Source: Candidatus Limnocylindria bacterium
Lineage (GTDB): Bacteria > Chloroflexota > Limnocylindria > P2-11E
Length of the DNA stretch: 64,000 nucleotides
Direction: 5' to 3'
Assembly: GCA_035935465.1 (NCBI GenBank)
Contig: DASYXA010000089.1
Coordinates: forward strand, 9,692-73,691
The position numbers and the translations under genes were made by a program. Every line of letters starts with the position of its first letter. The stretch's first letter is position 1. The notes beneath the pieces are model-generated. The model saw only the letters and a list, made by a program, of their open reading frames with translations, was not told the origin of the DNA and did no database searches. Below, in pieces: positions 1 to 64,000 of this stretch.

Positions 1-1182
1 GCGATCGCGGTACGGGGGGTTGAACGACGCATCCCACTGCGCGAGCGCGAAGACCGAGACGATGAGCGCCGCGGTCAGGCCGCCGATGGCGGCCACGCGG
101 CTCCGCTCGACGGTCCCCAGGAGCTCGGTGGTCCCGACGACCCCGAGGGCGACGCCGAAGGGCAGGAACGCGGCGAGCGAATGGAAATACGAGCCGCGGG
201 TCGAGTGCAGCGTGAAGACGAGGCTCTCGGCGAGGTACACGAGGACGAGCAGGCCGGCGAAGACGCCTACGCCGGCGCGATCGCGGCGCGTCCACAGCGC
301 ACGCGCCAGACCGGGCACGAGCAGCAGCCCGAACGCGAAGGCGAACGTCACCAGGTTGGTGACGAGCGCCGCGGGCCTCGACGCGAGCAGCTGATCGACC
401 GACGGCGCGACCGGCGCCCGCACGGCGAAGAAGTCCTCGTAGCGCACGAGGAGCGCGGAGCGCGCGAACAGGTCCGGCGACGATCCGAGGGCGAGATCGC
501 GAGCGAGCCAGCCGAGGCCGATCAGGAGCGCGATCCCCGACGCGATGAGCCCCGCGCGCCGCGAGGCCGGCGAACGGAGGAGCGCGAGGAGCGCGAGCCC
601 GAACAGCGCGCCCTCCGCGCGCGCGAGGAACAGCAGCCCGACGGCGAGACCGGCGCCGATCCCGGCGCGGACGTCGCCGGCAGCCGCGCGGCGGTACGTG
701 AGGAAGAACACCGTCCCGATGACGGCCGCGGGAGCGAACGCATCCAGGCTCACCCATCCCGGCGCGAACGCACCACCGAGGCCGGCGAGCGCGGCCGCGA
801 CGAGCGCGCCGTTCGCCGACGCGCCGAGCGAGCGCGCCGCCCGGTAGGCGACGACGGGGATCGCGCAGGCGATGAGGATCTCGACGGCCTGCGCGCCGTG
901 GAACGCGTCGAGGAACGGGAGCCCCTTGATGCCGACGGCCTGCAGCACGGTGGCGAGCGGCATCCAGAACCGATGGCTCGGCACCGGAAGCGTCCCGGTC
1001 GCCTCGATGAAGTTCCAGATGAAGTCGGCGGTCAGGCCCTGGCCACCTGCGAGGCGCTTGGCGACGTCGGCGTAGTAGTAGGCGTCCGTGTAGCCGGGCT
1101 GGAAGACGACGAACGCGGCGGACAGAACGCGGAATACCAGGAGCGCTCCGACGAGCAGGACGAGCCGGCGAGCGGCGCTCAA
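1..1182 (-). CDS. GT-C family (ArnT/PMT-like, GT39/83-type) integral membrane glycosyltransferase. This is the N-terminal part; the 3' end runs past the window start.
   Basis: Reverse-strand translation from a TTG at 1180-1182 gives MSAARRLVLLVGALLVFRVLSAAFVVFQPGYTDAYYYADVAKRLAGGQGLTADFIWNFIEATGTLPVPSHRFWMPLA..., a multi-TM protein with the typical N-terminus of 4-amino-arabinose / mannosyl transferases. The ORF track does not list it because its stop lies outside the window. Confidence 0.55.
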   Translation of the reverse strand, partial: MSAARRLVLLVGALLVFRVLSAAFVVFQPGYTDAYYYADVAKRLAGGQGLTADFIWNFIEATGTLPVPSHRFWMPLATVLQAVGIKGLPFLDAFHGAQAVEILIACAIPVVAYRAARSLGASANGALVAAALAGLGGAFAPGWVSLDAFAPAAVIGTVFFLTYRRAAAGDVRAGIGAGLAVGLLFLARAEGALFGLALLALLRSPASRRAGLIASGIALLIGLGWLARDLALGSSPDLFARSALLVRYEDFFAVRAPVAPSVDQLLASRPAALVTNLVTFAFAFGLLLVPGLARALWTRRDRAGVGVFAGLLVLVYLAESLVFTLHSTRGSYFHSLAAFLPFGVALGVVGTTELLGTVERSRVAAIGGLTAALIVSVFALAQWDASFNPPYRDR

Positions 1183-1192
1183 CCTCGCGAGT

Positions 1193-2254
1193 CTACGAGC
1201 GGAGCGACTCCTGCCGGCGATGGCGCGCGTACAGGGCGCCGCCGATGACGATGACCGAGAAGACGCTCACCAGGCGGTCCAGCACCGCGACCGCGATGGC
1301 GTCGTGCGTCGCGAGCCCGAAGCCCGTGGTGAGCACGTACACCACGGCAAGCTCGACGAACCCGAAGCCCGCCGGCGTGAGCGGGACGGTCGTAAGGAGC
1401 GACGACGCGACCGCGACGAAGATCACGCCGGAGATCGGAAGCTCGAGCCGGAGCGCGGCGAGGACGAACGCGAGCCGCGCGGCCTCCGCGAGCCAGATGA
1501 CGACGGTCTCGGGACCCGCCTCCGGGAGGGCGCGGAACGAGTGGAGCACCCCCTCGCGGAACAGGCGGCCGATCCGCCGCACCTCGCCCGGGAAGAAGCG
1601 CGCCACGCGCGGCGCGACGTAGTACACGGCGACGAACGCGACGACGATGAGGGCAGCGAGGACCGCGGCCGAGAGGTAGACGAGCCGGAGATCCGGGAGC
1701 ACGGTGCGGCCGAACGCGATGTACCCGCCCACGAGGAGCAGCGCGAAGACGACGAAGATGTCGAGAAGCCGCTCCGCGACGACCACGCCGACGGTGCGCG
1801 ACAGCGAGACGTTGAACCGCTGCTTCACCAGGTAGCTGCGATAGAGATCCCCGAGCTTCGCGGGCGCGAGGCAGTTCACGAACCAGCCGAGCAGCAGGAT
1901 CTCGAGCAGATCGCGGCCGCGGAGCATGAGCCCGCCCTCGCGCAGCAGCCGCGCCCATCGGCGCGCACGCACGGGGAACGTGGCGTAGTAGACGACCAGC
2001 GCCCCCAGCACCAGGAGCGGGTTCGAGCCGCGGATGGTGGCGAGCGCGGTCCCCCAGTCGACGTTGCGCGCGACGATCAACAGGAGGACGAGCGGGACGA
2101 GGATCGAGAGCGCCTCGCGCCAGCCGAACAGCCGGCGCCCGATCGCGCGCTCGTCGGCCAGGCCCGCTTCCTCGGCGAGCCGCTCGATCGACGGGTCTTC
2201 GACGTGCGTCGGGAGCCGCGTCAGGAGGTCCTGCTCCCGCGCCGGCCGAGCCAC
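1193..2254 (-). CDS. UPF0104 / LPG-synthase-TM-domain family integral membrane protein (flippase-like), often found next to glycosyltransferases
   Basis: C-terminal 313 aa of ORF 1193..3097 (RLFGWREALSILVPLVLLLIV...GGALYARHRRQESLRS) are multi-TM. The upstream part of that ORF is an off-frame overlap with the PHP gene. The only canonical start is GTG at 2252-2254, giving a 34-nt overlap with the PHP gene. Alternatively CTG at 2222-2224 overlaps the PHP TGA stop as CTGA. Confidence 0.6.
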   Translation of the reverse strand: MARPAREQDLLTRLPTHVEDPSIERLAEEAGLADERAIGRRLFGWREALSILVPLVLLLIVARNVDWGTALATIRGSNPLLVLGALVVYYATFPVRARRWARLLREGGLMLRGRDLLEILLLGWFVNCLAPAKLGDLYRSYLVKQRFNVSLSRTVGVVVAERLLDIFVVFALLLVGGYIAFGRTVLPDLRLVYLSAAVLAALIVVAFVAVYYVAPRVARFFPGEVRRIGRLFREGVLHSFRALPEAGPETVVIWLAEAARLAFVLAALRLELPISGVIFVAVASSLLTTVPLTPAGFGFVELAVVYVLTTGFGLATHDAIAVAVLDRLVSVFSVIVIGGALYARHRRQESLRS

Positions 2255-2877
2255 TTCCGGAACGTGTCGTACCGCGTGTAGAAATGGATGGAGGGCCCGG
2301 CGAGGCGGCCGGTCACTTCGCCGTTCTTGAGCGAGGCGATGAAGTCGGCCGGTCCCGTGAAGTCCGGGATCTCGACGTACGCGCGGCCGATCTCCCACGG
2401 CCGATGCGCGTCGCTCCCGACCGCGCCGGGGATCCCGTGGAGCACGGAGAACGCGAGCGCGCGGCGGTTGTCGTTCGCGATCGCCTCGCGCGCGTTGAAC
2501 ACCTCGATCGCATCGATCGTCGGCCAGACGCGCTCGAGGGCCTCGCGCTTGATCCGGTAGAGCCGGTTGTGGCTGTACGGGTGCGGGATCGAGACGAGGC
2601 CGCCCTGCTCGTGGATGCGCGCGATCGTCTCCTCGGCGGAGAGGCCCCGCGGGACCGCCTGCTCGAGGAACAGCCCGATGATCTCGCCGTCGCGCGACGA
2701 GACCTCTTCGCCGATCACGACCCGGAAGCCGTCGGCCTGCTCGCGGAGCCGGAGCGCGCCCTCGATCGTGTTGTGGTCGGTCGCGCACACGACGTCGAGG
2801 CCGGCGGCCTTGATCGCGATCGCCTGCACCGAGATCGGCGTGCGGCTGTCCGGCGAGTACTCGCAGTGCGTGTGCAT
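2221..2877 (-). CDS. PHP-domain metal-dependent phosphoesterase (TrpH/YciV-like)
   Basis: The C-terminal 218 aa of ORF 2221..4173 start MHTHCEYSPDSRTPISVQAIAIKAAGLDVVCATDHNTIEGAL, carrying the H-x-H and DHN PHP motifs. ATG at 2875-2877 was verified as cat on the plus strand. The upstream part of the ORF is Arg-rich junk. Confidence 0.65.
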   Translation of the reverse strand: MHTHCEYSPDSRTPISVQAIAIKAAGLDVVCATDHNTIEGALRLREQADGFRVVIGEEVSSRDGEIIGLFLEQAVPRGLSAEETIARIHEQGGLVSIPHPYSHNRLYRIKREALERVWPTIDAIEVFNAREAIANDNRRALAFSVLHGIPGAVGSDAHRPWEIGRAYVEIPDFTGPADFIASLKNGEVTGRLAGPSIHFYTRYDTFRKWLGRRGSRTS

Positions 2878-2906
2878 GTCGAGCTTGATCTGCTTCGGGG
2901 CGTCGG

Positions 2907-4004
2907 TCAGCTCGCTCTCCCTTCGGCGCGCGCGTGGTCGAGGCTTGCGCGGATCCGGGACTCGAATCGTGACACATCGAACCGGCGGGCGGAGCGACGC
3001 AGATCCTGCGGGTCGAAGCCGGCCTGCTCCACTCGGCGGACGGCCGCGGCGAAGAGCTCCGGGTCCGGCGTCGCGACGAGCGCACCGTCGGCGCCATCGC
3101 GGACGATGTCGGTCGCGCCGCCGAGACCGAGCGCGACGACGGGCGCGCCCGAAGCGAGCGCCTCCGCGCACACGATCCCGAAGTCGTCCTCGGCCGGGAA
3201 GATGAACCCGCGCGCGGCGCCGAGCAGCTCCTTCACGGTCGCGTCGTCGACGCGGCCGGTGAACGTCACGTTGTCCCGGGCAAGCCGCTCGAGCGACGAG
3301 CGCTCGCGTCCCTCGCCGACGACGATGAGCCGCATCCCGACCTCGTTGAACGCCTGCACCGCGACGTCGACGCGCTTGTACGCCGAGAGCCGCGAGACGA
3401 TCACCCAGAAGTCGCCGCGCTCGCGCGCGGGCCTGAAGGCGTCGACGTCGACCGGCGGATGGATGACCTCGCTGTCGCGTCCGTAGTAGCGCTTGATCCG
3501 CGCGCGGACGACGTCGGAGTTCGCGATCCAGTGATCGACCCGCTGCGCACCGCGCAGATCGGCGTCGCGCAGGCCTGGGAGCAGCGACCGGATCGTCCCG
3601 CGGAGCGCGCCGGGCACCTCCTCGGCGAGGTACTCCTCGCTCCAATCCCAGAGGTAGCGCGTCGGTGAGTGGCAGTACGCGACGTGGATCGTGTCCTCCG
3701 GCAGGGCGAGGCACTTGATGAACGCGCTCGTCGACGACAGCAGCAGCCCGGTCCCGCTCGCGACGCGCAGGCCGGCGGCGGCGCGCGGGTACAGCGGGAG
3801 GAGCGCGCGATGGAGACCACCACCGAGCGGGATGCTCTGCAGGAACGAGGTCCGCAGCTCGTATCCCGGCAGCGGCCCGTACGCGCGCCTGTCGTGGAAG
3901 AACGTGTAGACCGGCGCGTCCGGATGCATGCGGTGGAACACCTCGACGACGCGCTCCGCGCCGCCGTGCTGCGAGAAGTACTCGTGGGCGAGCGCGACCG
4001 TCAT
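2907..4004 (-). CDS. Glycosyltransferase family 4 (GT-B fold)
   Basis: 365-aa product MTVALAHEYFSQHGGAERVVEVFHRMHPDAPVYT...GLGGATDIV with the EX7E-type C-terminal domain. ATG verified at 4002-4004. It makes a 4-nt ATGA overlap with the upstream tagA-like gene. Confidence 0.8.
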   Translation of the reverse strand: MTVALAHEYFSQHGGAERVVEVFHRMHPDAPVYTFFHDRRAYGPLPGYELRTSFLQSIPLGGGLHRALLPLYPRAAAGLRVASGTGLLLSSTSAFIKCLALPEDTIHVAYCHSPTRYLWDWSEEYLAEEVPGALRGTIRSLLPGLRDADLRGAQRVDHWIANSDVVRARIKRYYGRDSEVIHPPVDVDAFRPARERGDFWVIVSRLSAYKRVDVAVQAFNEVGMRLIVVGEGRERSSLERLARDNVTFTGRVDDATVKELLGAARGFIFPAEDDFGIVCAEALASGAPVVALGLGGATDIVRDGADGALVATPDPELFAAAVRRVEQAGFDPQDLRRSARRFDVSRFESRIRASLDHARAEGRAS

Positions 4005-4732
4005 GCCCCGCGCAGCCGCTGCAGCAGGACGAGGAGCACGAACATCGGGAGGACGCGCTGCCGGCGCCAGCGCCGCGGCTCGCGGATGAGCCGCCAGAGC
4101 CACTCGAGCCCGATCGCGTGGACGACGCCGGGCGGCGCCTTCGCGGCGCCGGCGAGATAGTCGAGGCTGCCACCGACGCCGACCGCGATGCGCACGCTTG
4201 GGAGGCGCTCGAGGCCGCGCGCGATCCACCGCTCCTGCCTGGGCATCCCGAATGCGACCAGCAGGATGTCGGGCGCCGCGGCTGCGACGCGCGGCAGGAC
4301 GTCCGCGTCGTCGTCCGCCGAGCCCCCGTACGTTCCGGCGATGCGCAGCGCCGGATGGCGGCCGCGCAGCGTCGTGGCGGCGCGCTCGGCGACGCCGGGC
4401 GCGGCGCCGAGCAGGAACACCGAGAGGCCGCGCTCGGTCGCGACCGCCGCGAGGCGGTCGACCAGCAGCCGGCCCGGGGCGCGGCCGGGGAGCGGATCGC
4501 GCAGCAGCCGGGCCGCCACGACCGCGCCGGTGCCGTCCGGCACGACGAGGTCGGCGCGCCGGGCGATGGCCGCGAGCTCGGGATCCGCTCGGCAGAGCAT
4601 CACGAACTCGGGATTCGCGGTGACGATGAAGACCCGCTCGCCACGGTCGAGGCAGGCCTCGATCCGGGCCACGGCGTCGACGAGCGCGACCCGATCGAAG
4701 CCGACGCCGAGGATGTCGACGCGGCGGTCCAT
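4001..4732 (-). CDS. WecB/TagA/CpsF family glycosyltransferase (ManNAc/ManNAcA transferase-like)
   Basis: 243-aa product MDRRVDILGVGFDRVALVDAVARIEACLDRGERVFIVTANPEFVM...GSLDYLAGAAKAPPGVVHAIGLEWLWRLIREP, matching the family signature. Confidence 0.8.
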   Translation of the reverse strand: MDRRVDILGVGFDRVALVDAVARIEACLDRGERVFIVTANPEFVMLCRADPELAAIARRADLVVPDGTGAVVAARLLRDPLPGRAPGRLLVDRLAAVATERGLSVFLLGAAPGVAERAATTLRGRHPALRIAGTYGGSADDDADVLPRVAAAAPDILLVAFGMPRQERWIARGLERLPSVRIAVGVGGSLDYLAGAAKAPPGVVHAIGLEWLWRLIREPRRWRRQRVLPMFVLLVLLQRLRGA

Positions 4733-4744
4733 CTGAGGTAGGCC

Positions 4745-5764
4745 CTAGTGGACCGGGACGAGGCTCTTCTTGAAGAAGTCGAAGTGCTCCAGGGCGAGTC
4801 CCGTGCCCTTGGCGACGCAGTACAGCGGGTTGTCCGCGGCGTAGCACGCGACGCCGGTCACCTGCGTCAGGAGCTTGTCCATGTTGCGCAGCAGGGCGCC
4901 ACCGCCGGAGAGGACCATGCCCTTGTCGATGATGTCGGAAGCGAGCTCCGGCGGCGTCTCCTCGAGCACGTTCTTCACCGACGACACGATCTGCTGGAGC
5001 ACCGGCTCCATGGCCTCGGTGATCTCGTTGCTCCCGATGGTGATCGTCCGGGGCAGGCCGGCGATGAGATCGCGGCCGCGGACCTCCATGCTGAGCTCGG
5101 GGTCCATCGGCAGCGCGGAGCCGATCTGGATCTTCACGTCCTCGGCGGTGCGCTCGCCGATCATGAGGTTGTACCGCTTGCGCACGAAGTTCGCGATCGC
5201 TTCGTCGAGCCGGTTGCCGGCGGCGCGCACGCTCTTGCTGACGACGATGCCGCCGAGCGAGATGACCGCGATCTCGGCGGTGCCGCCGCCGATGTCGATG
5301 ATCATGTTGCCGCTCGGCCCCGAGATCGGCAGGTTCGCGCCGATCGCCGCCGCGAGGGGCTCTTCGATGAGATAGGCCTCGCGCGCGCCGGCGCGCAACG
5401 CCGCGTCCTTCACCGCGCGCCGCTCGACGCTCGTGACGCCGGACGGGACGCAGATCATGAGCTCGGGATGGAACACGCGGATCCGCCCGCTCACCTTGTT
5501 GATGAAGTACTCGAGCATCCGCTCGGTGATGACGTAATCGGCGATCACGCCGTCGCGCATCGGGCGAAGCGCCGTGATGCTGCCGGGGGTCCGGCCGAGC
5601 ATCATCCGAGCCTCTTCGCCGACGGCGACGATGCGCGGGCGATTGCCGTTGTCGTCGTGCGCGATCGCCACGACGGACGGCTCCGTGAGCACGATCCCCT
5701 TGCCGCGGACGTACACGATGACGTTGGCGGTCCCGAGGTCGATGCCGATCTGGCGAGCGAACAA
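4745..5764 (-). CDS. mreB: Rod-shape-determining actin homologue MreB
   Basis: 339-aa product (M)[18 protein letters not shown]...[16 protein letters not shown]...[19 protein letters not shown] start at 5762-5764 with an AAAGGGA Shine-Dalgarno about 8 nt upstream. Confidence 0.9.
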
Positions 5765-5834
5765 GCGTTATCCCTTTCACGTCCGGAACGAGGTGCGGGA
5801 ACGTCAGTCTACGCGGGGTCCGGGGCGCAGCGGG

Positions 5835-7007
5835 CTACGCCGGCGCCTGCCCGGTGCCATTCGGTCCGCTCGAGGCGGACACGCGACCGCCAAGCATGAC
5901 CGCCGCCGCGAGCAGCAGCAGCGCGAGCTGCGGCGCGGTCGTCTGCCACGTCGGATACACACCGAAGAACGTGCTCTCGGGGATCGGACCCGGGGTCACC
6001 GGTACGACGCCGGCGACCTGGAGCGCGTGGATCCCGGTCCCGATGAATTTGAACGCGAGGTAGTAGACGAGCGTTCCGGCGACCAGGAAGAACGGCCGGA
6101 TCGGCAAGCGCAGCCCGAACACGAGCATCGCGACACCGATGAGGGTCAGGCCGCCGGCACCGAGGGCCAGTCCGAGCGCGAGGTCGCCCAACGAGATCGA
6201 GGGCGCGATGCCGAGATAGAAGAGCACCGTCTCGGCTCCTTCGCGGAAGACGGCGAGGAACGAGATCAGCGCGAGTGACACCAGGCTGTTCCGCGCGAGC
6301 GCGGACGAGCTCTTGTCGCGGATGTAGCGCTGCCACGCGCCCAGGCTGGATTTCGAGTGAAGCCAATAGCTCATGTACAGGAGCATCACCGCGGCGAAGA
6401 GCCCGACGACCCCTTCGACCACCTCGCGGTTCGTGCCGCCGGTCTGCGCGAATACCAGATTGACGACCACCGCGACGACGACGCTGAGCCCGACACCCGC
6501 GGCGCCGCCGGCCCACACCCAGATCGCCTTGGCGGCGTTGCCGGTCTTGGCGAGGAACGCCAGCAGCGCCGCCACGACGAGCAGCGCCTCGAGCCCCTCG
6601 CGGAGCAGGATGACCGCGGCATCGAACACGCCGTAGCTGGTCGCGTCGAGGAATGGCGCGAGCTCGGCCTTCATCCGCTCGATGACCCCGCGCGCCTTCG
6701 CCGGATCCGGCGGTGCGCCGGTCAGGAGCGCGGTCGCGAGGGCCATGTCGTTCTCGACGTCCACATAGGCCTGCGGCGAGCGTGTCTTCACCAGGCCTTC
6801 GACATCGACCCAGTCGTGCTGGAACGCCTTGACCGCCGCCGCGGCGGCAGGCAGGTCATTCGCCGCGAGCCGTTCCAGAGCCCGGTCCAGATGGGCCACC
6901 GCGTCGCGCATCGTCGGCGTCGTGTCGGCGGCGGCCGGCCGGGCGAGCGGCCCCCCGAGCACGGCGACGAGCGCCGCGGCGCCGAAGACGATCCGGGCGG
7001 CGGTCAC
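5835..7007 (-). CDS. FTR1-family high-affinity iron permease (EfeU-like) with an N-terminal about 150-aa periplasmic domain
   Basis: Two RExxE motifs (LREGLEA and FREGAE) sit in a 7-TM core. GTG start at 7005-7007 overlaps the TGA of the upstream lipoprotein gene as GTGA. The signal-peptide-like N-terminus reads VTAARIVFGAAALVAVLGGPLARPAAA. Confidence 0.8.
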   Translation of the reverse strand: MTAARIVFGAAALVAVLGGPLARPAAADTTPTMRDAVAHLDRALERLAANDLPAAAAAVKAFQHDWVDVEGLVKTRSPQAYVDVENDMALATALLTGAPPDPAKARGVIERMKAELAPFLDATSYGVFDAAVILLREGLEALLVVAALLAFLAKTGNAAKAIWVWAGGAAGVGLSVVVAVVVNLVFAQTGGTNREVVEGVVGLFAAVMLLYMSYWLHSKSSLGAWQRYIRDKSSSALARNSLVSLALISFLAVFREGAETVLFYLGIAPSISLGDLALGLALGAGGLTLIGVAMLVFGLRLPIRPFFLVAGTLVYYLAFKFIGTGIHALQVAGVVPVTPGPIPESTFFGVYPTWQTTAPQLALLLLAAAVMLGGRVSASSGPNGTGQAPA

Positions 7008-7402
7008 TTCAGGGTCGCGACGACGTCATCGACGACGGAGTCGAGCTGCTCGAGCGCGTCGATCGCCTTCTTCGGGTCGGGCGTCGCGGGCACGGTCAGC
7101 ACCGCCTGCACGTCGGTGATGCCGCTCTCGATCTTGGCGTACCCGTCCTTGGTCTTCGCCTTGACGCCGTCCTCGATCGCGGCCCAGCCGGCCTGGAAGC
7201 GCTGGAACGCGGCCTGCGCGCCCGGAATGTCGTTCGCTTTGAGCCGCGCCACCGCGTCATCGAGCTCCCTGGTCAGGGCCGTCAGCGCCGCCGGGCCGGT
7301 CGTGGCCGACCCGCCGACCGACGCGCCACCGCCGCAGGCCGCAAGGAGCAGCATCGCGACCAGGACGAGGGCCGAGATGCGCGTCAGAGCGGAGCGGTCC
7401 AT
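7004..7402 (-). CDS. Small secreted lipoprotein, paralogue of the N-terminal domain of the adjacent FTR1 permease
   Basis: 132-aa product with a lipobox (LLLAAC). The sequence TRELDDAVARLKANDIPGAQAAFQRFQAGWAAIEDGVKAK aligns with AHLDRALERLAANDLPAAAAAVKAFQHDWVDVEGLVKTR of the permease. ATG verified at 7400-7402. Confidence 0.65.
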   Translation of the reverse strand: MDRSALTRISALVLVAMLLLAACGGGASVGGSATTGPAALTALTRELDDAVARLKANDIPGAQAAFQRFQAGWAAIEDGVKAKTKDGYAKIESGITDVQAVLTVPATPDPKKAIDALEQLDSVVDDVVATLK

Positions 7403-7427
7403 AGTTCTCCCGAGCGCGGAGCGTCAC

Positions 7428-7461
7428 TTAGGCTTCCCTAATGTGCGTTAGGGCAACCTAA
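7428..7461. promoter_or_regulatory. Two tandem TTAGG-N4-CCTAA palindromes (iron-box-like end pentamers) in the divergent permease-operon / ideR promoter region
   Basis: TTAGGcttcCCTAA at 7428-7441 and TTAGGgcaaCCTAA at 7448-7461, 20 bp centre to centre. They lie between the lipoprotein ATG (7402) and the repressor ATG (7487). The terminal pentamers match the DtxR/IdeR iron box TTAGG...CCTAA but the spacing is shorter. Confidence 0.5.
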
Positions 7462-7486
7462 CAAATTCCGACTCAGCAGGTCAAGA

Positions 7487-8128
7487 ATGGCGTCGAATGC
7501 TGTCGAGGAGTACCTCCAAGCCGTCTACACGCTGGCCGACGAAAGCGGCCACGTCGTTTCGGCCCGGCTGGCCGAATTCCTTGGCTTTTCCGCGCCGGCG
7601 GTGTCCGAGATGATCCACCGGATGGAGCGCGACGGGCTGGTGTCGCTCGATGGTCATAAAGAAGTGCATCTGACCAAGACGGGGAAGACCCAGGCGGATT
7701 CGATCGTCAGGCGGCACCGGCTGGCCGAACGATTCCTGGTCGAGGTCCTCGGGTTCGAGTGGTGGAAGACCCACGAAGAGGCCGAGCGCCTCGAGCACGC
7801 GATGTCGCCGGAGATGGAGGCGCGGATGGTGCGCGTGCTCGGCGATCCGCAGACCTGCCCGCACGGCAATCCGATGCCCGGCGTCGCGCCGACGCCGACG
7901 CGGCCGCTCGAGACGCTGTCGCGCGGCGAGCGCGCCGCGGTCATGCGCATCCCCGACCAGTTCGAGCACGAGCCCGGGTTCCTCGAGTACCTCGACTCCC
8001 AGGGCGTCCGTCCGGGCGTCGTCATCGAGCTCGTTGAGCGCGGCCCGGCGCTGCTCCGCGTCTCGATCGACGGCGCGATCAGATCCCTGCGACCCGATTG
8101 CGGTCAGAAAGTGTGGCTGGCGGCGTGA
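7487..8128 (+). CDS. ideR: DtxR/IdeR-family iron-dependent transcriptional repressor with a C-terminal FeoA/SH3-like domain
   Basis: 213-aa product MASNAVEEYLQAVYTLADESGHVVSARLAEFLGFSAPAVSEMIHRMERDGLV with an HTH, a metal-binding region (HEEAERLEH and CPHG), and an SH3-like tail. Confidence 0.85.
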   Translation: MASNAVEEYLQAVYTLADESGHVVSARLAEFLGFSAPAVSEMIHRMERDGLVSLDGHKEVHLTKTGKTQADSIVRRHRLAERFLVEVLGFEWWKTHEEAERLEHAMSPEMEARMVRVLGDPQTCPHGNPMPGVAPTPTRPLETLSRGERAAVMRIPDQFEHEPGFLEYLDSQGVRPGVVIELVERGPALLRVSIDGAIRSLRPDCGQKVWLAA

Positions 8129-8133
8129 GCGAG

Positions 8134-8790
8134 ATGGTCATCTTCGTGCGTCAGGGCTCCGAGGGCTACTGGCTCGGCGACGTGCCCGCGTTCCCCGGCT
8201 GCAACGCGTCAGGCACGACGCGCGACGAAGCGATCGCCAACACCCGCACGGCGTTCCGGGCGTACCGCGAGCTCCTCGAAGCGCGCGGCGTCTCGACCGA
8301 GCAGGTGAAGGACATCGATCCGGCGACGCTGACGGTCGAGAACGCGCCGCCGTCGGGCATGCTTCCCGGCGACGACAGGCCGCTCGAGGAGCACGAGCTC
8401 CGCGACTTCCTCCATCAGTTCGAGGCATCGCGCGCCGCGCTCATCAGCCTGATGAAGGAGCTCTCGCCCGATCAGCTGGAGCAGAAGCCGACCGAGACGA
8501 TCTGGAGCGTGCGCGAGACGCTCGAGCACATGCTGACGACCGACATCACGCTCCTCGCGCGCCTGGAGAAGTGGCCGGCGAATCCGTTCGCCGCGCTCCA
8601 GGCGGTGCACCGGCTCGCGTTCCAGCGGTTCAGCGTGATGGAGCCCGGCGATTGGGTCGACCACACGATCATGGGCCGCCGCTGGACGACGCGCCGCGTG
8701 ATGCGCCGGCTCCTCGAGCACGAGTACGAGCACTACGGTCAGATCAAGGAGATCATGGCCGCGCAGAGCGGCGACCGGCCGCCTGAGTAG
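8134..8790 (+). CDS. HicB-like (UPF0150) N-terminal domain fused to a DinB_2/YfiT-like metal-dependent hydrolase-like domain
   Basis: N-terminal MVIFVRQGSEGYWLGDVPAFPGCNASGTTRDEAIANTRTAFRAYRE, then C-terminal ...RRLLEHEYEHYGQIKEIM with the HxxxH-GQ DinB motif. ATG at 8134-8136, 5 nt after the ideR stop. An upstream GTG alternative would overlap ideR. Confidence 0.6.
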   Translation: MVIFVRQGSEGYWLGDVPAFPGCNASGTTRDEAIANTRTAFRAYRELLEARGVSTEQVKDIDPATLTVENAPPSGMLPGDDRPLEEHELRDFLHQFEASRAALISLMKELSPDQLEQKPTETIWSVRETLEHMLTTDITLLARLEKWPANPFAALQAVHRLAFQRFSVMEPGDWVDHTIMGRRWTTRRVMRRLLEHEYEHYGQIKEIMAAQSGDRPPE

Positions 8791-9265
8791 CGAGGCCGGC
8801 CCAGTCCTTCGCCCGATCCAGATGCCGTTCGATGAGCCCGCGCTGATCCGCGCGCACATCCGGTAGCGCGTCCAGCGGGAACCACCGGATCTCCGCCACC
8901 TCGGCGGTGAGCGCCTCGGTCCCGGCGACCACGCGGAACGCGAAGACGAGCTCCACCCGTGCCCACCGGAAGCCGGTGATCACCTCGAGGACGGGACCGA
9001 CCTCGATGACGAGCCCGGTCTCCTCCCGGATCTCGCGGGCGAGCGCGTCCTCGACCCGCTCGCGCCGATGGAGAAAGCCGCCGAGGAACCGCCACTGCGG
9101 AGCGCCGAAGCGATGACGGGCGAGGAGGACTCGCCCGCGCGCATCCACGCCGAGCCCGGTGACACCGACGAGGAACCGCTCGTGCGCCGCGGTCATGAAC
9201 CGTCGCTGCCAGCGCACCGGGAACGCATTGAAGACCGGCGCGAGGAGTCGCATCAGCATCGTCAT
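8753..9265 (-). CDS. NUDIX hydrolase
   Basis: Nudix box GGFLHRRERVEDALAREIREETGL. ATG verified at 9263-9265 (MTMLMRLL). The rest of ORF 8753..9649 is Arg-rich overlap. Confidence 0.75.
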   Translation of the reverse strand: MTMLMRLLAPVFNAFPVRWQRRFMTAAHERFLVGVTGLGVDARGRVLLARHRFGAPQWRFLGGFLHRRERVEDALAREIREETGLVIEVGPVLEVITGFRWARVELVFAFRVVAGTEALTAEVAEIRWFPLDALPDVRADQRGLIERHLDRAKDWAGLATQAAGRRSARP

Positions 9266-9280
9266 GAGACTATCGCCGCG

Positions 9281-10846
9281 ATGCGCACCCGCCGCGCCTT
9301 CCTCGCATCGGCGGGCGCGGCGATCATCGGCTGCGCGACGCCCGCGGCCCTCCCCGCTCCGAGCCCGAGCCCGGCGCCGCCCGGCGCGACGCCGACGCCC
9401 CCGCCGGTGCGCACCACGTCGCCGGCACCGGGACCGCCCGACTGGAGCGCGCTCGGCGACGAGCTGCGCGGCACGCTCGTGCGGCCGAACGACGCCGCGT
9501 ACGACGCCGCGCGTCTCCTCTACAACACGCGCTTCGACGGGCTGCGGCCGCAGGCGATCGCGCGCTGCGCGTCGGTCGCCGACGTGCAGGCTTGCGTCCG
9601 CTTCGCGAGGCGCAGCGCGGTCGCGATCACGCCGCGCTCGGGCGGCCACAGCTACGGCGGCTGGTCGAGCGGCCCGGGCCTGGTCGTCGACCTCGGCGGG
9701 CTCTCGGCGATCGACGTCCAGGGCGAGCGCGCCGCCATCGGCGCGGGCGCGCGGCTCGCCGACGCGTACGCGGCCGTCGCCGCGCAGGGCCGCGGCATCG
9801 CCGCCGGCAGCTGCCCGACCGTCGGGTTCGCCGGGCTGTCCCTCGGCGGCGGGCTCGGCGTCCTCTCGCGGGCCTGGGGTCTGACCTGCGACAGCGTCAC
9901 GAGCATCGACCTCGTGACCGCGGACGGGACCGCGCGAACGTGCGACGCGCTGCGCGATCCCGAGCTGTTCTGGGCACTCCGGGGCGGCGGCGGCGGGAAC
10001 TTCGGGGTCGTGACGTCATTCACGCTGCGCACGCGGCCGTCCGTTCCGCTCGCGATCGCGTTCGTGACCTGGCCGTGGGCCCGCGCCGCTGCCATCCTGC
10101 GGGCCTGGCAGTCGTGGATCGCCGCGCTGCCCGACGGGGTCTGGTCGAACGTGCACCTCGACGCGGCGACCGGGCCCGAGCCGACGCTCCTCGTCCACGC
10201 CGTCGCGACCGAGGACGCCGCGGCGCTGCGTTCGCAGCTCGACCGGCTCGTCAGCGCCGCCGGCAGCGCACCGGACAGCCGCACGGCGTTCACCCGCCCC
10301 TATGCCGAGGCGATGCTGCTCGAGGGCGGTTGCGCGCAGCTCTCGCTCGCGCAGTGCCACCTCGAGGGCACGTCGCCGGAGGGCCGGCTGGGGCGCGAGA
10401 CCTACGCCGCGAAATCGGCGATCGCGGCTACGCCGCTCTCGACCGCCGCGATCGACGCGATCGTCGCGGGGCTCGAGGGGCTGCAGGCGTTGCCGAACGC
10501 CGGCGCGGGCTCGGTGCTGATCGACGCGATGGGCGGCGCGATCGCGCGGCACGCACCGGACGCGACGGCGTTCCCGCACCGCAACGCGTTCGCGACGCTC
10601 CAATTCGTGGCCAGCTGGGACGCGGGCGCGCCGGCGGCGATCGCCGACGCGTCGCTCGCCTGGCTGCGGAGCGTCTACGCGACGGCGCGGCCGCTCATCG
10701 GGTCAGGCGCATATGTGAACTACGCCGATCCGGACCTCGCCGACTGGCAGGAGGCCTACTACGGCACGAACTACGCGCGCCTGCAGCGCGTGCGCGCGAT
10801 CTACGACCCCGATCGGCTGTTCGCCTTCCCGCAGGCCGTGGGCTAA
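9281..10846 (+). CDS. Secreted FAD-linked oxidase (PCMH / berberine-bridge-enzyme-like), Tat-signal lipoprotein
   Basis: MRTRRAFLASAGAAIIGCATP has an RR motif and a lipobox. FAD-binding PCMH domain (ITPRSGGHSYGG; BBE-like C-terminus YVNYADPDL). ATG verified at 9281. Confidence 0.8.
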   Translation: MRTRRAFLASAGAAIIGCATPAALPAPSPSPAPPGATPTPPPVRTTSPAPGPPDWSALGDELRGTLVRPNDAAYDAARLLYNTRFDGLRPQAIARCASVADVQACVRFARRSAVAITPRSGGHSYGGWSSGPGLVVDLGGLSAIDVQGERAAIGAGARLADAYAAVAAQGRGIAAGSCPTVGFAGLSLGGGLGVLSRAWGLTCDSVTSIDLVTADGTARTCDALRDPELFWALRGGGGGNFGVVTSFTLRTRPSVPLAIAFVTWPWARAAAILRAWQSWIAALPDGVWSNVHLDAATGPEPTLLVHAVATEDAAALRSQLDRLVSAAGSAPDSRTAFTRPYAEAMLLEGGCAQLSLAQCHLEGTSPEGRLGRETYAAKSAIAATPLSTAAIDAIVAGLEGLQALPNAGAGSVLIDAMGGAIARHAPDATAFPHRNAFATLQFVASWDAGAPAAIADASLAWLRSVYATARPLIGSGAYVNYADPDLADWQEAYYGTNYARLQRVRAIYDPDRLFAFPQAVG

Positions 10847-12006
10847 GGGATCCCCACCGCCACGATGCCGTGGGACCTCGGCACCGCGATCTTCTGCACG
10901 ACCTGCCTCGTGTTCACGTCGATGACGTTCACCATGCCGTCCACGTTCGTGGTGAGGAGGATCCGCCCGCCGAGCGGATCGTACGTCGTGTGGAAGGGCT
11001 GGCTGGCCAGACCCGTGGTCTCGGCCACGATCTTCCTGGCCCGGTAGTCGACCCAGAGGAGCGACGGACCCTTGTGGTCCGAGAGGACCATGATCGACCG
11101 GTCGGGCATGACGTACATACCGTCCTGGTTCTCCTTCATGGTGTGGAACGGGTAGTGATCCGCACCGAGCCGGATCTCCTCCTTCACCGTCAACGTATCG
11201 GGGTCGTAGATCACCATTCGGTCCGAGGGCTTGCCGATGAAACCTGACGAGGACGACCAGATCTCGCTCTGATCGGGCGTGTAGTACGCGTCGTGGACGT
11301 CCTGGACCTTGATCTTCGTGATCCTGCCCGTCGCGAGGTCGTACGCCCGAAGGTGGTCGACCTCGTTGCTGTTGGTCACGGTGAAGAGGAGCAGGTCGGG
11401 ACGCTTCGTCCCGATCGTGAGCACGTGCTGCGGCACGCCCACGATGAGCGGAGCGAGCAGCTTCCACGTGCCGACCTCGATCCGCGCGATGTAGGTGTCG
11501 CGCTCGTGGGCGACGTAGAGGATCTTCGAGTCCGGCGCGAAGGTGATGCCGTGCGGCTGCTTCCCGACCTTGATCCGCACGACCTCCTTCATCGCGAAGG
11601 GATCGATGATCGAGGTCTGGTCGGACAGCCGGTCGTTCACCGCGACCCACCTGCCGTCGGGCGAGACGGCCATCTGATGCGGCAGCTTCCCGACCGGGAT
11701 CTTCGCGACGAGCGCGAACTTCTCCGTCGGCGCGCCCTCGAGGACCCAGACCTGCTCGGTGTTCTCGCTGGCGACGAAGACGCGCAGCCTGCTGTACCGC
11801 GGATCGCTCGGCACGGACGGCGCTGCCACGTCCGCCGCGGGCGGCGCGCTCGCGAGCGCGACATCGGTCGGGCCGACCGCGGGGATCGGCGTCGCGGGCA
11901 GGCCGGCGGCGCCTGACGCGCAGGCGGACATGACGATCGCCACGACGGCGAGCCACACCACTCGTACGGGGCTCGCCGCTGCCGGGCGAAGCCCGGCGCG
12001 GCGCAC
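10843..12006 (-). CDS. YVTN-family beta-propeller repeat lipoprotein
   Basis: Repeated YVxN-like blades (ILYVAH, LLFTVTNS, RILLTTNVDG). The probable GTG start at 12004-12006 gives the signal VRRAGLRPAAASPVRVVWLAVVAIVMSAC. All upstream in-frame Met codons lie inside atpC. Confidence 0.6.
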   Translation of the reverse strand: MRRAGLRPAAASPVRVVWLAVVAIVMSACASGAAGLPATPIPAVGPTDVALASAPPAADVAAPSVPSDPRYSRLRVFVASENTEQVWVLEGAPTEKFALVAKIPVGKLPHQMAVSPDGRWVAVNDRLSDQTSIIDPFAMKEVVRIKVGKQPHGITFAPDSKILYVAHERDTYIARIEVGTWKLLAPLIVGVPQHVLTIGTKRPDLLLFTVTNSNEVDHLRAYDLATGRITKIKVQDVHDAYYTPDQSEIWSSSSGFIGKPSDRMVIYDPDTLTVKEEIRLGADHYPFHTMKENQDGMYVMPDRSIMVLSDHKGPSLLWVDYRARKIVAETTGLASQPFHTTYDPLGGRILLTTNVDGMVNVIDVNTRQVVQKIAVPRSHGIVAVGIP

Positions 12007-12016
12007 GAAGGACGTT

Positions 12017-12429
12017 CTACCCGCCGCGACGACGACGACGTTCGGCGACCCGCAGCCGGACCATCGACCGCTCGAGCGATGCCCGGGCGCGCGCTTCATC
12101 GAGCCCGACCGGACCCGCCTGGAGCGTCTCGCGAGCCCGGGTGCGCGCGGCCTCGGCGCGGGCCTCGTCGATCTCATCCGCCTGCTCGGCCGCTTCGGTG
12201 AGGATCACCACGCGCTCGGGACGGACGTCCATGAACCCGCCGAACACGGCGAACGACGTCTCGACGCCGCCCTTCTTGATGCGGAGCTCGCCGGGCCCGA
12301 GGGTCGAAAGGAGCGGCGCGTGGTGCGGCAGGATGCCGACGTACCCCTCGCTCGCCGGCGCGATCACCATGTCGACGTCGTCGGTCAGGACGGCGCGCTC
12401 GGGCGTGACGATCTCGAGGCGGATCGGCA

Positions 12430-12430
<1 letters not shown>
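12017..12430 (-). CDS. atpC: F1 ATP synthase epsilon subunit
   Basis: MPIRLEIVTPERAVLTDDVDMVIAPASEGYVGILPHHAPLLSTL. Confidence 0.9.
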
Positions 12431-16285
<3,855 letters not shown>

Positions 16286-16296
16286 TTCAACACTCC

Positions 16297-16860
16297 TTAG
16301 CTGCCAGCGAGCTGCACGCGCAGCGCGTTCAGTTGTGCACGCACGCTCGAATCGACCAGGTGATCCCCGAGCTGGATCTGCGCGCCGCCGATGAGCGAGG
16401 TATCGACGGCGAAGGTCGCCTTCAGCGTGTGGCCTGAGCTCTTCTCGAGGCGCTCGATGAAGCTGCGCTGCTGCCGGTCATCGAGCGGGACCGCCGTGGT
16501 GATCTTGGCGGTCACGATGCCCGCGCGCCGGTCGACGAGGTCACCGTACGCGCGCGCGATGTCGGGCAGGAGCGCGATGCGGTCACGTGAACCGAGGAGC
16601 AGCAGCAGCGAGCGGATCGCCCTCGGCTGCCCCGCCGTGACGGCCTCGATGGCCGCGAGCCGCTGCTTCACCGGCACCGCCGGGTCGCGCAGGGACCGGA
16701 TGGCTCGCGGCGAAATGCCCGCGCTGAGGCTGTCGAGCGAGGCGCGGAATGCAGCGACGGCGTTCTCCCCCGTCGCGAGGTCGAGGATCGCCTCGGCGTA
16801 GCGCCGGGCGGCGGACCCGGAGAGCGCCACTAGCTCGATCTCCGGCTTCGCCGGAGACAC
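16297..16860 (-). CDS. atpH: F1 ATP synthase delta subunit (OSCP)
   Basis: 187-aa OSCP-like product placed between atpF and atpA. Confidence 0.85.
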
Positions 16861-16918
16861 GCCCCGGGCGGAAGGAGCTCACTCGTCGCGGCAGCGCCGC
16901 TCCGCGTTCGCGTCAACA

Positions 16919-17449
16919 TCAGTTGTCCATCTTCCCGAGCTCGCTGCCGGCCTCGTCGAGCGACCGCTCGATGAGCGTCTGGTGGGTCTTCGCGTCGACC
17001 TCTCTGCCGAGGATCCTGCCGGCCGCGAGGACCGCCAGCGACGCGACCTCCGCGCGCAGCTGGCTGAGCGCCTGCTGATGCAGCCGGTCCGCATCGGCCC
17101 GCGCGCGCTCGCGGAGCCGGTCGCCTTCGGCCTTCGCCTCGGCCCGGATGTCCGCAGCCGCGGCTTCGGCGGCCTTCGTCGCCCGCTCGGCGATCGCGGC
17201 GGCCTCGCGGCGCGCGTCGCCCAGGAGCCCCTCGACCTCGATCCGCATCTGCGCTCGGTCGCGCTTCGCGGCCTCGGCCGTCTCGAGCCCTTCACGGATC
17301 CGGTCCGCGCGGGACTGAAGCGTCTTCTGGATCGGACCCCAGAGGAATCGCTGGAGCAGGAAGAACAGCACGAGGAATTGCACGATCGCGACCAGCACCC
17401 AGTAGGGCTGGACCGTCAATCCGCCTTCGGCGAGGATGCCTGGCTGCAT
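16919..17449 (-). CDS. atpF: Fo ATP synthase b subunit
   Basis: An N-terminal TM helix followed by a long Ala/Glu/Arg-rich coiled coil. Confidence 0.85.
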   Translation of the reverse strand: MQPGILAEGGLTVQPYWVLVAIVQFLVLFFLLQRFLWGPIQKTLQSRADRIREGLETAEAAKRDRAQMRIEVEGLLGDARREAAAIAERATKAAEAAAADIRAEAKAEGDRLRERARADADRLHQQALSQLRAEVASLAVLAAGRILGREVDAKTHQTLIERSLDEAGSELGKMDN

Positions 17450-17674
17450 CTAGACGATCTTCGTCCAGAGCAGGATGCCGAGCACGAACGACAGGATGCC
17501 GAGCCCCTCGGCGAGCGCGGCACCGAGGATCATGTTCGTCCGGATCGCGCCGGCCGCGTCGGGGTTGCGCCCGATCGCCTCGGACGATTTCGCGGTGAGG
17601 ATGCCGATGCCGAGGCCGGGACCGATGACGCCGAGGCCGACGGCGAGGCCGGCGGCGAGACCCTGGAAGTCCAT
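17450..17674 (-). CDS. atpE: Fo ATP synthase c subunit
   Basis: 74-aa hairpin proteolipid with the conserved carboxylate in AALAEGLGI. Confidence 0.9.
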   Translation of the reverse strand: MDFQGLAAGLAVGLGVIGPGLGIGILTAKSSEAIGRNPDAAGAIRTNMILGAALAEGLGILSFVLGILLWTKIV

Positions 17675-17695
17675 TGGATGTCCCCCTGTTGTTAT

Positions 17696-18535
17696 TTAGG
17701 CGGCGATGGGTTCGGGATGCTGCTCTTCGTTGGCGACGCGGTCGGTGTCCCGGTGACTCCCCTCCTCGTGAGATTCGTCGTGCGACTCGATCGCGAGCAC
17801 GAAGTACATGAGCACGAGCAGCGCGAACACGAGGCCCTGCACGAGGCCGATGAACACCTCGAGGCCGACGAACGGGAGCGCGAGTCCGGGCACGAGGAGC
17901 AGCGCGCTCATGACCGTGAGCATGATCTCGCCGCCGAACACGTTGCCCCAGAGCCGAAGGGTCAGCGTGAGCATGCGGAAGATCTCGCTGAACAGCTCGA
18001 TCAGCCCGACCAGGATGAAGATCGCGCCGATGAACGGGCCGTCCTTGAAGCCACTGAAGTTGAACCACCGCTTCACGTAACCGACGCCGAGGTGCCGGAA
18101 CCCTTCGGTCTGATACGCGATCCACGCCGTGAACGCCATCGCGAACGTGATGTGGTAGTCGGCGGTCGGCGAGTGGAGCCACGTGATCTGGCCGACGAAC
18201 GGCACGACCGACAGCCAGTTCGACGTGACGATGAACAGGAACAGGGTGCCGAAGAGCGGCAGGTACTTGATCGCCTTCGGACCGCCGATGCTCACGACGA
18301 AGTCCCCGAGCCCCTGCACGAGCATCTCGGCGACGTTCTGGAGGCCGGTCGGCTGCTCGCGCAGATCCCGCGTCGAAAGGAACGCGAACGCGGAGAGCAG
18401 CGCGATCACGAGCAGCATCGTGAAATGTGCGTTCGTGTAGCTGATCGGCCCGATCGTGAAGATCGGCTCGCCGGTGAGCGAGAAGGCGGTCGGGATGTCC
18501 GGGAACCGGAACCCGTTCGGGAACAGGAAGTCCAT
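17696..18535 (-). CDS. atpB: Fo ATP synthase a subunit
   Basis: TLRLWGNVFGGE has the essential Arg motif. It carries an unusual His/Glu-rich C-terminal tail ESHDESHEEGSHRDTDRVANEEQHPEPIAA. Confidence 0.9.
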   Translation of the reverse strand: MDFLFPNGFRFPDIPTAFSLTGEPIFTIGPISYTNAHFTMLLVIALLSAFAFLSTRDLREQPTGLQNVAEMLVQGLGDFVVSIGGPKAIKYLPLFGTLFLFIVTSNWLSVVPFVGQITWLHSPTADYHITFAMAFTAWIAYQTEGFRHLGVGYVKRWFNFSGFKDGPFIGAIFILVGLIELFSEIFRMLTLTLRLWGNVFGGEIMLTVMSALLLVPGLALPFVGLEVFIGLVQGLVFALLVLMYFVLAIESHDESHEEGSHRDTDRVANEEQHPEPIAA

Positions 18536-18822
18536 TACCGCTCTTCTTCCGCGCGGCGCTCCGCCTCAGCGTCTTCGGCCTGCCACGCCTGTCCGGCCGC
18601 GCGCGCACGCTCGCTCGACGGTGTCACCGGGTTCTCCTCCGCGAATCGCTTGATCAGCAGCGCCACGCCGCCCCCCGCGGCCGCCATCCCCACGAAGATC
18701 AGACCCAAGAGGCCCCACGGAGAGGTACCCAGCGCGGCATCGACCTTCAGACCGAGCCAGGCACCTAACGCGATGGGGACCGCGATTGTGAGTCCGACCT
18801 GGCCCAGGATCGCCGCGTTCAA
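18535..18822 (-). CDS. AtpZ/AtpI-like small membrane protein of the ATP synthase operon
   Basis: (M)NAAILGQVGLTIAVPIALGAWLG is the AtpZ signature. TTG start at 18820-18822. Its stop overlaps the atpB ATG as TAATG. Confidence 0.6.
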   Translation of the reverse strand: MNAAILGQVGLTIAVPIALGAWLGLKVDAALGTSPWGLLGLIFVGMAAAGGGVALLIKRFAEENPVTPSSERARAAGQAWQAEDAEAERRAEEER

Positions 18823-18905
18823 CGCGCTCCACCCGGGGTGCGGAGTGCGGCCAAGGCGACGTCAGTCTATGGGGAAATCGGGCGCCGCGCGAGTCCCGGG
18901 AGGCG

Positions 18906-19862
18906 TCAGAGCCAGCCCTTGCGCCTGAAGTACACCCCCAGCGCCACGGCGGCGACGACGGTGAAGGCGATCGACCCCCAGAAGACCGCCGCCGACTCAT
19001 AGGGGATGAACGCGACGAAGTTCTGGCCGAAGAAGCTGGTCACGACCGTCATGACCAGGAGGATCGTCGCGATGGCGGTGAGCACCTTCATGACCTCGTT
19101 CAGCCGGTTCGAGACGGCCGCGAGGTTCGCGTCGACCACGTTGCTCACGAGGTCGCGGAGCGTGTCGATCTCGTCGGTCACGCGCACGACGTGGTCGTAC
19201 ACGTCCTGGAAGTAGCGGCGCTCCTCGGGCCCGTAGCAGGTGACGTCGCCACGGCTCAGCACCTGCAGGACCTCGCGGCCGGGCGCGACGAGCTTGCGCA
19301 CGCGGAGCAGGTCGCGCTTCAGGAGGAACAGCTCCGCCAGCGACGTGCGGAGCGCCTCGCCGTTCGTGTCCTGGAGGATGAGCCCCTCGAGCACGTCGGC
19401 GCGCTCGCCGTAGTCGTCGATGATCGGGAAGTACCCGTCGACCGTGGTGTCGAGGAGCGCGTGGAGGAGCATCCCGGCGGACGGGATCCGGCCCTCGCGC
19501 CAGCGCTTCTCCACCTCCGCGCGCGCCGGCCATTCGCCGGCGCGGACCGTGACGATCGTGTCGGTGAACGCGAAGATCGAGAAGACCTCGGCCCGGAGCG
19601 CGCCGGGACTCCGCGAGTCGAGCGCGCCGAACGCGATGAAGTAGTAGGTGTCGTACGCATCGGCCTTCGGGCGGTCGTGCCGGTCGCGCGCGTCCTCCAC
19701 GGCCAGTGGGTGGAGCCCGAGCTCCTCGGCGATGAGCGCGAGCTCCCCGTCGTCCGGATGCGCGATGTCGAGCCACGCCGGCGTGCCACGCAGCTCGGAG
19801 AGCTCCGACGGCGGCAGCTCGCGGACACCGTCGGCCCGCTTGACCAGGAGTCGCGCGGTCAT
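18906..19862 (-). CDS. corA: CorA-family divalent cation (Mg2+/Co2+) transporter
   Basis: C-terminal two TM helices with FFGQNF (a GMN-motif variant). ATG verified at 19860-19862 (MTARLLVK). The ORF's upstream GTG start is less likely. Confidence 0.8.
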   Translation of the reverse strand: MTARLLVKRADGVRELPPSELSELRGTPAWLDIAHPDDGELALIAEELGLHPLAVEDARDRHDRPKADAYDTYYFIAFGALDSRSPGALRAEVFSIFAFTDTIVTVRAGEWPARAEVEKRWREGRIPSAGMLLHALLDTTVDGYFPIIDDYGERADVLEGLILQDTNGEALRTSLAELFLLKRDLLRVRKLVAPGREVLQVLSRGDVTCYGPEERRYFQDVYDHVVRVTDEIDTLRDLVSNVVDANLAAVSNRLNEVMKVLTAIATILLVMTVVTSFFGQNFVAFIPYESAAVFWGSIAFTVVAAVALGVYFRRKGWL

Positions 19863-20635
19863 GGCTCGCGCACCGTCCAGAACGAGAGCCACGGCGGCAC
19901 GACGGCGTTGAAGTGATCCCAGCTTCCCGGCGTCGCGCGGGGATCAGGTCGGGTGTCGGCTCCCTCGTCCAGATGCGTGATCCGGAAGCCACTCTCGACG
20001 AGCCCGTTGATCACGGTCTCGAGCGTCTGCCGGAACTCGCGCGCCGGCGGGACCGGTCGCCCGTCGGCGACCCATGCGGCCGTCGGCGTCTCGACGAGCG
20101 CGCCCTGCAGGTAGGGCTGCTTGACGACGTAGCCCTCCCCGTCGAAGTCGCGCTCGTCCACGCCCACGAAGTACGGATTCGCGAGCTGGACGTGGTACAG
20201 GCCGCCCGGTCGGATGACCCGCGCAACCTCGCGGAACACCGCCCGGCGGTCCGGAACGAAATTCAACGAGTACGGTTGCCACACGACATCGAAGGCTGCC
20301 GCGTCGAACACCGAGAGATCGCGCATGTCGCCTTCGATCGTTCGGACCTCGAGCCCGTGGTACGCCGCCGCTTCGCGATCGCGAGCGAGCTGCGCAGCGG
20401 ACAGGTCCAGGACGACGACACTCGCCCCGAGCAGCGCGCATGCGAGCGACTGTTGGCCGCCGCCGCCCGCGAGCACGAGGACCATCCTCCCGGCGAGGGG
20501 ACCGAGACGCGCGCCGGGATCGAGCCGTCGACGTGCGGTGTCCGCGTCGAGATCCAGTGCCGGGCGCGTGAAGACCGCATTCGCCTCGGCGAGCTGACGC
20601 CAGCGCTCACGGTTGAATCTGGCGGTCTCGTCCAC
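19859..20635 (-). CDS. Class I SAM-dependent methyltransferase
   Basis: VLVLAGGGGQ (motif I) ... VLDLSAAQL; 258 aa. ATGA overlap with the corA start. Confidence 0.75.
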   Translation of the reverse strand: MDETARFNRERWRQLAEANAVFTRPALDLDADTARRRLDPGARLGPLAGRMVLVLAGGGGQQSLACALLGASVVVLDLSAAQLARDREAAAYHGLEVRTIEGDMRDLSVFDAAAFDVVWQPYSLNFVPDRRAVFREVARVIRPGGLYHVQLANPYFVGVDERDFDGEGYVVKQPYLQGALVETPTAAWVADGRPVPPAREFRQTLETVINGLVESGFRITHLDEGADTRPDPRATPGSWDHFNAVVPPWLSFWTVREP

Positions 20636-20648
20636 GCCGGGATGGTAG

Positions 20649-21044
20649 TCAGGTGGAGAACCGGCGCACGAGCCTGAGGAGCTCGTCCGCGCGGAACGGC
20701 TTCGCGAGGAACGCCTCGGCGTTGCAGCGGTCGGCCTCGCGCTTCGGGTCGGCCGCAGCGGTCAGGATGACGAGCGGCACGTGACGCAGGCGCGTGCGCA
20801 GCTCGCGCGCGAAGGTCGGGCCGTCGATGCCGGGCATCTGCACGTCGAGGACGATCATCGCCGGGGGCTCCGCCTCGAGCGCGACGAGCGCCTCCGCGCC
20901 GTTGTGCGCCTCGCGCACCCTGAACCCCTCGTCGGTCAGGACGGCGCGCTCGACGGCCAGGATGTCGTTGTCGTCGTCCACGATGAGGATCGGCCGCGCC
21001 CGGCGTTCGATGAGTACCACGCCGACCAGCCATGCAATCGGCAT
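20649..21044 (-). CDS. Single-domain response-regulator receiver (CheY-like)
   Basis: RPILIVDDDNDILAVERAVLTDEGFRV...MIVLDVQMPGIDG...AKPF. ATG verified at 21042-21044. The longer N-terminus given by the ORF track overlaps other frames. Confidence 0.65.
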   Translation of the reverse strand: MPIAWLVGVVLIERRARPILIVDDDNDILAVERAVLTDEGFRVREAHNGAEALVALEAEPPAMIVLDVQMPGIDGPTFARELRTRLRHVPLVILTAAADPKREADRCNAEAFLAKPFRADELLRLVRRFST

Positions 21045-21063
21045 TCCCGCCGATACTGGGCGC

Positions 21064-21498
21064 GTGGCACGGCCCAAGGGTCTCCGGTCCGCCGACGAGA
21101 TCATCCCGCGGCTCGGGGTTCCAAGCGGCCAACCGGCCGTGCGGATCGGCGACATCGCGACGTACGACCGGCCGATCGAGCACCTCGCGGGGCAGCTCGA
21201 CCGGGCCGAGCTCGAGCTCCCGCTGCGCTATCGCGCCGCGCGGTTCGGCCTGTGCCTGTGCTTCGCCCTCGAGCCGGTCGGCGCGAACGCGCTCGCGGCC
21301 GAGCTGGCGCGGATCACGAGCACCGAGGGCGCGATCTGGATCGTGGTGTGGAAGAAGGCGTTCCTGCGGTCCGGCCTGCTCTCGTGGGACGACGTGCAGG
21401 CCGCGATGCTCCCGACCGGATGGGTGGACAACAAGATCCTGAGCTTCGGCGACGAGGTGTACGCGACGCGGTACGTGAAGCGGCTAGCGCTTCGGTAA
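21064..21498 (+). CDS. DUF3052-like small conserved actinobacterial protein
   Basis: The C-terminal 145 aa of ORF 20794..21498 look protein-like (RFGLCLCFALEPVGANALAAELARITSTEGAIWIVVWKKAFLRSG...). GTG at 21064 is the first start clear of the divergent receiver gene. The family assignment is tentative. Confidence 0.45.
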   Translation: MARPKGLRSADEIIPRLGVPSGQPAVRIGDIATYDRPIEHLAGQLDRAELELPLRYRAARFGLCLCFALEPVGANALAAELARITSTEGAIWIVVWKKAFLRSGLLSWDDVQAAMLPTGWVDNKILSFGDEVYATRYVKRLALR

Positions 21499-22110
21499 TG
21501 GGCGCCGCACGTTGTAGTCGGTTGGGTCGGCAGCACGGTTGTAGTGATGAGCGAGTAAGTCGGTGCACCAAAGCTCGCGCCCGATCAGGCGGATCTGCTT
21601 CGACTCGCTCTTGGACTTCCACGCACAGACCTCGACTGGATCGAAGCCTCGCCTCTTGTCGAGATCGAAGAGTGCTTCGATGGCCGGCACAAGGTCGGTA
21701 TCGGTCGATGCGACGATCCCGACGTCAAACTCATCGGCGACGTAGCCGCGAACGAGGTCGACGGCGAGATGAACGTCGATCCCTTTCTCCTGCGCGCGCT
21801 CCGTCGGCCAGTTCCGGGGGTACCGGAGAGACCTCGGCACTACGACAACACCAGGCTGCGATGACCAGGCAGCGCACTGACGCATGTGTGCGCCGTACGT
21901 CTGCGGGTCGCGGCTTGAACTCGGTCGACCTGTGTAGATGCGGACCTGATGCAGCTTGCGGTCCGCACCGGGACGGACCGGGACGAGCACCTCGCCGAAT
22001 CGGCGAGGAGAGATCTGACCTCGCGTGCGATCGTCCGCTGGCGTGAAGAACGTTCGACGCGCGTCCTGATACAGGTTCTGCGCATCGATGAAGACAACGA
22101 TCCGTGGCAT
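21484..22110 (-). CDS. NYN-domain (LabA/DUF88-like) protein, putative RNase
   Basis: MPRIVVFIDAQNLYQDARRTF is the NYN N-terminal motif. ATG verified at 22108-22110. Confidence 0.65.
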   Translation of the reverse strand: MPRIVVFIDAQNLYQDARRTFFTPADDRTRGQISPRRFGEVLVPVRPGADRKLHQVRIYTGRPSSSRDPQTYGAHMRQCAAWSSQPGVVVVPRSLRYPRNWPTERAQEKGIDVHLAVDLVRGYVADEFDVGIVASTDTDLVPAIEALFDLDKRRGFDPVEVCAWKSKSESKQIRLIGRELWCTDLLAHHYNRAADPTDYNVRRPLPKR

Positions 22111-22173
22111 GGAGGGAACGTACGGCGGCCTCGCCGCCGTGTCACTACGGCGCGGTCTTGTCAGCCGGCACAT

Positions 22174-22215
22174 GGAAAAAAAGACCCCGCCAGTTCGCTT
22201 TCGCGGACGGCGGGG
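22174..22215 (-). terminator. Intrinsic (rho-independent) terminator of the minus-strand tsaC–S9-peptidase operon
   Basis: The minus-strand RNA reads CCCCGCC-(17 nt)-GGCGGGG followed by UCUUUUUUU, 80 nt past the peptidase stop. On the plus strand an A7 run sits at 22176-22182 and the stem halves at 22185-22191 and 22209-22215. Confidence 0.6.
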
Positions 22216-22296
22216 AAGATTGCCTAACAGGATAGCCGGGAAGGTGAGGTCGTCGGCGATAGTACGACGGACCTACCGAGCAACCGAACGGCCGTG

Positions 22297-24153
22297 CTAT
22301 GAGCCCACCAGCTGCTGCGTGAGGAACTCGACGATCCGCGCGTGGGCCCGATCCTGGTTCGCGCGCTTCGTGAAGCCATGGCCCTCGTCCTCGAAGACCA
22401 TGTACTCGACCGGCACGCCGCGGGCGCGGAGCCGCTCGACGACCTGATCGGACTCCTCCTTCGGGACGCGCGGATCGTTCGTGCCCTGCACCACGAGCAT
22501 CGGGCAGCGGACCTTGTCCATGTGGTTGATCGGCGAGCGCTCCACGAGCTTCGCGCGATCGGTCTCGAGGTCGCCGATCCAGAGCTTCAGGAACCGCCGC
22601 CAGTTCGGCTGGGCATGCTCGATCATCGTGACGAGGTTCGCGACGCCGAACACGTCGACCGCGCAGTTCCAGCGGTCGGGCATCGTCGTGACGCACACGA
22701 GCGTCGCGAACCCGCCGTACGAGCCGCCGTACACCGCCAGGCGCTGCGGATCGATGCGCGGGTCGGCCGCCATCCAGTCGGCGACCGCGCGGAGATCCCG
22801 CGCGTCGATGCCACCCCAGTCGCGGTGGATCGCCTTCTGCCAGCGCAGGCCGTAGCCCGTGGAGCCGTGGATGTTCGGCACGACGAGCGTGATGCCGCGG
22901 TCGACGAGCGACTGGAGGTACGCCATGCGGTCCGGGAATCCGGGGCGCGACTGGCCCTCAGGGCCGCCGTGCGGGTAGAGGACCGCGGGGGTGCGGCCGG
23001 CCGCGCCGTTGGGGCGGAAGACGAAGCACGGGATGTCCCCGTCGGCGGCCGCGATCCGGATGAGCTCGGGCTCGACCAGGTCGGAGGCCCGCACGGTGCG
23101 CGCGGTCTCGAACACCTTCCGGGCCTCGCCGGTGCGCAGATCGAGCACCCAGAGCTGCGGCGCGTCGGTCGCCGATGTGCGGTGGTACGCCGCGAGCGAT
23201 CCGTCGGCGGAGAGGATCAGGTCCTCGCACACGCCCCCGAGCGCGCGCTCGCCCCCGCGCTTCCGGTCCCGTTGCCAGCGGAGCGTCGAGTAGCCGTCCT
23301 CGTTCACCGACCAGATCTGGGCCCGACCATCGGCCGACGACGCGGCGAGCTCGACGTCCCACTCCGGAGCGTCGATGATCTCGCGCGCGCCGGTCGTCGC
23401 GTCGTACGCCGCGAGGTAGAGGTGCTCGCGCCCGGCGTCGGTCATCCCGAGCGGCCGGCCGTCGGCCAGCCACCCCGCGGGCACGTTCGAGACGTCGCTC
23501 CCATCTTCAGGACGGTGCGTGGTCAGGTGCCGCAGCGCGCCGGACGCGGCGTCGACGATGAACAGGTCCTGATCCGTGTTGGCCTGCACGCGCATCACGA
23601 GGAGCGCCTGCCCGTCGGGCGACCAGCCGCCGGCGACGTACCAGGTCGGACCGGCCACGAGGACCCGCTCGGTCGCGGTCTCGACGTCCTCGACGACGAT
23701 GTCCATGTCGGTGGGCTGGCGCGCGTTCGACGAGAATGCGACGCGCTTCCCGTCCGGCGAGGTCGCGTTCCACGACAGGAGCCGCTGCACGCGCTCGCCG
23801 TCGCTCCACGAGAGCTTCTCGACCCGCTCGTCACTGCGCGCGACGTACAGCTGGTGGAGCTCGGTGCCGCCGCGATCCGCCGCGCCGATCAGGTCGCCGC
23901 GCTTCGACCAGCTGAGCGAGCGGAGCGCGGCGCCATCGACGCCGAGCGCCGGCGACGGCTTGCCTGGCTTCGCGAGCGGCAGCGTCCAGGCGGAGTACGT
24001 GCCGAGGCCGAGATCGGCGATGAACGCGAGGGTGCCGTTGTCGGGCGAGATCGCGAGCGCCGAGCGGCACGAGAACCGGCGGGTCGTGTGCGGGATCGGC
24101 GCGATGCGCTCGCGAGGCTCGAAGTCGGACATCGGCCGGACCACGAGCGGCAT
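22297..24153 (-). CDS. S9-family serine peptidase (prolyl oligopeptidase / acylaminoacyl-peptidase type) with an N-terminal beta-propeller
   Basis: GGSYGG nucleophile motif with Asp/His in the C-terminal domain (FEDEGHGF). TolB-like repeats fill the N-terminal half. Confidence 0.8.
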   Translation of the reverse strand: MPLVVRPMSDFEPRERIAPIPHTTRRFSCRSALAISPDNGTLAFIADLGLGTYSAWTLPLAKPGKPSPALGVDGAALRSLSWSKRGDLIGAADRGGTELHQLYVARSDERVEKLSWSDGERVQRLLSWNATSPDGKRVAFSSNARQPTDMDIVVEDVETATERVLVAGPTWYVAGGWSPDGQALLVMRVQANTDQDLFIVDAASGALRHLTTHRPEDGSDVSNVPAGWLADGRPLGMTDAGREHLYLAAYDATTGAREIIDAPEWDVELAASSADGRAQIWSVNEDGYSTLRWQRDRKRGGERALGGVCEDLILSADGSLAAYHRTSATDAPQLWVLDLRTGEARKVFETARTVRASDLVEPELIRIAAADGDIPCFVFRPNGAAGRTPAVLYPHGGPEGQSRPGFPDRMAYLQSLVDRGITLVVPNIHGSTGYGLRWQKAIHRDWGGIDARDLRAVADWMAADPRIDPQRLAVYGGSYGGFATLVCVTTMPDRWNCAVDVFGVANLVTMIEHAQPNWRRFLKLWIGDLETDRAKLVERSPINHMDKVRCPMLVVQGTNDPRVPKEESDQVVERLRARGVPVEYMVFEDEGHGFTKRANQDRAHARIVEFLTQQLVGS

Positions 24154-24154
24154 C

Positions 24155-25054
24155 CTAGCCCGCGTCCGCGGCCAGCAGCTTCGCCATGTCGGCGGCGTTC
24201 GTCACGGCCTTGTCGCCGTAGCAGTTGTTCATGAGGACGTGGACCTCCTCGGTCTCGTCGGCGAGGTGTCTGATCTTGGCGAGCCACTCGGCGAGCTCCT
24301 CGTTCGAGTACGAGTAGTCGAACCGCTCGGCCGCGGAGAGGCCCTTCTTCTTCCAGTTCTCGGCGTTGCGTCCGTGGAACCGGACGATCGCGAGCCGCTC
24401 CGAGGTCGCGGCCGCGACCGGCGGCACGCTCGACGGGAAGCCCTGCGGCTCGTCCACGGCGACGTAGGTGAGGCCGTTGTCCGCCAGGAACGTCAACGTC
24501 TCGGCCCGGTTGCGCTCGCTCATCCAGGTCTCGTTGCGGAACTCGACGGCGAGGCGGTCGTCGGGCAGGCGCTCGCGCGCGTGCAGGATCTCGTCCTTGT
24601 TCCGGTGTGAGATCACGAACCAGTCGGGGTACTGCAGGAGGATCGCGCCGAGCTTGCCGGCCGTCCGCAGCGGCTCGAGGGCGACCCAGAAGCGCGCGTG
24701 GATCTCGTCGCGGATCTCGGCCGGGAGATCCTTCGGATAGAGCCGCCGCTTGTCCCGGGCCGCGGCCGGGAGCGACTCGCGGATGTTCTTCGGCAGCCGC
24801 TGCGGATCGATCGGGTGCGTCGTGATCGTGCCGAAGGCCTTGAAGTCCATGGTGAAGCCGGCTGGCGTGCGCTCCGTCCAAAGCTGCGCCTGCTTCGGGT
24901 CCGGGAGCGCGTAGTACGCCGCGTCGTTCTCGACCACCGGGAACCGGTCGGCGTAGAACCGGAGGCGCTCGTCGGCCTTCTTCGCGACCTGCTCGGGATA
25001 CCAGCCCGACGCGAGGAGCGTGGGATCGGTCCACGAGCACGTGCCGACCTTGAT
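24155..25054 (-). CDS. DUF72 (YecE-like, UPF0759) family protein; start codon unresolved
   Basis: The C-terminal 299 aa of ORF 24155..25579 read IKVGTCSWTDPTLLASGWYPEQ..., matching YecE MIYIGLPQW. No ATG/GTG/TTG lies between that N-terminus and the wecA stop. ATC at 25052-25054 and ATA at 25100-25102 are the only in-frame near-cognates; the ATA overlaps the wecA TAG as ATAG. Confidence 0.55.
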   Translation of the reverse strand: MKVGTCSWTDPTLLASGWYPEQVAKKADERLRFYADRFPVVENDAAYYALPDPKQAQLWTERTPAGFTMDFKAFGTITTHPIDPQRLPKNIRESLPAAARDKRRLYPKDLPAEIRDEIHARFWVALEPLRTAGKLGAILLQYPDWFVISHRNKDEILHARERLPDDRLAVEFRNETWMSERNRAETLTFLADNGLTYVAVDEPQGFPSSVPPVAAATSERLAIVRFHGRNAENWKKKGLSAAERFDYSYSNEELAEWLAKIRHLADETEEVHVLMNNCYGDKAVTNAADMAKLLAADAG

Positions 25055-25098
25055 CCGTCCCGAACCTGAGCGCTCCGCGCCCGGGGGCCCGGCCCTGG

Positions 25099-26220
25099 CT
25101 ATTCGGCCTTCTCCGGATAGAGGCTCGGATCGAGCTCCTCGGCCTTCGCGCTGCGCTGCGACAGGGCGAGCACGACGACACCGAACAGCACGAGCACGCC
25201 GACGAAGGCGTAGGTCTGCGCGCGGCCGCTCGACAGGAACGCGAGCGCGCCGAGACCGAGGGTGATCGCGTAGATGAGCAGCACGGCCTGGCGGTGCGAC
25301 AGGCCGACGTCGAGCAGCTTGTGGTGGAAGTGGCCGCGATCGGGCGCGAACGGCGCTTGGCCCGTGACGAGGCGGCGGACGATCACGTAGAAGGTGTCGA
25401 TGATCGGCACGCCGAGGACGAGGAGCGCCGCCGCGACCTTCGCGGTGCCGAAGATCGACAGCACCGCGAGCATGGTGCCGACGAACGCGACGCCGGTCGT
25501 GCCGAGGAACACCTTCGCCGGATGGACGTTGAAGACGAGGAAACCCGCGATCGCGCCCGCGAGCGTGAAGTTCATCCACGCCACGAACGGCTCGTTCACC
25601 GCCGGCAGGAGCGCGGTGGCGCCGAGGGCGACGGCCGCGATGGCCGCGACGCCGGCGGCCAGGCCGTCGAGCCCGTCGATGAAGTTCAGGGCGTTGTTCA
25701 TGCCGACGATCCAGAAGACCGTGAATCCGATCGCGATCGGCGGCGCGAGCTGGATGAGCCCGTCCCCGCGCGGGTCGTTGATGAAGTCGACGCGGATGCC
25801 GGCCGCGACGATGATCGCCGCGATCGCGAAGTAGCCGAGCAGCTGCCAGCGAGCCCGCAGGTCGAGGGCGTCGTCGAGCACGCCGACGGCGAGCCCGAGG
25901 AATGCGGCCATCGCGGTGAGCGTGAAGCGCGGCGTGCGGACCTCCTCGGGGATGAGGAACGGGTGACCGTTCAGCCGGTCGACGAGCCAGAACGCGAACA
26001 CCGCGAGCCCGAACGCGATCGCGATCCCGAGGCCGCCGATCCGCGGGATCGGCTCGGGATGCGTCCGCCGGCCACCGGGTGTGTCCAGGAGCCCGATCCG
26101 GCGGGCGAGCGCGCCGACGATCGGCGTCACCGCGAGCGCGATGAGGAACGCGAGCAGCGCCGAGCCGGCGAACAGCAGGAGCGTGCTCGCACTGACCGTG
26201 ACGGAGAGGAACGGATCCAT
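25099..26220 (-). CDS. wecA: Undecaprenyl-phosphate GlcNAc-1-phosphate transferase (WecA/TagO/Rfe, MraY-family polyprenyl-phosphate N-acetylhexosamine-1-phosphate transferase)
   Basis: 373-aa, 10-11-TM protein with the NALNFIDGLDGLA motif. It occupies the position of rfe in the conserved actinobacterial gene order. Confidence 0.8.
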   Translation of the reverse strand: MDPFLSVTVSASTLLLFAGSALLAFLIALAVTPIVGALARRIGLLDTPGGRRTHPEPIPRIGGLGIAIAFGLAVFAFWLVDRLNGHPFLIPEEVRTPRFTLTAMAAFLGLAVGVLDDALDLRARWQLLGYFAIAAIIVAAGIRVDFINDPRGDGLIQLAPPIAIGFTVFWIVGMNNALNFIDGLDGLAAGVAAIAAVALGATALLPAVNEPFVAWMNFTLAGAIAGFLVFNVHPAKVFLGTTGVAFVGTMLAVLSIFGTAKVAAALLVLGVPIIDTFYVIVRRLVTGQAPFAPDRGHFHHKLLDVGLSHRQAVLLIYAITLGLGALAFLSSGRAQTYAFVGVLVLFGVVVLALSQRSAKAEELDPSLYPEKAE

Positions 26221-26849
26221 CAGCTCGTACCGAACTGGCGGTCGCCGGCGTCGCCGAGGCCGGGGACGATGTAGCCCTTCTCGTTCAGGCGCTCGTCGAG
26301 CGCCGCGACGTGGACCGGGACGTCAGGATGCGCGTCGCTCAACGCCCGCACGCCCTCGGGCGCCGCGATCAGGCCGACGTACTTCACCCGGCGCGCACCC
26401 CACCGCTTGAGGATCTCGATCGTCGCGACGGACGAGCCGCCGGTCGCGAGCATCGGGTCGAGGACCAGGCAGACCTGCGCGGTCGCCTCCGACGGGAGCT
26501 TGTTGTAGTACTCGATCGGCCGGAGCGTGTGCTCGTCGCGGAACAGGCCGATGTGCCAGACCTGCGCCTCCGGGATGAGCTGCAGCGCCGCCTCGACCAT
26601 ACCGATGCCCGCTCGCAAGACCGGCACCAGACCGATCGTCTGGCTCAAGCGCGCCCCGGTATATGGGGCGAGCGGCGTCCGCACCTCGGCCGGAACGGTC
26701 GACAGGTCGGCGGTCGCCTCGTAGAGGACGAGCAGCGCGATCTCGTGGACCAGCCGCCGGAACTCCGGAGGCGGCGTCCGCTCGTCACGAAGGCGCGTGA
26801 CCTTCTCCTTGACGAGCGGGTGGGTCGAGACGTGGAGCTGGTCGGTCAG
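26220..26849 (-). CDS. upp: Uracil phosphoribosyltransferase
   Basis: [16 protein letters not shown]...[11 protein letters not shown]...[16 protein letters not shown] aligns end to end with Upp. There is no canonical start; CTG at 26847-26849 overlaps the glyA TGA as CTGA. Confidence 0.8.
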
Positions 26850-28114
26850 GCTCGGGCCGGCTCGCGGGTGGTCGGGGATATCCCGGGCACCGGGAACCGG
26901 CGCGTCAGGTCGAGCACCTCGTCGGCGATCTGCTTCGCGATCGTCTCGTCCTTCGCCTCGCGCAGGGCGCGGGCGATGAGCGCGCCGATACGCTCCATCT
27001 CGGCTTCCTTCATCCCGCGCGTCGTGATCGCGGGCGTGCCGATGCGGATGCCCGACGCGGTCCCCGGCTTCTGCGGGTCGTACGGGATGGTGTTCTTGTT
27101 CACGGTGATCCCGACCGCATCGAGGAGCTTCTCCGCCGCCTTGCCGGTGAGGCTCATCGGCCGGACGTCGACGAGCATGAGATGGTTGTCGGTGCCGCCC
27201 GATACGACGCGGAGCCCGGCGCCCGCGAGCGCCGCGGCGAGCGTCGTCGCGTTCGCGCGGATCTGCTTCGCGTAGGTCCTGAACTCCGGCGTCGCCGCTT
27301 CCTTGAGCGCGACGGCCTTGCCGGCGATGACGTGCATGAGCGGGCCGCCCTGCGCGTACGGGAACACCGCCTTGTCGACCGCCTTCGCGTACTCCTCGGT
27401 GCAGAGGATCATCCCGCCGCGCGGGCCACGGAGCGTCTTGTGCGTCGTGGTGGTCACGATCTGCGCGTGTGGCACCGGGTTCGGATGCTCCCCCGCCGCG
27501 ACGAGACCGGCGAAGTGCGCCATGTCGACCATCAGGAGCGCGCCCACAGCGTCGGCGATCGCCCGAAGGCGCGCGAAGTCGAAGAACCTTGGATACGCGG
27601 TCGCGCCGGCCACGATGAGCTTCGGGTGGTGCTCCGTCGCGAGGGCTTCGAGCGCGTCGTAGTCGATGGTCTCGTCGTCGCGCTTCACCCCGTACGGCAC
27701 GAACGTATAGAGCTGGGCCGAGAAGTTCACCGGGGAGCCGTGGGTCAGGTGGCCGCCCTGATCGAGGGCCATGCCGAGCACCACGTCGCCCGGCTTGAGG
27801 ATCGCGGCGTAGGCCGACATGTTCGCCTGCGCGCCGGCGTGCGGCTGGACGTTCGCGTGCTGCGCGCCGAACAGCGCCTTCGCGCGCTCGATCGCCAATG
27901 ACTCGGCGACGTCGACCCACTCGCAGCCGCCGTAGTAGCGGTGCCCCGGGTAGCCCTCGGCATACTTGTTCGTGAGCACGCTGCCGACCGCGTCCAGGAC
28001 CGCCTGGCTCGTGTAGTTCTCGGACGCGATGAGCTCGATCTTCTCGACCTGCCGCTTGCGTTCGCTCTCGATCGCCGCGTAGATCTCCGGATCGATCCGT
28101 TCGAGCTCGCTCAT
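26846..28114 (-). CDS. glyA: Serine hydroxymethyltransferase
   Basis: [22 protein letters not shown]...[17 protein letters not shown] verified at 28112-28114 with an AAAGGTGAAAGGGA Shine-Dalgarno. The 60-aa N-extension in the ORF track is junk. Confidence 0.95.
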
Positions 28115-28560
28115 GTCCCTTTCACCTTTTCCAGATCTTCGATCTGCTTGCGCCGGCGCTCGTGCCGCTCGCCTTGGACCGTCGCGCCGAGGTAGGCGTC
28201 GACAACGGATTTCGCGAGCTCGATCCCGATCACCCGCTCGCCGAGGGTGAGCAGATTGACGTTCACGTGCTCGACGGCGTCGCGCGCGGACCACTCGTTG
28301 TCCACGACCGCGGCACGCACGCCCGCGATCTTGTTGGCGGCGACGGCCGGGCCGATCCCGGAGCCGCAGCAGAAGATGCCGCGCTGGTAGCGGCCGCCCG
28401 CGATCGCGCGGGCGAGCGGCTCGACGATGAGCGGGTAGTCGTCATCGGGGTCGTTCTCGGGCGAGAGGTCATCGACCTGATGCCCGTTGAGCCGGAGATG
28501 GTGCGCGACCTGGTCTCTCAGGTCCACGCCCGCGTGATCGGCCGCGATGCCGATCCTCAC
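28111..28560 (-). CDS. rpiB: Ribose-5-phosphate isomerase B
   Basis: [14 protein letters not shown]...[21 protein letters not shown] overlap with glyA. Confidence 0.85.
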
Positions 28561-29159
28561 GAGTACGACTCCACGCCGAGCAGCGCTTCCTCGAGCTGCG
28601 CCTTCGAGATCGCGCCCTCGCGCAGGACGGTGAGCGGCTCGGTCGTACAGTCCACGATCGTCGAGCTCTGCCCGATCGGCGTCGGGCCGCCGTCGAGGAT
28701 GATCGACACGCGGCCGTCGAGCTGCTCCTGGACCTGCTGCGCGGTCTTCGACTCCGGCTTGCCCGAGCGGTTGGCGCTCGTGACCGGCAGACCGCCCCCG
28801 CTCGCGGCGATGATCCGTCGCGCGACGTCGTTCGCCGGGACGCGGAACGCGATCGTCCCGCGGCGCGGCGCGACCAGCACGATCGTCAGCGGACCGGGCC
28901 AGAACCGCGCGGCGAGCGCGCGCGCGGCCGGCGTGACCATCGCGCTCGCCTCGAGGTTCATGGCGTCGGACAGCAGGATGGGGATGCGCTTGTCCTTCGG
29001 GCGGTCCTTCGCGAGGTAGAGCTTGCGAAGATGGTCATGGCCGGCGGCGAGGCCGTAGACGGTGTCGGTGGGAAATGCGACAAGCTCCCCGTTCGCGAGC
29101 GCGGTCGCGGCCTCTTCCACCGCCCCTGGCGCGTCCGCCGGAAGGAGGCGGGTCTTCAC
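28557..29159 (-). CDS. L-threonylcarbamoyladenylate synthase, YrdC/TsaC (Sua5/YciO/YrdC) family
   Basis: VAFPTDTVYGLAA...PVTSANRSGKPE; 200 aa covering the YrdC domain only. Confidence 0.8.
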   Translation of the reverse strand: MKTRLLPADAPGAVEEAATALANGELVAFPTDTVYGLAAGHDHLRKLYLAKDRPKDKRIPILLSDAMNLEASAMVTPAARALAARFWPGPLTIVLVAPRRGTIAFRVPANDVARRIIAASGGGLPVTSANRSGKPESKTAQQVQEQLDGRVSIILDGGPTPIGQSSTIVDCTTEPLTVLREGAISKAQLEEALLGVESYS

Positions 29160-29201
29160 TCCACCGATGATAACGAGGCCGGCCCGTCCGGAAACGCGGC
29201 C

Positions 29202-29687
29202 TCAGCGCGGCGGACGGACGTCCGTTGTTGCCGGGGTTCGGTCGTATTCACCTCCGAGCGAACGAAGCAGAAAGATCGCGACGCCGTATGCGAGCAGCAG
29301 TCCCAGCGCCGCAAGGATGATCAGCGCGATCCGACCGGCTAGATCGGCACGTTGCGATTCCAAGAAGAGCGGGAGAGCGAAACATCCGAATGTGACACCG
29401 GCGTAAAGCGCTGCGGTCCATCGATAGCCAAGCCGACGCCCGAACCAAAGGTCAAGCAGGTGGCGCCGCGCGAGCCACAACAGGAGAAAGATCGTCGCGG
29501 GCCATGCGTCGATCACGAACGTCCAGATCGCGGCGGCCGCGATCACGCCGCTGACGATCACTCTCGTTCGAAGACCGAACTTCATTCCGAATGGCGAGCT
29601 CGAGTCCAAGACCGCGAGTGTGACGACGCTCAGCGGGATCACGATGAGCAGGTTCGCGGCGAGCAAGACGTAGTCTGCGGTGGTCAC
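29202..29687 (-). CDS. Hypothetical 4-TM membrane protein
   Basis: 161-aa hydrophobic product. It sits between prmC and tsaC in the conserved operon. Confidence 0.5.
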   Translation of the reverse strand: MTTADYVLLAANLLIVIPLSVVTLAVLDSSSPFGMKFGLRTRVIVSGVIAAAAIWTFVIDAWPATIFLLLWLARRHLLDLWFGRRLGYRWTAALYAGVTFGCFALPLFLESQRADLAGRIALIILAALGLLLAYGVAIFLLRSLGGEYDRTPATTDVRPPR

Positions 29688-29871
29688 TTCAGATGCCCCG
29701 TCGCTCGTCCAGCGCTTTCACCATGGTCTTCGGCGCGACCACGCGATAACTCTCGTGGACCCAGTCGTTTCAATTCGGAGAGCAGCGAGTCGCTGACGGT
29801 GTTCGTTCGTAGAGACATCCAGCCGGCCTTGCCGAGGCCGATACACGTTCGCGTGCGTGCGCAGCGCGGCG

Positions 29872-30705
29872 TCACCGGCGCATGCGCACGACCCGATCGA
29901 GGCCGGCAAGATCCTTCAGCACATCGACGGTCCCGAGCGGCCGCAGCAGCGCGGCGATCGGCTCGGCCTGCGGCGGATCGCACTCGAAGAACGCCGCGCC
30001 ATCCGGCGCCAGGACGCGGGGCAGATCGGCGATCGCGTGGCGCACGAGCGCGAGCCCGTCCGGTCCGGCGACGGTCGCGACGCGCGGCTCGAACGCGAGC
30101 GACGTCCGCTCGCCGGCGAGCTCCTCGAGCGCGTCGTCGCGCAGGTACGGAAGGTTCGCGGCGACGACGTCGACCCGCTCCGTCACGGTGGTCAACAGGT
30201 CACCCCGACGGAACTCGATCCGCGCGCCGTTCGCCGCGGCGTTCACGCGCGCGACGGCGAGCGCCGCGACCGAGACGTCGGTCGCGATCACCCGCAGCCG
30301 CGGCGCGCTCAGGGCGAGCGCGACCGCGATCGCGCCCGACCCGGTGCCGACATCGACGACCGTGAGTCCGCGGTCGCTCACGTGGTCGCGGACCGCATCG
30401 ACGAGGATCTCGGTCTCCGGTCGCGGCACGAGCACCCGCGGATCGACCGCGAAGCGGAGCCCGTAGAACTCCTTGAAGCCGCGCAGGTACGCGACCGGCA
30501 CGCCGTCGGCGCGTTTCGCGACGAACGTGTCGAACCGGGCTGCCTCCTCCGGCCCCAGCTCGACCTCGGGATGCGCGACGAGCGCCTCCTTCTCCACGCC
30601 GAGCGCGTGCGCCAGGAGCACGTCGGCGTCGAGTGCCGGTGTGGGCGCGCCGGCGCGGCGCAGCGTCTCGGTCGCGCGCGCACGGGCCTCGCCGCGAGTG
30701 GGCAC
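29872..30705 (-). CDS. prmC: Release-factor glutamine N5-methyltransferase PrmC (HemK)
   Basis: (M)PTRGEARARATETLRRAGAPTPALDADVLLAHALG...VVDVGTGSGAIAVAL...VVAANLPYL (an NPPY variant). GTG verified at 30703-30705. The rest of ORF 29872..31677 is antisense junk. Confidence 0.8.
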   Translation of the reverse strand: MPTRGEARARATETLRRAGAPTPALDADVLLAHALGVEKEALVAHPEVELGPEEAARFDTFVAKRADGVPVAYLRGFKEFYGLRFAVDPRVLVPRPETEILVDAVRDHVSDRGLTVVDVGTGSGAIAVALALSAPRLRVIATDVSVAALAVARVNAAANGARIEFRRGDLLTTVTERVDVVAANLPYLRDDALEELAGERTSLAFEPRVATVAGPDGLALVRHAIADLPRVLAPDGAAFFECDPPQAEPIAALLRPLGTVDVLKDLAGLDRVVRMRR

Positions 30706-30717
30706 GTTGGAAGTATC

Positions 30718-31701
30718 GTGCGCGCGGTGCTCAGCCTTCGCGACATCGAGGCCGCGCGGCTCATCGTCGACCGGTACCTGCCGCGCGCGCCCATCGAGCG
30801 GAGCCCGTACCTCTCGCAGCTGCTCGGCGCAGAGATCCTGCTCAAGATCGAGACGTTCAAGCCGACGCGGACGTTCAAGGTGCGCGGCGCGCTCACCAAG
30901 ATCGCGTCGCTCGACGACGCGCACCGGTCGCGCGGCGTCGTCGCGGCGTCCGCCGGCAGCCACGCGCAGGGCGTCTCGTACGCGGCGTACCGGCTCGGCG
31001 CGCCGGCGACCGTGGTCATGCCGCGCGGCGTCTCGGACACGATCGTCGGCGTCTGCCGCGCCTACGGGGCCGAGGTCCTGCTCGAGGGGGACATGTACGA
31101 CGACACCCTCGCGCTCGCGCACGAGATCGAGCGCGCGCAGGGCAAGACGTTCGTCCACCCGTACGCGGATCCGCTCATCGTCGCGGGGCAGGGCACGCTG
31201 GGGCTCGAGATCCTCGACGACGTCCCGGACGTGGATCTGGTGATCATCCCGGTCGGCGGTGGCGGGCTCATCGGCGGCGCCGCGCTCGCGTTGAAGGAGC
31301 GCCGGCCGGCGGTGCGCGTCGTGGGGGTCGAGCCGGAGGGCGCCGACGCGGTGCGGCGTTCGCGCGCGGCCGGCCATCCGGTCGTCCTGGAGCACCCGCA
31401 CAGCGTCGCGGACAAGCTGGTCGCGAAGAGCACCGAGCAGCTGAACGTGGACCTCGCGCGCGCGTACGTCGATGACCTGGTGACCGTCACCGACGCGGCC
31501 CTCGAGGCCGCGACCTACGACTACCTCGAGCGCCTCTCGCTGCTCGTCGAGCCGTCGGGTGCGGCGGCGCTGGCCGCGGTCCGCTCGGGCGTCGTGCGCC
31601 CGAGCGGCAAGACGGTGCTCGTCGTGAGCGGCGGCAACGCCGCGGCGCCGGTGCTCGCGCGGATCCTCGCCCAGCACGGCGGCAAGGCGGCCCTTGCGTG
31701 A
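30718..31701 (+). CDS. Threonine / serine dehydratase (PLP-dependent, catabolic type, no ACT domain)
   Basis: ETFKPTRTFKVRGA is the PLP-lysine motif, GGGGLIGG is also present. GTG at 30718 (VRAVLSLRDIEAARLIV). 327 aa. Confidence 0.8.
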   Translation: MRAVLSLRDIEAARLIVDRYLPRAPIERSPYLSQLLGAEILLKIETFKPTRTFKVRGALTKIASLDDAHRSRGVVAASAGSHAQGVSYAAYRLGAPATVVMPRGVSDTIVGVCRAYGAEVLLEGDMYDDTLALAHEIERAQGKTFVHPYADPLIVAGQGTLGLEILDDVPDVDLVIIPVGGGGLIGGAALALKERRPAVRVVGVEPEGADAVRRSRAAGHPVVLEHPHSVADKLVAKSTEQLNVDLARAYVDDLVTVTDAALEAATYDYLERLSLLVEPSGAAALAAVRSGVVRPSGKTVLVVSGGNAAAPVLARILAQHGGKAALA

Positions 31702-32114
31702 CGACCACGCACCTCGGCTTGCGGATCGAGACCACGACGAAGGCCGAGACCATCGACATCACCGAGCGCGTCGCGGCGAAGGTGAAGGACGCCAGGATCC
31801 GCGACGGCATCTGCGTCGTGACGGTCGCGCACACGACCGCGGCGGTGTTCATCAACGAGAACGCCGACCCCGACGTGCGGCGCGATCTGCTCGCGACGCT
31901 CGCGCGGCTCGTCCCGGACGCGGGCGACTACCGGCACGCGGAGGGCAACGGCCCGGCGCACATCAAGTCGGTGCTGGTGGGCGGTGACGTCACGGTCGCG
32001 ATCAGGGACGGAGCGCTCGATCTCGGCCGGTGGCAGGGCATCTACGTCGCCGAGTTCGACGGACCGCGGACGCGGAGCGCGACCGTCACGATCATCGGCG
32101 AGCGCGCGGGCTAA
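31698..32114 (+). CDS. yjbQ: YjbQ/UPF0047 family secondary thiamine-phosphate synthase
   Basis: 138-aa product with ICVVTVAHTTAAVFINENADPDV. GTGA overlap with the dehydratase stop. Confidence 0.8.
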   Translation: MTTTHLGLRIETTTKAETIDITERVAAKVKDARIRDGICVVTVAHTTAAVFINENADPDVRRDLLATLARLVPDAGDYRHAEGNGPAHIKSVLVGGDVTVAIRDGALDLGRWQGIYVAEFDGPRTRSATVTIIGERAG

Positions 32115-32170
32115 ACTCGCGACCTCTAGGGGAGGCCTGACCGATCGCTACCGCCACGTTGCCGCGCACC

Positions 32171-33571
32171 ATGAGCGTCAGCGAGAAGGCTGCATCGCGC
32201 GCATTGCGCACCGCGCTGTCGCGCGGCGGCGACTGGGCCGAGCTGTTCTGGGAGCGCAGCAACACGGTCACGCTCACCCTCGATGACGGCAAGCTCGAGG
32301 ATGCGATCACCGGCGTGGACCAGGGTGCCGGGATCCGCGTGACCGCGCGCGACCGCGGCGTGTACGCGAACGGGAACGTGAACGACGGCGACGACCTGCT
32401 CGCCATCGCCGGCCGCGCGGCCGCGGCGATCGCCGACGACGGCGGCACGCGTGAGGTCACCGCGATCTCGGCCGACGTGCTCCCCCGCCCATCCGTCGTG
32501 CAGATCGACCCGCGGACCGTGCCGATCGAGCGCAAGGTCGCCCTCCTGAAGCTCGCGAACGAGCGCGCGCGGGCCGCGGACCCGCGCGTGCACCAGGTGA
32601 CCGTGCTGTACCGCGAGAGCGTCCAGGACGTCGTCGTCGCGAACAGCGACGGGCGTTTCCGCACCGACTCGCGCACGCGGCTCGTCTTCGGCGTGCTCGT
32701 CACGGCGAAGCAGGGCGACGTGCTCGAGTCCGGCTACAAGGCGAGGGCCGGCACCGAGGGTTTCGAGATGCTCACCGAGGAGGCCGTGCTCGAGACCACG
32801 CTGACGGCCGCGCGGCTCGCCGTGCAGAACGTCCAGGCCGAGCCCGCGCCGGCCGGCACGTACACGGTCGTGCTCGCGAGCGACGCCGGCGGCACCCTCA
32901 TCCACGAGTCGGTCGGGCACGGGCTCGAGGCGGATCTCAACCTCAAGGGGATGTCGGTGTACTCGGGCCGGCTCGGACAGCAGGTCGCGAGCGAGCTCAT
33001 CACGGTCATCGACGACGGGACCGACCCGGGCAAGCGCGGCACCCAGGCGATGGACGACGAGGGGACCCAGACCGGCCGCACCGTGCTGATCGAGAACGGG
33101 ATCCTGAAGACGTACCTGAGCGACCGGAAGCACGCGCGGAAGCTCGGCATCCCGGAGAGCGGCAACGGGCGGCGCGAGTCGTTCCGGCACCTGCCGATCT
33201 GCCGGATGACCACGACCATGATCCGGCCCGGCACGTCCGATCCGGCCGCGATCCTGGCGTCGGTGCAGGACGGCGTCTTCGTGAAGGGCATGGGCGGCGG
33301 GCAGGTCGACGTCGTCAGCGGCAACTTCGCGTTCGAGATCACCGAGTGCTATCGGATCCGCGACGGAAAGCAGGCCGAGCCGCTGCGCGGCGCGACGCTC
33401 GTCGGCCAGGGCCCGAAGCTCATGAGCGAGATCGACATGGTCGGCTGGGACCTCGGCTACTCGGTCGGGACCTGCGGCAAGGAGGGCCAGGGCGCCCCGG
33501 TCGCCGACGCCCAGCCGACGCTGCGCATCCCGAGCGTCGTCGTCGGCGGCAAGGTGAAAGCGCAGCGATGA
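32171..33571 (+). CDS. tldD: Metalloprotease TldD
   Basis: HESVGHGLEADLN motif. ATG at 32171. The ORF track's TTG at 32159 has poor Shine-Dalgarno spacing. Confidence 0.85.
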   Translation: MSVSEKAASRALRTALSRGGDWAELFWERSNTVTLTLDDGKLEDAITGVDQGAGIRVTARDRGVYANGNVNDGDDLLAIAGRAAAAIADDGGTREVTAISADVLPRPSVVQIDPRTVPIERKVALLKLANERARAADPRVHQVTVLYRESVQDVVVANSDGRFRTDSRTRLVFGVLVTAKQGDVLESGYKARAGTEGFEMLTEEAVLETTLTAARLAVQNVQAEPAPAGTYTVVLASDAGGTLIHESVGHGLEADLNLKGMSVYSGRLGQQVASELITVIDDGTDPGKRGTQAMDDEGTQTGRTVLIENGILKTYLSDRKHARKLGIPESGNGRRESFRHLPICRMTTTMIRPGTSDPAAILASVQDGVFVKGMGGGQVDVVSGNFAFEITECYRIRDGKQAEPLRGATLVGQGPKLMSEIDMVGWDLGYSVGTCGKEGQGAPVADAQPTLRIPSVVVGGKVKAQR

Positions 33572-34926
33572 GCGAGAAGCTGTCCAACGACGCGGCCGTG
33601 GATCGCGCGCTCGCGTCGATCAGGGGCGTGCGGGTCGATGGCGGCGAGGTGTTCCTCCGCGACGGCCAGTCGACGACGGTCGAGGTGCGCGAGGGCGAGA
33701 TCGAGAACGCGATCACCCGCGGCGAACGCGGCATCGGCGTGCGCGTGCTGCGCGGCGGCCGGGTCGGATTCGCCTACTCGAGCGACCTGTCGGCCGCGGG
33801 GATCGAGGACTGCGTCAACGCGTCGCGCGACATCGCGTCCGTGACCGAGCCGGATCCGGACGTGTCCATCGCGACGCACAAGATCGAGCCACCCGATCTG
33901 CGCCTGTACGAGCCGGGCATCGACGAGCGCTCGGTGCGGGAGCGCGCGGAGGTCGCGTTCGCGGTCGAGCGTGCGGCGAGGCGCGTCGACGCCCGCATCA
34001 CCGGGTTCCGCAAGACGACGTACAGCGACGGATCGCTGACGACGATCGTCGCCACGACCGCCGACGTCCGCGGCACCTACCGCGAGACGTACTTCAGCGT
34101 CGGCACGTCCGCGGTCGCGACGGCCGGCGAGGAGCGGCAGGTCGGCTATCACGGCGAGGCGAAGCGGCAGTTCGCCGCGATCGATCCCGACGCGGTGGGC
34201 CGCCGCGCGGCGGAGCTCGCGGTCGGCAAGCTCGGCGCGCGGACGTTCAAGACGCAGACGCTGCCGATCGTGCTCGACCCGTACATGGGGATCTCGCTGC
34301 TCGGCGCGCTCGTACCGCTCTTCTCGGCGGACTCGGTGATCAAGGGCAAGAGCCTGTTCGCGGGCAGGCTCGGCGAGGCGGTGGCCAGCGACCGGGTGAC
34401 GATCGTGGACGACGCGCGGACGCCCGGTGCCCTCCGCAGCGCGCCGTTCGACGGCGAGGGCGTCGCGACGAGCACGCGCACGCTCGTCGACACAGGCGTG
34501 TTGCGCGGCTACCTCTCGTCGCTCAAGACGGCGAAGAAGATGGACCAGCCCCCCACCGGCAATGCGCGGCGGTCGTCATACGCGGCGCCCAGCCGGATCG
34601 GTGCCGCGAACTTCCATCTCGCGGCCGGTGGGACCGACCCCCGGGTGCTCGTGAGGCGGCTCGACCGGTCGCTGCGGATCACCTCGCTGCTCAACCTGCA
34701 CACGGTCGATCCGATCTCCGGCGAGTTCTCGCTCGGCGCGACCGGCGACTACCTGGAGCAGGGCGAGCGCCGGTACCCGGTCCAGGGCATCACCATCGCG
34801 GGCAATCTCACGACGCTCCTCGCGTCGATCACCGGCGTCGCGAACGACCTGACGTTCGGGTCGTCCGGGCTCGGGAGCCCGACGGTCGTCATCTCCCAGC
34901 TGTCCGTCGGAGGCGTCTCCGCCTGA
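33568..34926 (+). CDS. pmbA: Metalloprotease PmbA/TldE
   Basis: TldD/PmbA-family product MSEKLSNDAAVDRALASIRGVRVDGGEVFL. ATG at 33568 overlaps the tldD TGA as ATGA. Confidence 0.8.
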   Translation: MSEKLSNDAAVDRALASIRGVRVDGGEVFLRDGQSTTVEVREGEIENAITRGERGIGVRVLRGGRVGFAYSSDLSAAGIEDCVNASRDIASVTEPDPDVSIATHKIEPPDLRLYEPGIDERSVRERAEVAFAVERAARRVDARITGFRKTTYSDGSLTTIVATTADVRGTYRETYFSVGTSAVATAGEERQVGYHGEAKRQFAAIDPDAVGRRAAELAVGKLGARTFKTQTLPIVLDPYMGISLLGALVPLFSADSVIKGKSLFAGRLGEAVASDRVTIVDDARTPGALRSAPFDGEGVATSTRTLVDTGVLRGYLSSLKTAKKMDQPPTGNARRSSYAAPSRIGAANFHLAAGGTDPRVLVRRLDRSLRITSLLNLHTVDPISGEFSLGATGDYLEQGERRYPVQGITIAGNLTTLLASITGVANDLTFGSSGLGSPTVVISQLSVGGVSA

Positions 34927-35030
34927 CCAAGCTGCTGAAAGACCAGGCACCGTTCCGTTTCGGCGCGGGACAGGAGTGCACGTTCCCGGCAGCGCTCGCA
35001 GCGGCCACGAAGACCGAGTACGACTGGCTC

Positions 35031-35864
35031 ATGGGCGCGTCAGGCGCGGCGTTCGACACGACGATCGACGTCGAGGGCTTCGATCCCCTCGCGGCGACGC
35101 CGCGCGATCCCGAGACGCAGAGGCTCGCGGCGCGCGCGGCCGGGGTGAGGCTCGACGACGTGCCGCCGCCGTACGACGACGAGCTTCGCGATCTCGTGGC
35201 CGCGCGGATCCGCGAGGCGATCGACGCAAGGCTGCCGCCGCTCATCCGCGGGGCCGTCGGTCCTCCCGAGTACGGGCTGATCGTCGGATACACCGACGAC
35301 GACCGGTTCCTGGTGCGCACGTTCTTCGACAAGGACGACAAGCCGAGCCAGATCGGCTGGCCCGACTTCATCGACGCGGAGCACGGCGGCCCGATCTTCC
35401 TCGATGAGACGGGTCCCCCCGAGCGCGCGATGGTCGCGAAGGGCGGCCTCGATGCCGGCCTTGCGCGCGCCGAGCGCTCCCTCGGGGCGCTCATGGGCTG
35501 GGCCACGGCGCTGCGCGACGAGGCACGGTGGGCCGATGTGAAGCACGCCGGCACCGCGGCGTTCGCCGATCACGCGATGCGCGTCGTCCTCGCGGACAAG
35601 CGGCGGGCCGCGGCCCGGTTCCTGCGCGGGCTGCGCTCGTTGTTCACGACGCCGGGCGGAGATCTGCTTCGCGCGGCCGAATCGTACGGTTACGTCGTGG
35701 AGGCGCTCGAGAAGGTCGGGACGAAGCCGTTCGACGCGTCGGTGGCGATGCGGTTCCTCGACCCGGGCCACCGCCGCGGCATCGCCAAGGCGCTGGACGC
35801 CGTCCTCGGCCACGAGCAGGAGGCCCACGACGCGCTCCGGGCCGCTCGTGCGAGCATCCGGTAG
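35031..35864 (+). CDS. Hypothetical protein
   Basis: 277-aa product with non-junk composition (YGLIVGYTDDDRFLVRTFFDKDDKPSQIGWPDFIDAEHGGPIF). No family recognised. Confidence 0.45.
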   Translation: MGASGAAFDTTIDVEGFDPLAATPRDPETQRLAARAAGVRLDDVPPPYDDELRDLVAARIREAIDARLPPLIRGAVGPPEYGLIVGYTDDDRFLVRTFFDKDDKPSQIGWPDFIDAEHGGPIFLDETGPPERAMVAKGGLDAGLARAERSLGALMGWATALRDEARWADVKHAGTAAFADHAMRVVLADKRRAAARFLRGLRSLFTTPGGDLLRAAESYGYVVEALEKVGTKPFDASVAMRFLDPGHRRGIAKALDAVLGHEQEAHDALRAARASIR

Positions 35865-35883
35865 GACATGCGGAGATCGATAG

Positions 35884-36684
35884 CTGACTGACCAGCTCGC
35901 GGCCGTCATCCTCGGCCTGGTACAGGGACTCACCGAGTTCCTGCCGGTGAGCTCGACCGCCCACCTCATCCTGGTATCCGACGTCCTCAAGCTCGACCCT
36001 GCGAAATTCGGACTCAGCTTCGATGTCGCGCTGCACCTCGGGACCGCGCTCGCGGTCCTCGTCTACTTCGCCTCGGCCTGGATCGGCCTCCTCGGCGACG
36101 TGCTGCGCGGCCGCTGGCGGCTGCCGATCGTCATCGTCGTCGGGACGATCCCCGGGGCCGTCGCCGGCGTGCTCCTCGAGACCGCGGTGTCCACGACGCT
36201 GCGGAGCGCCGTGTACATCGCGGTCGGTCTGGTCATCGGATCCGCGGTCTTCGTCCTCGCCGAGCGCCTCGGGGCGCGGCGGCGCCGGCTCGAGCGCGCG
36301 TCGCTCGTCGACGCGGTCGTCATCGGCGCGGCCCAGGCCCTCGCGCTCCTTCCCGGCATCTCGCGATCGGGCATCACGATCTCGGCCGGGCTGTTCCGCG
36401 GTCTCGAGCGCGGCGACGCGACGCGGTTCTCGTTCCTCCTGGCCACACCGATCATCCTCGGCGCGGGCGCGAAGACGCTGCTCGACGCGCGCAAGCTCTC
36501 CGGCCTCACCGCGGAGCTGGACATCGTCCTCATCGGCTTCGCGGTGTCGTTCCTCTCGGGCCTCGCGGCGGTCGCGTTCATGGTCCGGTACCTGCGCACG
36601 CATTCGCTGAGCGTCTTCGTCATCTACCGCGTCGCGCTCGCGGTCGTCATCCTCGCGGCGGTGGCCGTCGGCGCGCTGAGCTGA
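35884..36684 (+). CDS. uppP: Undecaprenyl-diphosphatase UppP/BacA
   Basis: LTDQLAAVILGLVQGLTEFLPVSSTAHLILVS...GISRSGITISAG. The conserved N-terminal helix lies upstream of the only canonical start (GTG 35947). An in-frame TAG at 35881-35883 is followed at once by CTG at 35884. Confidence 0.75.
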   Translation: MTDQLAAVILGLVQGLTEFLPVSSTAHLILVSDVLKLDPAKFGLSFDVALHLGTALAVLVYFASAWIGLLGDVLRGRWRLPIVIVVGTIPGAVAGVLLETAVSTTLRSAVYIAVGLVIGSAVFVLAERLGARRRRLERASLVDAVVIGAAQALALLPGISRSGITISAGLFRGLERGDATRFSFLLATPIILGAGAKTLLDARKLSGLTAELDIVLIGFAVSFLSGLAAVAFMVRYLRTHSLSVFVIYRVALAVVILAAVAVGALS

Positions 36685-37492
36685 TCGCCGCGAGCGCAGG
36701 CGAAAGTCCGGCCAAGCTCGCGATGGTCGCGTCCGCCGACGGCGATCCCTCTGACCGCTCTGCGCCACGATCCACCAGGATCGACGCGACCCCCGCGTTC
36801 CGCGCGCCGGCGATATCGCGCTCCCGACTGTCGCCGACCACGACCGCCTCGTCGGCGCTGACGCCGAGCCGCTCGAGCGCGATCCGCAACATCGCCGCTT
36901 CGGGCTTGCCGGATCCGATCTCCTCGGAGATGACGACGATCGGGAAGTAGCGCTCGAGACCGGACGCGCGCACCTTCGCGCGCTGGACGTCGCCGGGTCC
37001 GTTCGTCGCCATCGCGAGCCCGTACTCGCCGGCAACAGGTCGCAGCGCGGGCACCGCGTCGGGATACGGCGGCGAGAAGACCCGCTGCCGCGCGCGGAAT
37101 GCCGCGTCGAGCGTTCGGCCCAAGGCATCACGCGACGCGGGCTCGACACCGTGCGCCGCGAGCCCGCGATGCCACGCCTCGCGACGGTACTCGGGCATCC
37201 ACGCGCGCAGCCGGGCGTGCTCGGGCCGTCCCGCGGTCAGGTCCGTGAGGAGGCTCGTCGGTGAGCCGATGCCGAGGCGAAGGCATTCGGCGGCCCACGG
37301 TGACGATCGCCAGAGCGCGTGCGACGCCTCGAACACCGACCGGCGGAGCGCAGACACGTCGAGGCCGAGCTCCTGCGCGATGTCGCCGCAGCCATCGTCG
37401 AACGCCCGCTCGTAGCTCGCGAACTCCGGCACGAGCGTGTTGTCGAGATCGACGATGAGCGCGCGGACGGGCACGCCGCGAAGTATCGGCAA
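36647..37492 (-). CDS. HAD-superfamily hydrolase
   Basis: ALIVDLDNTL is motif I (DxDxT). TTG at 37490-37492 or GTG at 37472-37474. Confidence 0.7.
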   Translation of the reverse strand: MPILRGVPVRALIVDLDNTLVPEFASYERAFDDGCGDIAQELGLDVSALRRSVFEASHALWRSSPWAAECLRLGIGSPTSLLTDLTAGRPEHARLRAWMPEYRREAWHRGLAAHGVEPASRDALGRTLDAAFRARQRVFSPPYPDAVPALRPVAGEYGLAMATNGPGDVQRAKVRASGLERYFPIVVISEEIGSGKPEAAMLRIALERLGVSADEAVVVGDSRERDIAGARNAGVASILVDRGAERSEGSPSADATIASLAGLSPALAAISSARRRPPPRG

Positions 37493-37510
37493 TCGCGCTA
37501 GCGTCTAACC

Positions 37511-38299
37511 GTGGACCTCGGACTCAGGGAGAAGCGCGTCCTAGTCGCCGCCGCGAGCAAGGGCCTCGGCCGCGCGATCGCCGCGGAGTTCGTGGAGGAA
37601 GGCGCGCGCGTCGTCATCTGCTCGCGCGAGTCCGCGCGGATCGAGCAGGTCGCGCAGGACATCGGTGCCGCCAAGGGCATCGCTGCCGATGTCAGCACGG
37701 AAGACGGCTGCCGCACGTTCGTCGCGGAGGGGACGAAGGCGCTCGGCGGGATCGACGTGCTGGTGGTGAACGCGGGCGGACCGAAGCCCGGGAAGTTCGT
37801 GGACCTCGACGATGCGGCGTGGCAGAAGGCGTTCGAGCTGACGCTCCTCTCGGCCGTGCGACTCACCCGCCTCGCACTGCCCGAGCTCCGGAAGACGAAG
37901 GGCTCGATCGTGTTCTCGACCTCGACGTCGGTGCGGCAGCCAGGCTCGCCCGCCTACGGGACGCTCATGCTCTCGAACGGCCTGCGGGCCGCGGTGCACG
38001 GTCTCCTCAAGACCCTCTCGACGGAGCTCGCGGCGGATGGGATCCGGGTGAACGCGATCCAGCCCGGCCGTATCTCCACCGAGCGGATCGCGGAGCTCGA
38101 CGCCGACACCGCGAGGCGCGAGGGGATCCCGATCGAGACGGTCCGGGAACGCTTCGAGAAGGGCGCGATCCCGCTCGGGCGCTACGGCCGGCCCGACGAG
38201 TTCGCCGCGGCGGCGGTGTTCCTCGCGTCGCCGCGCGCGTCCTACATCACCGGCGTGAGCCTGCAGGTCGACGGCGGCATGCTCACGAGCATGTGGTGA
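37511..38299 (+). CDS. SDR-family oxidoreductase
   Basis: VLVAAASKGLGRAIA is the Gly-rich NAD(P) motif; NAGG and YxxxK context. GTG at 37511. Confidence 0.8.
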   Translation: MDLGLREKRVLVAAASKGLGRAIAAEFVEEGARVVICSRESARIEQVAQDIGAAKGIAADVSTEDGCRTFVAEGTKALGGIDVLVVNAGGPKPGKFVDLDDAAWQKAFELTLLSAVRLTRLALPELRKTKGSIVFSTSTSVRQPGSPAYGTLMLSNGLRAAVHGLLKTLSTELAADGIRVNAIQPGRISTERIAELDADTARREGIPIETVRERFEKGAIPLGRYGRPDEFAAAAVFLASPRASYITGVSLQVDGGMLTSMW

Positions 38300-39645
38300 T
38301 CGTCAGAGACCGCCTGCGGCCGGAGACGTTCCGCCTCCCGGTCGAGAAGATCCGTGCGGGGTACAAGAGCGACATCTACTTCGCGCGGACGAAGCTCATC
38401 CTCGAGCAGGATCGTCGGCGCGACCGCGTGACGATGCAGGTTTTCCAGAAGCATCCCCACACCGTCATCGTCGGGACCGATCACACGCTCGCGATCCTCC
38501 AGGTCGGGGCGGGTCGGTACCGCGACCGGCGGCGGAGCGACGCGCTCTTCCTGCGCTACCTCGAGGCCGAGCGCCGCGCGTACGCGCATTGGGCGGGGCT
38601 GCCGGCATCAGGCGGCTGGGAGGCGTACGCGCCGCTCGCGCGCGAGGCCTTCGAGATCTCGCACGAGCTCGCGACGCTCTGGGAGCCGGGGTGGCGGGAC
38701 CTCCGGGCGCGGTCGCTGTTCGACGGCGAGTGCGCGGAGCCGGGCGAGTCGGTCATGCATATCGACGGCGAGTACGGGTCGTTCGCGCACCTCGAGACGC
38801 TCTACCTCGGCGCGCTCGCCGAGGGGTCCCGCGTCGCGACAAACACGCGCGACGTCGTGGCTGCCGCGAACGGCAAGCCGGTGATCATGTTCGGCGCGCG
38901 CCATCAGGCGCATGAGGCGCAGGCCGGCGCCGGCTACGCGGCGTACGTCGGCGGCGCGATCGGCGTCTCGACCGACGAGCAGGGCGAGTGGTGGGGCTCG
39001 ACCGGCCTCGGGACCGTGCCGCACGCGCTCATCGCGGTCTACGGCGGCGACACGACCGTCGCGACGCTGAAGTTCGACGAGTACATCAACCGGACGACCG
39101 AGGCGATCGGGCATCTCACCGCACCCGGGACGCCCGAGGGCCACGTGAACGTGACGAGCCTCGTCGACTTCCAGAACGACGTCGTGAACACCTCGCTCGG
39201 CGTCGCCCACGCGCTCGGGCAGCGGCTCTGGGGCGTGCGCGTGGACACGAGCGAAGCGCTCATCGACAAGTCCGTCGTGCGCGAGGTCGAGCGGAGCGGC
39301 GGCGTCGCCGGCGAGGATCTACGCGGCGTGACCCCTCGGCTCGTGCAGATCCTGCGGCGGGCGCTGGATGCGGCCGGCTACGGGCACGTGCGCATCGTCG
39401 CGTCGGGCGGCTTCGATGCGGCGAAGATCGCGCGGTTCGAGCAGCTCGGCGTGCCGGTCGACGTGTACGGCGTTGGCTCGGCGCTCGTGCACGGCAGCGG
39501 CTTCGATCACACCGCCGACATCGTCCGCCTGGATGGCCGCGACGTCGCGAAGGTCGGCCGCGGCTACCGCGACAACCCGCTGTTGCAGGACGTCGACTGG
39601 AGGGCGCTCGTCGGCGAGCGCGCATGGGCACCGCCGACTTCCTGA
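38296..39645 (+). CDS. Nicotinate phosphoribosyltransferase family protein
   Basis: The C-terminal 449 aa of ORF 37819..39645 carry RLPVEKIRAGYKSDIYFARTKLILE, the NAPRTase N-terminal signature. GTGA overlap with the SDR stop. Confidence 0.75.
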   Translation: MIVRDRLRPETFRLPVEKIRAGYKSDIYFARTKLILEQDRRRDRVTMQVFQKHPHTVIVGTDHTLAILQVGAGRYRDRRRSDALFLRYLEAERRAYAHWAGLPASGGWEAYAPLAREAFEISHELATLWEPGWRDLRARSLFDGECAEPGESVMHIDGEYGSFAHLETLYLGALAEGSRVATNTRDVVAAANGKPVIMFGARHQAHEAQAGAGYAAYVGGAIGVSTDEQGEWWGSTGLGTVPHALIAVYGGDTTVATLKFDEYINRTTEAIGHLTAPGTPEGHVNVTSLVDFQNDVVNTSLGVAHALGQRLWGVRVDTSEALIDKSVVREVERSGGVAGEDLRGVTPRLVQILRRALDAAGYGHVRIVASGGFDAAKIARFEQLGVPVDVYGVGSALVHGSGFDHTADIVRLDGRDVAKVGRGYRDNPLLQDVDWRALVGERAWAPPTS

Positions 39646-40364
39646 TCCTCGTCCTCGGGCTCGGCGTCGCGGGATTCGCGAAGGGCACGGCCGGGCTGGG
39701 CCTACCGCTGATCGCGACGCCGATCCTGGCGGGCGTGTTCGGGCCGCGCGCGGCCGTCGTCATCGTGACCATCCCGATCTTCGTCGCGAACACGCTCCTC
39801 GTGCTGCAGGGCTGGCGGCGCATCGAGGTGCTCCGGGGCCTGTGGCCGATCCTGCTGGCGAGCGTCATCGGCACCGCCATCGGCGTGAACCTGCTTGCGC
39901 TCCTCGATCAGCGGATGTTCGCGATCCTCATCTCGGCCATGGTCGCCGTGTTCCTGTTCCGGGGAGAGCGCCTGCTGGGCGACCCCGGCGCGCGGCGCGC
40001 GCGCGCCGCCGGCACCGCGGTGGGCTTCGTCAGCGGAGTGCTCCAGGGAACGACATCGATCGCGGCACCCTTGATCGGCTCGTACCTGCACGCCCGCCGG
40101 CTCGAGCCGCGCGACTACGTCGTCGCCGTCGCATCGGTGTTCCAGCTGAACGCGATCGTCCAGCTCGTCGGCTACGGGCTCCTCGGCCTCTACACGCCGG
40201 ACATCGTCGCGATCGGTCTCATCAGCCTCGTCCCCACGCTGCTCGCGTTGATGGCGGGGGTCTACTTCCGTTCGAGGCTCGACCAAGGGCGGTTCCGTCA
40301 GATGATCGTGGCGCTCCTCGTGTTCAGCGTCGCGAACCTGCTGTGGCGGACCTTCGGCCCCTAA
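39624..40364 (+). CDS. TauE/SafE-family sulfite/anion exporter
   Basis: 246-aa multi-TM protein with a duplicated 4-TM architecture. ATG at 39624. It overlaps the NAPRTase 3' end by 22 nt. Confidence 0.7.
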   Translation: MGTADFLILVLGLGVAGFAKGTAGLGLPLIATPILAGVFGPRAAVVIVTIPIFVANTLLVLQGWRRIEVLRGLWPILLASVIGTAIGVNLLALLDQRMFAILISAMVAVFLFRGERLLGDPGARRARAAGTAVGFVSGVLQGTTSIAAPLIGSYLHARRLEPRDYVVAVASVFQLNAIVQLVGYGLLGLYTPDIVAIGLISLVPTLLALMAGVYFRSRLDQGRFRQMIVALLVFSVANLLWRTFGP

Positions 40365-40975
40365 GGGCGCGCCGGGGGATGGGCCGCGGGCGGGGCGAGC
40401 AGCGATCGTCCGAGCCACAGGCCCCAGAACGGCTGCAGCAGGAATCCGGTCTCGAGCAGCAGGATGCCGCTGTCGGTGATGTCGTTGATCGACCCGTCGA
40501 TCGTCGGCGTCGGGAGCCCGCCGGCGCCGAACAGCACATTCGCCAAGAACCACAGGCCGCCGATGACCGCGCCGAAGATGAGCGGCGCGCGCGGCAGCCC
40601 GGTCTCCATGAGCGCGATGCCGCCGGCCATGAGCAGCCACACGCCGATCCCGCCGAGCACCGGGTAGTAGGCGACCGTCTCCTGGTCGAACGTGAGCTGG
40701 CCGCTCGCCGTCGCGAGCTCGAGGAAGGCCGCGGCGCCGAACGAGACGAGCCCGAACGCGAACACCGCCGCGCTGACGATGTTCGCGTGCGTCCGCGACG
40801 CGCGGTAGAAGAGGTAGGCGAGCGGGACGAAGCTCGCGGCCCAGAGCACGCCCGAGGCGTTGTTCAGCAGCCCGATGAGGCCGTTCGCCTTCGGGTCGCC
40901 CCCCGACGTGAGGAGCTGCGCGATCGCGGCGAGCGAGTTCGCATACGCCGCGTACGCGGCCCAGCGCAGGCTCAC
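40361..40975 (-). CDS. Hypothetical integral membrane protein
   Basis: C-terminal part of ORF 40361..41977 (VSLRWAAYAAYANSLAAIAQLL... with 5-6 TM helices). GTG at 40973-40975 overlaps the asparaginase TGA as GTGA. Confidence 0.5.
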   Translation of the reverse strand: MSLRWAAYAAYANSLAAIAQLLTSGGDPKANGLIGLLNNASGVLWAASFVPLAYLFYRASRTHANIVSAAVFAFGLVSFGAAAFLELATASGQLTFDQETVAYYPVLGGIGVWLLMAGGIALMETGLPRAPLIFGAVIGGLWFLANVLFGAGGLPTPTIDGSINDITDSGILLLETGFLLQPFWGLWLGRSLLAPPAAHPPARP

Positions 40976-41904
40976 CGCGAGCGGCGGCGGACGATGGTGC
41001 GCGGCCGCAGCGCCGCGCGCGCCATCCCGACGGTCTGGTAGGCGTAGCTCACGCCGCGCTTGGTCGTCGCGGCCGCGTGTTCGCCATTGGCCGCGAGGAC
41101 GACGATGTTCAGCCGGCTGCCGTGGCTGGCCAGGGCGTTCGCGTCGGCGATCGCCGCTTCGGCCACGGCCATGGCGGAGTCGCCGCGCGCGAGCCGGTCC
41201 ACCGCCGTCTTCGTCGTCACGTTGCGCATCGCGAGCTCGCCGAATCCGGTGCACGCCGCGCCGCCATAGCGCGTGTCCGAGTAGTGGCCCGCGCCGATGA
41301 TCGGCGAGTCGCCGATCCGGCCCGGGTACTTGAACCCCCAGCCGCTCGTCGTGACCGCCGACGCGACATTGCCGCGTCCGTCGATCGCGACGAAGTTCAC
41401 GGTCCCGCGCTCCTTCACCATCTCGACCACCACCGGGGCGAGCGCCTGGGCCTTCGCGATGGACGCCGGCGTGTGACCGGCCTCGCGCAGGCGGGCGATC
41501 CACTTCTCGCGCGACCCGGCCGTGAGGAGCTCGCCCTCCTCCGAACCGATCTCCTTCGCGAACCGCGCCGCGCCCGCTCCGACGAGCATCACGTGCGGCA
41601 ACCGCTCCATCACCGCCCGCGCGACCGTGATCGGGTGCAGGAATCCGGTGAGGGCCGCGACCGAGCCGGCCGCGTGGGTCGTGCCGTCGACGATCGACGC
41701 GTCGAGCTCGACGACGCCGAGCACGTTCGGGAGGCCGCCGTACCCGACCGTGTCGTCCGCCGGGTCGGACTCGACGATGCGCGCGCAGGCCTCCACGGCG
41801 TCCAACGCGGTACCGCCCGTCGCGAGGATCCGGACGCCGGTGGCGAGCGCACCACGGCCGTTCCCGCTCGCGACGATCGTCGGGATCACCTTCGTGGCAG
41901 GCAC
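40972..41904 (-). CDS. Isoaspartyl peptidase / L-asparaginase (Ntn-hydrolase, asparaginase_2 family)
   Basis: MPATKVIPTIVASGNGRG...GTVNFVAIDGRGNVASAVTTSG, with the Thr nucleophile context. Confidence 0.8.
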   Translation of the reverse strand: MPATKVIPTIVASGNGRGALATGVRILATGGTALDAVEACARIVESDPADDTVGYGGLPNVLGVVELDASIVDGTTHAAGSVAALTGFLHPITVARAVMERLPHVMLVGAGAARFAKEIGSEEGELLTAGSREKWIARLREAGHTPASIAKAQALAPVVVEMVKERGTVNFVAIDGRGNVASAVTTSGWGFKYPGRIGDSPIIGAGHYSDTRYGGAACTGFGELAMRNVTTKTAVDRLARGDSAMAVAEAAIADANALASHGSRLNIVVLAANGEHAAATTKRGVSYAYQTVGMARAALRPRTIVRRRSR

Positions 41905-41939
41905 GGCCGTACCGTAGGGCTTCGTGGGATGATCGTGGC

Positions 41940-42983
41940 GTGGCGTCGGCCGACGGTCTCCTCGTGATGGCGGACATCTCGGGCTACACGGCGTTCGTCT
42001 CCGGCACGGAGCACGAGCACTCGCGCGAGATCCTCGCCGAGCTCATCGAGAACATCGCGAAGAGCTTCGGCGGCAAGCTGAGCATCGACCAGGTCGAGGG
42101 CGACGCGCTCTGCTGCACGACGGAGCGGACCGGCGTCGAGGTCGCGGACTGGCTGCGCGAGACCTTCGCCACCTTCCATCGCCGCCTACGGGACATGCGG
42201 GCCGCGACGACCTGCCCCTGCCACGCCTGCCGGATGATCGGCAGCCTCGGCCTCAAGTTCATCGTCCACCGCGGGACGTATTCGCGCCAGGTCGTGGCCG
42301 GCGTCACGCAGCTCCACGGCGCGGACGTGAACCTCGTCCACCGCCTGCTGAAGAACACGGTGCCGCTGCGCGAGTACCTCCTTGCCACGGACGCGGCGAT
42401 GCGGGACTGGCCCCCGAGCGCCCGCGCAGGCTACCTCGAGGCCCCGCAGCGCTACGACCTTGGCGACGTCGCCGCGGCGTATCTGGACCTCTCCCCGGTC
42501 CGCGCGGATGCGTTGCGCGAGGACCGCACGGTCGTGACCGACGCGGAGGCCAAGCTCAGAGCGACCCGTCGCTACGCGGCCGCGCCCGAGGACGTGTGGC
42601 ACCTGATGACGGATCCGGTCGCGCGGCGGACGATCATGAACGTGCCGCGGATCGATTTCGAGAAGGGCGCCCGCGGGACGCTCGTCGGAGCCGAGTACCA
42701 CTGCGAGCACGGCGGCGACCGCACCACCGTGTTCCGGGTGGTGAACGCCGAGCGCCCCGCGGAGCTCACGGTCACGGTGGAGTTCCCGTTCGTCGGCCGG
42801 ATCTACCGGACCGATCGGGTCGTGCCCGAGGGCCCGGGCACGCGTGTCGACACCGCCGTCTACTGGGACGAGCCGAAAGGCATCCGGATGAAGGTCGGCA
42901 CGATCGTCGCCGTGCGGATGATGAAGAGGTACTTCGGCGAGTACGACGACCGCATGGACGCGATGCTGAAGAACGCGGGCTAG
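41940..42983 (+). CDS. DUF2652 (nucleotidyl-cyclase-like) domain fused to a C-terminal SRPBCC/START-like domain
   Basis: N-terminal LLVMADISGYTAF. The C-terminal 140 aa are polyketide_cyc2-like. GTG at 41940 or ATG at 41967. Confidence 0.55.
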   Translation: MASADGLLVMADISGYTAFVSGTEHEHSREILAELIENIAKSFGGKLSIDQVEGDALCCTTERTGVEVADWLRETFATFHRRLRDMRAATTCPCHACRMIGSLGLKFIVHRGTYSRQVVAGVTQLHGADVNLVHRLLKNTVPLREYLLATDAAMRDWPPSARAGYLEAPQRYDLGDVAAAYLDLSPVRADALREDRTVVTDAEAKLRATRRYAAAPEDVWHLMTDPVARRTIMNVPRIDFEKGARGTLVGAEYHCEHGGDRTTVFRVVNAERPAELTVTVEFPFVGRIYRTDRVVPEGPGTRVDTAVYWDEPKGIRMKVGTIVAVRMMKRYFGEYDDRMDAMLKNAG

Positions 42984-43606
42984 CCCGACCCCGAGTACCG
43001 GCGGATCGCTCCGAGCTCCGGAGCGGCGCAGACGACGGCCGTCACGCAGAGCGCGTCGCGGAGCGATCGGGCGACGGCGGTCCCCTCGAGCAGGCGGCGC
43101 GCCCGCGCCGCGTAGTAGAGCCGGCGCAGGACGAGCAGCAGCACCCGCAGACCGATGCGCCCCGGCCGGCTCGAGAGGAGCGGCCGCAGGATGCGCGATC
43201 GCCGGCCCGGCCAGAGCTCGCGCCCGTCCGCCCGGGCGCTCGTCCCCCACCACATCGCGCGCGCGAGCCGATCGGCATCGCGATGGTTGTGCTCGTCGCC
43301 CGAGGTCACGTCGCCGCGCGACTCGACGATCGTGATGAGCGGCAGATCGTGCTTGAGGGCGATGTGCGCCGCGAGATGGACGTACAGCGAGATCCGCTCT
43401 GCCGCGCTGACCGACCGATCCACGACGAGCCCCTTCGGCATGCCGCCCGCGAGCGGGCTGACGAGGAGCGCGCGCGTCCCGGGCAGCGAGGCGACCCGCG
43501 TGCGGATGCCGAGGCGCTCCTCGAGCATGCCGCGCAGCCGCTCCTCCTCCGCGCGCACCGTGTTGCTCTCGGCGGGGACGGCGACGGGGGTCACGTCGGC
43601 AGCCAT
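42980..43606 (-). CDS. Hypothetical protein (possible degenerate ImmA/IrrE-like domain)
   Basis: YVHLAAHIALKHD...GDEHNHRDADRLARAMWW. Only a weak resemblance; no confident family. Confidence 0.4.
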   Translation of the reverse strand: MAADVTPVAVPAESNTVRAEEERLRGMLEERLGIRTRVASLPGTRALLVSPLAGGMPKGLVVDRSVSAAERISLYVHLAAHIALKHDLPLITIVESRGDVTSGDEHNHRDADRLARAMWWGTSARADGRELWPGRRSRILRPLLSSRPGRIGLRVLLLVLRRLYYAARARRLLEGTAVARSLRDALCVTAVVCAAPELGAIRRYSGSG

Positions 43607-44043
43607 ACGCGCAGACCCTCCTCGAGGTATTCGCGGAGCGTTCGCAGATCGGTCAGCTTCGGCAGCGTCCTGCGGAGATCGGCGAAGACCAGTGTCGCGA
43701 GCGGCTCGCCGACGAATCCGGCGAGCATCGTGCGGCCCTCGCCGACGACCTCGGCCAGGGTCAGCTCCTCCTCGCAGCCGATGATCATCAGCGCGAAGTA
43801 GAGGCGGACGCAGTCCTCCGGACTGTCGATGGCCCGCGTGACGCGCGTCCGCCCGGTCGCGACCCGCTGGAGCGTCGCGCGATCCAGCGAGACCGACCCT
43901 TCGGTGATCTCGTAGATCCGGTCGACCAGGGAATCGAGCGAGCGGTCGCCACGGAGCGTCCGGATCGCCTTCGAGACGCGCTCGCGGTCCTGCAGCCGCA
44001 TCGCGCGGAACGCTACTCCGCGGATCGTTCGCCGTCGTCTCAC
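43591..44043 (-). CDS. Hypothetical protein (possible HTH domain)
   Basis: SLDSLVDRIYEITEGSVSLDRATLQRVATGRTRV looks HTH-like. 150 aa. Confidence 0.4.
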   Translation of the reverse strand: MRRRRTIRGVAFRAMRLQDRERVSKAIRTLRGDRSLDSLVDRIYEITEGSVSLDRATLQRVATGRTRVTRAIDSPEDCVRLYFALMIIGCEEELTLAEVVGEGRTMLAGFVGEPLATLVFADLRRTLPKLTDLRTLREYLEEGLRVWLPT

Positions 44044-44070
44044 ATGTGGGATGGCCTGCGGATCGCGTCG

Positions 44071-45966
44071 CTAGCCGGCGAGCATCCGGCGCGCGTTCCG
44101 GCGGGCGAGCGCCATCACGGTCAGCATCGGGTTCACCCCGGACGCGTTCGGGAACGCGCTCGCGTCGGCGACGATCAGCCCGCGGACGCCGCGGACCGCG
44201 CCGTCGGGATCGGCCACGCTGTCACGCGCGGCGCCCATGCCGGCGGTACCCATCTGATGCGCGCTGAACATGCCGACGTCGTTCGGCGCGACGCCGCGGC
44301 GCGCGACCGCGTCCGCGAACGCGTCGAGGTCACCGCCCGGCTCGAGCAGCAGCGGCCGGGTGTGGAGCGTGCGCACCTCGCGCGCGCCCGCGGCGAGGTG
44401 CACGTTCGCGGTCTCGACGATGGCGCGCACGCACATCCGCGCGTCGGGTCCGCTGACGGCGTAGGAGACGAGCGCCGCGCCGTCGCGGTCGACGCGCACG
44501 CGACCGGGCTCGCGGTCGCGGACGATCGGGATGAACGCCGCGTAGTGGTCGATCGCGCGCATCGTCGCACGATGGTCCTCGGCCGAGCGCCACACCGTGC
44601 CCGCGGCCGCGACGCCCGGGAGGACCGGCGGCACCTCGAGGCGGAAGCCGTACGCCCCGTCGAGCCGCGCGAAGGCGTCCGACACGACGCTCTGCGGCAC
44701 CCCATGCCACATCCGGATCGGCTCGGCGTAGCGCGCGAACACCGCGGGCACCGGGTGGAGGAACAGGCGGCGTCCGGCGAGCGGACCGCCGAGGCCGGAG
44801 CGCAGGAGCAGCGCGGGCGTGCCGAGCGCACCGCCGGCGAGCACGACTCGCGCGGCGCGCACGGTGATCCGGCGATCGCCCGCGATCGCGGCCACGCCCG
44901 TGACCGACCCGTTCCGCGTCTCGAGCGTCGTCGCGTCGCAGCCGGTCACGACGCGCGCGCCGCGCGCGACGGCGTCGGTCAGGAAGGTCCGCGCGCTCGA
45001 CCGCTTCGCGCCGGCCCGGCAGCCGTAGCCGCAGTGCCCGCAGTCGCCGCAGCCGCGGGCGTTGCGCGGGATCACCGACCAGGGCACACCGAGCGCGTCG
45101 AGGCCGCGCGCGAGAGCGCTGTTCTGCGCGTTGCGCCGGCTCTCCTGCACATTCACGTCGCTGCGCGCCTCGACCGCTGCGTAGTGCTCGTCCAGCTCCG
45201 CGCCCATGCCGTCGGCGCCAAGCGATTCCCATTCGGCGCGGATGTCCGCGGGCAGGCGGAGCGAGGTCATCCAGTTCACCGCGGTCCCGCCGCCGAGCGC
45301 CCGACCGGCGAAGAGGACGACGCCGAGATCCTCGGTCGCAGCGAGGCCGCGGTCCCAGAACAGGCGCGCACTCCCTTCGGCCTCCCGCGGCACCAGGTCC
45401 GGCTCGCTCCACGTCGGCCCGCGCTCGAGCACGATCACCGACCGCCCCGCGGCCGCGGCCTCGGCAGCCGCAACGGCGCCGCCGGCCCCCGAGCCGACGA
45501 CACAGACGTCGCACTCGAGCGTGTCGCCGTCGCGCACCGCGAGTCCCGCGATCGCGAGCGGTCGGCCCGGGAGCGGCAGGGGATCGGGGCGGACGTAGCC
45601 GGTCTCGGGGAGGAGCGCGGCCGCGCCGGCCTCGGGCCGCGAGTAGGCGATGAACAGCGACAGCCGCTTCACCGCGTGGAACCCGCTGCGCAGGAGCGGG
45701 ATCCGCGAGTCGGCCCAGCGGCGGAGGTAGGCCTCGCGCTCCGCCGGGCGCAGATCGCCGAACCGGATCGGTCGCCGCACCAGCGCGAGGTTCGCAAGGC
45801 GCGAGTCGATCAGCCGCAGGAACAGCCGGAGGTCCGCGAGCAGCTTCGGCCGTCCGATGGCGGCGAGCTCCGCGACGATCGCGTCCGCGATCGCGCCCGG
45901 CTGGCCTTCCGGGACGAACGTGCCGCAGACGGTCACCAGGGTCGCGCGCTCGCGGCCGCCGATCAC
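44071..45966 (-). CDS. GMC-family FAD oxidoreductase with an N-terminal gluconate-2-dehydrogenase-subunit-3-like extension
   Basis: DVCVVGSGAGGAVAAAE (FAD GxGxxG) ... C-terminal GMC signature HQMGTAGMG...GLIVADASAFP. Confidence 0.75.
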   Translation of the reverse strand: MIGGRERATLVTVCGTFVPEGQPGAIADAIVAELAAIGRPKLLADLRLFLRLIDSRLANLALVRRPIRFGDLRPAEREAYLRRWADSRIPLLRSGFHAVKRLSLFIAYSRPEAGAAALLPETGYVRPDPLPLPGRPLAIAGLAVRDGDTLECDVCVVGSGAGGAVAAAEAAAAGRSVIVLERGPTWSEPDLVPREAEGSARLFWDRGLAATEDLGVVLFAGRALGGGTAVNWMTSLRLPADIRAEWESLGADGMGAELDEHYAAVEARSDVNVQESRRNAQNSALARGLDALGVPWSVIPRNARGCGDCGHCGYGCRAGAKRSSARTFLTDAVARGARVVTGCDATTLETRNGSVTGVAAIAGDRRITVRAARVVLAGGALGTPALLLRSGLGGPLAGRRLFLHPVPAVFARYAEPIRMWHGVPQSVVSDAFARLDGAYGFRLEVPPVLPGVAAAGTVWRSAEDHRATMRAIDHYAAFIPIVRDREPGRVRVDRDGAALVSYAVSGPDARMCVRAIVETANVHLAAGAREVRTLHTRPLLLEPGGDLDAFADAVARRGVAPNDVGMFSAHQMGTAGMGAARDSVADPDGAVRGVRGLIVADASAFPNASGVNPMLTVMALARRNARRMLAG

Positions 45967-47690
45967 GGCGCGGACGCGCGCTGCTCCCGGTCATCCTCCG
46001 CGAGCTGGCGCCGAAGGACCTTGCCGATGAGCGTCTTCGGCAGCGCGTCCCGGAACTCGATGGCCCTCGGGACCTTGAACGGAGCGAGCTGCTCGCGGCA
46101 GAACGCGATGAGCTCGTCGGCCGTCGCGGTCCGGCCGGGCTTCAGGACGACGAACGCCTTCACCTCCTCGCCCTTGATCGGGTGCGGGACGCCGATCGCG
46201 GCGCCCTCGAGGACCGCGGGGTGCGTCGCGAGGGTCTCCTCGACCTCGCGCGGATACACGTTGAACCCGGAAACGATGATCAGCTCCTTCTTGCGATCGA
46301 CGATGGCCACGTAGCCGTCGGCGTCGATCGTCGCGATGTCGCCGGTGTGCAGCCACCCATCCTTCAGCGTCTGGGCCGTCTCCTCGGGATTGTTGTAGTA
46401 GCCGTCCATGAGCTGCGGCCCGCGGATGAGCAGCTCCCCTGCCTCGCCGGTCGCGAGGTCCCGCCCACCCGTCTCGAGGTCCACGATCCGGGTCTCCGTG
46501 TCGGGGAACGTGAGGCCGATCGTGCCGACCTTGTTCCTCGCCGTATCGAAGACCGGATTGCAGTGCGTCACCGGCGAGGCCTCGGTGAGGCCGTAGCCCT
46601 CGACGAGATTCGCGCCGGTGAGCTCGCGGAATCTGCGTGCCGTCTCCATGAGCAGCGGCGCGGAGCCCGAGATGCAAGCGGTGATCGAGCGGAGGTCGTA
46701 CTTCTGGGCCAGCGGCGAGTTGTTGATCGCGTTGTAGATGCGCGGCGCGCCGTGGAACAGCTTCGGCTTGTGCCGCTGGATGTCCTTCATGACGTGCTCG
46801 AGGTCGAGCTGCGGCTCGAGGATGATGGCGCCGCCGGAGAGCACGGCGAAGTTCATCACCGTGGTGAGGCCGTAGACGTGGAACAGCGGCATCACGCCCA
46901 TCACCGCATCCTTGCCGTCGCGCATCGCCCTGCCGAACCACGCCGCGCACTGCAGCGTGTTCGCGACGAGCGCGCGGTGCGACAGCATCGCGCCCTTCGA
47001 CGTGCCGGTCGTGCCGCCGGTGTACTGGAGGACCGCGATGTCGTTCGGGCTGACCGGCGCGGCCGAGTCGTCGCCGCCGAGCGAGAGGACCTTCCGGAAC
47101 GCGATCGCCCCCGGATCGCCGTCGAACGGCACGCGGTGCCCGTCCTTCTTCTCCTTCGCGATGGTGAACAGCGTGCGGAGGACCGGCGGCATCTCCTCCT
47201 TGATGTTCGTCACGATGACGTTGCGGATCTTCGTTCCGTCGCGCGCGGCCTTCACGACCGGATACCCCCGCGACAGCACGACGATCGTCTCCGCGCCCGA
47301 GTCCGCGAGCTGGTGGCGAAGCTCGGGCGGCGTGTACAGCGGATTGCAGGGCACGACGACCGCGCCCAGGCGCAGCGCGCCGAAGAACGCGATGAGGAAC
47401 TGCGGGCAGTTCGGGAGGTCGACCGCGACCCTGTCGCCCTGGCGCACCCCGAGCGCGCGCAGGCCGGCGGCGAACCGCTTGGCGTCGTCGAACAGCTCGC
47501 GATAGGACTTCTTCGCGTTGAAGAAGATCGTCGCCGTCGAGTCGGGGTAGACCCGGGCCGACTGGTCGAGCAGCGCGTGCAGCGAGACCGCGGGGTAGTC
47601 GAGCGACGACGGGACGTCCGTGTCGTAGTTCTTCGCGTACTTCGGCGCGAGCGTGCCCGCCCTGGGCGTGACCGCGATCCGCTGTGCCAT
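45963..47690 (-). CDS. fadD: Long-chain fatty-acid–CoA ligase
   Basis: AMP-binding motif LQYTGGTTGTSKGAM, ...GYGLTE, ...GWLHTGD. Confidence 0.85.
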   Translation of the reverse strand: MAQRIAVTPRAGTLAPKYAKNYDTDVPSSLDYPAVSLHALLDQSARVYPDSTATIFFNAKKSYRELFDDAKRFAAGLRALGVRQGDRVAVDLPNCPQFLIAFFGALRLGAVVVPCNPLYTPPELRHQLADSGAETIVVLSRGYPVVKAARDGTKIRNVIVTNIKEEMPPVLRTLFTIAKEKKDGHRVPFDGDPGAIAFRKVLSLGGDDSAAPVSPNDIAVLQYTGGTTGTSKGAMLSHRALVANTLQCAAWFGRAMRDGKDAVMGVMPLFHVYGLTTVMNFAVLSGGAIILEPQLDLEHVMKDIQRHKPKLFHGAPRIYNAINNSPLAQKYDLRSITACISGSAPLLMETARRFRELTGANLVEGYGLTEASPVTHCNPVFDTARNKVGTIGLTFPDTETRIVDLETGGRDLATGEAGELLIRGPQLMDGYYNNPEETAQTLKDGWLHTGDIATIDADGYVAIVDRKKELIIVSGFNVYPREVEETLATHPAVLEGAAIGVPHPIKGEEVKAFVVLKPGRTATADELIAFCREQLAPFKVPRAIEFRDALPKTLIGKVLRRQLAEDDREQRASAP

Positions 47691-47710
47691 CTCCGTCAGA
47701 CCTCCCGCGC

Positions 47711-48859
47711 CTACGCCTTCAGCAGCTCTTCCGCGATGATCATCCGCTGGACCTCGCTGGTCCCTTCATAGATCCGCAGGATCCGGGCATCCCGATAGGC
47801 CCGCTCCACCGGCGACCCCTTCATGTAGCCCATGCCGCCGTGGATCTGGAGCACCCGGTCGACGACCCGCCCGGCCATCTCCGACGCGAACACCTTCACC
47901 ATCGCCGCCTCGTTCGACGCCCGGACGCCGCGGTCGAGCTTGGACGCGGCGTCGTACACCATCAGGCGCGCGGCGTGGATCTCGACGGCGGAGTCGGCGA
48001 GCATCCACTGGATCGCCTGGTTCACGGCGATCGGCTTGCCGAACTGCACGCGTCGCTTGCTGTGGGCGATCGCCAGCTCGAGCAGGTGCTGGCTCGAGCC
48101 GACCGCGCCGGCCGCGAGCGAGACGCGGCCGATGTCCAGCGCGCCGAGCGCGGTCCGGAAGCCGCTGCCGACCGTCCCGCCCAGCACGTTCTCCTCGGGC
48201 ACCTCGCAGTCCTCGAACACGAGCTCGCCGGTGTAGCTTCCGCGCAGGCCCATCTTGTCGTCGACCGCGCCGACCCGGAATCCACTGAAGCCCTTCTCGA
48301 CGATGTACGCGGTGATCCCGCCCCGCGGGCCGAGGCTCCGGTCGTTCGCCGCGTACACCACGACGACGTCGGCGATCGGCCCGTTCGTCACCCAGATCTT
48401 CGTACCGTTGAGGATCCAACGATCCCCCTTCTTCACCGCGGTCGTCTGGATCGACGCCGCGTCGGAGCCGCTCGAGGGCTCCGTCAGGGAGAACGCCGCG
48501 ATCTTCCGGCCCGCCGTCAGGTCGGGGAGGTACTGCCGCTTCTGGGCCTCGGTCCCGCCCAGGTAGATCGACATCGAGCCGATCGAGGTGTGCGCGCCGA
48601 TGAGGTTCGAGAACGCCGCGGACGCGCGGCCGAACTCCTCCAGCGCGACGCAGTAGCCGAGGTCGCCCGCGCCGACGCCCCCGTACTCCTCCGGGAACGG
48701 GAGCCCGAAGAACCCGAGCGTGCCCATCTCCCGGAGGATCGCGTCGGGGATCTGGTCGTCGTCCTCGACCTGCTCCGCGATCGGAACGAGCCGGCCCTCC
48801 ACGAACTCGCGCACCGTGCGCTTGAGCAGGAGGAGCTCCTCGGGGAGGTCGAAGTCCAC
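47711..48859 (-). CDS. Acyl-CoA dehydrogenase
   Basis: 382-aa ACAD fold (GGMGYMKGSPVERAYRDARILRIYEGTSEVQ). Confidence 0.85.
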   Translation of the reverse strand: MDFDLPEELLLLKRTVREFVEGRLVPIAEQVEDDDQIPDAILREMGTLGFFGLPFPEEYGGVGAGDLGYCVALEEFGRASAAFSNLIGAHTSIGSMSIYLGGTEAQKRQYLPDLTAGRKIAAFSLTEPSSGSDAASIQTTAVKKGDRWILNGTKIWVTNGPIADVVVVYAANDRSLGPRGGITAYIVEKGFSGFRVGAVDDKMGLRGSYTGELVFEDCEVPEENVLGGTVGSGFRTALGALDIGRVSLAAGAVGSSQHLLELAIAHSKRRVQFGKPIAVNQAIQWMLADSAVEIHAARLMVYDAASKLDRGVRASNEAAMVKVFASEMAGRVVDRVLQIHGGMGYMKGSPVERAYRDARILRIYEGTSEVQRMIIAEELLKA

Positions 48860-48869
48860 GCGCGGGAGC

Positions 48870-49562
48870 CTAGACCTCGGCGCTGTGGATGGCGGCGATG
48901 CCGAAGGTCACGCGTTCGTAGGTCACTCGGACGAATCCGGCCTCGCCGAGCATCGCGGCGAGGCGGTCGGCGTCGGGGAACCGGCGCAGCGAGCGCGGCA
49001 GGTAGCGGTACGCGTCGCGGTCCCCACCGAGCAGCGCCGCCGCCGCCGGAAGGACGCGCTCGAGATAGAAGGAGTAGAGCCGGCCGAACGCGGGGTTCGG
49101 CGGGTGCGACAGCTCGAGCACGACCGCTCGGCCCCCGGGCCGCAGGACGCGCCTGAACTCGCCGAACGCGCGCGCGAGGTCACCGACGTTGCGGACGGTG
49201 AAGCCGGTGACGATCCGGTCGACGCTGGCGTCGGGGAACGGCAGCCGCTCGGCGCTACCCACGAGCGGGACGATGCGAGACGCCTGCGCCCCGGCGGCGC
49301 GGCGCGCGAGCACCGCGAGCATCCCGGCCGACAGATCGACCGCCGTGACGCGCGCGCCGCGCGCCGCGGCCGCGAACGACAGATCGCCGGTCCCGGCACC
49401 GACATCGAGGACCGTCGCGCCCGGCCGGATGTCCGCGCGCGCGATCGCGCGCCGCCGCCAGCCGACGTCGGTGCCGAACGAGAGCACCCGGTTGAGGACG
49501 TCGTAGCGCGCCGCGATGCGGTCGAACATCGTCGCGATCTCGCGGTCGTGCGCGTCGTTCAT
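48870..49562 (-). CDS. ubiE: Demethylmenaquinone / ubiquinone methyltransferase UbiE/MenG
   Basis: MFDRIAARYDVLNRVLSFGTD...VLDVGAGTGD. Confidence 0.8.
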   Translation of the reverse strand: MNDAHDREIATMFDRIAARYDVLNRVLSFGTDVGWRRRAIARADIRPGATVLDVGAGTGDLSFAAAARGARVTAVDLSAGMLAVLARRAAGAQASRIVPLVGSAERLPFPDASVDRIVTGFTVRNVGDLARAFGEFRRVLRPGGRAVVLELSHPPNPAFGRLYSFYLERVLPAAAALLGGDRDAYRYLPRSLRRFPDADRLAAMLGEAGFVRVTYERVTFGIAAIHSAEV

Positions 49563-49579
49563 CAGCCGCGAACGCTAAC

Positions 49580-50308
49580 CTGTCAGCCATCGGCACCGCG
49601 CTGTTCATCTACGCCCATCCCGACGACGAATCGTTCGTGTCCGGCACGCCCATGACGCTTGCCGCCGCGGGACACCGGATCGCGCTGCTCACGCTCACCC
49701 GTGGCGACGCGGGCCTCTGGCTCGGCAAGACGTTCGGTTCGTGGTCGAAGCCGGAGCTCGGGGCGGAGCGCGCGAACGAGTGGGCCGCGGCCGTGGCCGT
49801 CATCGGCTACCACTGGTCGACGCTCCTGCGGTATCCGGACGGCGGCCTCAAGGACGCGCCGGCCGAGGTCATCACCGCCGACGTCGTCGAGGCGATCCGC
49901 GCGGTCCGCCCCGACGTGGTCTGCACCTTCGGCCCCGAGGGCGCGGGCAGCGAGCACGACGACCATCGGTCCACGTCGTACTTCGCCGCGCGCGCCTTCG
50001 CGCGCGCGGCGCTCGCCGACCAGTACCCCGAGCGCGGCGAGCCGCATCTCGCCCGGCGGCTCTACTTCAGCGCGACCCCATACACGGCCGGCGCACCTGC
50101 CGCGTTCGGCGCGACGACGCCGACCCATGTCATCGACATTTCGGCATTCGAGAAGCGGAAGGCCGACGCATTCGAGTGCCATAAGACGCAGCACAAGGAC
50201 CGCGCCTTCTTCTACGACCTCCTGAAGCGCCGCGCAGGCAAGGAGTATTTCCATCTCGCGATCGACCGCACCGGGGCGCCGACGGGCTCCGACGACCTGC
50301 TGGCCTAG
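49580..50308 (+). CDS. PIG-L / LmbE-family N-acetylglucosaminyl deacetylase
   Basis: The zinc motif AHPDDES lies upstream of the first canonical start (GTG 49637), and no ATG/GTG/TTG precedes it in frame. CTG at 49580-49582 sits 1 nt after a TAA and gives (M)SAIGTALFIYAHPDDE. Confidence 0.65.
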   Translation: MSAIGTALFIYAHPDDESFVSGTPMTLAAAGHRIALLTLTRGDAGLWLGKTFGSWSKPELGAERANEWAAAVAVIGYHWSTLLRYPDGGLKDAPAEVITADVVEAIRAVRPDVVCTFGPEGAGSEHDDHRSTSYFAARAFARAALADQYPERGEPHLARRLYFSATPYTAGAPAAFGATTPTHVIDISAFEKRKADAFECHKTQHKDRAFFYDLLKRRAGKEYFHLAIDRTGAPTGSDDLLA

Positions 50309-51118
50309 ATGGCCCTCGCGACGCTCCCACTCGTGCTCTGCGTGCTCATGGTCGAGCTCGCGATCGGCGGCGCGTTCCTGATGTGGTACATCGACCGCAC
50401 CGAGACGGCGCCCAGCGGATTCCTGAAGCTCACCGCGTTCGTCGACGCCGGCGCCATCGCGTTCGCCGGCGTGCTCCTACCCGCGCTGCCGCGCGGCGAC
50501 CTCGTCGCCCGCGCCGGCCTGGATGGGACCGCCCTCGCCGCGTTCGCGCAGGTCTTGATCGTCGTGATCGTGCTCGTCGTCGCGCAGCTCGCCGCAGCGT
50601 TCACGCCGTGGAAGGCCGCGCGCGAGGCGGTCGGCATCATCACGATCCTGGCCGGCATGTTCGACCTCGTGCTCGCGGCGGTCGCGCGGCCGTCCGGCTC
50701 CCCGTTCGACGTGTTCGCCCTGCTCGCGCTCCCGCTCGGCGCGCTCGCCCTCGGCGGCGCGGACGCGGCGATGCTCCTCGGCCATTGGTACCTCGTGACG
50801 CCGAAGCTGTCAGCGGGACCGCTCCAGCGCGCGGCGCTCGTGCTCGTCGGCGCGGTCGTCCTCCAGATCGTGCTCGTCGCGATCTCCGTCGCTCGCGGTG
50901 AGCTCACGCTGAACATGGAGCTTGCGTTCGTCGTGGCCGCGGGACTGCGCGTCGGAGTGGGTCTCTTCATGACGCTCGCGGTCGCGCTCGCGGCATGGTG
51001 GACCGCGCGCCTGAACACGCAGGCTTCGACGGGCCTCCTGTTCGTGGGCCTGGGCTGCGTGCTCGCGGGCGAGGTGAGCGCGCGGGTGCTGTTCTTCCTG
51101 ACCGGGGCCGCCGTCTGA
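50309..51118 (+). CDS. Hypothetical multi-TM membrane protein
   Basis: 269-aa product, 7-8 TM helices. ATG immediately after the LmbE TAG. Confidence 0.55.
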   Translation: MALATLPLVLCVLMVELAIGGAFLMWYIDRTETAPSGFLKLTAFVDAGAIAFAGVLLPALPRGDLVARAGLDGTALAAFAQVLIVVIVLVVAQLAAAFTPWKAAREAVGIITILAGMFDLVLAAVARPSGSPFDVFALLALPLGALALGGADAAMLLGHWYLVTPKLSAGPLQRAALVLVGAVVLQIVLVAISVARGELTLNMELAFVVAAGLRVGVGLFMTLAVALAAWWTARLNTQASTGLLFVGLGCVLAGEVSARVLFFLTGAAV

Positions 51119-51189
51119 TCGGGCCCGCCCCGGATCCGGCTACGGCTCGGCGGACCCCGCGGCTCGGCCGCTCACGCGCCCGCTCTCGG

Positions 51190-51690
51190 CTAGGAGGCGC
51201 GCCTGCGCTTCTGGTGGCGACGCGGCTCGTACTCCTCGTCATCGAGGACCGCCCACTCGCGGCTCGCGTACAGCGTCGCGGCGACGAACCCGTCGACCGC
51301 GAGCACGACCAGACCGGCGAGCGCGGCCACCACGGCGCCCGGTGACGCGCCAGCGGCGCCGAGGTCGGTGACCCGGAGCGCGGCCGACGCTACGTAGAGC
51401 AGGAACACGACGAACGCGGCGAGCACGTCGAGCCGCGCGAGCGCGCGGTCCACCTCGGCGGCGTCGCCGGCTTCGACCAATGCGGTGAACGTGGCGAGGA
51501 TCGCCACGACCGCGGTCGCGACCGTGAGCCAGGCGTTCGCGATGACGAAGCCATTCGTGTCACGCGCACCCCAGCCGAACCAGGCCATGAGGTCGAGGAG
51601 GGTGACCGCGATCGCGAGGCCGAGGGCGATCTGCCCGAGCTGCGGACGGGGAGCGAAGCCGAATCGACGGCCTTCGAGAAGCTCTCTCAT
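51190..51690 (-). CDS. Hypothetical membrane protein
   Basis: 166-aa product, 4 TM helices. Confidence 0.5.
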   Translation of the reverse strand: MRELLEGRRFGFAPRPQLGQIALGLAIAVTLLDLMAWFGWGARDTNGFVIANAWLTVATAVVAILATFTALVEAGDAAEVDRALARLDVLAAFVVFLLYVASAALRVTDLGAAGASPGAVVAALAGLVVLAVDGFVAATLYASREWAVLDDEEYEPRRHQKRRRAS

Positions 51691-51798
51691 TCGGGTCGAT
51701 GGTAGCGGGGATGCGCCTCAGGCGAACGACCGTCCGCCGGTGCCGGACGTCAACAGCCGGGCTCGCCGGGTCGCCCGCAGCAATCGTGCGGCGGGGTC

Positions 51799-52323
51799 GT
51801 GACGCGCCGGAGGATGTTGCCGGCCGCGAGCGCGACCCGGCGGCGGAACGGCAGGTCGCTCGTCCAGAAGAGCCGCCACGCGGTGCCGGGGTCGCCGTGC
51901 TGGTGGGACATCGCGGAGAATTGTCGGGTGACCGACGAGCTCTCGCCCGAGCACATCGCCGCCGGGCTTCCTGGGACCGCGGACCTCATGGTCCTCGTCG
52001 GCAATGCCTGGTGGCGCTGCGCGTACGCCGCACGCGGCGGCAACTGGCCGCTCGCGGCGTTCTACGCGCGCCGCGTGCGATCGCTGCAGCGGCGACTCGG
52101 CGTCGTCCGGCCGAAACACGCGGACCGCCTGGCGACGTTCGAGGCCGCGATGCTCGGTCCGGTGTTCAGCGCGATCGAGCGTCAGGACCGCGACGCGTTC
52201 GACCGCGCGTTCGCCGCGGCGACCGACGACGCGAACCGGCAGCACGTCGCGACCGGCTACGGCTACATCCGCTGGAAGCTGCCGGACGAGGCACCGCAGG
52301 ACGTGGACCTCGGTCCCGGCTAG
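51799..52323 (+). CDS. Hypothetical protein
   Basis: Protein-like composition in the C-terminal 120 aa (WPLAAFYARRVRSLQRRLGVVRPKHADRLATFEAAMLGPVFSAIERQDRDAFDRAF). Start uncertain. Confidence 0.4.
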   Translation: MTRRRMLPAASATRRRNGRSLVQKSRHAVPGSPCWWDIAENCRVTDELSPEHIAAGLPGTADLMVLVGNAWWRCAYAARGGNWPLAAFYARRVRSLQRRLGVVRPKHADRLATFEAAMLGPVFSAIERQDRDAFDRAFAAATDDANRQHVATGYGYIRWKLPDEAPQDVDLGPG

Positions 52324-52862
52324 TCCGTCAACAGCGGCGCGGCGTCGCGCCAGCCGTACGCGACCTCGTGCAGCACATACCCGTCGAACGGCTCGCGCTT
52401 CTCCCCGATCACGGCCCCGCCGCGTGACTCGTAGAAGCCGCGCGAACGCGGGTTGTCGAAGAGCGTCCAGATGACGATCGGGACGAGGCCGCGTTCGACC
52501 AGCCCGCCGGCCGCGGCCCGCAACAGGCGACGCCCGATCCCCCGCCGCTGCCTCGACGGGTGGACGTAGATCGCGTAGACCTCACCGAGGTATCCGGGCG
52601 GCGCGCCGTCGCGGGCCCGGCCGCCGCCGGCGAAGCCGACGATCCGGCCATCGAGCTCCGCGACGTGCACGACCCGGGTCGGATCCAGCAGGTCGAATCC
52701 GCGTCGCCATCCGGCCTCCCAGCGGTCGTCGCGCAGCCCGTCGAGCAGCGCATCGGGGACGAGGCCGCGGTACGACGTGCGCCAGGTGTCGGCATGCATC
52801 CGGGACGCCTCGGTCGCGTCGTCGACGACTCCGCGCCTGATGAGCAGGTCAGCGGTGGGCAT
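52320..52862 (-). CDS. GNAT-family N-acetyltransferase
   Basis: RQRRGIGRRLLRAAAG is the acetyl-CoA motif. ATG verified at 52860-52862. Confidence 0.7.
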   Translation of the reverse strand: MPTADLLIRRGVVDDATEASRMHADTWRTSYRGLVPDALLDGLRDDRWEAGWRRGFDLLDPTRVVHVAELDGRIVGFAGGGRARDGAPPGYLGEVYAIYVHPSRQRRGIGRRLLRAAAGGLVERGLVPIVIWTLFDNPRSRGFYESRGGAVIGEKREPFDGYVLHEVAYGWRDAAPLLTD

Positions 52863-54843
52863 CGAACCAGTCGGCGATGCGCCGCGCGTGATCGATCCGG
52901 TTCTTCGGCTTGCCGCCACGCGTGAGCTCGTGCGTGTCGTCCTGGTAGCGCACGAGTGTCGCCTCCTTGCCGAGCACCTTCAGGGCCACGAAGAGCTGCT
53001 CGGCCTGCTCGATCGGGCAGCGGAAGTCCTTCTCCGCGTGCAGGATCAGGAGCGGGGTCCGCACCTCCTGGACGTAGGTGAGCGGCGACCGCGCAACGAG
53101 CTTCTGCTCGTCGCGCCAGGGCGTCGCGTCGCCCATCTCGTACTGCCAGAAGTGCCACCCGATGTCGCTCGTGCCGAACGCGCTGATGTTGTTGCTGATG
53201 CTCCGCTGCGTGACCGCGGCCCTGAACCGGTCGGTGTGTCCGACGATCCAGTTCGTCATGAAGCCGCCATAGCTGCCGCCGGTCACGTACAGCCGCTGCG
53301 GATCGACCCAGCCGAGCCCGAGCACGTGATCGACGCCGGCCATGAGGTCCAGGTAGTCCTTGCCGCCCCAGTCGCCGACGCACGCGCGCACGAACGTGTC
53401 CCCGTACGCGTGGCTGCCGCGCGGGTTCGTGTACAGGACCGCGTAGCCGCGCCCGGCGAGGACCTGGAACTCGTGGAAGAAGGAGTGGCCGTACGCGCCA
53501 TGCGGCCCGCCGTGGATCTCGAGCACGAGCGGCCAGCGCTTCGCCGGATCGAAGCCCGGCGGCTTCAGCAGCCAGCCTTCGACGGCCCAGCCGTCGGCGC
53601 CGGCGAATCGCACCTGCTCCGGCGCGGCGATGTACCGCGCGCCGAGCAGCTCCGCGTTGAGGCTCGTGATCGTGCGCATCCCGCCACCCGGCTGGCCGGT
53701 GACCACCTCACCCGGCGACGTGGGGGTCGCGATCACGCCGGCGAAGCAGTGCGCCTCGCGGTCGAGCGTCGCCGTGACGAGCTGGTGCGCGCCGAGCGTT
53801 TCCGCACGCACGTCCCCGCCGCGGGCGCTGACCGAGTAGAGGTTCGCGGTGCCCCGATCGGAGCCGATGAACAGGACGCGACCGTCCTTCGTCCACACCG
53901 GCGCGAGCGGGGCGGTCTCGCCGCGGACGTCGCTCATCACGCGCGAGCCGGTCGTGCGATCCCAGCCGCCGAGCAGGTCGGTCCCCGCGCCGCCGCCGCT
54001 GCTGAACCGCCAGACGCGCGTGTTGCGCGCACCGGCGCCGATCGCGTCCGCGGTCCCGAGACAGGTGATGGCCGCCCCATCGGGAGACCACGATGCGTTC
54101 GCGTATTGCCCGCGTTCGGTCGTGATCCGCGTAGCGCTCCCGCCCGCGACCGGGGTCACCCAGATGTCGCTCACCGTGTTGCGGTCGCGGTCGGCCGAGC
54201 GATTCGACGTGAACGCGAGCATCGTGCCGTCGGGCGATACGGACGGCTGGGTGTCGTCCCAGTCGCCGTCGGTCAGCTTTCGCGGCGCGCTGTCGAGCGG
54301 CACGAGCCAGAGGTGCTTGCGGCGGAGGTCGAGGAGCCCGCCCTCGTCGGACTTGTAGCGGAGGCGGTCGTAGACCTTCGGCGCGTCGTCGGGCTGCGCG
54401 GTGGCCGCGTCCTTCAGCGTCACGATGAGGCCCGATCCGCTCGGCAGCCAGGTCAGGTCGCCGCAGTCGTCGGGGAAACGCGCGATCTGACGTGGCTCAG
54501 CGCCCGGCGCGTCGATCAGGAACAGGCTCTTGGGAGCGCGTTTCTTCCCTTCCGGCACCTCGCCGCGATCGCTCACGAACGCGATCCGCGTGCCGTCCGG
54601 AGACCATCGCGGCGTCGCATCCTCGGCCAGGTCGTCGGTCCAGCGCGCGCTGCCGGAGCCGTCGACCGCGCTGACGAAGATGGCGGCGCGGTAGCGGTCG
54701 GCGTCGAGGTCCATCCGGCGCACCGCGTACGCGACGCGGTCGCCGGCGGGCGAGATGGCCGCCTCGTTCACGAAGGCGAACGCGGCGAGGTCCTCGGCGG
54801 TGAGTGGAGCCGTTGCGGAGGACACGGCGGCGTATCGTCCCAT
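52849..54843 (-). CDS. S9-family serine peptidase (acylaminoacyl-peptidase-like) with a TolB-like beta-propeller
   Basis: MGRYAAVSSATAPLTAEDLAAF... then GGSYGGFMTNW and HAEKDFRCP...HEL. ATG verified at 54841-54843. The 144-aa S/T/P/R-rich N-extension in the ORF track was rejected. Confidence 0.8.
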   Translation of the reverse strand: MGRYAAVSSATAPLTAEDLAAFAFVNEAAISPAGDRVAYAVRRMDLDADRYRAAIFVSAVDGSGSARWTDDLAEDATPRWSPDGTRIAFVSDRGEVPEGKKRAPKSLFLIDAPGAEPRQIARFPDDCGDLTWLPSGSGLIVTLKDAATAQPDDAPKVYDRLRYKSDEGGLLDLRRKHLWLVPLDSAPRKLTDGDWDDTQPSVSPDGTMLAFTSNRSADRDRNTVSDIWVTPVAGGSATRITTERGQYANASWSPDGAAITCLGTADAIGAGARNTRVWRFSSGGGAGTDLLGGWDRTTGSRVMSDVRGETAPLAPVWTKDGRVLFIGSDRGTANLYSVSARGGDVRAETLGAHQLVTATLDREAHCFAGVIATPTSPGEVVTGQPGGGMRTITSLNAELLGARYIAAPEQVRFAGADGWAVEGWLLKPPGFDPAKRWPLVLEIHGGPHGAYGHSFFHEFQVLAGRGYAVLYTNPRGSHAYGDTFVRACVGDWGGKDYLDLMAGVDHVLGLGWVDPQRLYVTGGSYGGFMTNWIVGHTDRFRAAVTQRSISNNISAFGTSDIGWHFWQYEMGDATPWRDEQKLVARSPLTYVQEVRTPLLILHAEKDFRCPIEQAEQLFVALKVLGKEATLVRYQDDTHELTRGGKPKNRIDHARRIADWFDAHR

Positions 54844-54868
54844 ACATGGAGACGGTGCGCTCCCACTG

Positions 54869-56422
54869 ATGCCGCGGCTCGATCCCCGTGCGCGCACCGG
54901 ATCGCTGGTCGGCGGTCTCGCGATGTTCTTCGCGCTCGACCTCGCGTTCCTCGTGAGCCTCGGTGGATTCGCGTTCGCTCCCGATGCGCTCGGCCAGGCG
55001 CTCATCGAGATCATGCCCGGCTTCATCGTCGTGCCGCTCATCGGCCTGCTGCAGTTCTGGGCGAAGCGGCTCCTGGTCGGTGGCGTGCTCGTCGGCTTCC
55101 TCGCCTGCGGCGCGCTGGCCGGCGTCTTCGCCGTCGATCCACGGCGGCGGGACCGCACGGTCCTGATCGTCGGCGCGCTTCCGTGGGCCGGCTCGGTCGT
55201 CCTCGGCCAGGTGTTCGCGCCCGGCGTCGTCGATCTCTCGTCGGTCCTGCTCACGAGCGCCGTCGGCGCGCTCACCTACTTCGCCGCGCTGCAGCTGCTC
55301 GCCGGGGTCGCCACCTATCAGCCGGTGCGGTCCACGGCCGAACGGTCGCCGTCGCGGCGTCGCGTGCTCTTTGGCGCCGCGGCGGCCTCCGCGCTCATCG
55401 CGGTCGGCAGCCTCGGCGGCGGAGCCGCGGTGCGGGCGCTCGCGAAGCGCGCCGAGGGCATCCCGTTCGTCGCGCGGCGGCTGCGCACGAAAGCCGCGCC
55501 GCCGCCCGCGCTCCAGACCTTCGAGACGCTGCCGGGGCTCACCCCGCGCATCACCGACAACGCCGACCACTACACGGTCGACACGACGCTCATCAAGCCG
55601 TCGGTCGACGCCACGACGTGGACGCTCGACATCGGCGGCTCCGTCGAGAGCCCGTTCTCGCTCACGTACGACGACCTCCTCGACCTCGAGGCCGTCGAGC
55701 AGCTGAAGACGCTCGAGTGCATCAGCAACGAGGTCGGCGGCGAGCTCATCTCCACCGCGCTCTGGACCGGCGTCCCATTGCGCGACCTGCTCGCGCGCGC
55801 GAAGCCGGCTGCCGAGACGTACGACGTGAAGCTCACCTCGGTCGACGGCTACACGGATTCGATCCGCATCGAGAAGGCGATGGAGCCGGACACGATCGTC
55901 GCGTACCTGATGAACGGCGTGACGCTCCCGCAGGACCACGGCTACCCGGTGCGGCTCCTCGTGCCGAACATCTACGGCATGAAGAACGTGAAGTGGCTGC
56001 GGTCGGTCGAGTGCGTCACCTTCGACTACCTCGGCTACTGGATGCAGCGCGGCTGGTCGGACACCGCGATCGTGAACACGAACACGCGGATCGACACCCC
56101 GGACCGCTCGGCGAGGTGGGACGGCAGTACGACCATCCCGATCGCCGGCATCGCATTCGCCGGCGCGCGGGGGATCCAGACGGTGGAGGTCTCCGCCGAC
56201 GGTGGCCACACGTTCGTCGCCGCCGAGCTCGAGCCCGCGCTCGGTCCGCTCACCTGGGTCCGCTGGAAGCTCGACTGGACGCCGCCCGGCACCGGGAGGT
56301 TCACGATCGTCGCGCGCTCGACCGACAAGACCGGCGAGCGGGAGACGGAGATCCGGCGCGAGCCGTTCCCCGATGGGGCGACCGGCTGGGACACCGTCGA
56401 CGTCATCGTCGTCCGCGGTTGA
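54869..56422 (+). CDS. Sulfite-oxidase-family molybdopterin oxidoreductase fused to an N-terminal polytopic membrane domain
   Basis: About 5 TM helices, then SRRRVLFGAAAASALIAVGSLG, then the Moco domain (ECISNEVGGELISTALWTGVPL, YGMKNVKWL) and a C-terminal dimerisation/Ig-like domain. ATG at 54869. Confidence 0.75.
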   Translation: MPRLDPRARTGSLVGGLAMFFALDLAFLVSLGGFAFAPDALGQALIEIMPGFIVVPLIGLLQFWAKRLLVGGVLVGFLACGALAGVFAVDPRRRDRTVLIVGALPWAGSVVLGQVFAPGVVDLSSVLLTSAVGALTYFAALQLLAGVATYQPVRSTAERSPSRRRVLFGAAAASALIAVGSLGGGAAVRALAKRAEGIPFVARRLRTKAAPPPALQTFETLPGLTPRITDNADHYTVDTTLIKPSVDATTWTLDIGGSVESPFSLTYDDLLDLEAVEQLKTLECISNEVGGELISTALWTGVPLRDLLARAKPAAETYDVKLTSVDGYTDSIRIEKAMEPDTIVAYLMNGVTLPQDHGYPVRLLVPNIYGMKNVKWLRSVECVTFDYLGYWMQRGWSDTAIVNTNTRIDTPDRSARWDGSTTIPIAGIAFAGARGIQTVEVSADGGHTFVAAELEPALGPLTWVRWKLDWTPPGTGRFTIVARSTDKTGERETEIRREPFPDGATGWDTVDVIVVRG

Positions 56423-56450
56423 ACGCGAGAGAGCGCTAGGCTCCCGTCCC

Positions 56451-56870
56451 GTGGCGAAGCGCCGCTTCTCGATCACCGTGGCGCTGCCCGCGTACGCGCG
56501 GCCGCGCAACGAATGGCGCCGCCGCGTGCACGGCGCGGTGCTCGACGTGCAGACCCGCCGCGGAGTGGGCTATCGCGAGAGCGATCGGCTCGAAGTGCGG
56601 ATCTCGCTACCGCTGGGGGACCGACCGCTCGACATCCATGAGATCGACGAGCGGGTCAAGGACGTGATCGACGCGCTCGAGGGCCGCATCGCGGGACCGC
56701 GGAGCCGCCGGCGCATCGCGCCGATCGTGCCGTCCGCGGATCAGATCCGGCGCATCGTGCTCGAGCGGGTCCCGCCGGGAGCGTCGAAAGAGCCGCGCCG
56801 GATCAGGCGGCGCGCGCTCGGCGAGCTTGCGATCTCCCGCTTCCACGCGCGCCGCCGGGGTCCCGGCTAG
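56451..56870 (+). CDS. Hypothetical small protein (possibly RusA-like)
   Basis: VAKRRFSITVALPAYARPRNEWRRRVHGAV...DIHEIDERVKDVIDAL. GTG at 56451. The upstream part of ORF 56202..56870 is junk. Confidence 0.35.
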   Translation: MAKRRFSITVALPAYARPRNEWRRRVHGAVLDVQTRRGVGYRESDRLEVRISLPLGDRPLDIHEIDERVKDVIDALEGRIAGPRSRRRIAPIVPSADQIRRIVLERVPPGASKEPRRIRRRALGELAISRFHARRRGPG

Positions 56871-57415
56871 GCGGCGACCGGCTGGGTCTTCGCGACCGGA
56901 GTTGCCGCGATGTTCGCCTCGATCGTGATCTTCTCGCCGACGAGGACGCCGCTCGGGATCGGCATGTTCCAGACCAGACCCCACTGGGTGCGGTCGAAGC
57001 TGAACTTCGCGTCGAATCCGGCCCGCTGACCGGCCCGCGGGTCGGCCGCGATGCCGACCAGCTCCACGTTCACCGCCACCGGCTTCGTGGTGCCGCGGAT
57101 CGTGAGGTCGCCGTCGACGACGAACTCGCTCTTGCTCGAACCCTGCGGCGTGATCTTCGTGCTCTTGAAGATGATGTCGGGGTGGCTCGCGGCGTCGAGG
57201 AAGTCGGCGGACCGGAGGTGCCCGTCACGCTTCTCGTCGCCGGTGTTCACGGACGCTGCCGGGATGCGCAGCTCGACGGCCCCGCTCTCCGGCATGGCCG
57301 GGTCGAAGTCGATGACCCCGCTTGCCCCGCTGAATGCGCCGCGCACGGTCGTGAGCATCATGTGCTTGACCGCCGCCGTGACGCTGGAATGGCTCGAGTC
57401 GATCTGCCACTGCAT
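56867..57415 (-). CDS. YceI-family periplasmic/lipid-binding protein
   Basis: MQWQIDSSHSSVTAAVKHMMLTTVRGAF is the YceI signature. Confidence 0.8.
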   Translation of the reverse strand: MQWQIDSSHSSVTAAVKHMMLTTVRGAFSGASGVIDFDPAMPESGAVELRIPAASVNTGDEKRDGHLRSADFLDAASHPDIIFKSTKITPQGSSKSEFVVDGDLTIRGTTKPVAVNVELVGIAADPRAGQRAGFDAKFSFDRTQWGLVWNMPIPSGVLVGEKITIEANIAATPVAKTQPVAA

Positions 57416-57485
57416 GGGTGTTGTGTCCTCCCCGGGTCGACCGGTGCGGAAGTGCTGTGCCCGGTCCTGCCGGACTGCTATCCTT

Positions 57486-57504
57486 CTTGTTGTACAGGAA
57501 CAAG
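57486..57504. promoter_or_regulatory. Perfect inverted repeat CTTGTT-N7-AACAAG in the yceI / marR divergent region (candidate MarR operator)
   Basis: cttgtt gtacagg aacaag sits in the most AT-rich stretch of the intergenic region. Confidence 0.4.
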
Positions 57505-57554
57505 TTGCGCAGGAAACCTATTCCGCGAAGCCGCGGCGGGCCTCCGGACCGGAG

Positions 57555-57992
57555 CTGAGCGCGTGGCGCGCCTTCCTGCGCGCCGGCACGGCCTCGGCCC
57601 TCGCACTCGAGTCCGCCCTCGCGGAGACCCGGGTGTCCCACTCCGAGTACGACGTGCTCCTCAACGTGGCCACCGGGCCGAAGGATGGGCTGCGGCCTAC
57701 CGACCTCGCCGAGCGCGTGCTCATCACGAAGAGCGGCCTGACTCGCCTGCTCGACCGGCTGGTCGAGCGCGGATACATCGAGCGCCGCACGTGCGCGAGC
57801 GACCGCCGCGGGCAGCTCGTCGTGTTGACCGCGGACGGACGGCGCGCATTCCGGCGAGCGGCGCCCAACGTCGTGCGGGCGATCGGCGCGCTCTTCGGCG
57901 ACGGCTTCACCGAGCGCGATCTCGCCGCGCTCCGTGTGGCGTGCGAGCGGATCGCGACGACCGCGGAGGCGATGACCACCCCACCTCAGTAG
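57555..57992 (+). CDS. MarR-family transcriptional regulator
   Basis: LSAWRAFLRAGTASALALESALAETRVSHSEYDVLLNV...TKSGLTRLLDRLVERGYIERR. The only in-frame canonical starts (ATG 57414, GTG 57423) overlap the yceI start codon and would place the palindrome inside the CDS. CTG at 57555 is the alternative. Confidence 0.6.
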   Translation: MSAWRAFLRAGTASALALESALAETRVSHSEYDVLLNVATGPKDGLRPTDLAERVLITKSGLTRLLDRLVERGYIERRTCASDRRGQLVVLTADGRRAFRRAAPNVVRAIGALFGDGFTERDLAALRVACERIATTAEAMTTPPQ

Positions 57993-58002
57993 GCTCGGTC
58001 GC

Positions 58003-59478
58003 GTGAGGCGCCTTTCCGCGGGCGGGCTGGTCTGGGCAGGATTCGACGGACCTGCCGTTCCCGGGCCGTTGCTCGACGGCATCGCGCGCGGGCGGATCGG
58101 CGGCCTCCTCCTGTTCGCGTATCGCGGCAACCTCCGTTCGCGCGACGCGGTCCGCGGCATGCTCCGCGAGGCCGCGGACGCGGCGCGGCGCGGCGGCCTG
58201 CCGCCGGTCCCGGTGGGCGTCGATCAAGAAGGTGGCGCCGTCGTGCGCATCGGGTACGGCGCGGTGTTCCCGAGCGCGTTGGCCATCGCCGCGACCGGCG
58301 ATCCCGCGAACGCGGAGCGGGTGGCCGGCGCGGTCGCCCGCGGCCTGCGCGCCGACGGCATCGCGATGAACCACGCCCCGGTGTGCGACGTGAACGTCGA
58401 GCCGCGCAACCCGGTGATCGGCACGCGCTCGTTCGGGGACGAAGCGAGCGATGTCGCGCGCTACTGCGCGGCGTGGGTGCGGGGCTCCGAGGCAGCGGGG
58501 GTCGCCACGTCGCCGAAGCACTTCCCGGGTCACGGCGCGACGGGATACGACACGCACCACACGACGGTCGATGTCCCGGCCGACCGCGCGGTCCTCGAGG
58601 CGCGCGAGCTCGTCCCGTTCCGCGCTGCGTTCGCCGCGGGCGCGACGTCGGTCATGACCGCGCACATCCGCTACCCGGCGCTGGACGACGGGAATATCGC
58701 GACGCTCTCGCCGCGGATCCTGGGCGACCTGCTCCGCCGGGAGCTCGGCTTCGGCGGCCTCGCGGTCACGGATTCGCTCGACATGTCCGGCCTGACCCAG
58801 GTGGAGACGCCCGAACGCGTGGCGGCGCGTGCGGTGAACGCGGGGATCGACGCGGTGATGGTGACGAGCGGCCTGGACCGGCAGCTCGAAACGTCCGAGC
58901 ATCTCGCGCTCGGTGTAGCGCCCGCGCGCCTGCGCGAGGCGCTCGTCCGCGCGGCGGCATTCCGCGAACGCTTCGGGATCGAGGTACCCGACGCGCCGTT
59001 CGACGACGCGCCGGGACGCGCGCTGGCGCTCGAGGTCGCGGCCGCCTCGATCACGCACGTCGGCCCCCCGCTGCCCCCGCTCGGCGGACCGATCCGGGTC
59101 GTCCTGCTGCCGTCCGGGCGGCGATCACCGGTGGAGGAGCTCGCGCAGCCCGAGGCGGACTTCGAGAACGCGTTGCGCGAGCGCCTCGGATCGAAGGTCG
59201 CGTTCTCGGCGGAGGGCGGCGCGCCGGATGGCGAGGGGCCGCTCGTCGTGTGCACGTCGAGCGCGTGCTTCGATCCCGCGCAGGCCGAGCGCGCACGGGC
59301 GCTCCTCGCGGGCGGCGGCATGCTCTGCGCGCTGCGCAGCCCCTACGACGCGTCGCTCGTCCCGGGAGTGCCGGCGCTCCTCACCTACGGCGATGTCCCC
59401 GTGTCGCTGGCCGCGCTCGCCGACGTGCTGGCCGGGCGCGCACCGCTGCGCGGGATCCTGCCGGTCCGCCTGCCGTGA
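58003..59478 (+). CDS. nagZ: Beta-N-acetylhexosaminidase, GH3 (NagZ-like, cytoplasmic)
   Basis: GVDQEGGAVVR ... KHFPGHGATGYDTHH ... TDSLDMSG. GTG at 58003. Confidence 0.8.
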   Translation: MRRLSAGGLVWAGFDGPAVPGPLLDGIARGRIGGLLLFAYRGNLRSRDAVRGMLREAADAARRGGLPPVPVGVDQEGGAVVRIGYGAVFPSALAIAATGDPANAERVAGAVARGLRADGIAMNHAPVCDVNVEPRNPVIGTRSFGDEASDVARYCAAWVRGSEAAGVATSPKHFPGHGATGYDTHHTTVDVPADRAVLEARELVPFRAAFAAGATSVMTAHIRYPALDDGNIATLSPRILGDLLRRELGFGGLAVTDSLDMSGLTQVETPERVAARAVNAGIDAVMVTSGLDRQLETSEHLALGVAPARLREALVRAAAFRERFGIEVPDAPFDDAPGRALALEVAAASITHVGPPLPPLGGPIRVVLLPSGRRSPVEELAQPEADFENALRERLGSKVAFSAEGGAPDGEGPLVVCTSSACFDPAQAERARALLAGGGMLCALRSPYDASLVPGVPALLTYGDVPVSLAALADVLAGRAPLRGILPVRLP

Positions 59479-61172
59479 ACCGGCGACGTCTGCTCGCCCG
59501 GACCGCGGCGGCCGCCGCGCTCGCGGCATGCACCCCGTTCCAGAGCCATCCGATCGGCACGATCGGCGGATCCCGCGCGGACCGGATGCTCGCCGGCATG
59601 TCGCCGGCGGCGCGGGCCGGCCAGCTGATGAGCGTCGCGTTCCGCGGCACGAAGATCACGCCGGCCCTCGAGGCGATGATCCGCGGCCGGAGCGTCGGCG
59701 GCGTGATCCTCTACGCGGAGAACTTCGACGGCGACGCGGCGCGGCTGAAGGCGCTCATCGCCGACCTGTCGCGCATCGCGGCCGAGGCCACGGTCGTGCC
59801 GCTGTTCTTCTCGATCGACCAGGAGGGTGGCGCGGTCGTCCGCATCGGGCGCGGCGCGACCATCCTGCCCGGGAACATGGCCCTGGCCGCGACGCCCGAT
59901 CCGGCCGACAGCGTGCGCAAGGCCGTCGCGATCACCGCGCGCGACCTGCGCGCCCTCGGCGTGAACTTCGAGCTCGCGCCGGACGCCGACGTGAACAACG
60001 AGCCGCGCAACCCGATCATCCTCAACCGCTCGTTCGGCTCCGACCCGCAGCGCGTCGCCTCGCTCGTGACGGTCGCGACGAACGCGTTCGCCGACGCGAA
60101 GCTCTTGTGCTGCGTCAAGCACTTCCCCGGCCACGGCGCGACGACGACCGATTCGCACACCGGCCTTCCGCTGCTGGACGTCGACCGCGCACGCCTCGAC
60201 GCGGTCGAGCTCGTGCCGTTCAGGGCCGCGATCGCCGCGGGCACCCCCGCGATCATGAGCGCGCACATCCGGATCCCGGCGCTCGACCCGACGCCGGACG
60301 TCCCGGTGACGCTCTCCCGACGGGTCATGACCGGCCTCATCCGCACGGAGCTCGGCTTCGGCGGCCTGCTCGTCACCGACGACCTCGAGATGGGCGCGCT
60401 CACGCAGACCCGATCCGAGTCACAGGCCGGCTACGACGCGTTCCTCGCCGGTGCGGATCTCCTGCTGTTCCGGTTCGACGAGAGCGCGCAGACCGACGCG
60501 CACGACCGGCTGACGCGAAGCATCACCACGGACCAGACGGCCCTGACGCGATCCGGCGATTCGGTCGGACGGATCCTCGCGGTCAAGGAGCGGTTCGGGA
60601 TCCTCGATGCCTCGGCGCCGAGCGGGACCGCCGGGAGCGACGCGGACCGCGCGACGGCCGACGAGCTCGCGCGTGCGAGCATCACCGTCCTGCGCGCCGG
60701 CGGACTCCCGCTGCGGGGACGGATCTTCGCCGTCTCGCCGCTCGACCCCGACATCGCGCTCGTGGCGGATCAGCCCTCGCTCGGCCAGGTGCTCGCGCAG
60801 CGCCTGCCGAACGTCACGACGCAGACGATCACCCTGTCGCCCAGCCGGTCGGACATCGATCGCGCGGTCGCGTCCGCGCGCGCGGCGGACGTCGTGGTCC
60901 TGGGCGCGGCCGATCTGTTCTCGTATCCGCAGCAGGCGACGCTCGCGAGGGCGCTGCAAGCCGTGAAGCCGACGGTGCTGGTGTCGCTCCGCTCGCCCTA
61001 CGACATCCTGAGCGCGCCGTCGGTCGCGGGCTACGTGTGCGCCTACACCGGGCGCGAGCCGACGCTCCGCGCGCTGGCCGGCGTCCTGTCCGGATCGCGG
61101 GCACCGACAGGCACCCTGCCGGTCGACGTCCCCGGTGCCTACCGTATCGGCGACGGGATGAAGCGGCTCTGA
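59475..61172 (+). CDS. Secreted GH3 beta-N-acetylhexosaminidase-like lipoprotein (Tat signal) with a C-terminal alpha/beta domain
   Basis: (M)NRRRLLARTAAAAALAACTP, then SIDQEGGAVVR, KHFPGHGATTTDSH and TDDLEMGA. GTG at 59475 overlaps the nagZ TGA as GTGA. Confidence 0.75.
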   Translation: MNRRRLLARTAAAAALAACTPFQSHPIGTIGGSRADRMLAGMSPAARAGQLMSVAFRGTKITPALEAMIRGRSVGGVILYAENFDGDAARLKALIADLSRIAAEATVVPLFFSIDQEGGAVVRIGRGATILPGNMALAATPDPADSVRKAVAITARDLRALGVNFELAPDADVNNEPRNPIILNRSFGSDPQRVASLVTVATNAFADAKLLCCVKHFPGHGATTTDSHTGLPLLDVDRARLDAVELVPFRAAIAAGTPAIMSAHIRIPALDPTPDVPVTLSRRVMTGLIRTELGFGGLLVTDDLEMGALTQTRSESQAGYDAFLAGADLLLFRFDESAQTDAHDRLTRSITTDQTALTRSGDSVGRILAVKERFGILDASAPSGTAGSDADRATADELARASITVLRAGGLPLRGRIFAVSPLDPDIALVADQPSLGQVLAQRLPNVTTQTITLSPSRSDIDRAVASARAADVVVLGAADLFSYPQQATLARALQAVKPTVLVSLRSPYDILSAPSVAGYVCAYTGREPTLRALAGVLSGSRAPTGTLPVDVPGAYRIGDGMKRL

Positions 61173-62197
61173 GCCTCGAGCGGGTCAAGACGGTCGTCGA
61201 CGCGGCGGCGGGCACGCTGTTCACCGCGTGCGTCGTGCGCATCGAGCGCGCCGGCGGCGCCGAGACGTATGCGGCCGGCACGCTGTGCCCGGATCCGGAC
61301 GCGCCACCCGACGCCCCGTGCACCGCGAGCGCGATCTTCGATCTCGCGTCGCTGACGAAGCTCGCGACGACCGCGCTGGTCCTCTCGTTCGTCCGCGAGC
61401 GCGCGCTCTCGCTCGAGACCCCGCTGCGAGCGCTCGTGCCCGACTTCCGCGGCGGCCGCAAGGACGAGGTCACGCTGCGGCATGTGCTCCTGCACACCGC
61501 GGGGCTCACGTGGTGGCTGCCCCTCTGGGCGGAGAGCCACTCGATCGAGGAGGCCGTCTGGCGCGCGGCCCAGGAGCCGCTCGCGCAGGATCTCGGCACG
61601 TATGTCTACAGCGACCTCGGGTACATCATGCTGACCGGCGGCCTCGCGACCGTGGGCGGCGGCGGATTCGACGCCCTCGTCGCCGAGCGTGTGATCGGCC
61701 CGGTCGAGGCAGCGACGCTGCGCTTCCCGCCCGAGGCGCCGACCGCCTGTGCCGCGACCGAGCTCGACCCATCGCTCGGGCGCGGCCGGATCCGCGGCAC
61801 GGTACACGACGAGAATGCCCATGCCATGGGCGGCATCGCCGGCCACGCCGGCCTGTTCGGCACGGCGGCGGACGTCGCGGCGCTCGCGCGGATCTTCCGC
61901 GACGGCGCCGTCATCGGCAACGACCTCGCGGCGCTCGCCCGCACGGAGCACGCGAAGGGCGACAACGTCCGTCGCGGCCTCGGCCTGGCGCTCCGCGCGC
62001 CGGTCGGCCCGCTGACGAGCGAGCGCTGGAGTCGCGAGAGCTACGGCCACACCGGCTTCACCGGCACATCGCTCTGGATCGATCCCGTGAACGACCTCAC
62101 CGTCGTGCTCCTGACGAACCGCGTGTACTTCGGCCGCGCGAACGACGACGCGATGTACCGCTTCCGCATCGCGGTGCACGAGGCGGCGGCCTCGTGA
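61169..62197 (+). CDS. Beta-lactamase-fold serine hydrolase (EstB/AmpH-like)
   Basis: ASLTK (SxxK) ... YSDLGY ... HTGFTG. CTG at 61169 overlaps the GH3 TGA as CTGA and gives (M)SLERVKTVVDAAAGTLFTACVVRIERAGG, which fits the family N-terminus. GTG at 61235 is the alternative. Confidence 0.7.
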   Translation: MSLERVKTVVDAAAGTLFTACVVRIERAGGAETYAAGTLCPDPDAPPDAPCTASAIFDLASLTKLATTALVLSFVRERALSLETPLRALVPDFRGGRKDEVTLRHVLLHTAGLTWWLPLWAESHSIEEAVWRAAQEPLAQDLGTYVYSDLGYIMLTGGLATVGGGGFDALVAERVIGPVEAATLRFPPEAPTACAATELDPSLGRGRIRGTVHDENAHAMGGIAGHAGLFGTAADVAALARIFRDGAVIGNDLAALARTEHAKGDNVRRGLGLALRAPVGPLTSERWSRESYGHTGFTGTSLWIDPVNDLTVVLLTNRVYFGRANDDAMYRFRIAVHEAAAS

Positions 62198-63282
62198 TCG
62201 CGATCGGGATCATGTCCGGCACCTCGGCCGACGGGATCGACGCGGCCGCGGTCGAGATCGGCGAGGGCGCGCGACCGACGGTCACGCTCCTCGCGCACGC
62301 CGCGCGGGACCACCCCGACAGCCTGCGCTACCGGATCCTCGCCGCGGGGTCCGGCGCCCCACTGCCGGCGCACGACATCGCGGTCCTGCGGGCCGAGCTC
62401 GGCGACGCGTACGCGGCGATCGCGCGCGAGATCGTGACCGCGATCGGACGGCGGCCGGCCTGCGTCGCCGTTCACGGCCAGACGATCGCCCACTACCCGG
62501 CCGAGCACGCGACCCTCCAGATCGGCGACGCGTCGCGCGCCGCGCTCGCACTCGGCGTACCGGCCATCGACGACTTCCGCAGTGCCGACGTCGCGCTCGG
62601 CGGCCAGGGCGCGCCGCTCGTACCGTTCGCCGACCACCTGCTGTTCGCGCCGCTCGCCCCGGTCGCGGTGCTCAACCTCGGCGGCATCGCGAACGTCACG
62701 CTCATCCCGACCGAGCGCGCGGAGGACGTGACCGCGTTCGACACCGGGCCGGGGAACATGATCATCGACCAGCTCGCGCGCAGGGGCGGCAACGAGCTCG
62801 ATCGCGACGGCGCGGCGGCCGCACGCGGGCGCGTGCACGGCGCGGCACTCACGAACGCGCTCGCGCATCCGTACTTCGCACGACGTGCGCCGAAGTCCAC
62901 CGGCCGCGAGGAGTTCGGTGCGCCGTTCGCGAAGCAGCTCCTCTCGGACGTGCAGGCAGCCGGCGGATCCCTCGACGACGCGATCGCGACCGCGACCGCG
63001 CTCAGCGTCGAGAGCGTCGCACGCGCGCTCGACGGTGGGGAGTGGCGCGAGCTCATCGTCGCCGGCGGCGGAGCCCGCAACGCGACGCTCGTCGCGCGGC
63101 TGCGGGAGCGCACGAAGCTCGCGATCCGGACGACCGACGAGCTCGGGATCCCGGCCGAGGCGCGCGAGGCGGTCGCATTCGCGATCCTCGGCGCCTACCG
63201 CCTGCGCGGCGAGCCGAACACTCTGCCGCGGTGCACCGGCGCAGCGCGCGCGGTCTCGGCAGGCGCCATCCATCACCCGTGA
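62194..63282 (+). CDS. anmK: Anhydro-N-acetylmuramic acid kinase
   Basis: (M)IAIGIMSGTSADGIDAAAVEI. GTG at 62194 overlaps the hydrolase TGA as GTGA. Confidence 0.85.
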   Translation: MIAIGIMSGTSADGIDAAAVEIGEGARPTVTLLAHAARDHPDSLRYRILAAGSGAPLPAHDIAVLRAELGDAYAAIAREIVTAIGRRPACVAVHGQTIAHYPAEHATLQIGDASRAALALGVPAIDDFRSADVALGGQGAPLVPFADHLLFAPLAPVAVLNLGGIANVTLIPTERAEDVTAFDTGPGNMIIDQLARRGGNELDRDGAAAARGRVHGAALTNALAHPYFARRAPKSTGREEFGAPFAKQLLSDVQAAGGSLDDAIATATALSVESVARALDGGEWRELIVAGGGARNATLVARLRERTKLAIRTTDELGIPAEAREAVAFAILGAYRLRGEPNTLPRCTGAARAVSAGAIHHP

Positions 63283-63301
63283 CGCCGCCATACTCCCGGT
63301 G

Positions 63302-64000
63302 GTGAACGACCTCGTCGTCGGGATGGATGCCGGCGGGACGAAGACCCGCGCGTTCGCGCTGACCCGCGGCGGCGAGATCGTCGGCCGCGGCGCCGGCGGC
63401 GGCGCGAACCTGCTCTCGTCCCCCGACCCGCAGGGCTCCATCGCCGCGGCGCTCCGCGAAGCGCTCGCGGGACGGATCCCCGACGCGGTCGTGCTCTCGT
63501 GCGCCGGCGGCGAGCGGGAGGCCGATCGCGCGAAGGGCCGGGCGATCCTGGCCGCCCTCCTCGGGCCGGACGTCTCGGTCGAGGTGACGCACGACGCCAA
63601 GGCCGCGCTGTACGCGGGCAACCCCGCGGGCTGCGGCGTCGTTCTCATCAGCGGCACCGGCTCGATCGCGTATGGCCGCAACGATCAGGGCGCCGAGGCG
63701 CGCTGCGGCGGCTGGGGCTATCTCGTCGGCGACGAGGGCTCGGCCGTGTGGATCGGGCAGGAGGGCCTGCGCGCCGCGTCCTACGACCACGACCGGCGCG
63801 GATCGCCGACCCGGATCACGCGGCACCTGTTCGACGATCTCGGCGTCGCCGACTTCAACGGCCTGCTGCCGCTGTTGTACGGCAAGCCGCACCCATCACC
63901 GGCGATCCTCGCCGCGACGCGCGCGGTCGCGCGGGCGTTCGCGGAGGACGACGCGATCGCGGTGAACGTCGTCCAGCGCGGCGCGCGATCGCTCGCGGAC
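63302..64000 (+). CDS. BadF/BadG/BcrA/BcrD-type ATPase (N-acetylglucosamine-kinase-like), 3'-truncated by the window end
   Basis: (M)NDLVVGMDAGGTKTRAFAL...ISGTGSIAYG...GGWGYLVGDEGSAVWIG. GTG at 63302; the product runs to the end of the window. Confidence 0.65.
   Translation, partial: MNDLVVGMDAGGTKTRAFALTRGGEIVGRGAGGGANLLSSPDPQGSIAAALREALAGRIPDAVVLSCAGGEREADRAKGRAILAALLGPDVSVEVTHDAKAALYAGNPAGCGVVLISGTGSIAYGRNDQGAEARCGGWGYLVGDEGSAVWIGQEGLRAASYDHDRRGSPTRITRHLFDDLGVADFNGLLPLLYGKPHPSPAILAATRAVARAFAEDDAIAVNVVQRGARSLAD

Follow-up and report, generated by a model that had tools for sequence, protein, structure and literature searches.

A candidate CTG start codon and a proposed upstream relay reading frame at uppP in a Candidatus Limnocylindria genome

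The uppP gene of this Candidatus Limnocylindria genome has probably lost its normal start codon and would be started at a weak CTG codon, to which ribosomes would be supplied by a short relay open reading frame (uORF) located just upstream. Termination-reinitiation (TeRe) onto a near-cognate CTG is the best-supported mechanism by inference, and such a CTG relay would be a new variant of translational coupling. The sequence anatomy, the orthologue starts, their conservation, the recurrence of the layout and the coding periodicity were observed directly, and from these we infer the re-initiation of ribosomes at the CTG and its efficiency. The window analyzed is a stretch of 64,000 nucleotides from a metagenome-assembled genome (MAG) of an uncultured soil Chloroflexota. 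The starts of uppP and upp were assigned by comparison among MAGs and metagenome contigs.

Start region of uppP

The features of the uppP and upp loci are collected in Table 1. The gene upstream of uppP matched no Pfam family; it was called in L086, L087 and L088 and is conserved in L001-L004. A promoter scan of positions 35400-36100 found no promoter-like site, including the interval between the 277-aa gene and uppP, and a single weak terminator-like site was noted at 35624 within the upstream gene. The 19-nt spacer is absent from the closest relatives, in which the ATG or GTG of uppP abuts the upstream stop or comes 1-3 nt after it. Alternatively, the spacer can be read as 3 nt, a retained ancestral ATG and a 16-nt insertion, CGGAGATCGATAGCTG. 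The uORF ATG lies 3 nt past the upstream stop, which is the geometry of the uppP start in L004, and the uORF stop overlaps the CTG at -8 (CTGACTGA). No second copy of the spacer was found within the window, and inspection by eye gave no convincing derivation of it as a tandem duplication of the start region. An independent Logan assembly, L086, carries the same leader sequence and shows 2 mismatches over 6.7 kb.

Table 1. Coordinates of features at the upp and uppP loci of the window.
Feature	Position	Strand	Remarks
upp (uracil phosphoribosyltransferase)	26220..26849	-	Pfam UPRTase 3.7e-72, profile positions 1-206 from residue 7
15-mer copy at upp, CTGACCGACCAGCTC	26835..26849	-	codons 1-5, L/M-T-D-Q-L
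glyA (serine hydroxymethyltransferase)	26846..28114	-	Pfam SHMT 1.9e-166
Upstream gene, 277-aa conserved hypothetical	35031..35864	+	ends TAG 35862-64; from ORF list
Spacer, 19 nt, GACATGCGGAGATCGATAG	35865..35883	+	lineage-specific; contains ATG, GGAG, TAG
uORF, 7 codons, MRRSIAD	35868..35891	+	ATG CGG AGA TCG ATA GCT GAC TGA (35889-91)
SD-like GGAG	35872..35875	+	inside uORF; 8 nt 5' of CTG 35884
In-frame TAG	35881..35883	+	directly 5' of CTG; from translation of uppP frame
CTG, proposed uppP start codon	35884..35886	+	orthologue-conserved start position
uppP (undecaprenyl-diphosphate phosphatase, BacA family)	35884..36684	+	266 codons + stop
ATC, rival uppP start	35908..35910	+	NCBI PGAP choice (HEV2250502.1, 258 aa); P0001 begins MLGLVQGL
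GTG, only canonical uppP start	35947..35949	+	Logan gene call (245 aa); codon 22

The TAG at 35881-83 closes the uppP frame, so no in-frame start is possible further upstream, and the first ATG, GTG or TTG in the frame is GTG 35947, which lies past the QGLTEFLP motif. The coordinates given in a first-pass annotation of this DNA for the TAG of the 277-aa gene, the uORF, the TAG-CTG pair, GTG 35947 and the 15-mers discussed below were all correct. The same annotation noted a GGTAGGA sequence in front of the uORF ATG; its end is only 1 nt away from that codon, so that it cannot serve the uORF as a Shine-Dalgarno (SD) signal. The annotation had overlooked GGAG 35872-75, the SD-like element that matters here.

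The translated protein contains both motifs of the family, (E/Q)xxxE and PGxSRSxxT (present as PGISRSGIT), which we take from E. coli structures to be catalytic. Residues 7-255 cover the BacA profile PF02673 in full (E = 9.7e-76, profile positions 1-257 of 257, Pfam), and the alignment with E. coli UppP (5oon/6cb2) spans residues 5-256 with E = 1.7e-35. The stretch QGLTEFLPVSST forms residues 14-25 and would be lost with any start downstream of ATC 35908. Since residues 5-25, including this stretch, align to the structured E. coli protein, a start at GTG 35947 would remove the motif. No ATG, GTG or TTG keeps the conserved N-terminus of UppP, and in both uppP and upp a near-cognate codon occupies the position at which orthologues start.

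The orthologues place the start at the CTG. Among the 120 best UppP matches, 101 are 266 aa long and carry M/V-[STND]-D-Q-L-A-A at the position equivalent to CTG 35884. The DNA of relatives confirms this position, reading TAA ATG AGT GAC in L099-102, TGA ATG in L087-89 and TAG AAC GTG in L004; the comparison also took in L001-L003 and L104-106, and a scan of genome contigs with a single UppP protein gave 5 loci. In these relatives the uppP start follows the upstream stop at 0-3 nt without an SD, which indicates that uppP was ancestrally coupled to its upstream gene. The closest relatives (P0003, P0004 and P0020) have canonical starts. These comparisons bear out the earlier proposals that uppP starts upstream of GTG 35947 and that orthologue N-termini begin at the CTG position and not at the downstream GTG. 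The dN/dS of the window gene against its relatives (0.15-0.28) is like that of canonical-start pairs, which argues that uppP is not decaying, although the test says little if the insertion is very recent.

A second group of uppP genes with a putative CTG start

A similar layout was found in a second group of UppP genes, the 259-aa clade (L090-L098), in which one protein, P0112, is alone represented by 24 contigs. These loci read TAG-(0-2 nt)-ATG/GTG-GAR-CGA-ACG-RGC-TGA, a uORF of 5 codons whose TGA overlaps the CTG as CTGA (-4). The uORF start alternates between GTG and ATG and is always canonical, through a 2-nt indel. The GGAG or GGAA sequence precedes the CTG by 8 nt in L090, L095 and L097, which matches the spacing in the window. 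The spacers of the two groups differ in length and in their central bases, while GGAG and the AGCTG at their ends are common to both, and the uORF peptides are unrelated (MRRSIAD in the window, MERT[S/G] in the 259-aa clade). The 259-aa clade was monophyletic in 199/200 bootstraps and sister to the canonical-start P0033 in 169/200. No bootstrap (0/200) placed it with the window, and this favors a separate origin of its layout. Translation in this clade may instead begin at a GTG at codon 8; codons 2-7 show only 3 synonymous changes and 1 S/N change.

The proposed upp start and its overlap with glyA

The proposed start of upp, CTG 26849-26847, overlaps the glyA stop TGA 26848-26846 as CTGA (-4). 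Reading on in the upp frame, the first canonical start is codon 56; in the upstream direction, 357 codons separate the CTG from the nearest one, within glyA. In related loci, 45/83 have CTGA on the upstream stop and no canonical start upstream of HPL, and 4/83 have ATAG instead; the same position is occupied by GTG in L021 and L049 and by TTG in L020. An SD core 4-10 nt upstream of the start was present in 1/39 unique contexts. Entropies at codon positions 1, 2 and 3 were 1.8, 2.0 and 8.3 over codons 2-12, and this third-position periodicity begins at codon 2, with the glyA frame upstream. PGAP annotates the CTG start of upp in GCA_036565245.1 and GCA_036564905.1.

In some loci a leader ORF bridges glyA and upp. 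These versions (MSEERLRRDERI...) start as GTGA, TTGA or ATGA on the glyA stop, and their own stops form CTGA with the upp CTG in L036, L072, L026, L023, L029 and L043, and their 36- and 63-nt inserts preserve the frame.

The 15-mer common to the uppP and upp starts

The window holds only two exact matches to CTGACYGACCAGCTC, CTGACTGACCAGCTC at the uppP start (35884-98, + strand) and the copy at the upp start. The first-pass annotation drew attention to this shared 15-mer and put a chance match at roughly 1e-6 to 1e-7. That figure assumes two random 15-mers, which is the wrong null, since each copy spans codons 1-5 of a gene and GC3 in this genome is about 94%. The real coincidence is one of four common N-terminal residues, which we roughly estimate at 1e-5 to 1e-4 per gene pair, or about 0.02-0.1 for a window with some 60 genes.

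The 15-mer might be a cis-acting start signal common to upp and uppP, such as an RNA element or protein-binding site. In favor of this reading, the copies agree at 14/15 positions, both stand at starts without a canonical codon, and a small predicted hairpin, AGCUG-N6-CAGCU, contains the CTG. However, this reading is largely refuted and we give it very little credence. The uppP relatives with ATG or GTG starts have AGC or AGT at codon 2, so that their 15-mer differs; their starts read ATGAGCGACCAG or ATGAGTGACCAG, and GTGACCGACCAGCTC is found only in L004. The upp copies vary among relatives at synonymous third positions of codons, in the manner of coding sequence. Hairpins of 5-6 bp that include the CTG (AGCUG-N4/6-CAGCU) are predicted in all four CTG-type uppP leaders, but their energies are at the level of shuffled sequences (z -0.7, -1.2, +0.25 and +0.26). 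At the gathering threshold, Rfam matched neither the window nor any of 9 loci with the upp leader, and a permissive scan of L033 gave noise only. The motif search that had been proposed found the 15-mer solely at the uppP and upp starts in 932 kb of related DNA, with no extra copies, in a set of loci that were fetched around those two genes. In both genes the 15-mer is apparently the coding sequence of (M)TDQL under 94% GC3 and merely that.

Proposed mechanism

In the mechanism that we consider probable, an insertion of 16-19 nt severed the ancestral ATG or GTG from the uppP reading frame and left a gene that would be intact and functional. Ribosomes would come from the 277-aa gene, finishing at TAG 35862-64 and restarting 3 nt on at ATG 35868, which would be the old start position of uppP. 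After translating 7 codons they would terminate at TGA 35889-91, and re-initiation would follow 5 nt further back, on CTG 35884, with the GGAG 8 nt before the CTG assisting. Translation from this near-cognate codon, at the ancestral start position and presumably read as fMet, would give the normal 266-aa enzyme. The same principle in a simpler form may apply to upp, where termination of glyA would feed the CTG within CTGA.

Stops and starts are co-directional and close at all of these sites: +3 from the upstream TAG to ATG 35868, -8 at uppP, and -4 at upp and in L090-L098. According to two papers on TeRe (PMC10666635; PMC12548453), the process works at overlaps or very short distances and -8 is the shortest phase-1 overlap, which the first of these reports as less efficient than -4. 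In E. coli, the four near-cognates CUG, AUA, AUC and AUU initiate at a level of about 1-2% relative to AUG (bioRxiv 10.1101/063800). The geometry of the relay proposed in the first-pass annotation recurs independently in the second UppP clade and also at upp, which gives it comparative support. A start codon in a frame that ends near the CTG is estimated to arise by chance in a 16-19-nt spacer with a probability of about 0.2-0.25 per case. In addition, any NTG-A start automatically yields a TGA in the +1 frame. For these two reasons, the association of uORF and CTG rests on a handful of independent events.

Alternative explanations for the uppP start

The CTG might be initiated by ordinary SD-directed binding of the 30S subunit at GGAG 35872-75, with the uORF a by-product of the insertion and a leftover of the ancestral ATG that has no necessary role. 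The GGAG is optimally spaced and could suffice without the uORF, the identical 8-nt spacing recurs in three loci of the second clade, and a near-cognate CUG with a good SD gives low-level initiation in E. coli. We regard this explanation as unlikely, though it deserves some weight, because an SD is normally missing in front of uppP in this group, where the gene directly adjoins the preceding stop, and because CTG starts of upp persist even though 38/39 contexts lack an SD. A dispensable uORF would also fit poorly with the second clade, whose uORF start stays canonical despite GTG/ATG changes and the indel, and with the glyA-upp leader ORFs that remain in frame through both inserts. A recently broken uppP, or a spacer that is an artefact of assembly or strain, was considered as well; no full-length UppP would then be made, or only a truncated one from ATC 35908 or GTG 35947, and another phosphatase would cover its function. 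This particular spacer occurs only in this lineage, the closest relatives start canonically, and PGAP and Logan picked those two downstream codons. However, the 266 codons are intact with a dN/dS no higher than in relatives, the same sequence stands in two different assemblies, and the product from GTG 35947 would be without the conserved QGLTEF motif. A break would hardly provide exactly an SD at 8 nt and a CTG at the ancestral position, nor would a diversified clade from many samples retain the same design, and loss of the gene is judged improbable.

Recoding is very improbable. Translation would start at ATG 35868 and either shift by +1 at GAC-TGA-C or hop with peptidyl-tRNA-Asp from GAC 35886 to GAC 35890, giving MRRSIAD(D)QLAAV.... 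The tandem 4-nt repeat TGAC TGAC does make the take-off and landing GAC codons match, and a stop codon would be in the A site in the weak context TGA-C. A +1 shift would nevertheless proceed without a re-pairing codon (GAC to ACU), and the GGAG ends 10 nt before GAC 35886, whereas the stimulatory SD of prfB lies about 3 nt from the shift site. The second clade would require the opposite shift (-1) at ACG-AGC-TGA, where there is no slippery site, so there is no common recoding mechanism for the two groups, and the upp and leader-ORF cases need no recoding. A prfB-like programmed +1 frameshift was thus rejected for want of a slippery P-site codon and correct SD spacing. Read-through of the TAG was also rejected, since the frame 5' of it is one in which the upstream gene does not code, and since the orthologous starts lie at the CTG position. 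A regulatory leader peptide was set aside because the peptides are unrelated, the folds are not stabler than shuffles and no Rfam family is matched.

Wider pattern and significance

A third gene of the window, encoding a PIG-L protein at about 49580, is also without a canonical start, which brings such genes to 3 of about 55-60; CTG 49580 and ATC 49607 lie in its start region. A Pfam check of 20 ORFs for truncation found none truncated. A scan for further start-less genes by GC3 only was dropped, since antisense shadow frames made it too noisy. It is possible, and we suggest it only tentatively because we lean against it, that Limnocylindria, or at least this family, are much more tolerant of CTG, ATA and ATC starts than model bacteria, specifically at sites of immediately preceding ribosome termination. 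A few percent of their genes would then be without a canonical start, and relay uORFs would evolve repeatedly as adapters that pass terminating ribosomes on to a CTG.

If this is true, post-termination re-initiation evades the usual IF3-type start-codon proofreading across a bacterial class. If the mechanism proposed for uppP and upp is correct, these loci would be natural, evolutionarily tested cases of CTG re-initiation over long evolutionary periods, and a tiny relay ORF can rescue a gene with a displaced start codon. They would then bear on start-codon choice by ribosomes after termination, including 70S versus 30S scanning and the part played by IF3. There is also a practical consequence in that standard gene callers would be placing these starts wrongly: upp is called with 197 aa in place of 209, uppP with 245, 258 or 259 in place of 266, and PIG-L with 218. 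The truncated calls miss active-site motifs and spread through protein databases for very abundant soil bacteria.

Comparison with known systems

The arrangement resembles prfB-type +1 frameshifting and short ribosome hops in that a short ORF ends in TGA-C just upstream and out of frame, with a duplicated GAC. It differs in having no slippery codon and the wrong SD spacing, and the frame relation is +1 in one uppP lineage and -1 in the other. The infC gene has an AUU start codon; nothing that resembles its autoregulation is evident at uppP or upp.

TeRe coupling at NTGA (-4) and short overlaps, as treated by Huber et al. (2019, PMC6728339; 2023, PMC10666635) and in a review (PMC12548453), involves the same co-directional overlaps, namely -4 at upp/glyA, -8 at uORF/uppP and +3 at the uORF, and the downstream gene is often likewise without its own SD. 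Unlike those cases, the start here is CTG (ATA in four loci) in place of ATG, GTG or TTG, and the coupling is deduced from sequence. In the passages searched, non-canonical starts appear only as an explanation of odd overlaps (ATT) (PMC10666635; PMC12548453). Our literature search turned up nothing on CTG starts in Limnocylindria, nor on coupled overlaps that involve CTG; a further paper retrieved (PMC4648390) deals with eukaryotic reinitiation. The iraD gene of E. coli (PMC5574718) also has a short uORF that is translationally coupled to the main ORF. That uORF reportedly serves as a platform for regulation by CsrA, whereas here the main ORF has a near-cognate start and the peptide of the uORF differs between lineages. 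Near-cognate initiation in E. coli (bioRxiv 10.1101/063800) is alike in that the codon is one base from AUG and presumably decoded by initiator tRNA. In contrast to the near-cognate starts described for bacteria, the CTG has here been kept at upp across dozens of diverged lineages and has arisen twice at uppP, each time with a uORF.

Start site of uppP

The best matches were named Candidatus Limnocylindria (Chloroflexota) MAGs. The first-pass annotation had proposed that uppP, encoding an undecaprenyl-diphosphate phosphatase (BacA family), starts at CTG 35884 and that the geometry of a 7-codon upstream ORF (uORF) suits termination-reinitiation. The leader layout that it described was accurate at all coordinates when compared to the window sequence, ORF list and translation. 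The ORF from this CTG covers the whole BacA/UppP Pfam profile, and residues 5-256 of its product align with E. coli UppP crystal structures. The QGLTEFLPVSST motif occupies residues 14-25, so the product from GTG 35947 (residue 22) would be without it. Exactly 266 amino acids were found in 101 of the 120 best UppP matches, which open M/V-[S/T/N/D]-D-Q-L-A-A-V-I-L-G at the position of CTG 35884, an agreement that supports this codon as the probable start. The gene calls lie further downstream: PGAP starts uppP of this genome at ATC 35908 (P0001/HEV2250502.1, 258 aa) and the Logan gene call starts at GTG 35947 (245 aa).

Features of the uppP leader and of the PIG-L/LmbE start region (window coordinates)
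Feature	Position	Strand	Basis
Upstream gene stop	TAG 35862-35864	+	277-aa gene
uORF MRRSIAD, 7 codons	ATG 35868 to TGA 35889-35891	+	sequence
TAG with CTG directly after, uppP frame	TAG 35881-35883, CTG 35884	+	translation
Earliest ATG/GTG/TTG of uppP frame	GTG 35947	+	
PIG-L/LmbE start candidates	CTG 49580, CTG 49601, ATC 49607	+	

The same leader recurs in a Logan assembly made independently (L086, SRR12347814), where 6.7 kb contain 2 mismatches to the window. Compared to its relatives, the window carries 19 extra bases at 35865-35883, which supply a GGAG 8 nt before CTG 35884. The extra bases could equally be parsed as TAG-GAC-ATG, the geometry of the related locus L004, plus a 16-nt insertion ending in CTG, in which case the uORF ATG looks like a stranded ancestral uppP start. 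The closest relatives have canonical uppP starts, and in relatives the start directly follows the stop of the upstream gene without a Shine-Dalgarno (SD) sequence (TAGATG, TAAATG, TGAGTG, TGAATG, TGA-C-ATG and TAG-AAC-GTG). This tight junction throughout the clade suggests that the upstream gene is functionally linked to undecaprenyl-phosphate or cell-wall metabolism.

The upstream gene (35031-35864) is a conserved hypothetical of 277 amino acids without a Pfam family, with orthologues of 277, 306 or 331 amino acids in related loci L087, L090 and L099. The genes flanking uppP vary between the window and these three loci. Downstream, a HIT gene and a HAD hydrolase are each found in only part of the lineages, and so is a 309-313-aa gene upstream. 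Such variation shows a locus evidently prone to rearrangement.

Five UppP matches of 259 amino acids (P0102, P0103, P0108, P0112 and P0113) are gene calls from a GTG at codon 8. The DNA encoding them (L090-L098) reads TAG-(AA)-GTG/ATG-GAA/GAG-CGA-ACG-AGC/GGC-TGA, and the TGA overlaps CTG-AGC/AAC-GAT/GAC-CAG. Thus, CTG stands at the ancestral start as a CTGA overlap, with GGAG/GGAA exactly 8 nt before it, and a 5-codon uORF sits at the former uppP start position. Either GTG or ATG opens the uORF, which is left intact by a 2-nt indel upstream of it. In bootstrapped NJ trees this clade was monophyletic in 199 of 200 replicates and sister to the canonical-start P0033 (DNA TAG ATG AGC) in 169, and it never grouped with the window (0/200). 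From these sequences and trees we regard the 259-aa clade as a second, independent case of CTG plus uORF at uppP, in which the proposed relay geometry recurs.

Start site of upp

In the window, the CTG of upp (uracil phosphoribosyltransferase) overlaps the glyA stop as CTGA, the ORF from CTG covers the full UPRTase Pfam profile, and a canonical start comes only at codon 56 (codon 55-76 in many CTG loci). For 83 related loci, the 40 codons preceding the conserved HPL motif were searched for a canonical start, or fewer where an in-frame stop or the contig end came first. CTGA without a canonical start in the searched stretch was found in 45 loci, ATA overlapping TAG (ATAG) in four and a canonical start in 34; a few have GTGA or TTGA at the same position (L021, L049 and L020). 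The ATAG loci form one sub-lineage (L031, L039, L040 and L046), with ATA on the glyA stop and no canonical start until codon 55. With ATA, this junction would have near-cognate starts of two kinds.

Summed entropy, taken across the 33 unique CTGA-type sequences, was 1.8, 2.0 and 8.3 at positions 1, 2 and 3 of upp codons 2-12, and 2.5, 1.4 and 12.9 at those of codons 13-25. Upstream of the CTG, the entropy peak shifts to the glyA third position. This periodicity indicates that the upp frame is under coding selection from CTG onward. A 4-nt SD core 4-10 nt upstream of the start occurred in just 1 of 39 unique contexts. PGAP annotated the CTG in GCA_036565245.1 and GCA_036564905.1; other callers gave 197-aa truncations.

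Sister lineages have a conserved 90-160 nt leader between glyA and upp, with twelve unique leaders (L023, L026, L027, L029, L033, L036, L037, L043, L050, L054, L059 and L072). The start codon of a leader ORF (MSEERLRRDERI...) overlaps the glyA stop (GTGA, TTGA or ATGA), and in six of the twelve the ORF closes as CTGA on the upp CTG (30 codons in L036 and L072, 42 in L026, 51 in L023 and 29 in L029 and L043). The additional 36 nt in L026 and 63 nt in L023 leave its frame intact. The leader ORFs appear to be the uppP relay design on a larger scale. The leader also contains one copy per locus of a hairpin, CTCGGC-GAAG-GCCGAG. The window has no copy, and Rfam gave no match. The leader may have a regulatory role for upp.

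Other possible near-cognate starts

A PIG-L/LmbE deacetylase (open frame 49496-50308, + strand) is a third window gene without a canonical start. Its earliest one, GTG 49637, lies past the AHPDDE motif, ahead of which there is no ATG, GTG or TTG, and the Pfam profile starts already at 49601. PGAP chose ATC 49607 (P0361, 233 aa), the ATG of the homologue P0242 aligns with CTG 49580, and the CTG context is kept in L004. Among the 120 best homologues, 34 are truncations of 218 aa. Antisense to the ubiE 5' end runs an ATG ORF (49516-49578) with 1 nt between its stop and CTG 49580; ubiE itself (48870-49562, - strand) is divergent and starts only 17 nt from that CTG.

Another 20 window ORFs, in which 10 or more codons precede the first canonical start, were checked against Pfam and none was truncated, so approximately 3 of 55-60 window genes are affected. 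This share, although the numbers are small, would be far above that of annotated non-canonical starts in model genomes. In a related MAG (GCA_036565245.1), PGAP also starts a DUF72 gene (L103:3802-4626) at ATC, possibly a further near-cognate start in the clade.

Mechanism of initiation

For both genes, the reading with the best support is that ribosomes, having terminated, re-initiate at a near-cognate CTG. At uppP it would proceed via the relay uORF, aided by the SD; at upp it would be direct. The chief competing explanation is ordinary SD-led initiation at the uppP CTG, for which the GGAG and GGAA spacing speaks in the window and the 259-aa clade alike; the recurrence of a uORF ending at the CTG favors re-initiation. 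Recoding would also join the uORF to uppP, and is less likely since the uORF-to-uppP frame relation differs between the window (+1) and the 259-aa clade (-1), which leaves no frameshift mechanism common to both and fits re-initiation. A broken gene is less likely as well: dN/dS of window uppP against four relatives was 0.15-0.28, compared to 0.15-0.23 for canonical-start pairs, and the gene does not appear to be decaying.

The near-identical 15-mer at the starts of both genes could be a shared cis-element. Within the window, CTGACYGACCAGCTC is matched exactly by these two 15-mers alone, and the motif was found at these two gene starts only in 932 kb of related DNA, a sample biased toward these genes. 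As a shared signal it was not borne out. The uppP relatives carry ATGAGCGACCAG... or ATGAGTGACCAG... at the start, with GTGACCGACCAGCTC in L004 only, and upp relatives differ within the 15-mer at synonymous sites. The 15-mer encodes residues 1-5 in both genes, and with GC3 near 94% two proteins opening x-T-D-Q-L will have codons in common; the coincidence seems modest and was found after the fact. A small hairpin including the CTG was not more stable than shuffled sequence, and an Rfam search gave no match. A shared element is thus less likely than re-initiation.

The layout of both genes agrees with published termination-reinitiation distance rules (PMC10666635, PMC12548453), and with CUG and AUA ranking as the better near-cognate codons of E. 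coli (10.1101/063800). We would classify the uppP and upp starts as translational coupling in a new variant form, with near-cognate starts.

Follow-up and report, generated by a model that had tools for sequence, protein, structure and literature searches.

Conserved AUH start codons, i.e., near-cognate codons that replace ATG or GTG, are already established in bacteria. In Deinococcus, N-terminal TMPP proteomics has proven the ATC start of dnaA (Deide_00010, DR0002, and Dgeo0001), a codon that is conserved in three species (Baudet et al. 2010, PMC2830850). infC uses an AUU, AUC, or AUA start, with AUC in some species, that is the target of IF3 autoregulation, and pcnB of E. coli starts at AUU (PMC5499595, PMC2830850). 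With regard to strength, earlier work as cited in PMC5499595 puts the yield of near-cognate starts in E. coli at 1-2% of that of AUG.

Initiation on leaderless mRNAs has been described separately. Leaderless genes are recognized by a TANNNT box that lies about 12 nt before the start (PMC3160421, PMC4007540). In M. smegmatis, a 5' ATG or GTG was found to be required for leaderless initiation and to suffice for it; ATC served as the negative control and gave only 0.2% survival, even when placed in a leadered position (PMC4633059). In D. deserti, ATG or GTG is the start codon of 916 of 916 leaderless mRNAs, and the single gene with an ATC start is leadered (PMC4007540). Given this requirement for 5' RUG in the best-studied leaderless systems, a leaderless mRNA with a 5'-terminal AUC would be expected to translate very poorly.

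Here, we describe a gene for a PIG-L/LmbE-family zinc deacetylase in a stretch of 64,000 nucleotides of Candidatus Limnocylindria (Chloroflexota) DNA, the whole of which is referred to below as the window. Judged from its sequence and that of its relatives, this gene has no normal start codon and most likely begins at the rare codon ATC. We found no literature on an ATC start in this orthologue family. What is new here is the gene family, the phylum, and the leaderless context that the gene appears to have; the ATC call itself is not unprecedented, as the NCBI pipeline placed the start at this codon in two orthologues.

Results and Discussion

The catalytic motif lies upstream of every canonical start

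The features of the gene, of its candidate start codons, and of its neighbours are as follows.

49589 to 50308, plus strand: PIG-L/LmbE-family (PF02585) zinc deacetylase coding sequence as proposed, with ATC start, 239 codons, and TAG stop at 50306-50308.
49589 to 49591, plus strand: ATC, the codon at which initiation is proposed (as AUC, read by initiator tRNA), from orthologue alignment, NCBI CDSs, and codon periodicity.
49580 to 49582, plus strand: CTG, the start preferred by an earlier note on this DNA, rejected as conserved start on the orthologue alignment.
49637 to 49639, plus strand: GTG, the first in-frame canonical start, rejected (223-aa product without strand beta-1 and HPDDE).
49493 to 49495, plus strand: TGA, the true in-frame upstream stop of the PIG-L frame, within the antisense ubiE gene, from a codon walk upstream.
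49616 to 49630, plus strand: HPDDE motif, in which alignment to MshB assigns the role of Zn ligand to the His and the second Asp and that of general base to the first Asp.
49955 to 49966, plus strand: HDDH, the second metal-binding motif, aligning with MshB H144-P-D146-H147.
48870 to 49562, minus strand: divergent ubiE/MenG-type demethylmenaquinone methyltransferase gene with ATG at 49562 (PF01209, 1.4e-58; TIGR01934, 219.5 bits).
50309 to 51118, plus strand: 269-aa multi-pass membrane protein gene that abuts the PIG-L stop (TAG directly followed by ATG, 50306-50311).

Membership of the encoded protein in the PIG-L superfamily is clear from its match to PF02585 (93.6 bits against a cutoff of 28.2), which covers profile positions 1-128 of 129 (Pfam), and the proposed coding sequence has a GC3 of 0.92. 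AHPDDE, encoded at 49613-49630, aligns with H13/D15/D16 of MshB in an alignment to MshB (1Q74) and TT1542 (1UAN); HPDDE is invariant across 29 aligned homologues, and HDDH occupies the invariant columns H126/D127/D128/H129 of homologue alignment A1. In MshB, H13, D16, and H147 are the metal ligands, and D15 is the base. With MshB, TT1542, BshB1/2, and Mca, the protein shares a Rossmann-like PF02585 domain, the N-terminal AHPDDE, HxDH, and a similar length; it differs from MshB, BshB1, BshB2, and Mca in scoring far under the NCBIfam equivalog cutoffs, none of which was reached (BshB1, 76.8 vs 182.5; BshB2, 53.1 vs 195.25; MshB, 67.5 vs 224.35; Mca, 66.1 vs 277.15). The gene also differs from those of described PIG-L/LmbE enzymes in that it is paired with a novel 269-aa membrane protein and stands divergent to menG. 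As part of our preferred explanation, and with the same good probability that we give to that explanation as a whole, we predict that its product is a functional zinc-dependent de-N-acetylase of the PIG-L/LmbE type.

HPDDE is encoded in the same frame as GTG 49637, and an in-frame codon walk upstream from this GTG found no ATG, GTG, or TTG among the 47 codons of 49496-49636, i.e., as far as the TGA. These results, together with a scan of all frames, bear out the statement of the earlier note that HPDDE lies upstream of every canonical start, the first of which is GTG 49637, and they support its conclusion that the protein must begin at a non-canonical codon. A start-less run of 16 codons is not unusual by chance; the unusual feature is that position 1 of the Pfam PIG-L profile falls on the Leu codon at 49601, upstream of every canonical start. 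AHPDDE becomes part of the product only with a start at about 49601 or upstream of it, and a product from 49637 or 49652 would lose two of the three metal ligands along with strand beta-1. The near-cognate codons available in the frame are CTG 49580, ATC 49589, CTG 49601, and ATC 49607. A start at ATC 49589 would give a 239-aa product that begins MGTALFIYAHPDDE..., with (M)GTALFIYAHPDDESFVSGTPMTLAAAGHR as its predicted N-terminal peptide; residue 5 of TT1542 aligns with residue 5 of this product, so that the two proteins have equal N-terminal length. The TAA at 49576-78, which the earlier note had pointed out 1 nt before CTG 49580, is real, but in the window it is out of frame and hence is not the boundary of the open frame.

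Both neighbours of the gene are found in relatives as well. The divergent ubiE/MenG gene is syntenic there, and in the window its Pfam Ubie_methyltran match begins at residue 2, profile position 2. The 269-aa membrane protein, for which no Pfam or NCBIfam match was found, is likewise present as the same neighbour in relatives; as its gene abuts the PIG-L stop, it is probably co-transcribed with, coupled to, and co-translated from the PIG-L transcript.

The uppP gene in the same window is also without a canonical start, with CTG 35884 as candidate. When 23 other ORFs whose 5' regions have no start were scanned with Pfam, uppP was the sole further case, a hint that initiation at non-canonical codons may be more frequent than usual in Limnocylindria.

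Orthologues place the probable start at ATC 49589

A homologue search retrieved 417 relatives, mostly from soil metagenomes and Candidatus Limnocylindria (Chloroflexota) MAGs. DNA of 36 orthologous loci from independent metagenomes and MAGs was aligned on the HPDDES motif; one locus (L086), in which the contig end is too close for upstream analysis, was counted apart, leaving 35 loci (32 distinct). The codon nine positions upstream of the HPDDE His is ATC in 25 of the 32 distinct loci, ATG in 4 (L014, L017, L018, and L087), and GTG in 3 (L010/L011, L015, and L166/L167); L086 also carries GTG. In a neighbour-joining tree, the ATC loci make up two clades, each with ATG/GTG sister lineages: the clade of the window, with 79-87% amino-acid identity, and a second clade with about 65% identity. 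The orthologue alignment that the earlier note had proposed as a check thus revealed a conserved ATC column with ATG or GTG in sister lineages. All orthologues keep HPDDE, which removes one of the grounds on which the note had thought a non-canonical start might fail.

The other ground was error. A missing start in a single draft sequence is usually caused by an assembly or sequencing error, and ATC is one base from ATG, so that either a point error that destroyed an ATG or GTG (e.g., ATG to ATC) or a frameshift hiding an upstream start could be at work. The same layout and the same ATC recur, however, in 25 distinct sequences from independent assemblies of unrelated projects (JGI, ENA, Logan, and NCBI MAGs), and the downstream frame and length of the PIG-L gene agree with those of relatives. 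With regard to the suspected assembly frameshift near 49570-49640, no ATG, GTG, or TTG was found in any of the three plus-strand frames of 49563-49636, so that no one indel could bring a canonical start back. We give an error of either kind almost no credence.

The chemical similarity of I, V, and M means that a column of I/M/V alone is not proof of a start. From the first codon after ATC onward, the window clade shows conservation values of 0.98/1.00/0.81 for the three codon positions, and 49592-49636 is under purifying selection at the amino-acid level. Upstream of ATC, conservation in this clade shows no codon periodicity, and bases -5 to -2 are the most variable four. In three loci that are 85-87% identical to the window (L163, L171, and L172), the spacer from TAA to ATC is 9 nt rather than 10, and this 1-nt indel brings TAA into frame and puts CTG out of frame; tolerance of non-triplet indels in 49576-49588 shows that the segment is non-coding. 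In the 65%-identity clade, an in-frame TAA or TAG stands four codons upstream of ATC (TAA CGT GAC GCC ATC GGC ACC ...), and no canonical start was found anywhere before HPDDE in L084, L161, and L162. For the MAG orthologues L161 and L162 (DATLDU010000044 and DASYQK010000257), NCBI CDSs are already annotated from the orthologous ATC (position 1501, atc ggc acc ...), with the product MGTALFVYAHPDDE or MGTVLF... Among the 120 best homologue clusters, 26 start exactly at the ATC column, which makes this the modal N-terminus (MATVLF.., MGTVLF.., or VGTVLF..). The locus thus resembles the conserved AUH-start genes in two respects: no canonical start precedes an indispensable conserved N-terminus, and the near-cognate codon is itself conserved and aligned with ATG/GTG starts of orthologues. 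ATC 49589, which had been the second candidate of the earlier note, is backed by this comparative evidence (ATG or GTG at the column, upstream stops, and codon periodicity), and we consider it very probably the start codon.

The first candidate of the note, CTG 49580, would give MSAIGTALFIYAHPDDE. CUG is a known weak start, and in the window, as in eight other loci (L001, L002, L004, L081, L164, L165, L168, and L169), CTG stands in frame; in addition, GTG starts have been called 2-3 codons before ATC in two homologues (P0078 and P0002). The codon itself fares poorly in the alignment: L003 has CTC in its place, an in-frame TAA precedes an out-of-frame CTG in L163, L171, and L172, and the 65% clade lacks the codon and has its stop four codons before ATC. 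The residues between CTG and ATC are the most variable positions, and CTG overlaps the last T of a conserved -10-like box (see below), such that it would be missing from a transcript initiated at ATC. In L173/P0078, the in-frame GTG from which the MSAIGT.. form is called is the tail of that box (TAACGT followed by G) and is in frame only at a 7-nt spacer. CTG 49580 is thus rejected as the conserved start, and initiation there is improbable, although in this genome taken by itself, where the codon is in frame, it keeps a small probability.

Translation could also start at the first canonical codon, either GTG 49637 or the ATG at 49652 that gene callers choose, and yield a truncated and probably inactive protein, or the locus could be a decaying pseudogene. 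Prodigal-type callers do report 218-aa products (MKLAAAGH...) for 35 of the 120 best clusters, one of which (P0001) is a near-identical copy of the gene in the window. Against this, the 16 codons from ATC to 49637 have changed mostly at third positions and are conserved in their amino acids, and they specify strand beta-1, the catalytic Asp, and two of the three Zn ligands. Such conservation extends across 25 or more distinct sequences whose identity goes down to about 57-65%, and neither an untranslated stretch nor a pseudogene is compatible with it. GTG 49637 is not conserved as a start. We regard a truncated or decaying gene as very improbable.

Several further candidates were rejected. CTG 49601 and ATC 49607 are replaced in relatives by CTC and by GTG/GTC/GTA, respectively, and starts at these codons would truncate strand beta-1. 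The long N-terminal extensions of some homologues (253-260 aa, e.g., L081) begin at GTG codons within antisense ubiE, are heterogeneous and unconserved, and were attributed to gene callers. The in-frame GTG of P0002/L163 lies within the 6-nt spacer, two codons upstream of ATC. Finally, +1/-1 frameshifting from an out-of-frame GTG in 'TAACGTGAC' of the 65% clade was dismissed as this GTG is not conserved in the window clade.

A -10-like box precedes the ATC at leaderless spacing

Two further features lie between the divergent genes.

49576 to 49581, plus strand: TAACCT, a -10-like TAnnnT box 7 nt upstream of ATC, the predicted promoter of a leaderless PIG-L mRNA.
49572 to 49577, minus strand: TAGCGT, a -10-like box 9 nt upstream of the ubiE ATG, sharing TA with the plus-strand box.

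In each of the 35 loci, the start column is preceded by a TAnnnT box at a distance of 6-7 nt. Its variants are TAACCT, TAACGT, TAGCGT, TACGCT, TACCGT, and TAGCAT, with T, A, and the final T fixed and the inner bases free to vary. The putative PIG-L box overlaps back-to-back with the putative -10 box of divergent ubiE/menG; the A at 49572 and the shared TA are conserved across clades, and the 26-nt intergenic region looks like a back-to-back promoter module, ACGCTAACCT.

The same arrangement recurs elsewhere in the window. TAnnnT is rare in this 71% GC DNA, occurring 51 times in 64 kb, counting both strands, and 20 of these 51 hexamers precede an ATG or GTG at a spacer of 6, 7, or 8 nt (7, 7, and 6 cases, respectively), where about 1.2 would be expected per spacer; other spacers have 0-3 cases. 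The starts preceded in this way include the GTG at 48859 of the neighbouring acyl-CoA dehydrogenase gene and those at 24144, 29159, 37511, 41904, and 58003. By contrast, SD-like motifs show no positional enrichment before starts across the window, and none was found within 25 nt upstream of 49589. A scan for full sigma-70 promoters (-35 plus -10) and terminators found nothing, as was also the case with shuffled sequences, and an Rfam scan of 49200-49900 returned only a chance miRNA match (E = 0.23; 19 bits vs 100). The TAnnnT -10-type signal is thus the only informative promoter signal in the window, which shows what appears to be heavy use of a TAnnnT leaderless architecture by Limnocylindria.

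The 7-nt spacing from box to ATC and the presence of the box in all 35 loci suggest that the PIG-L mRNA is leaderless or nearly so; given the ATC start, we put a leaderless mRNA at slightly better than an even chance. In the mechanism that we propose, transcription would start at or next to A 49589 from the TAACCT box, the mRNA would begin with 5'-AUC with no or almost no leader and no Shine-Dalgarno sequence, and initiator tRNA would decode the 5'-terminal AUC as fMet. By analogy with the systems described above, a leaderless AUC would be a very weak start, and it would likely set a low, tuned level of the deacetylase and of the abutting membrane protein, with AUC as the presumed limiting step. 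That ATC was kept for so long, although a single C to G change gives ATG, points to selection for a weak start. Taken as a whole, i.e., an AUC start at 49589, a probably leaderless mRNA, and a functional PIG-L deacetylase as product, this proposal is in our view likely.

A serious alternative, albeit one that we consider unlikely, is that translation does start at AUC 49589 but that the mRNA has a leader and comes from a promoter within the ubiE coding region, with SD-independent initiation, and that TAnnnT serves only ubiE or has some other function. The known AUC and AUU starts (infC, pcnB, and Deinococcus dnaA) belong to mRNAs that have leaders (PMC4007540, PMC5499595), mycobacteria need RUG for leaderless initiation (PMC4633059), and the minus-strand box TAGCGT overlaps the plus-strand box; the -10-like sequence could serve only ubiE. 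Against a leadered mRNA stand the lack of an SD-like motif upstream and the last T of the plus-strand box, which lies outside the minus-strand box and yet is kept at 6-7 nt in 35 of 35 loci; moreover, the same spacing from box to start is the dominant gene-start signal in the window.

Comparison with known systems

The PIG-L gene, read as starting at ATC, resembles Deinococcus dnaA in several ways. Both are housekeeping-type genes with a conserved N-terminus upstream of the canonical starts and with an ATC kept among related species, in both cases gene callers gave heterogeneous wrong N-termini, and Deinococcus is, as Limnocylindria appear to be, rich in leaderless TAnnnT mRNAs. The two genes differ in family and phylum, and the dnaA start was proven by proteomics whereas that of the PIG-L gene is predicted from sequence. 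The ATC gene of Deinococcus is, furthermore, leadered, with a 5'-UTR of more than 5 nt (PMC4007540), while the PIG-L gene is predicted to be leaderless with 5'-AUC. With infC and pcnB, the PIG-L gene has in common a near-cognate AUH start that is kept over long evolutionary distances, implying selection for a weak or IF3-sensitive start. The start codon of infC, however, is the sensor of an autoregulatory loop of its own product, and nothing ties the PIG-L deacetylase to initiation fidelity; infC mRNAs also have leaders and SD sequences. The leaderless genes of Actinobacteria and Deinococcus-Thermus share with this locus a TAnnnT box 6-7 nt from the start (first T at -12/-13), the lack of an SD sequence, and recurrence of the arrangement, here across the window (PMC3160421, PMC4633059, PMC4007540). 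They differ in that a 5' AUG or GUG is their defining feature, whereas the codon found here is AUC, which was reported to be non-functional at the leaderless position in M. smegmatis.

Consequences for annotation and for initiation in Limnocylindria

An ATC start explains why gene finders cut off the catalytic motif. Among the 120 best clusters, 35 have their N-terminus called at the internal ATG (MKLAAAGH) and are without HPDDE, 20 at the GTG of LF-V-YA, and 9 at a GTG that replaces an Ala or Val codon (the latter two adding up to 29 starts inside strand beta-1), and about 30 carry heterogeneous spurious extensions from antisense ubiE. We explain N-termini called anywhere other than at the ATC column as gene-caller artefacts; mis-calling thus affects over half of the 120 homologue clusters that are closest to the gene in public protein collections, and function prediction and structure modelling are systematically compromised for this orthologue family. 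Start calling that is aware of ATC fixes this mis-annotation, and the TAnnnT leaderless architecture is useful for gene calling in the abundant uncultured Limnocylindria of soil.

If the mRNA is truly leaderless, the gene provides a natural test case for leaderless initiation at a codon other than RUG, a question that reporter work in mycobacteria answered negatively. It is conceivable, at somewhat less than even odds, that Limnocylindria translate a leaderless mRNA with a 5' AUC and have maintained it in two sizeable clades of one orthologue family. If true, leaderless translation from 5'-AUC would break the rule that 5' RUG is necessary, and it would suggest either that scrutiny of the start codon is relaxed in the 70S/leaderless initiation of this lineage or that a deliberately ultra-weak start sets the dosage of the enzyme.

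Leaderless-type start signals and the ubiE/PIG-L intergenic region

The dominant start signal of the window is a leaderless-type architecture. Only 51 hexamers of the form TAnnnT, a -10-like box, occur on both strands of the 64 kb, and 20 of these lie 6-8 nt 5' of an ATG or GTG, a spacing taken here as the signature of leaderless mRNA; examples are the starts at 48859(-), 24144(-), 29159(-), 37511(+), 41904(-), 58003(+), 51690(-), and 44001(-). A search for positional enrichment of SD-like motifs within the 64-kb window showed none.

The gap of 26 nt between ubiE and the PIG-L deacetylase gene holds two divergent and overlapping -10-like boxes, ACGCTAACCT at 49572-49581; the + strand box is TAACCT, the - strand box is TAGCGT, and the central TA is common to both. 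The AnnnTAnnnT skeleton of this pair is kept in all related loci, including the ATG/GTG clade, where the pair occurs in reverse-complement form, ACGTTAGCGT. Directly 3' of the PIG-L gene lies the following feature:

50309-51118, + strand, multi-pass membrane protein of 269 aa

Searches of Pfam and NCBIfam returned no match for this protein. Its gene is always found 3' of PIG-L, in the window as well as in the orthologous loci L161-L172, and abuts or overlaps the PIG-L stop (TAG|ATG in the window); across Limnocylindria contigs, the syntenic block is acyl-CoA dehydrogenase - ubiE/menG <-> PIG-L - membrane protein.

A second gene with a domain 5' of all canonical starts

After PIG-L, uppP/bacA is the second gene in the window with a conserved domain that begins 5' of all canonical starts (region 35872-35949):

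35881-83, + strand, in-frame stop TAG ahead of uppP
35884-36684, + strand, uppP/bacA ORF with a BacA PF02673 profile match

The earliest ATG/GTG/TTG in this frame, GTG 35947, lies within the catalytic motif EFLPVSSTAH, where it codes for the V. Counted along the open frame, residue 7 corresponds to position 1 of the BacA profile, and residue 5 pairs with UppP residue 17 in an alignment to the E. coli chain of structure 5OON. The start is likely CTG 35884 and, because GGAG lies 8 nt upstream of this codon, uppP is SD-led rather than leaderless. An ATG-initiated mini-ORF of 7 codons (ATG CGG AGA TCG ATA GCT GAC TGA, 35868-35891) overlaps the putative CTG start in a different frame; this mini-ORF may be due to chance.

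Public gene calls of the PIG-L family

Gene calls for the PIG-L orthologue family in public collections are inconsistent. Among the 120 best homologue clusters (P0001-P0120), HPDDE is missing from 35, the called N-terminus is 'YAHPDDE' in 20 and 'LFxYAHPDDE' in 9, and approximately 30 carry non-conserved N-terminal extensions of 10-33 residues; only 26 of the 120 start at the column of ATC 49589, the proposed start.
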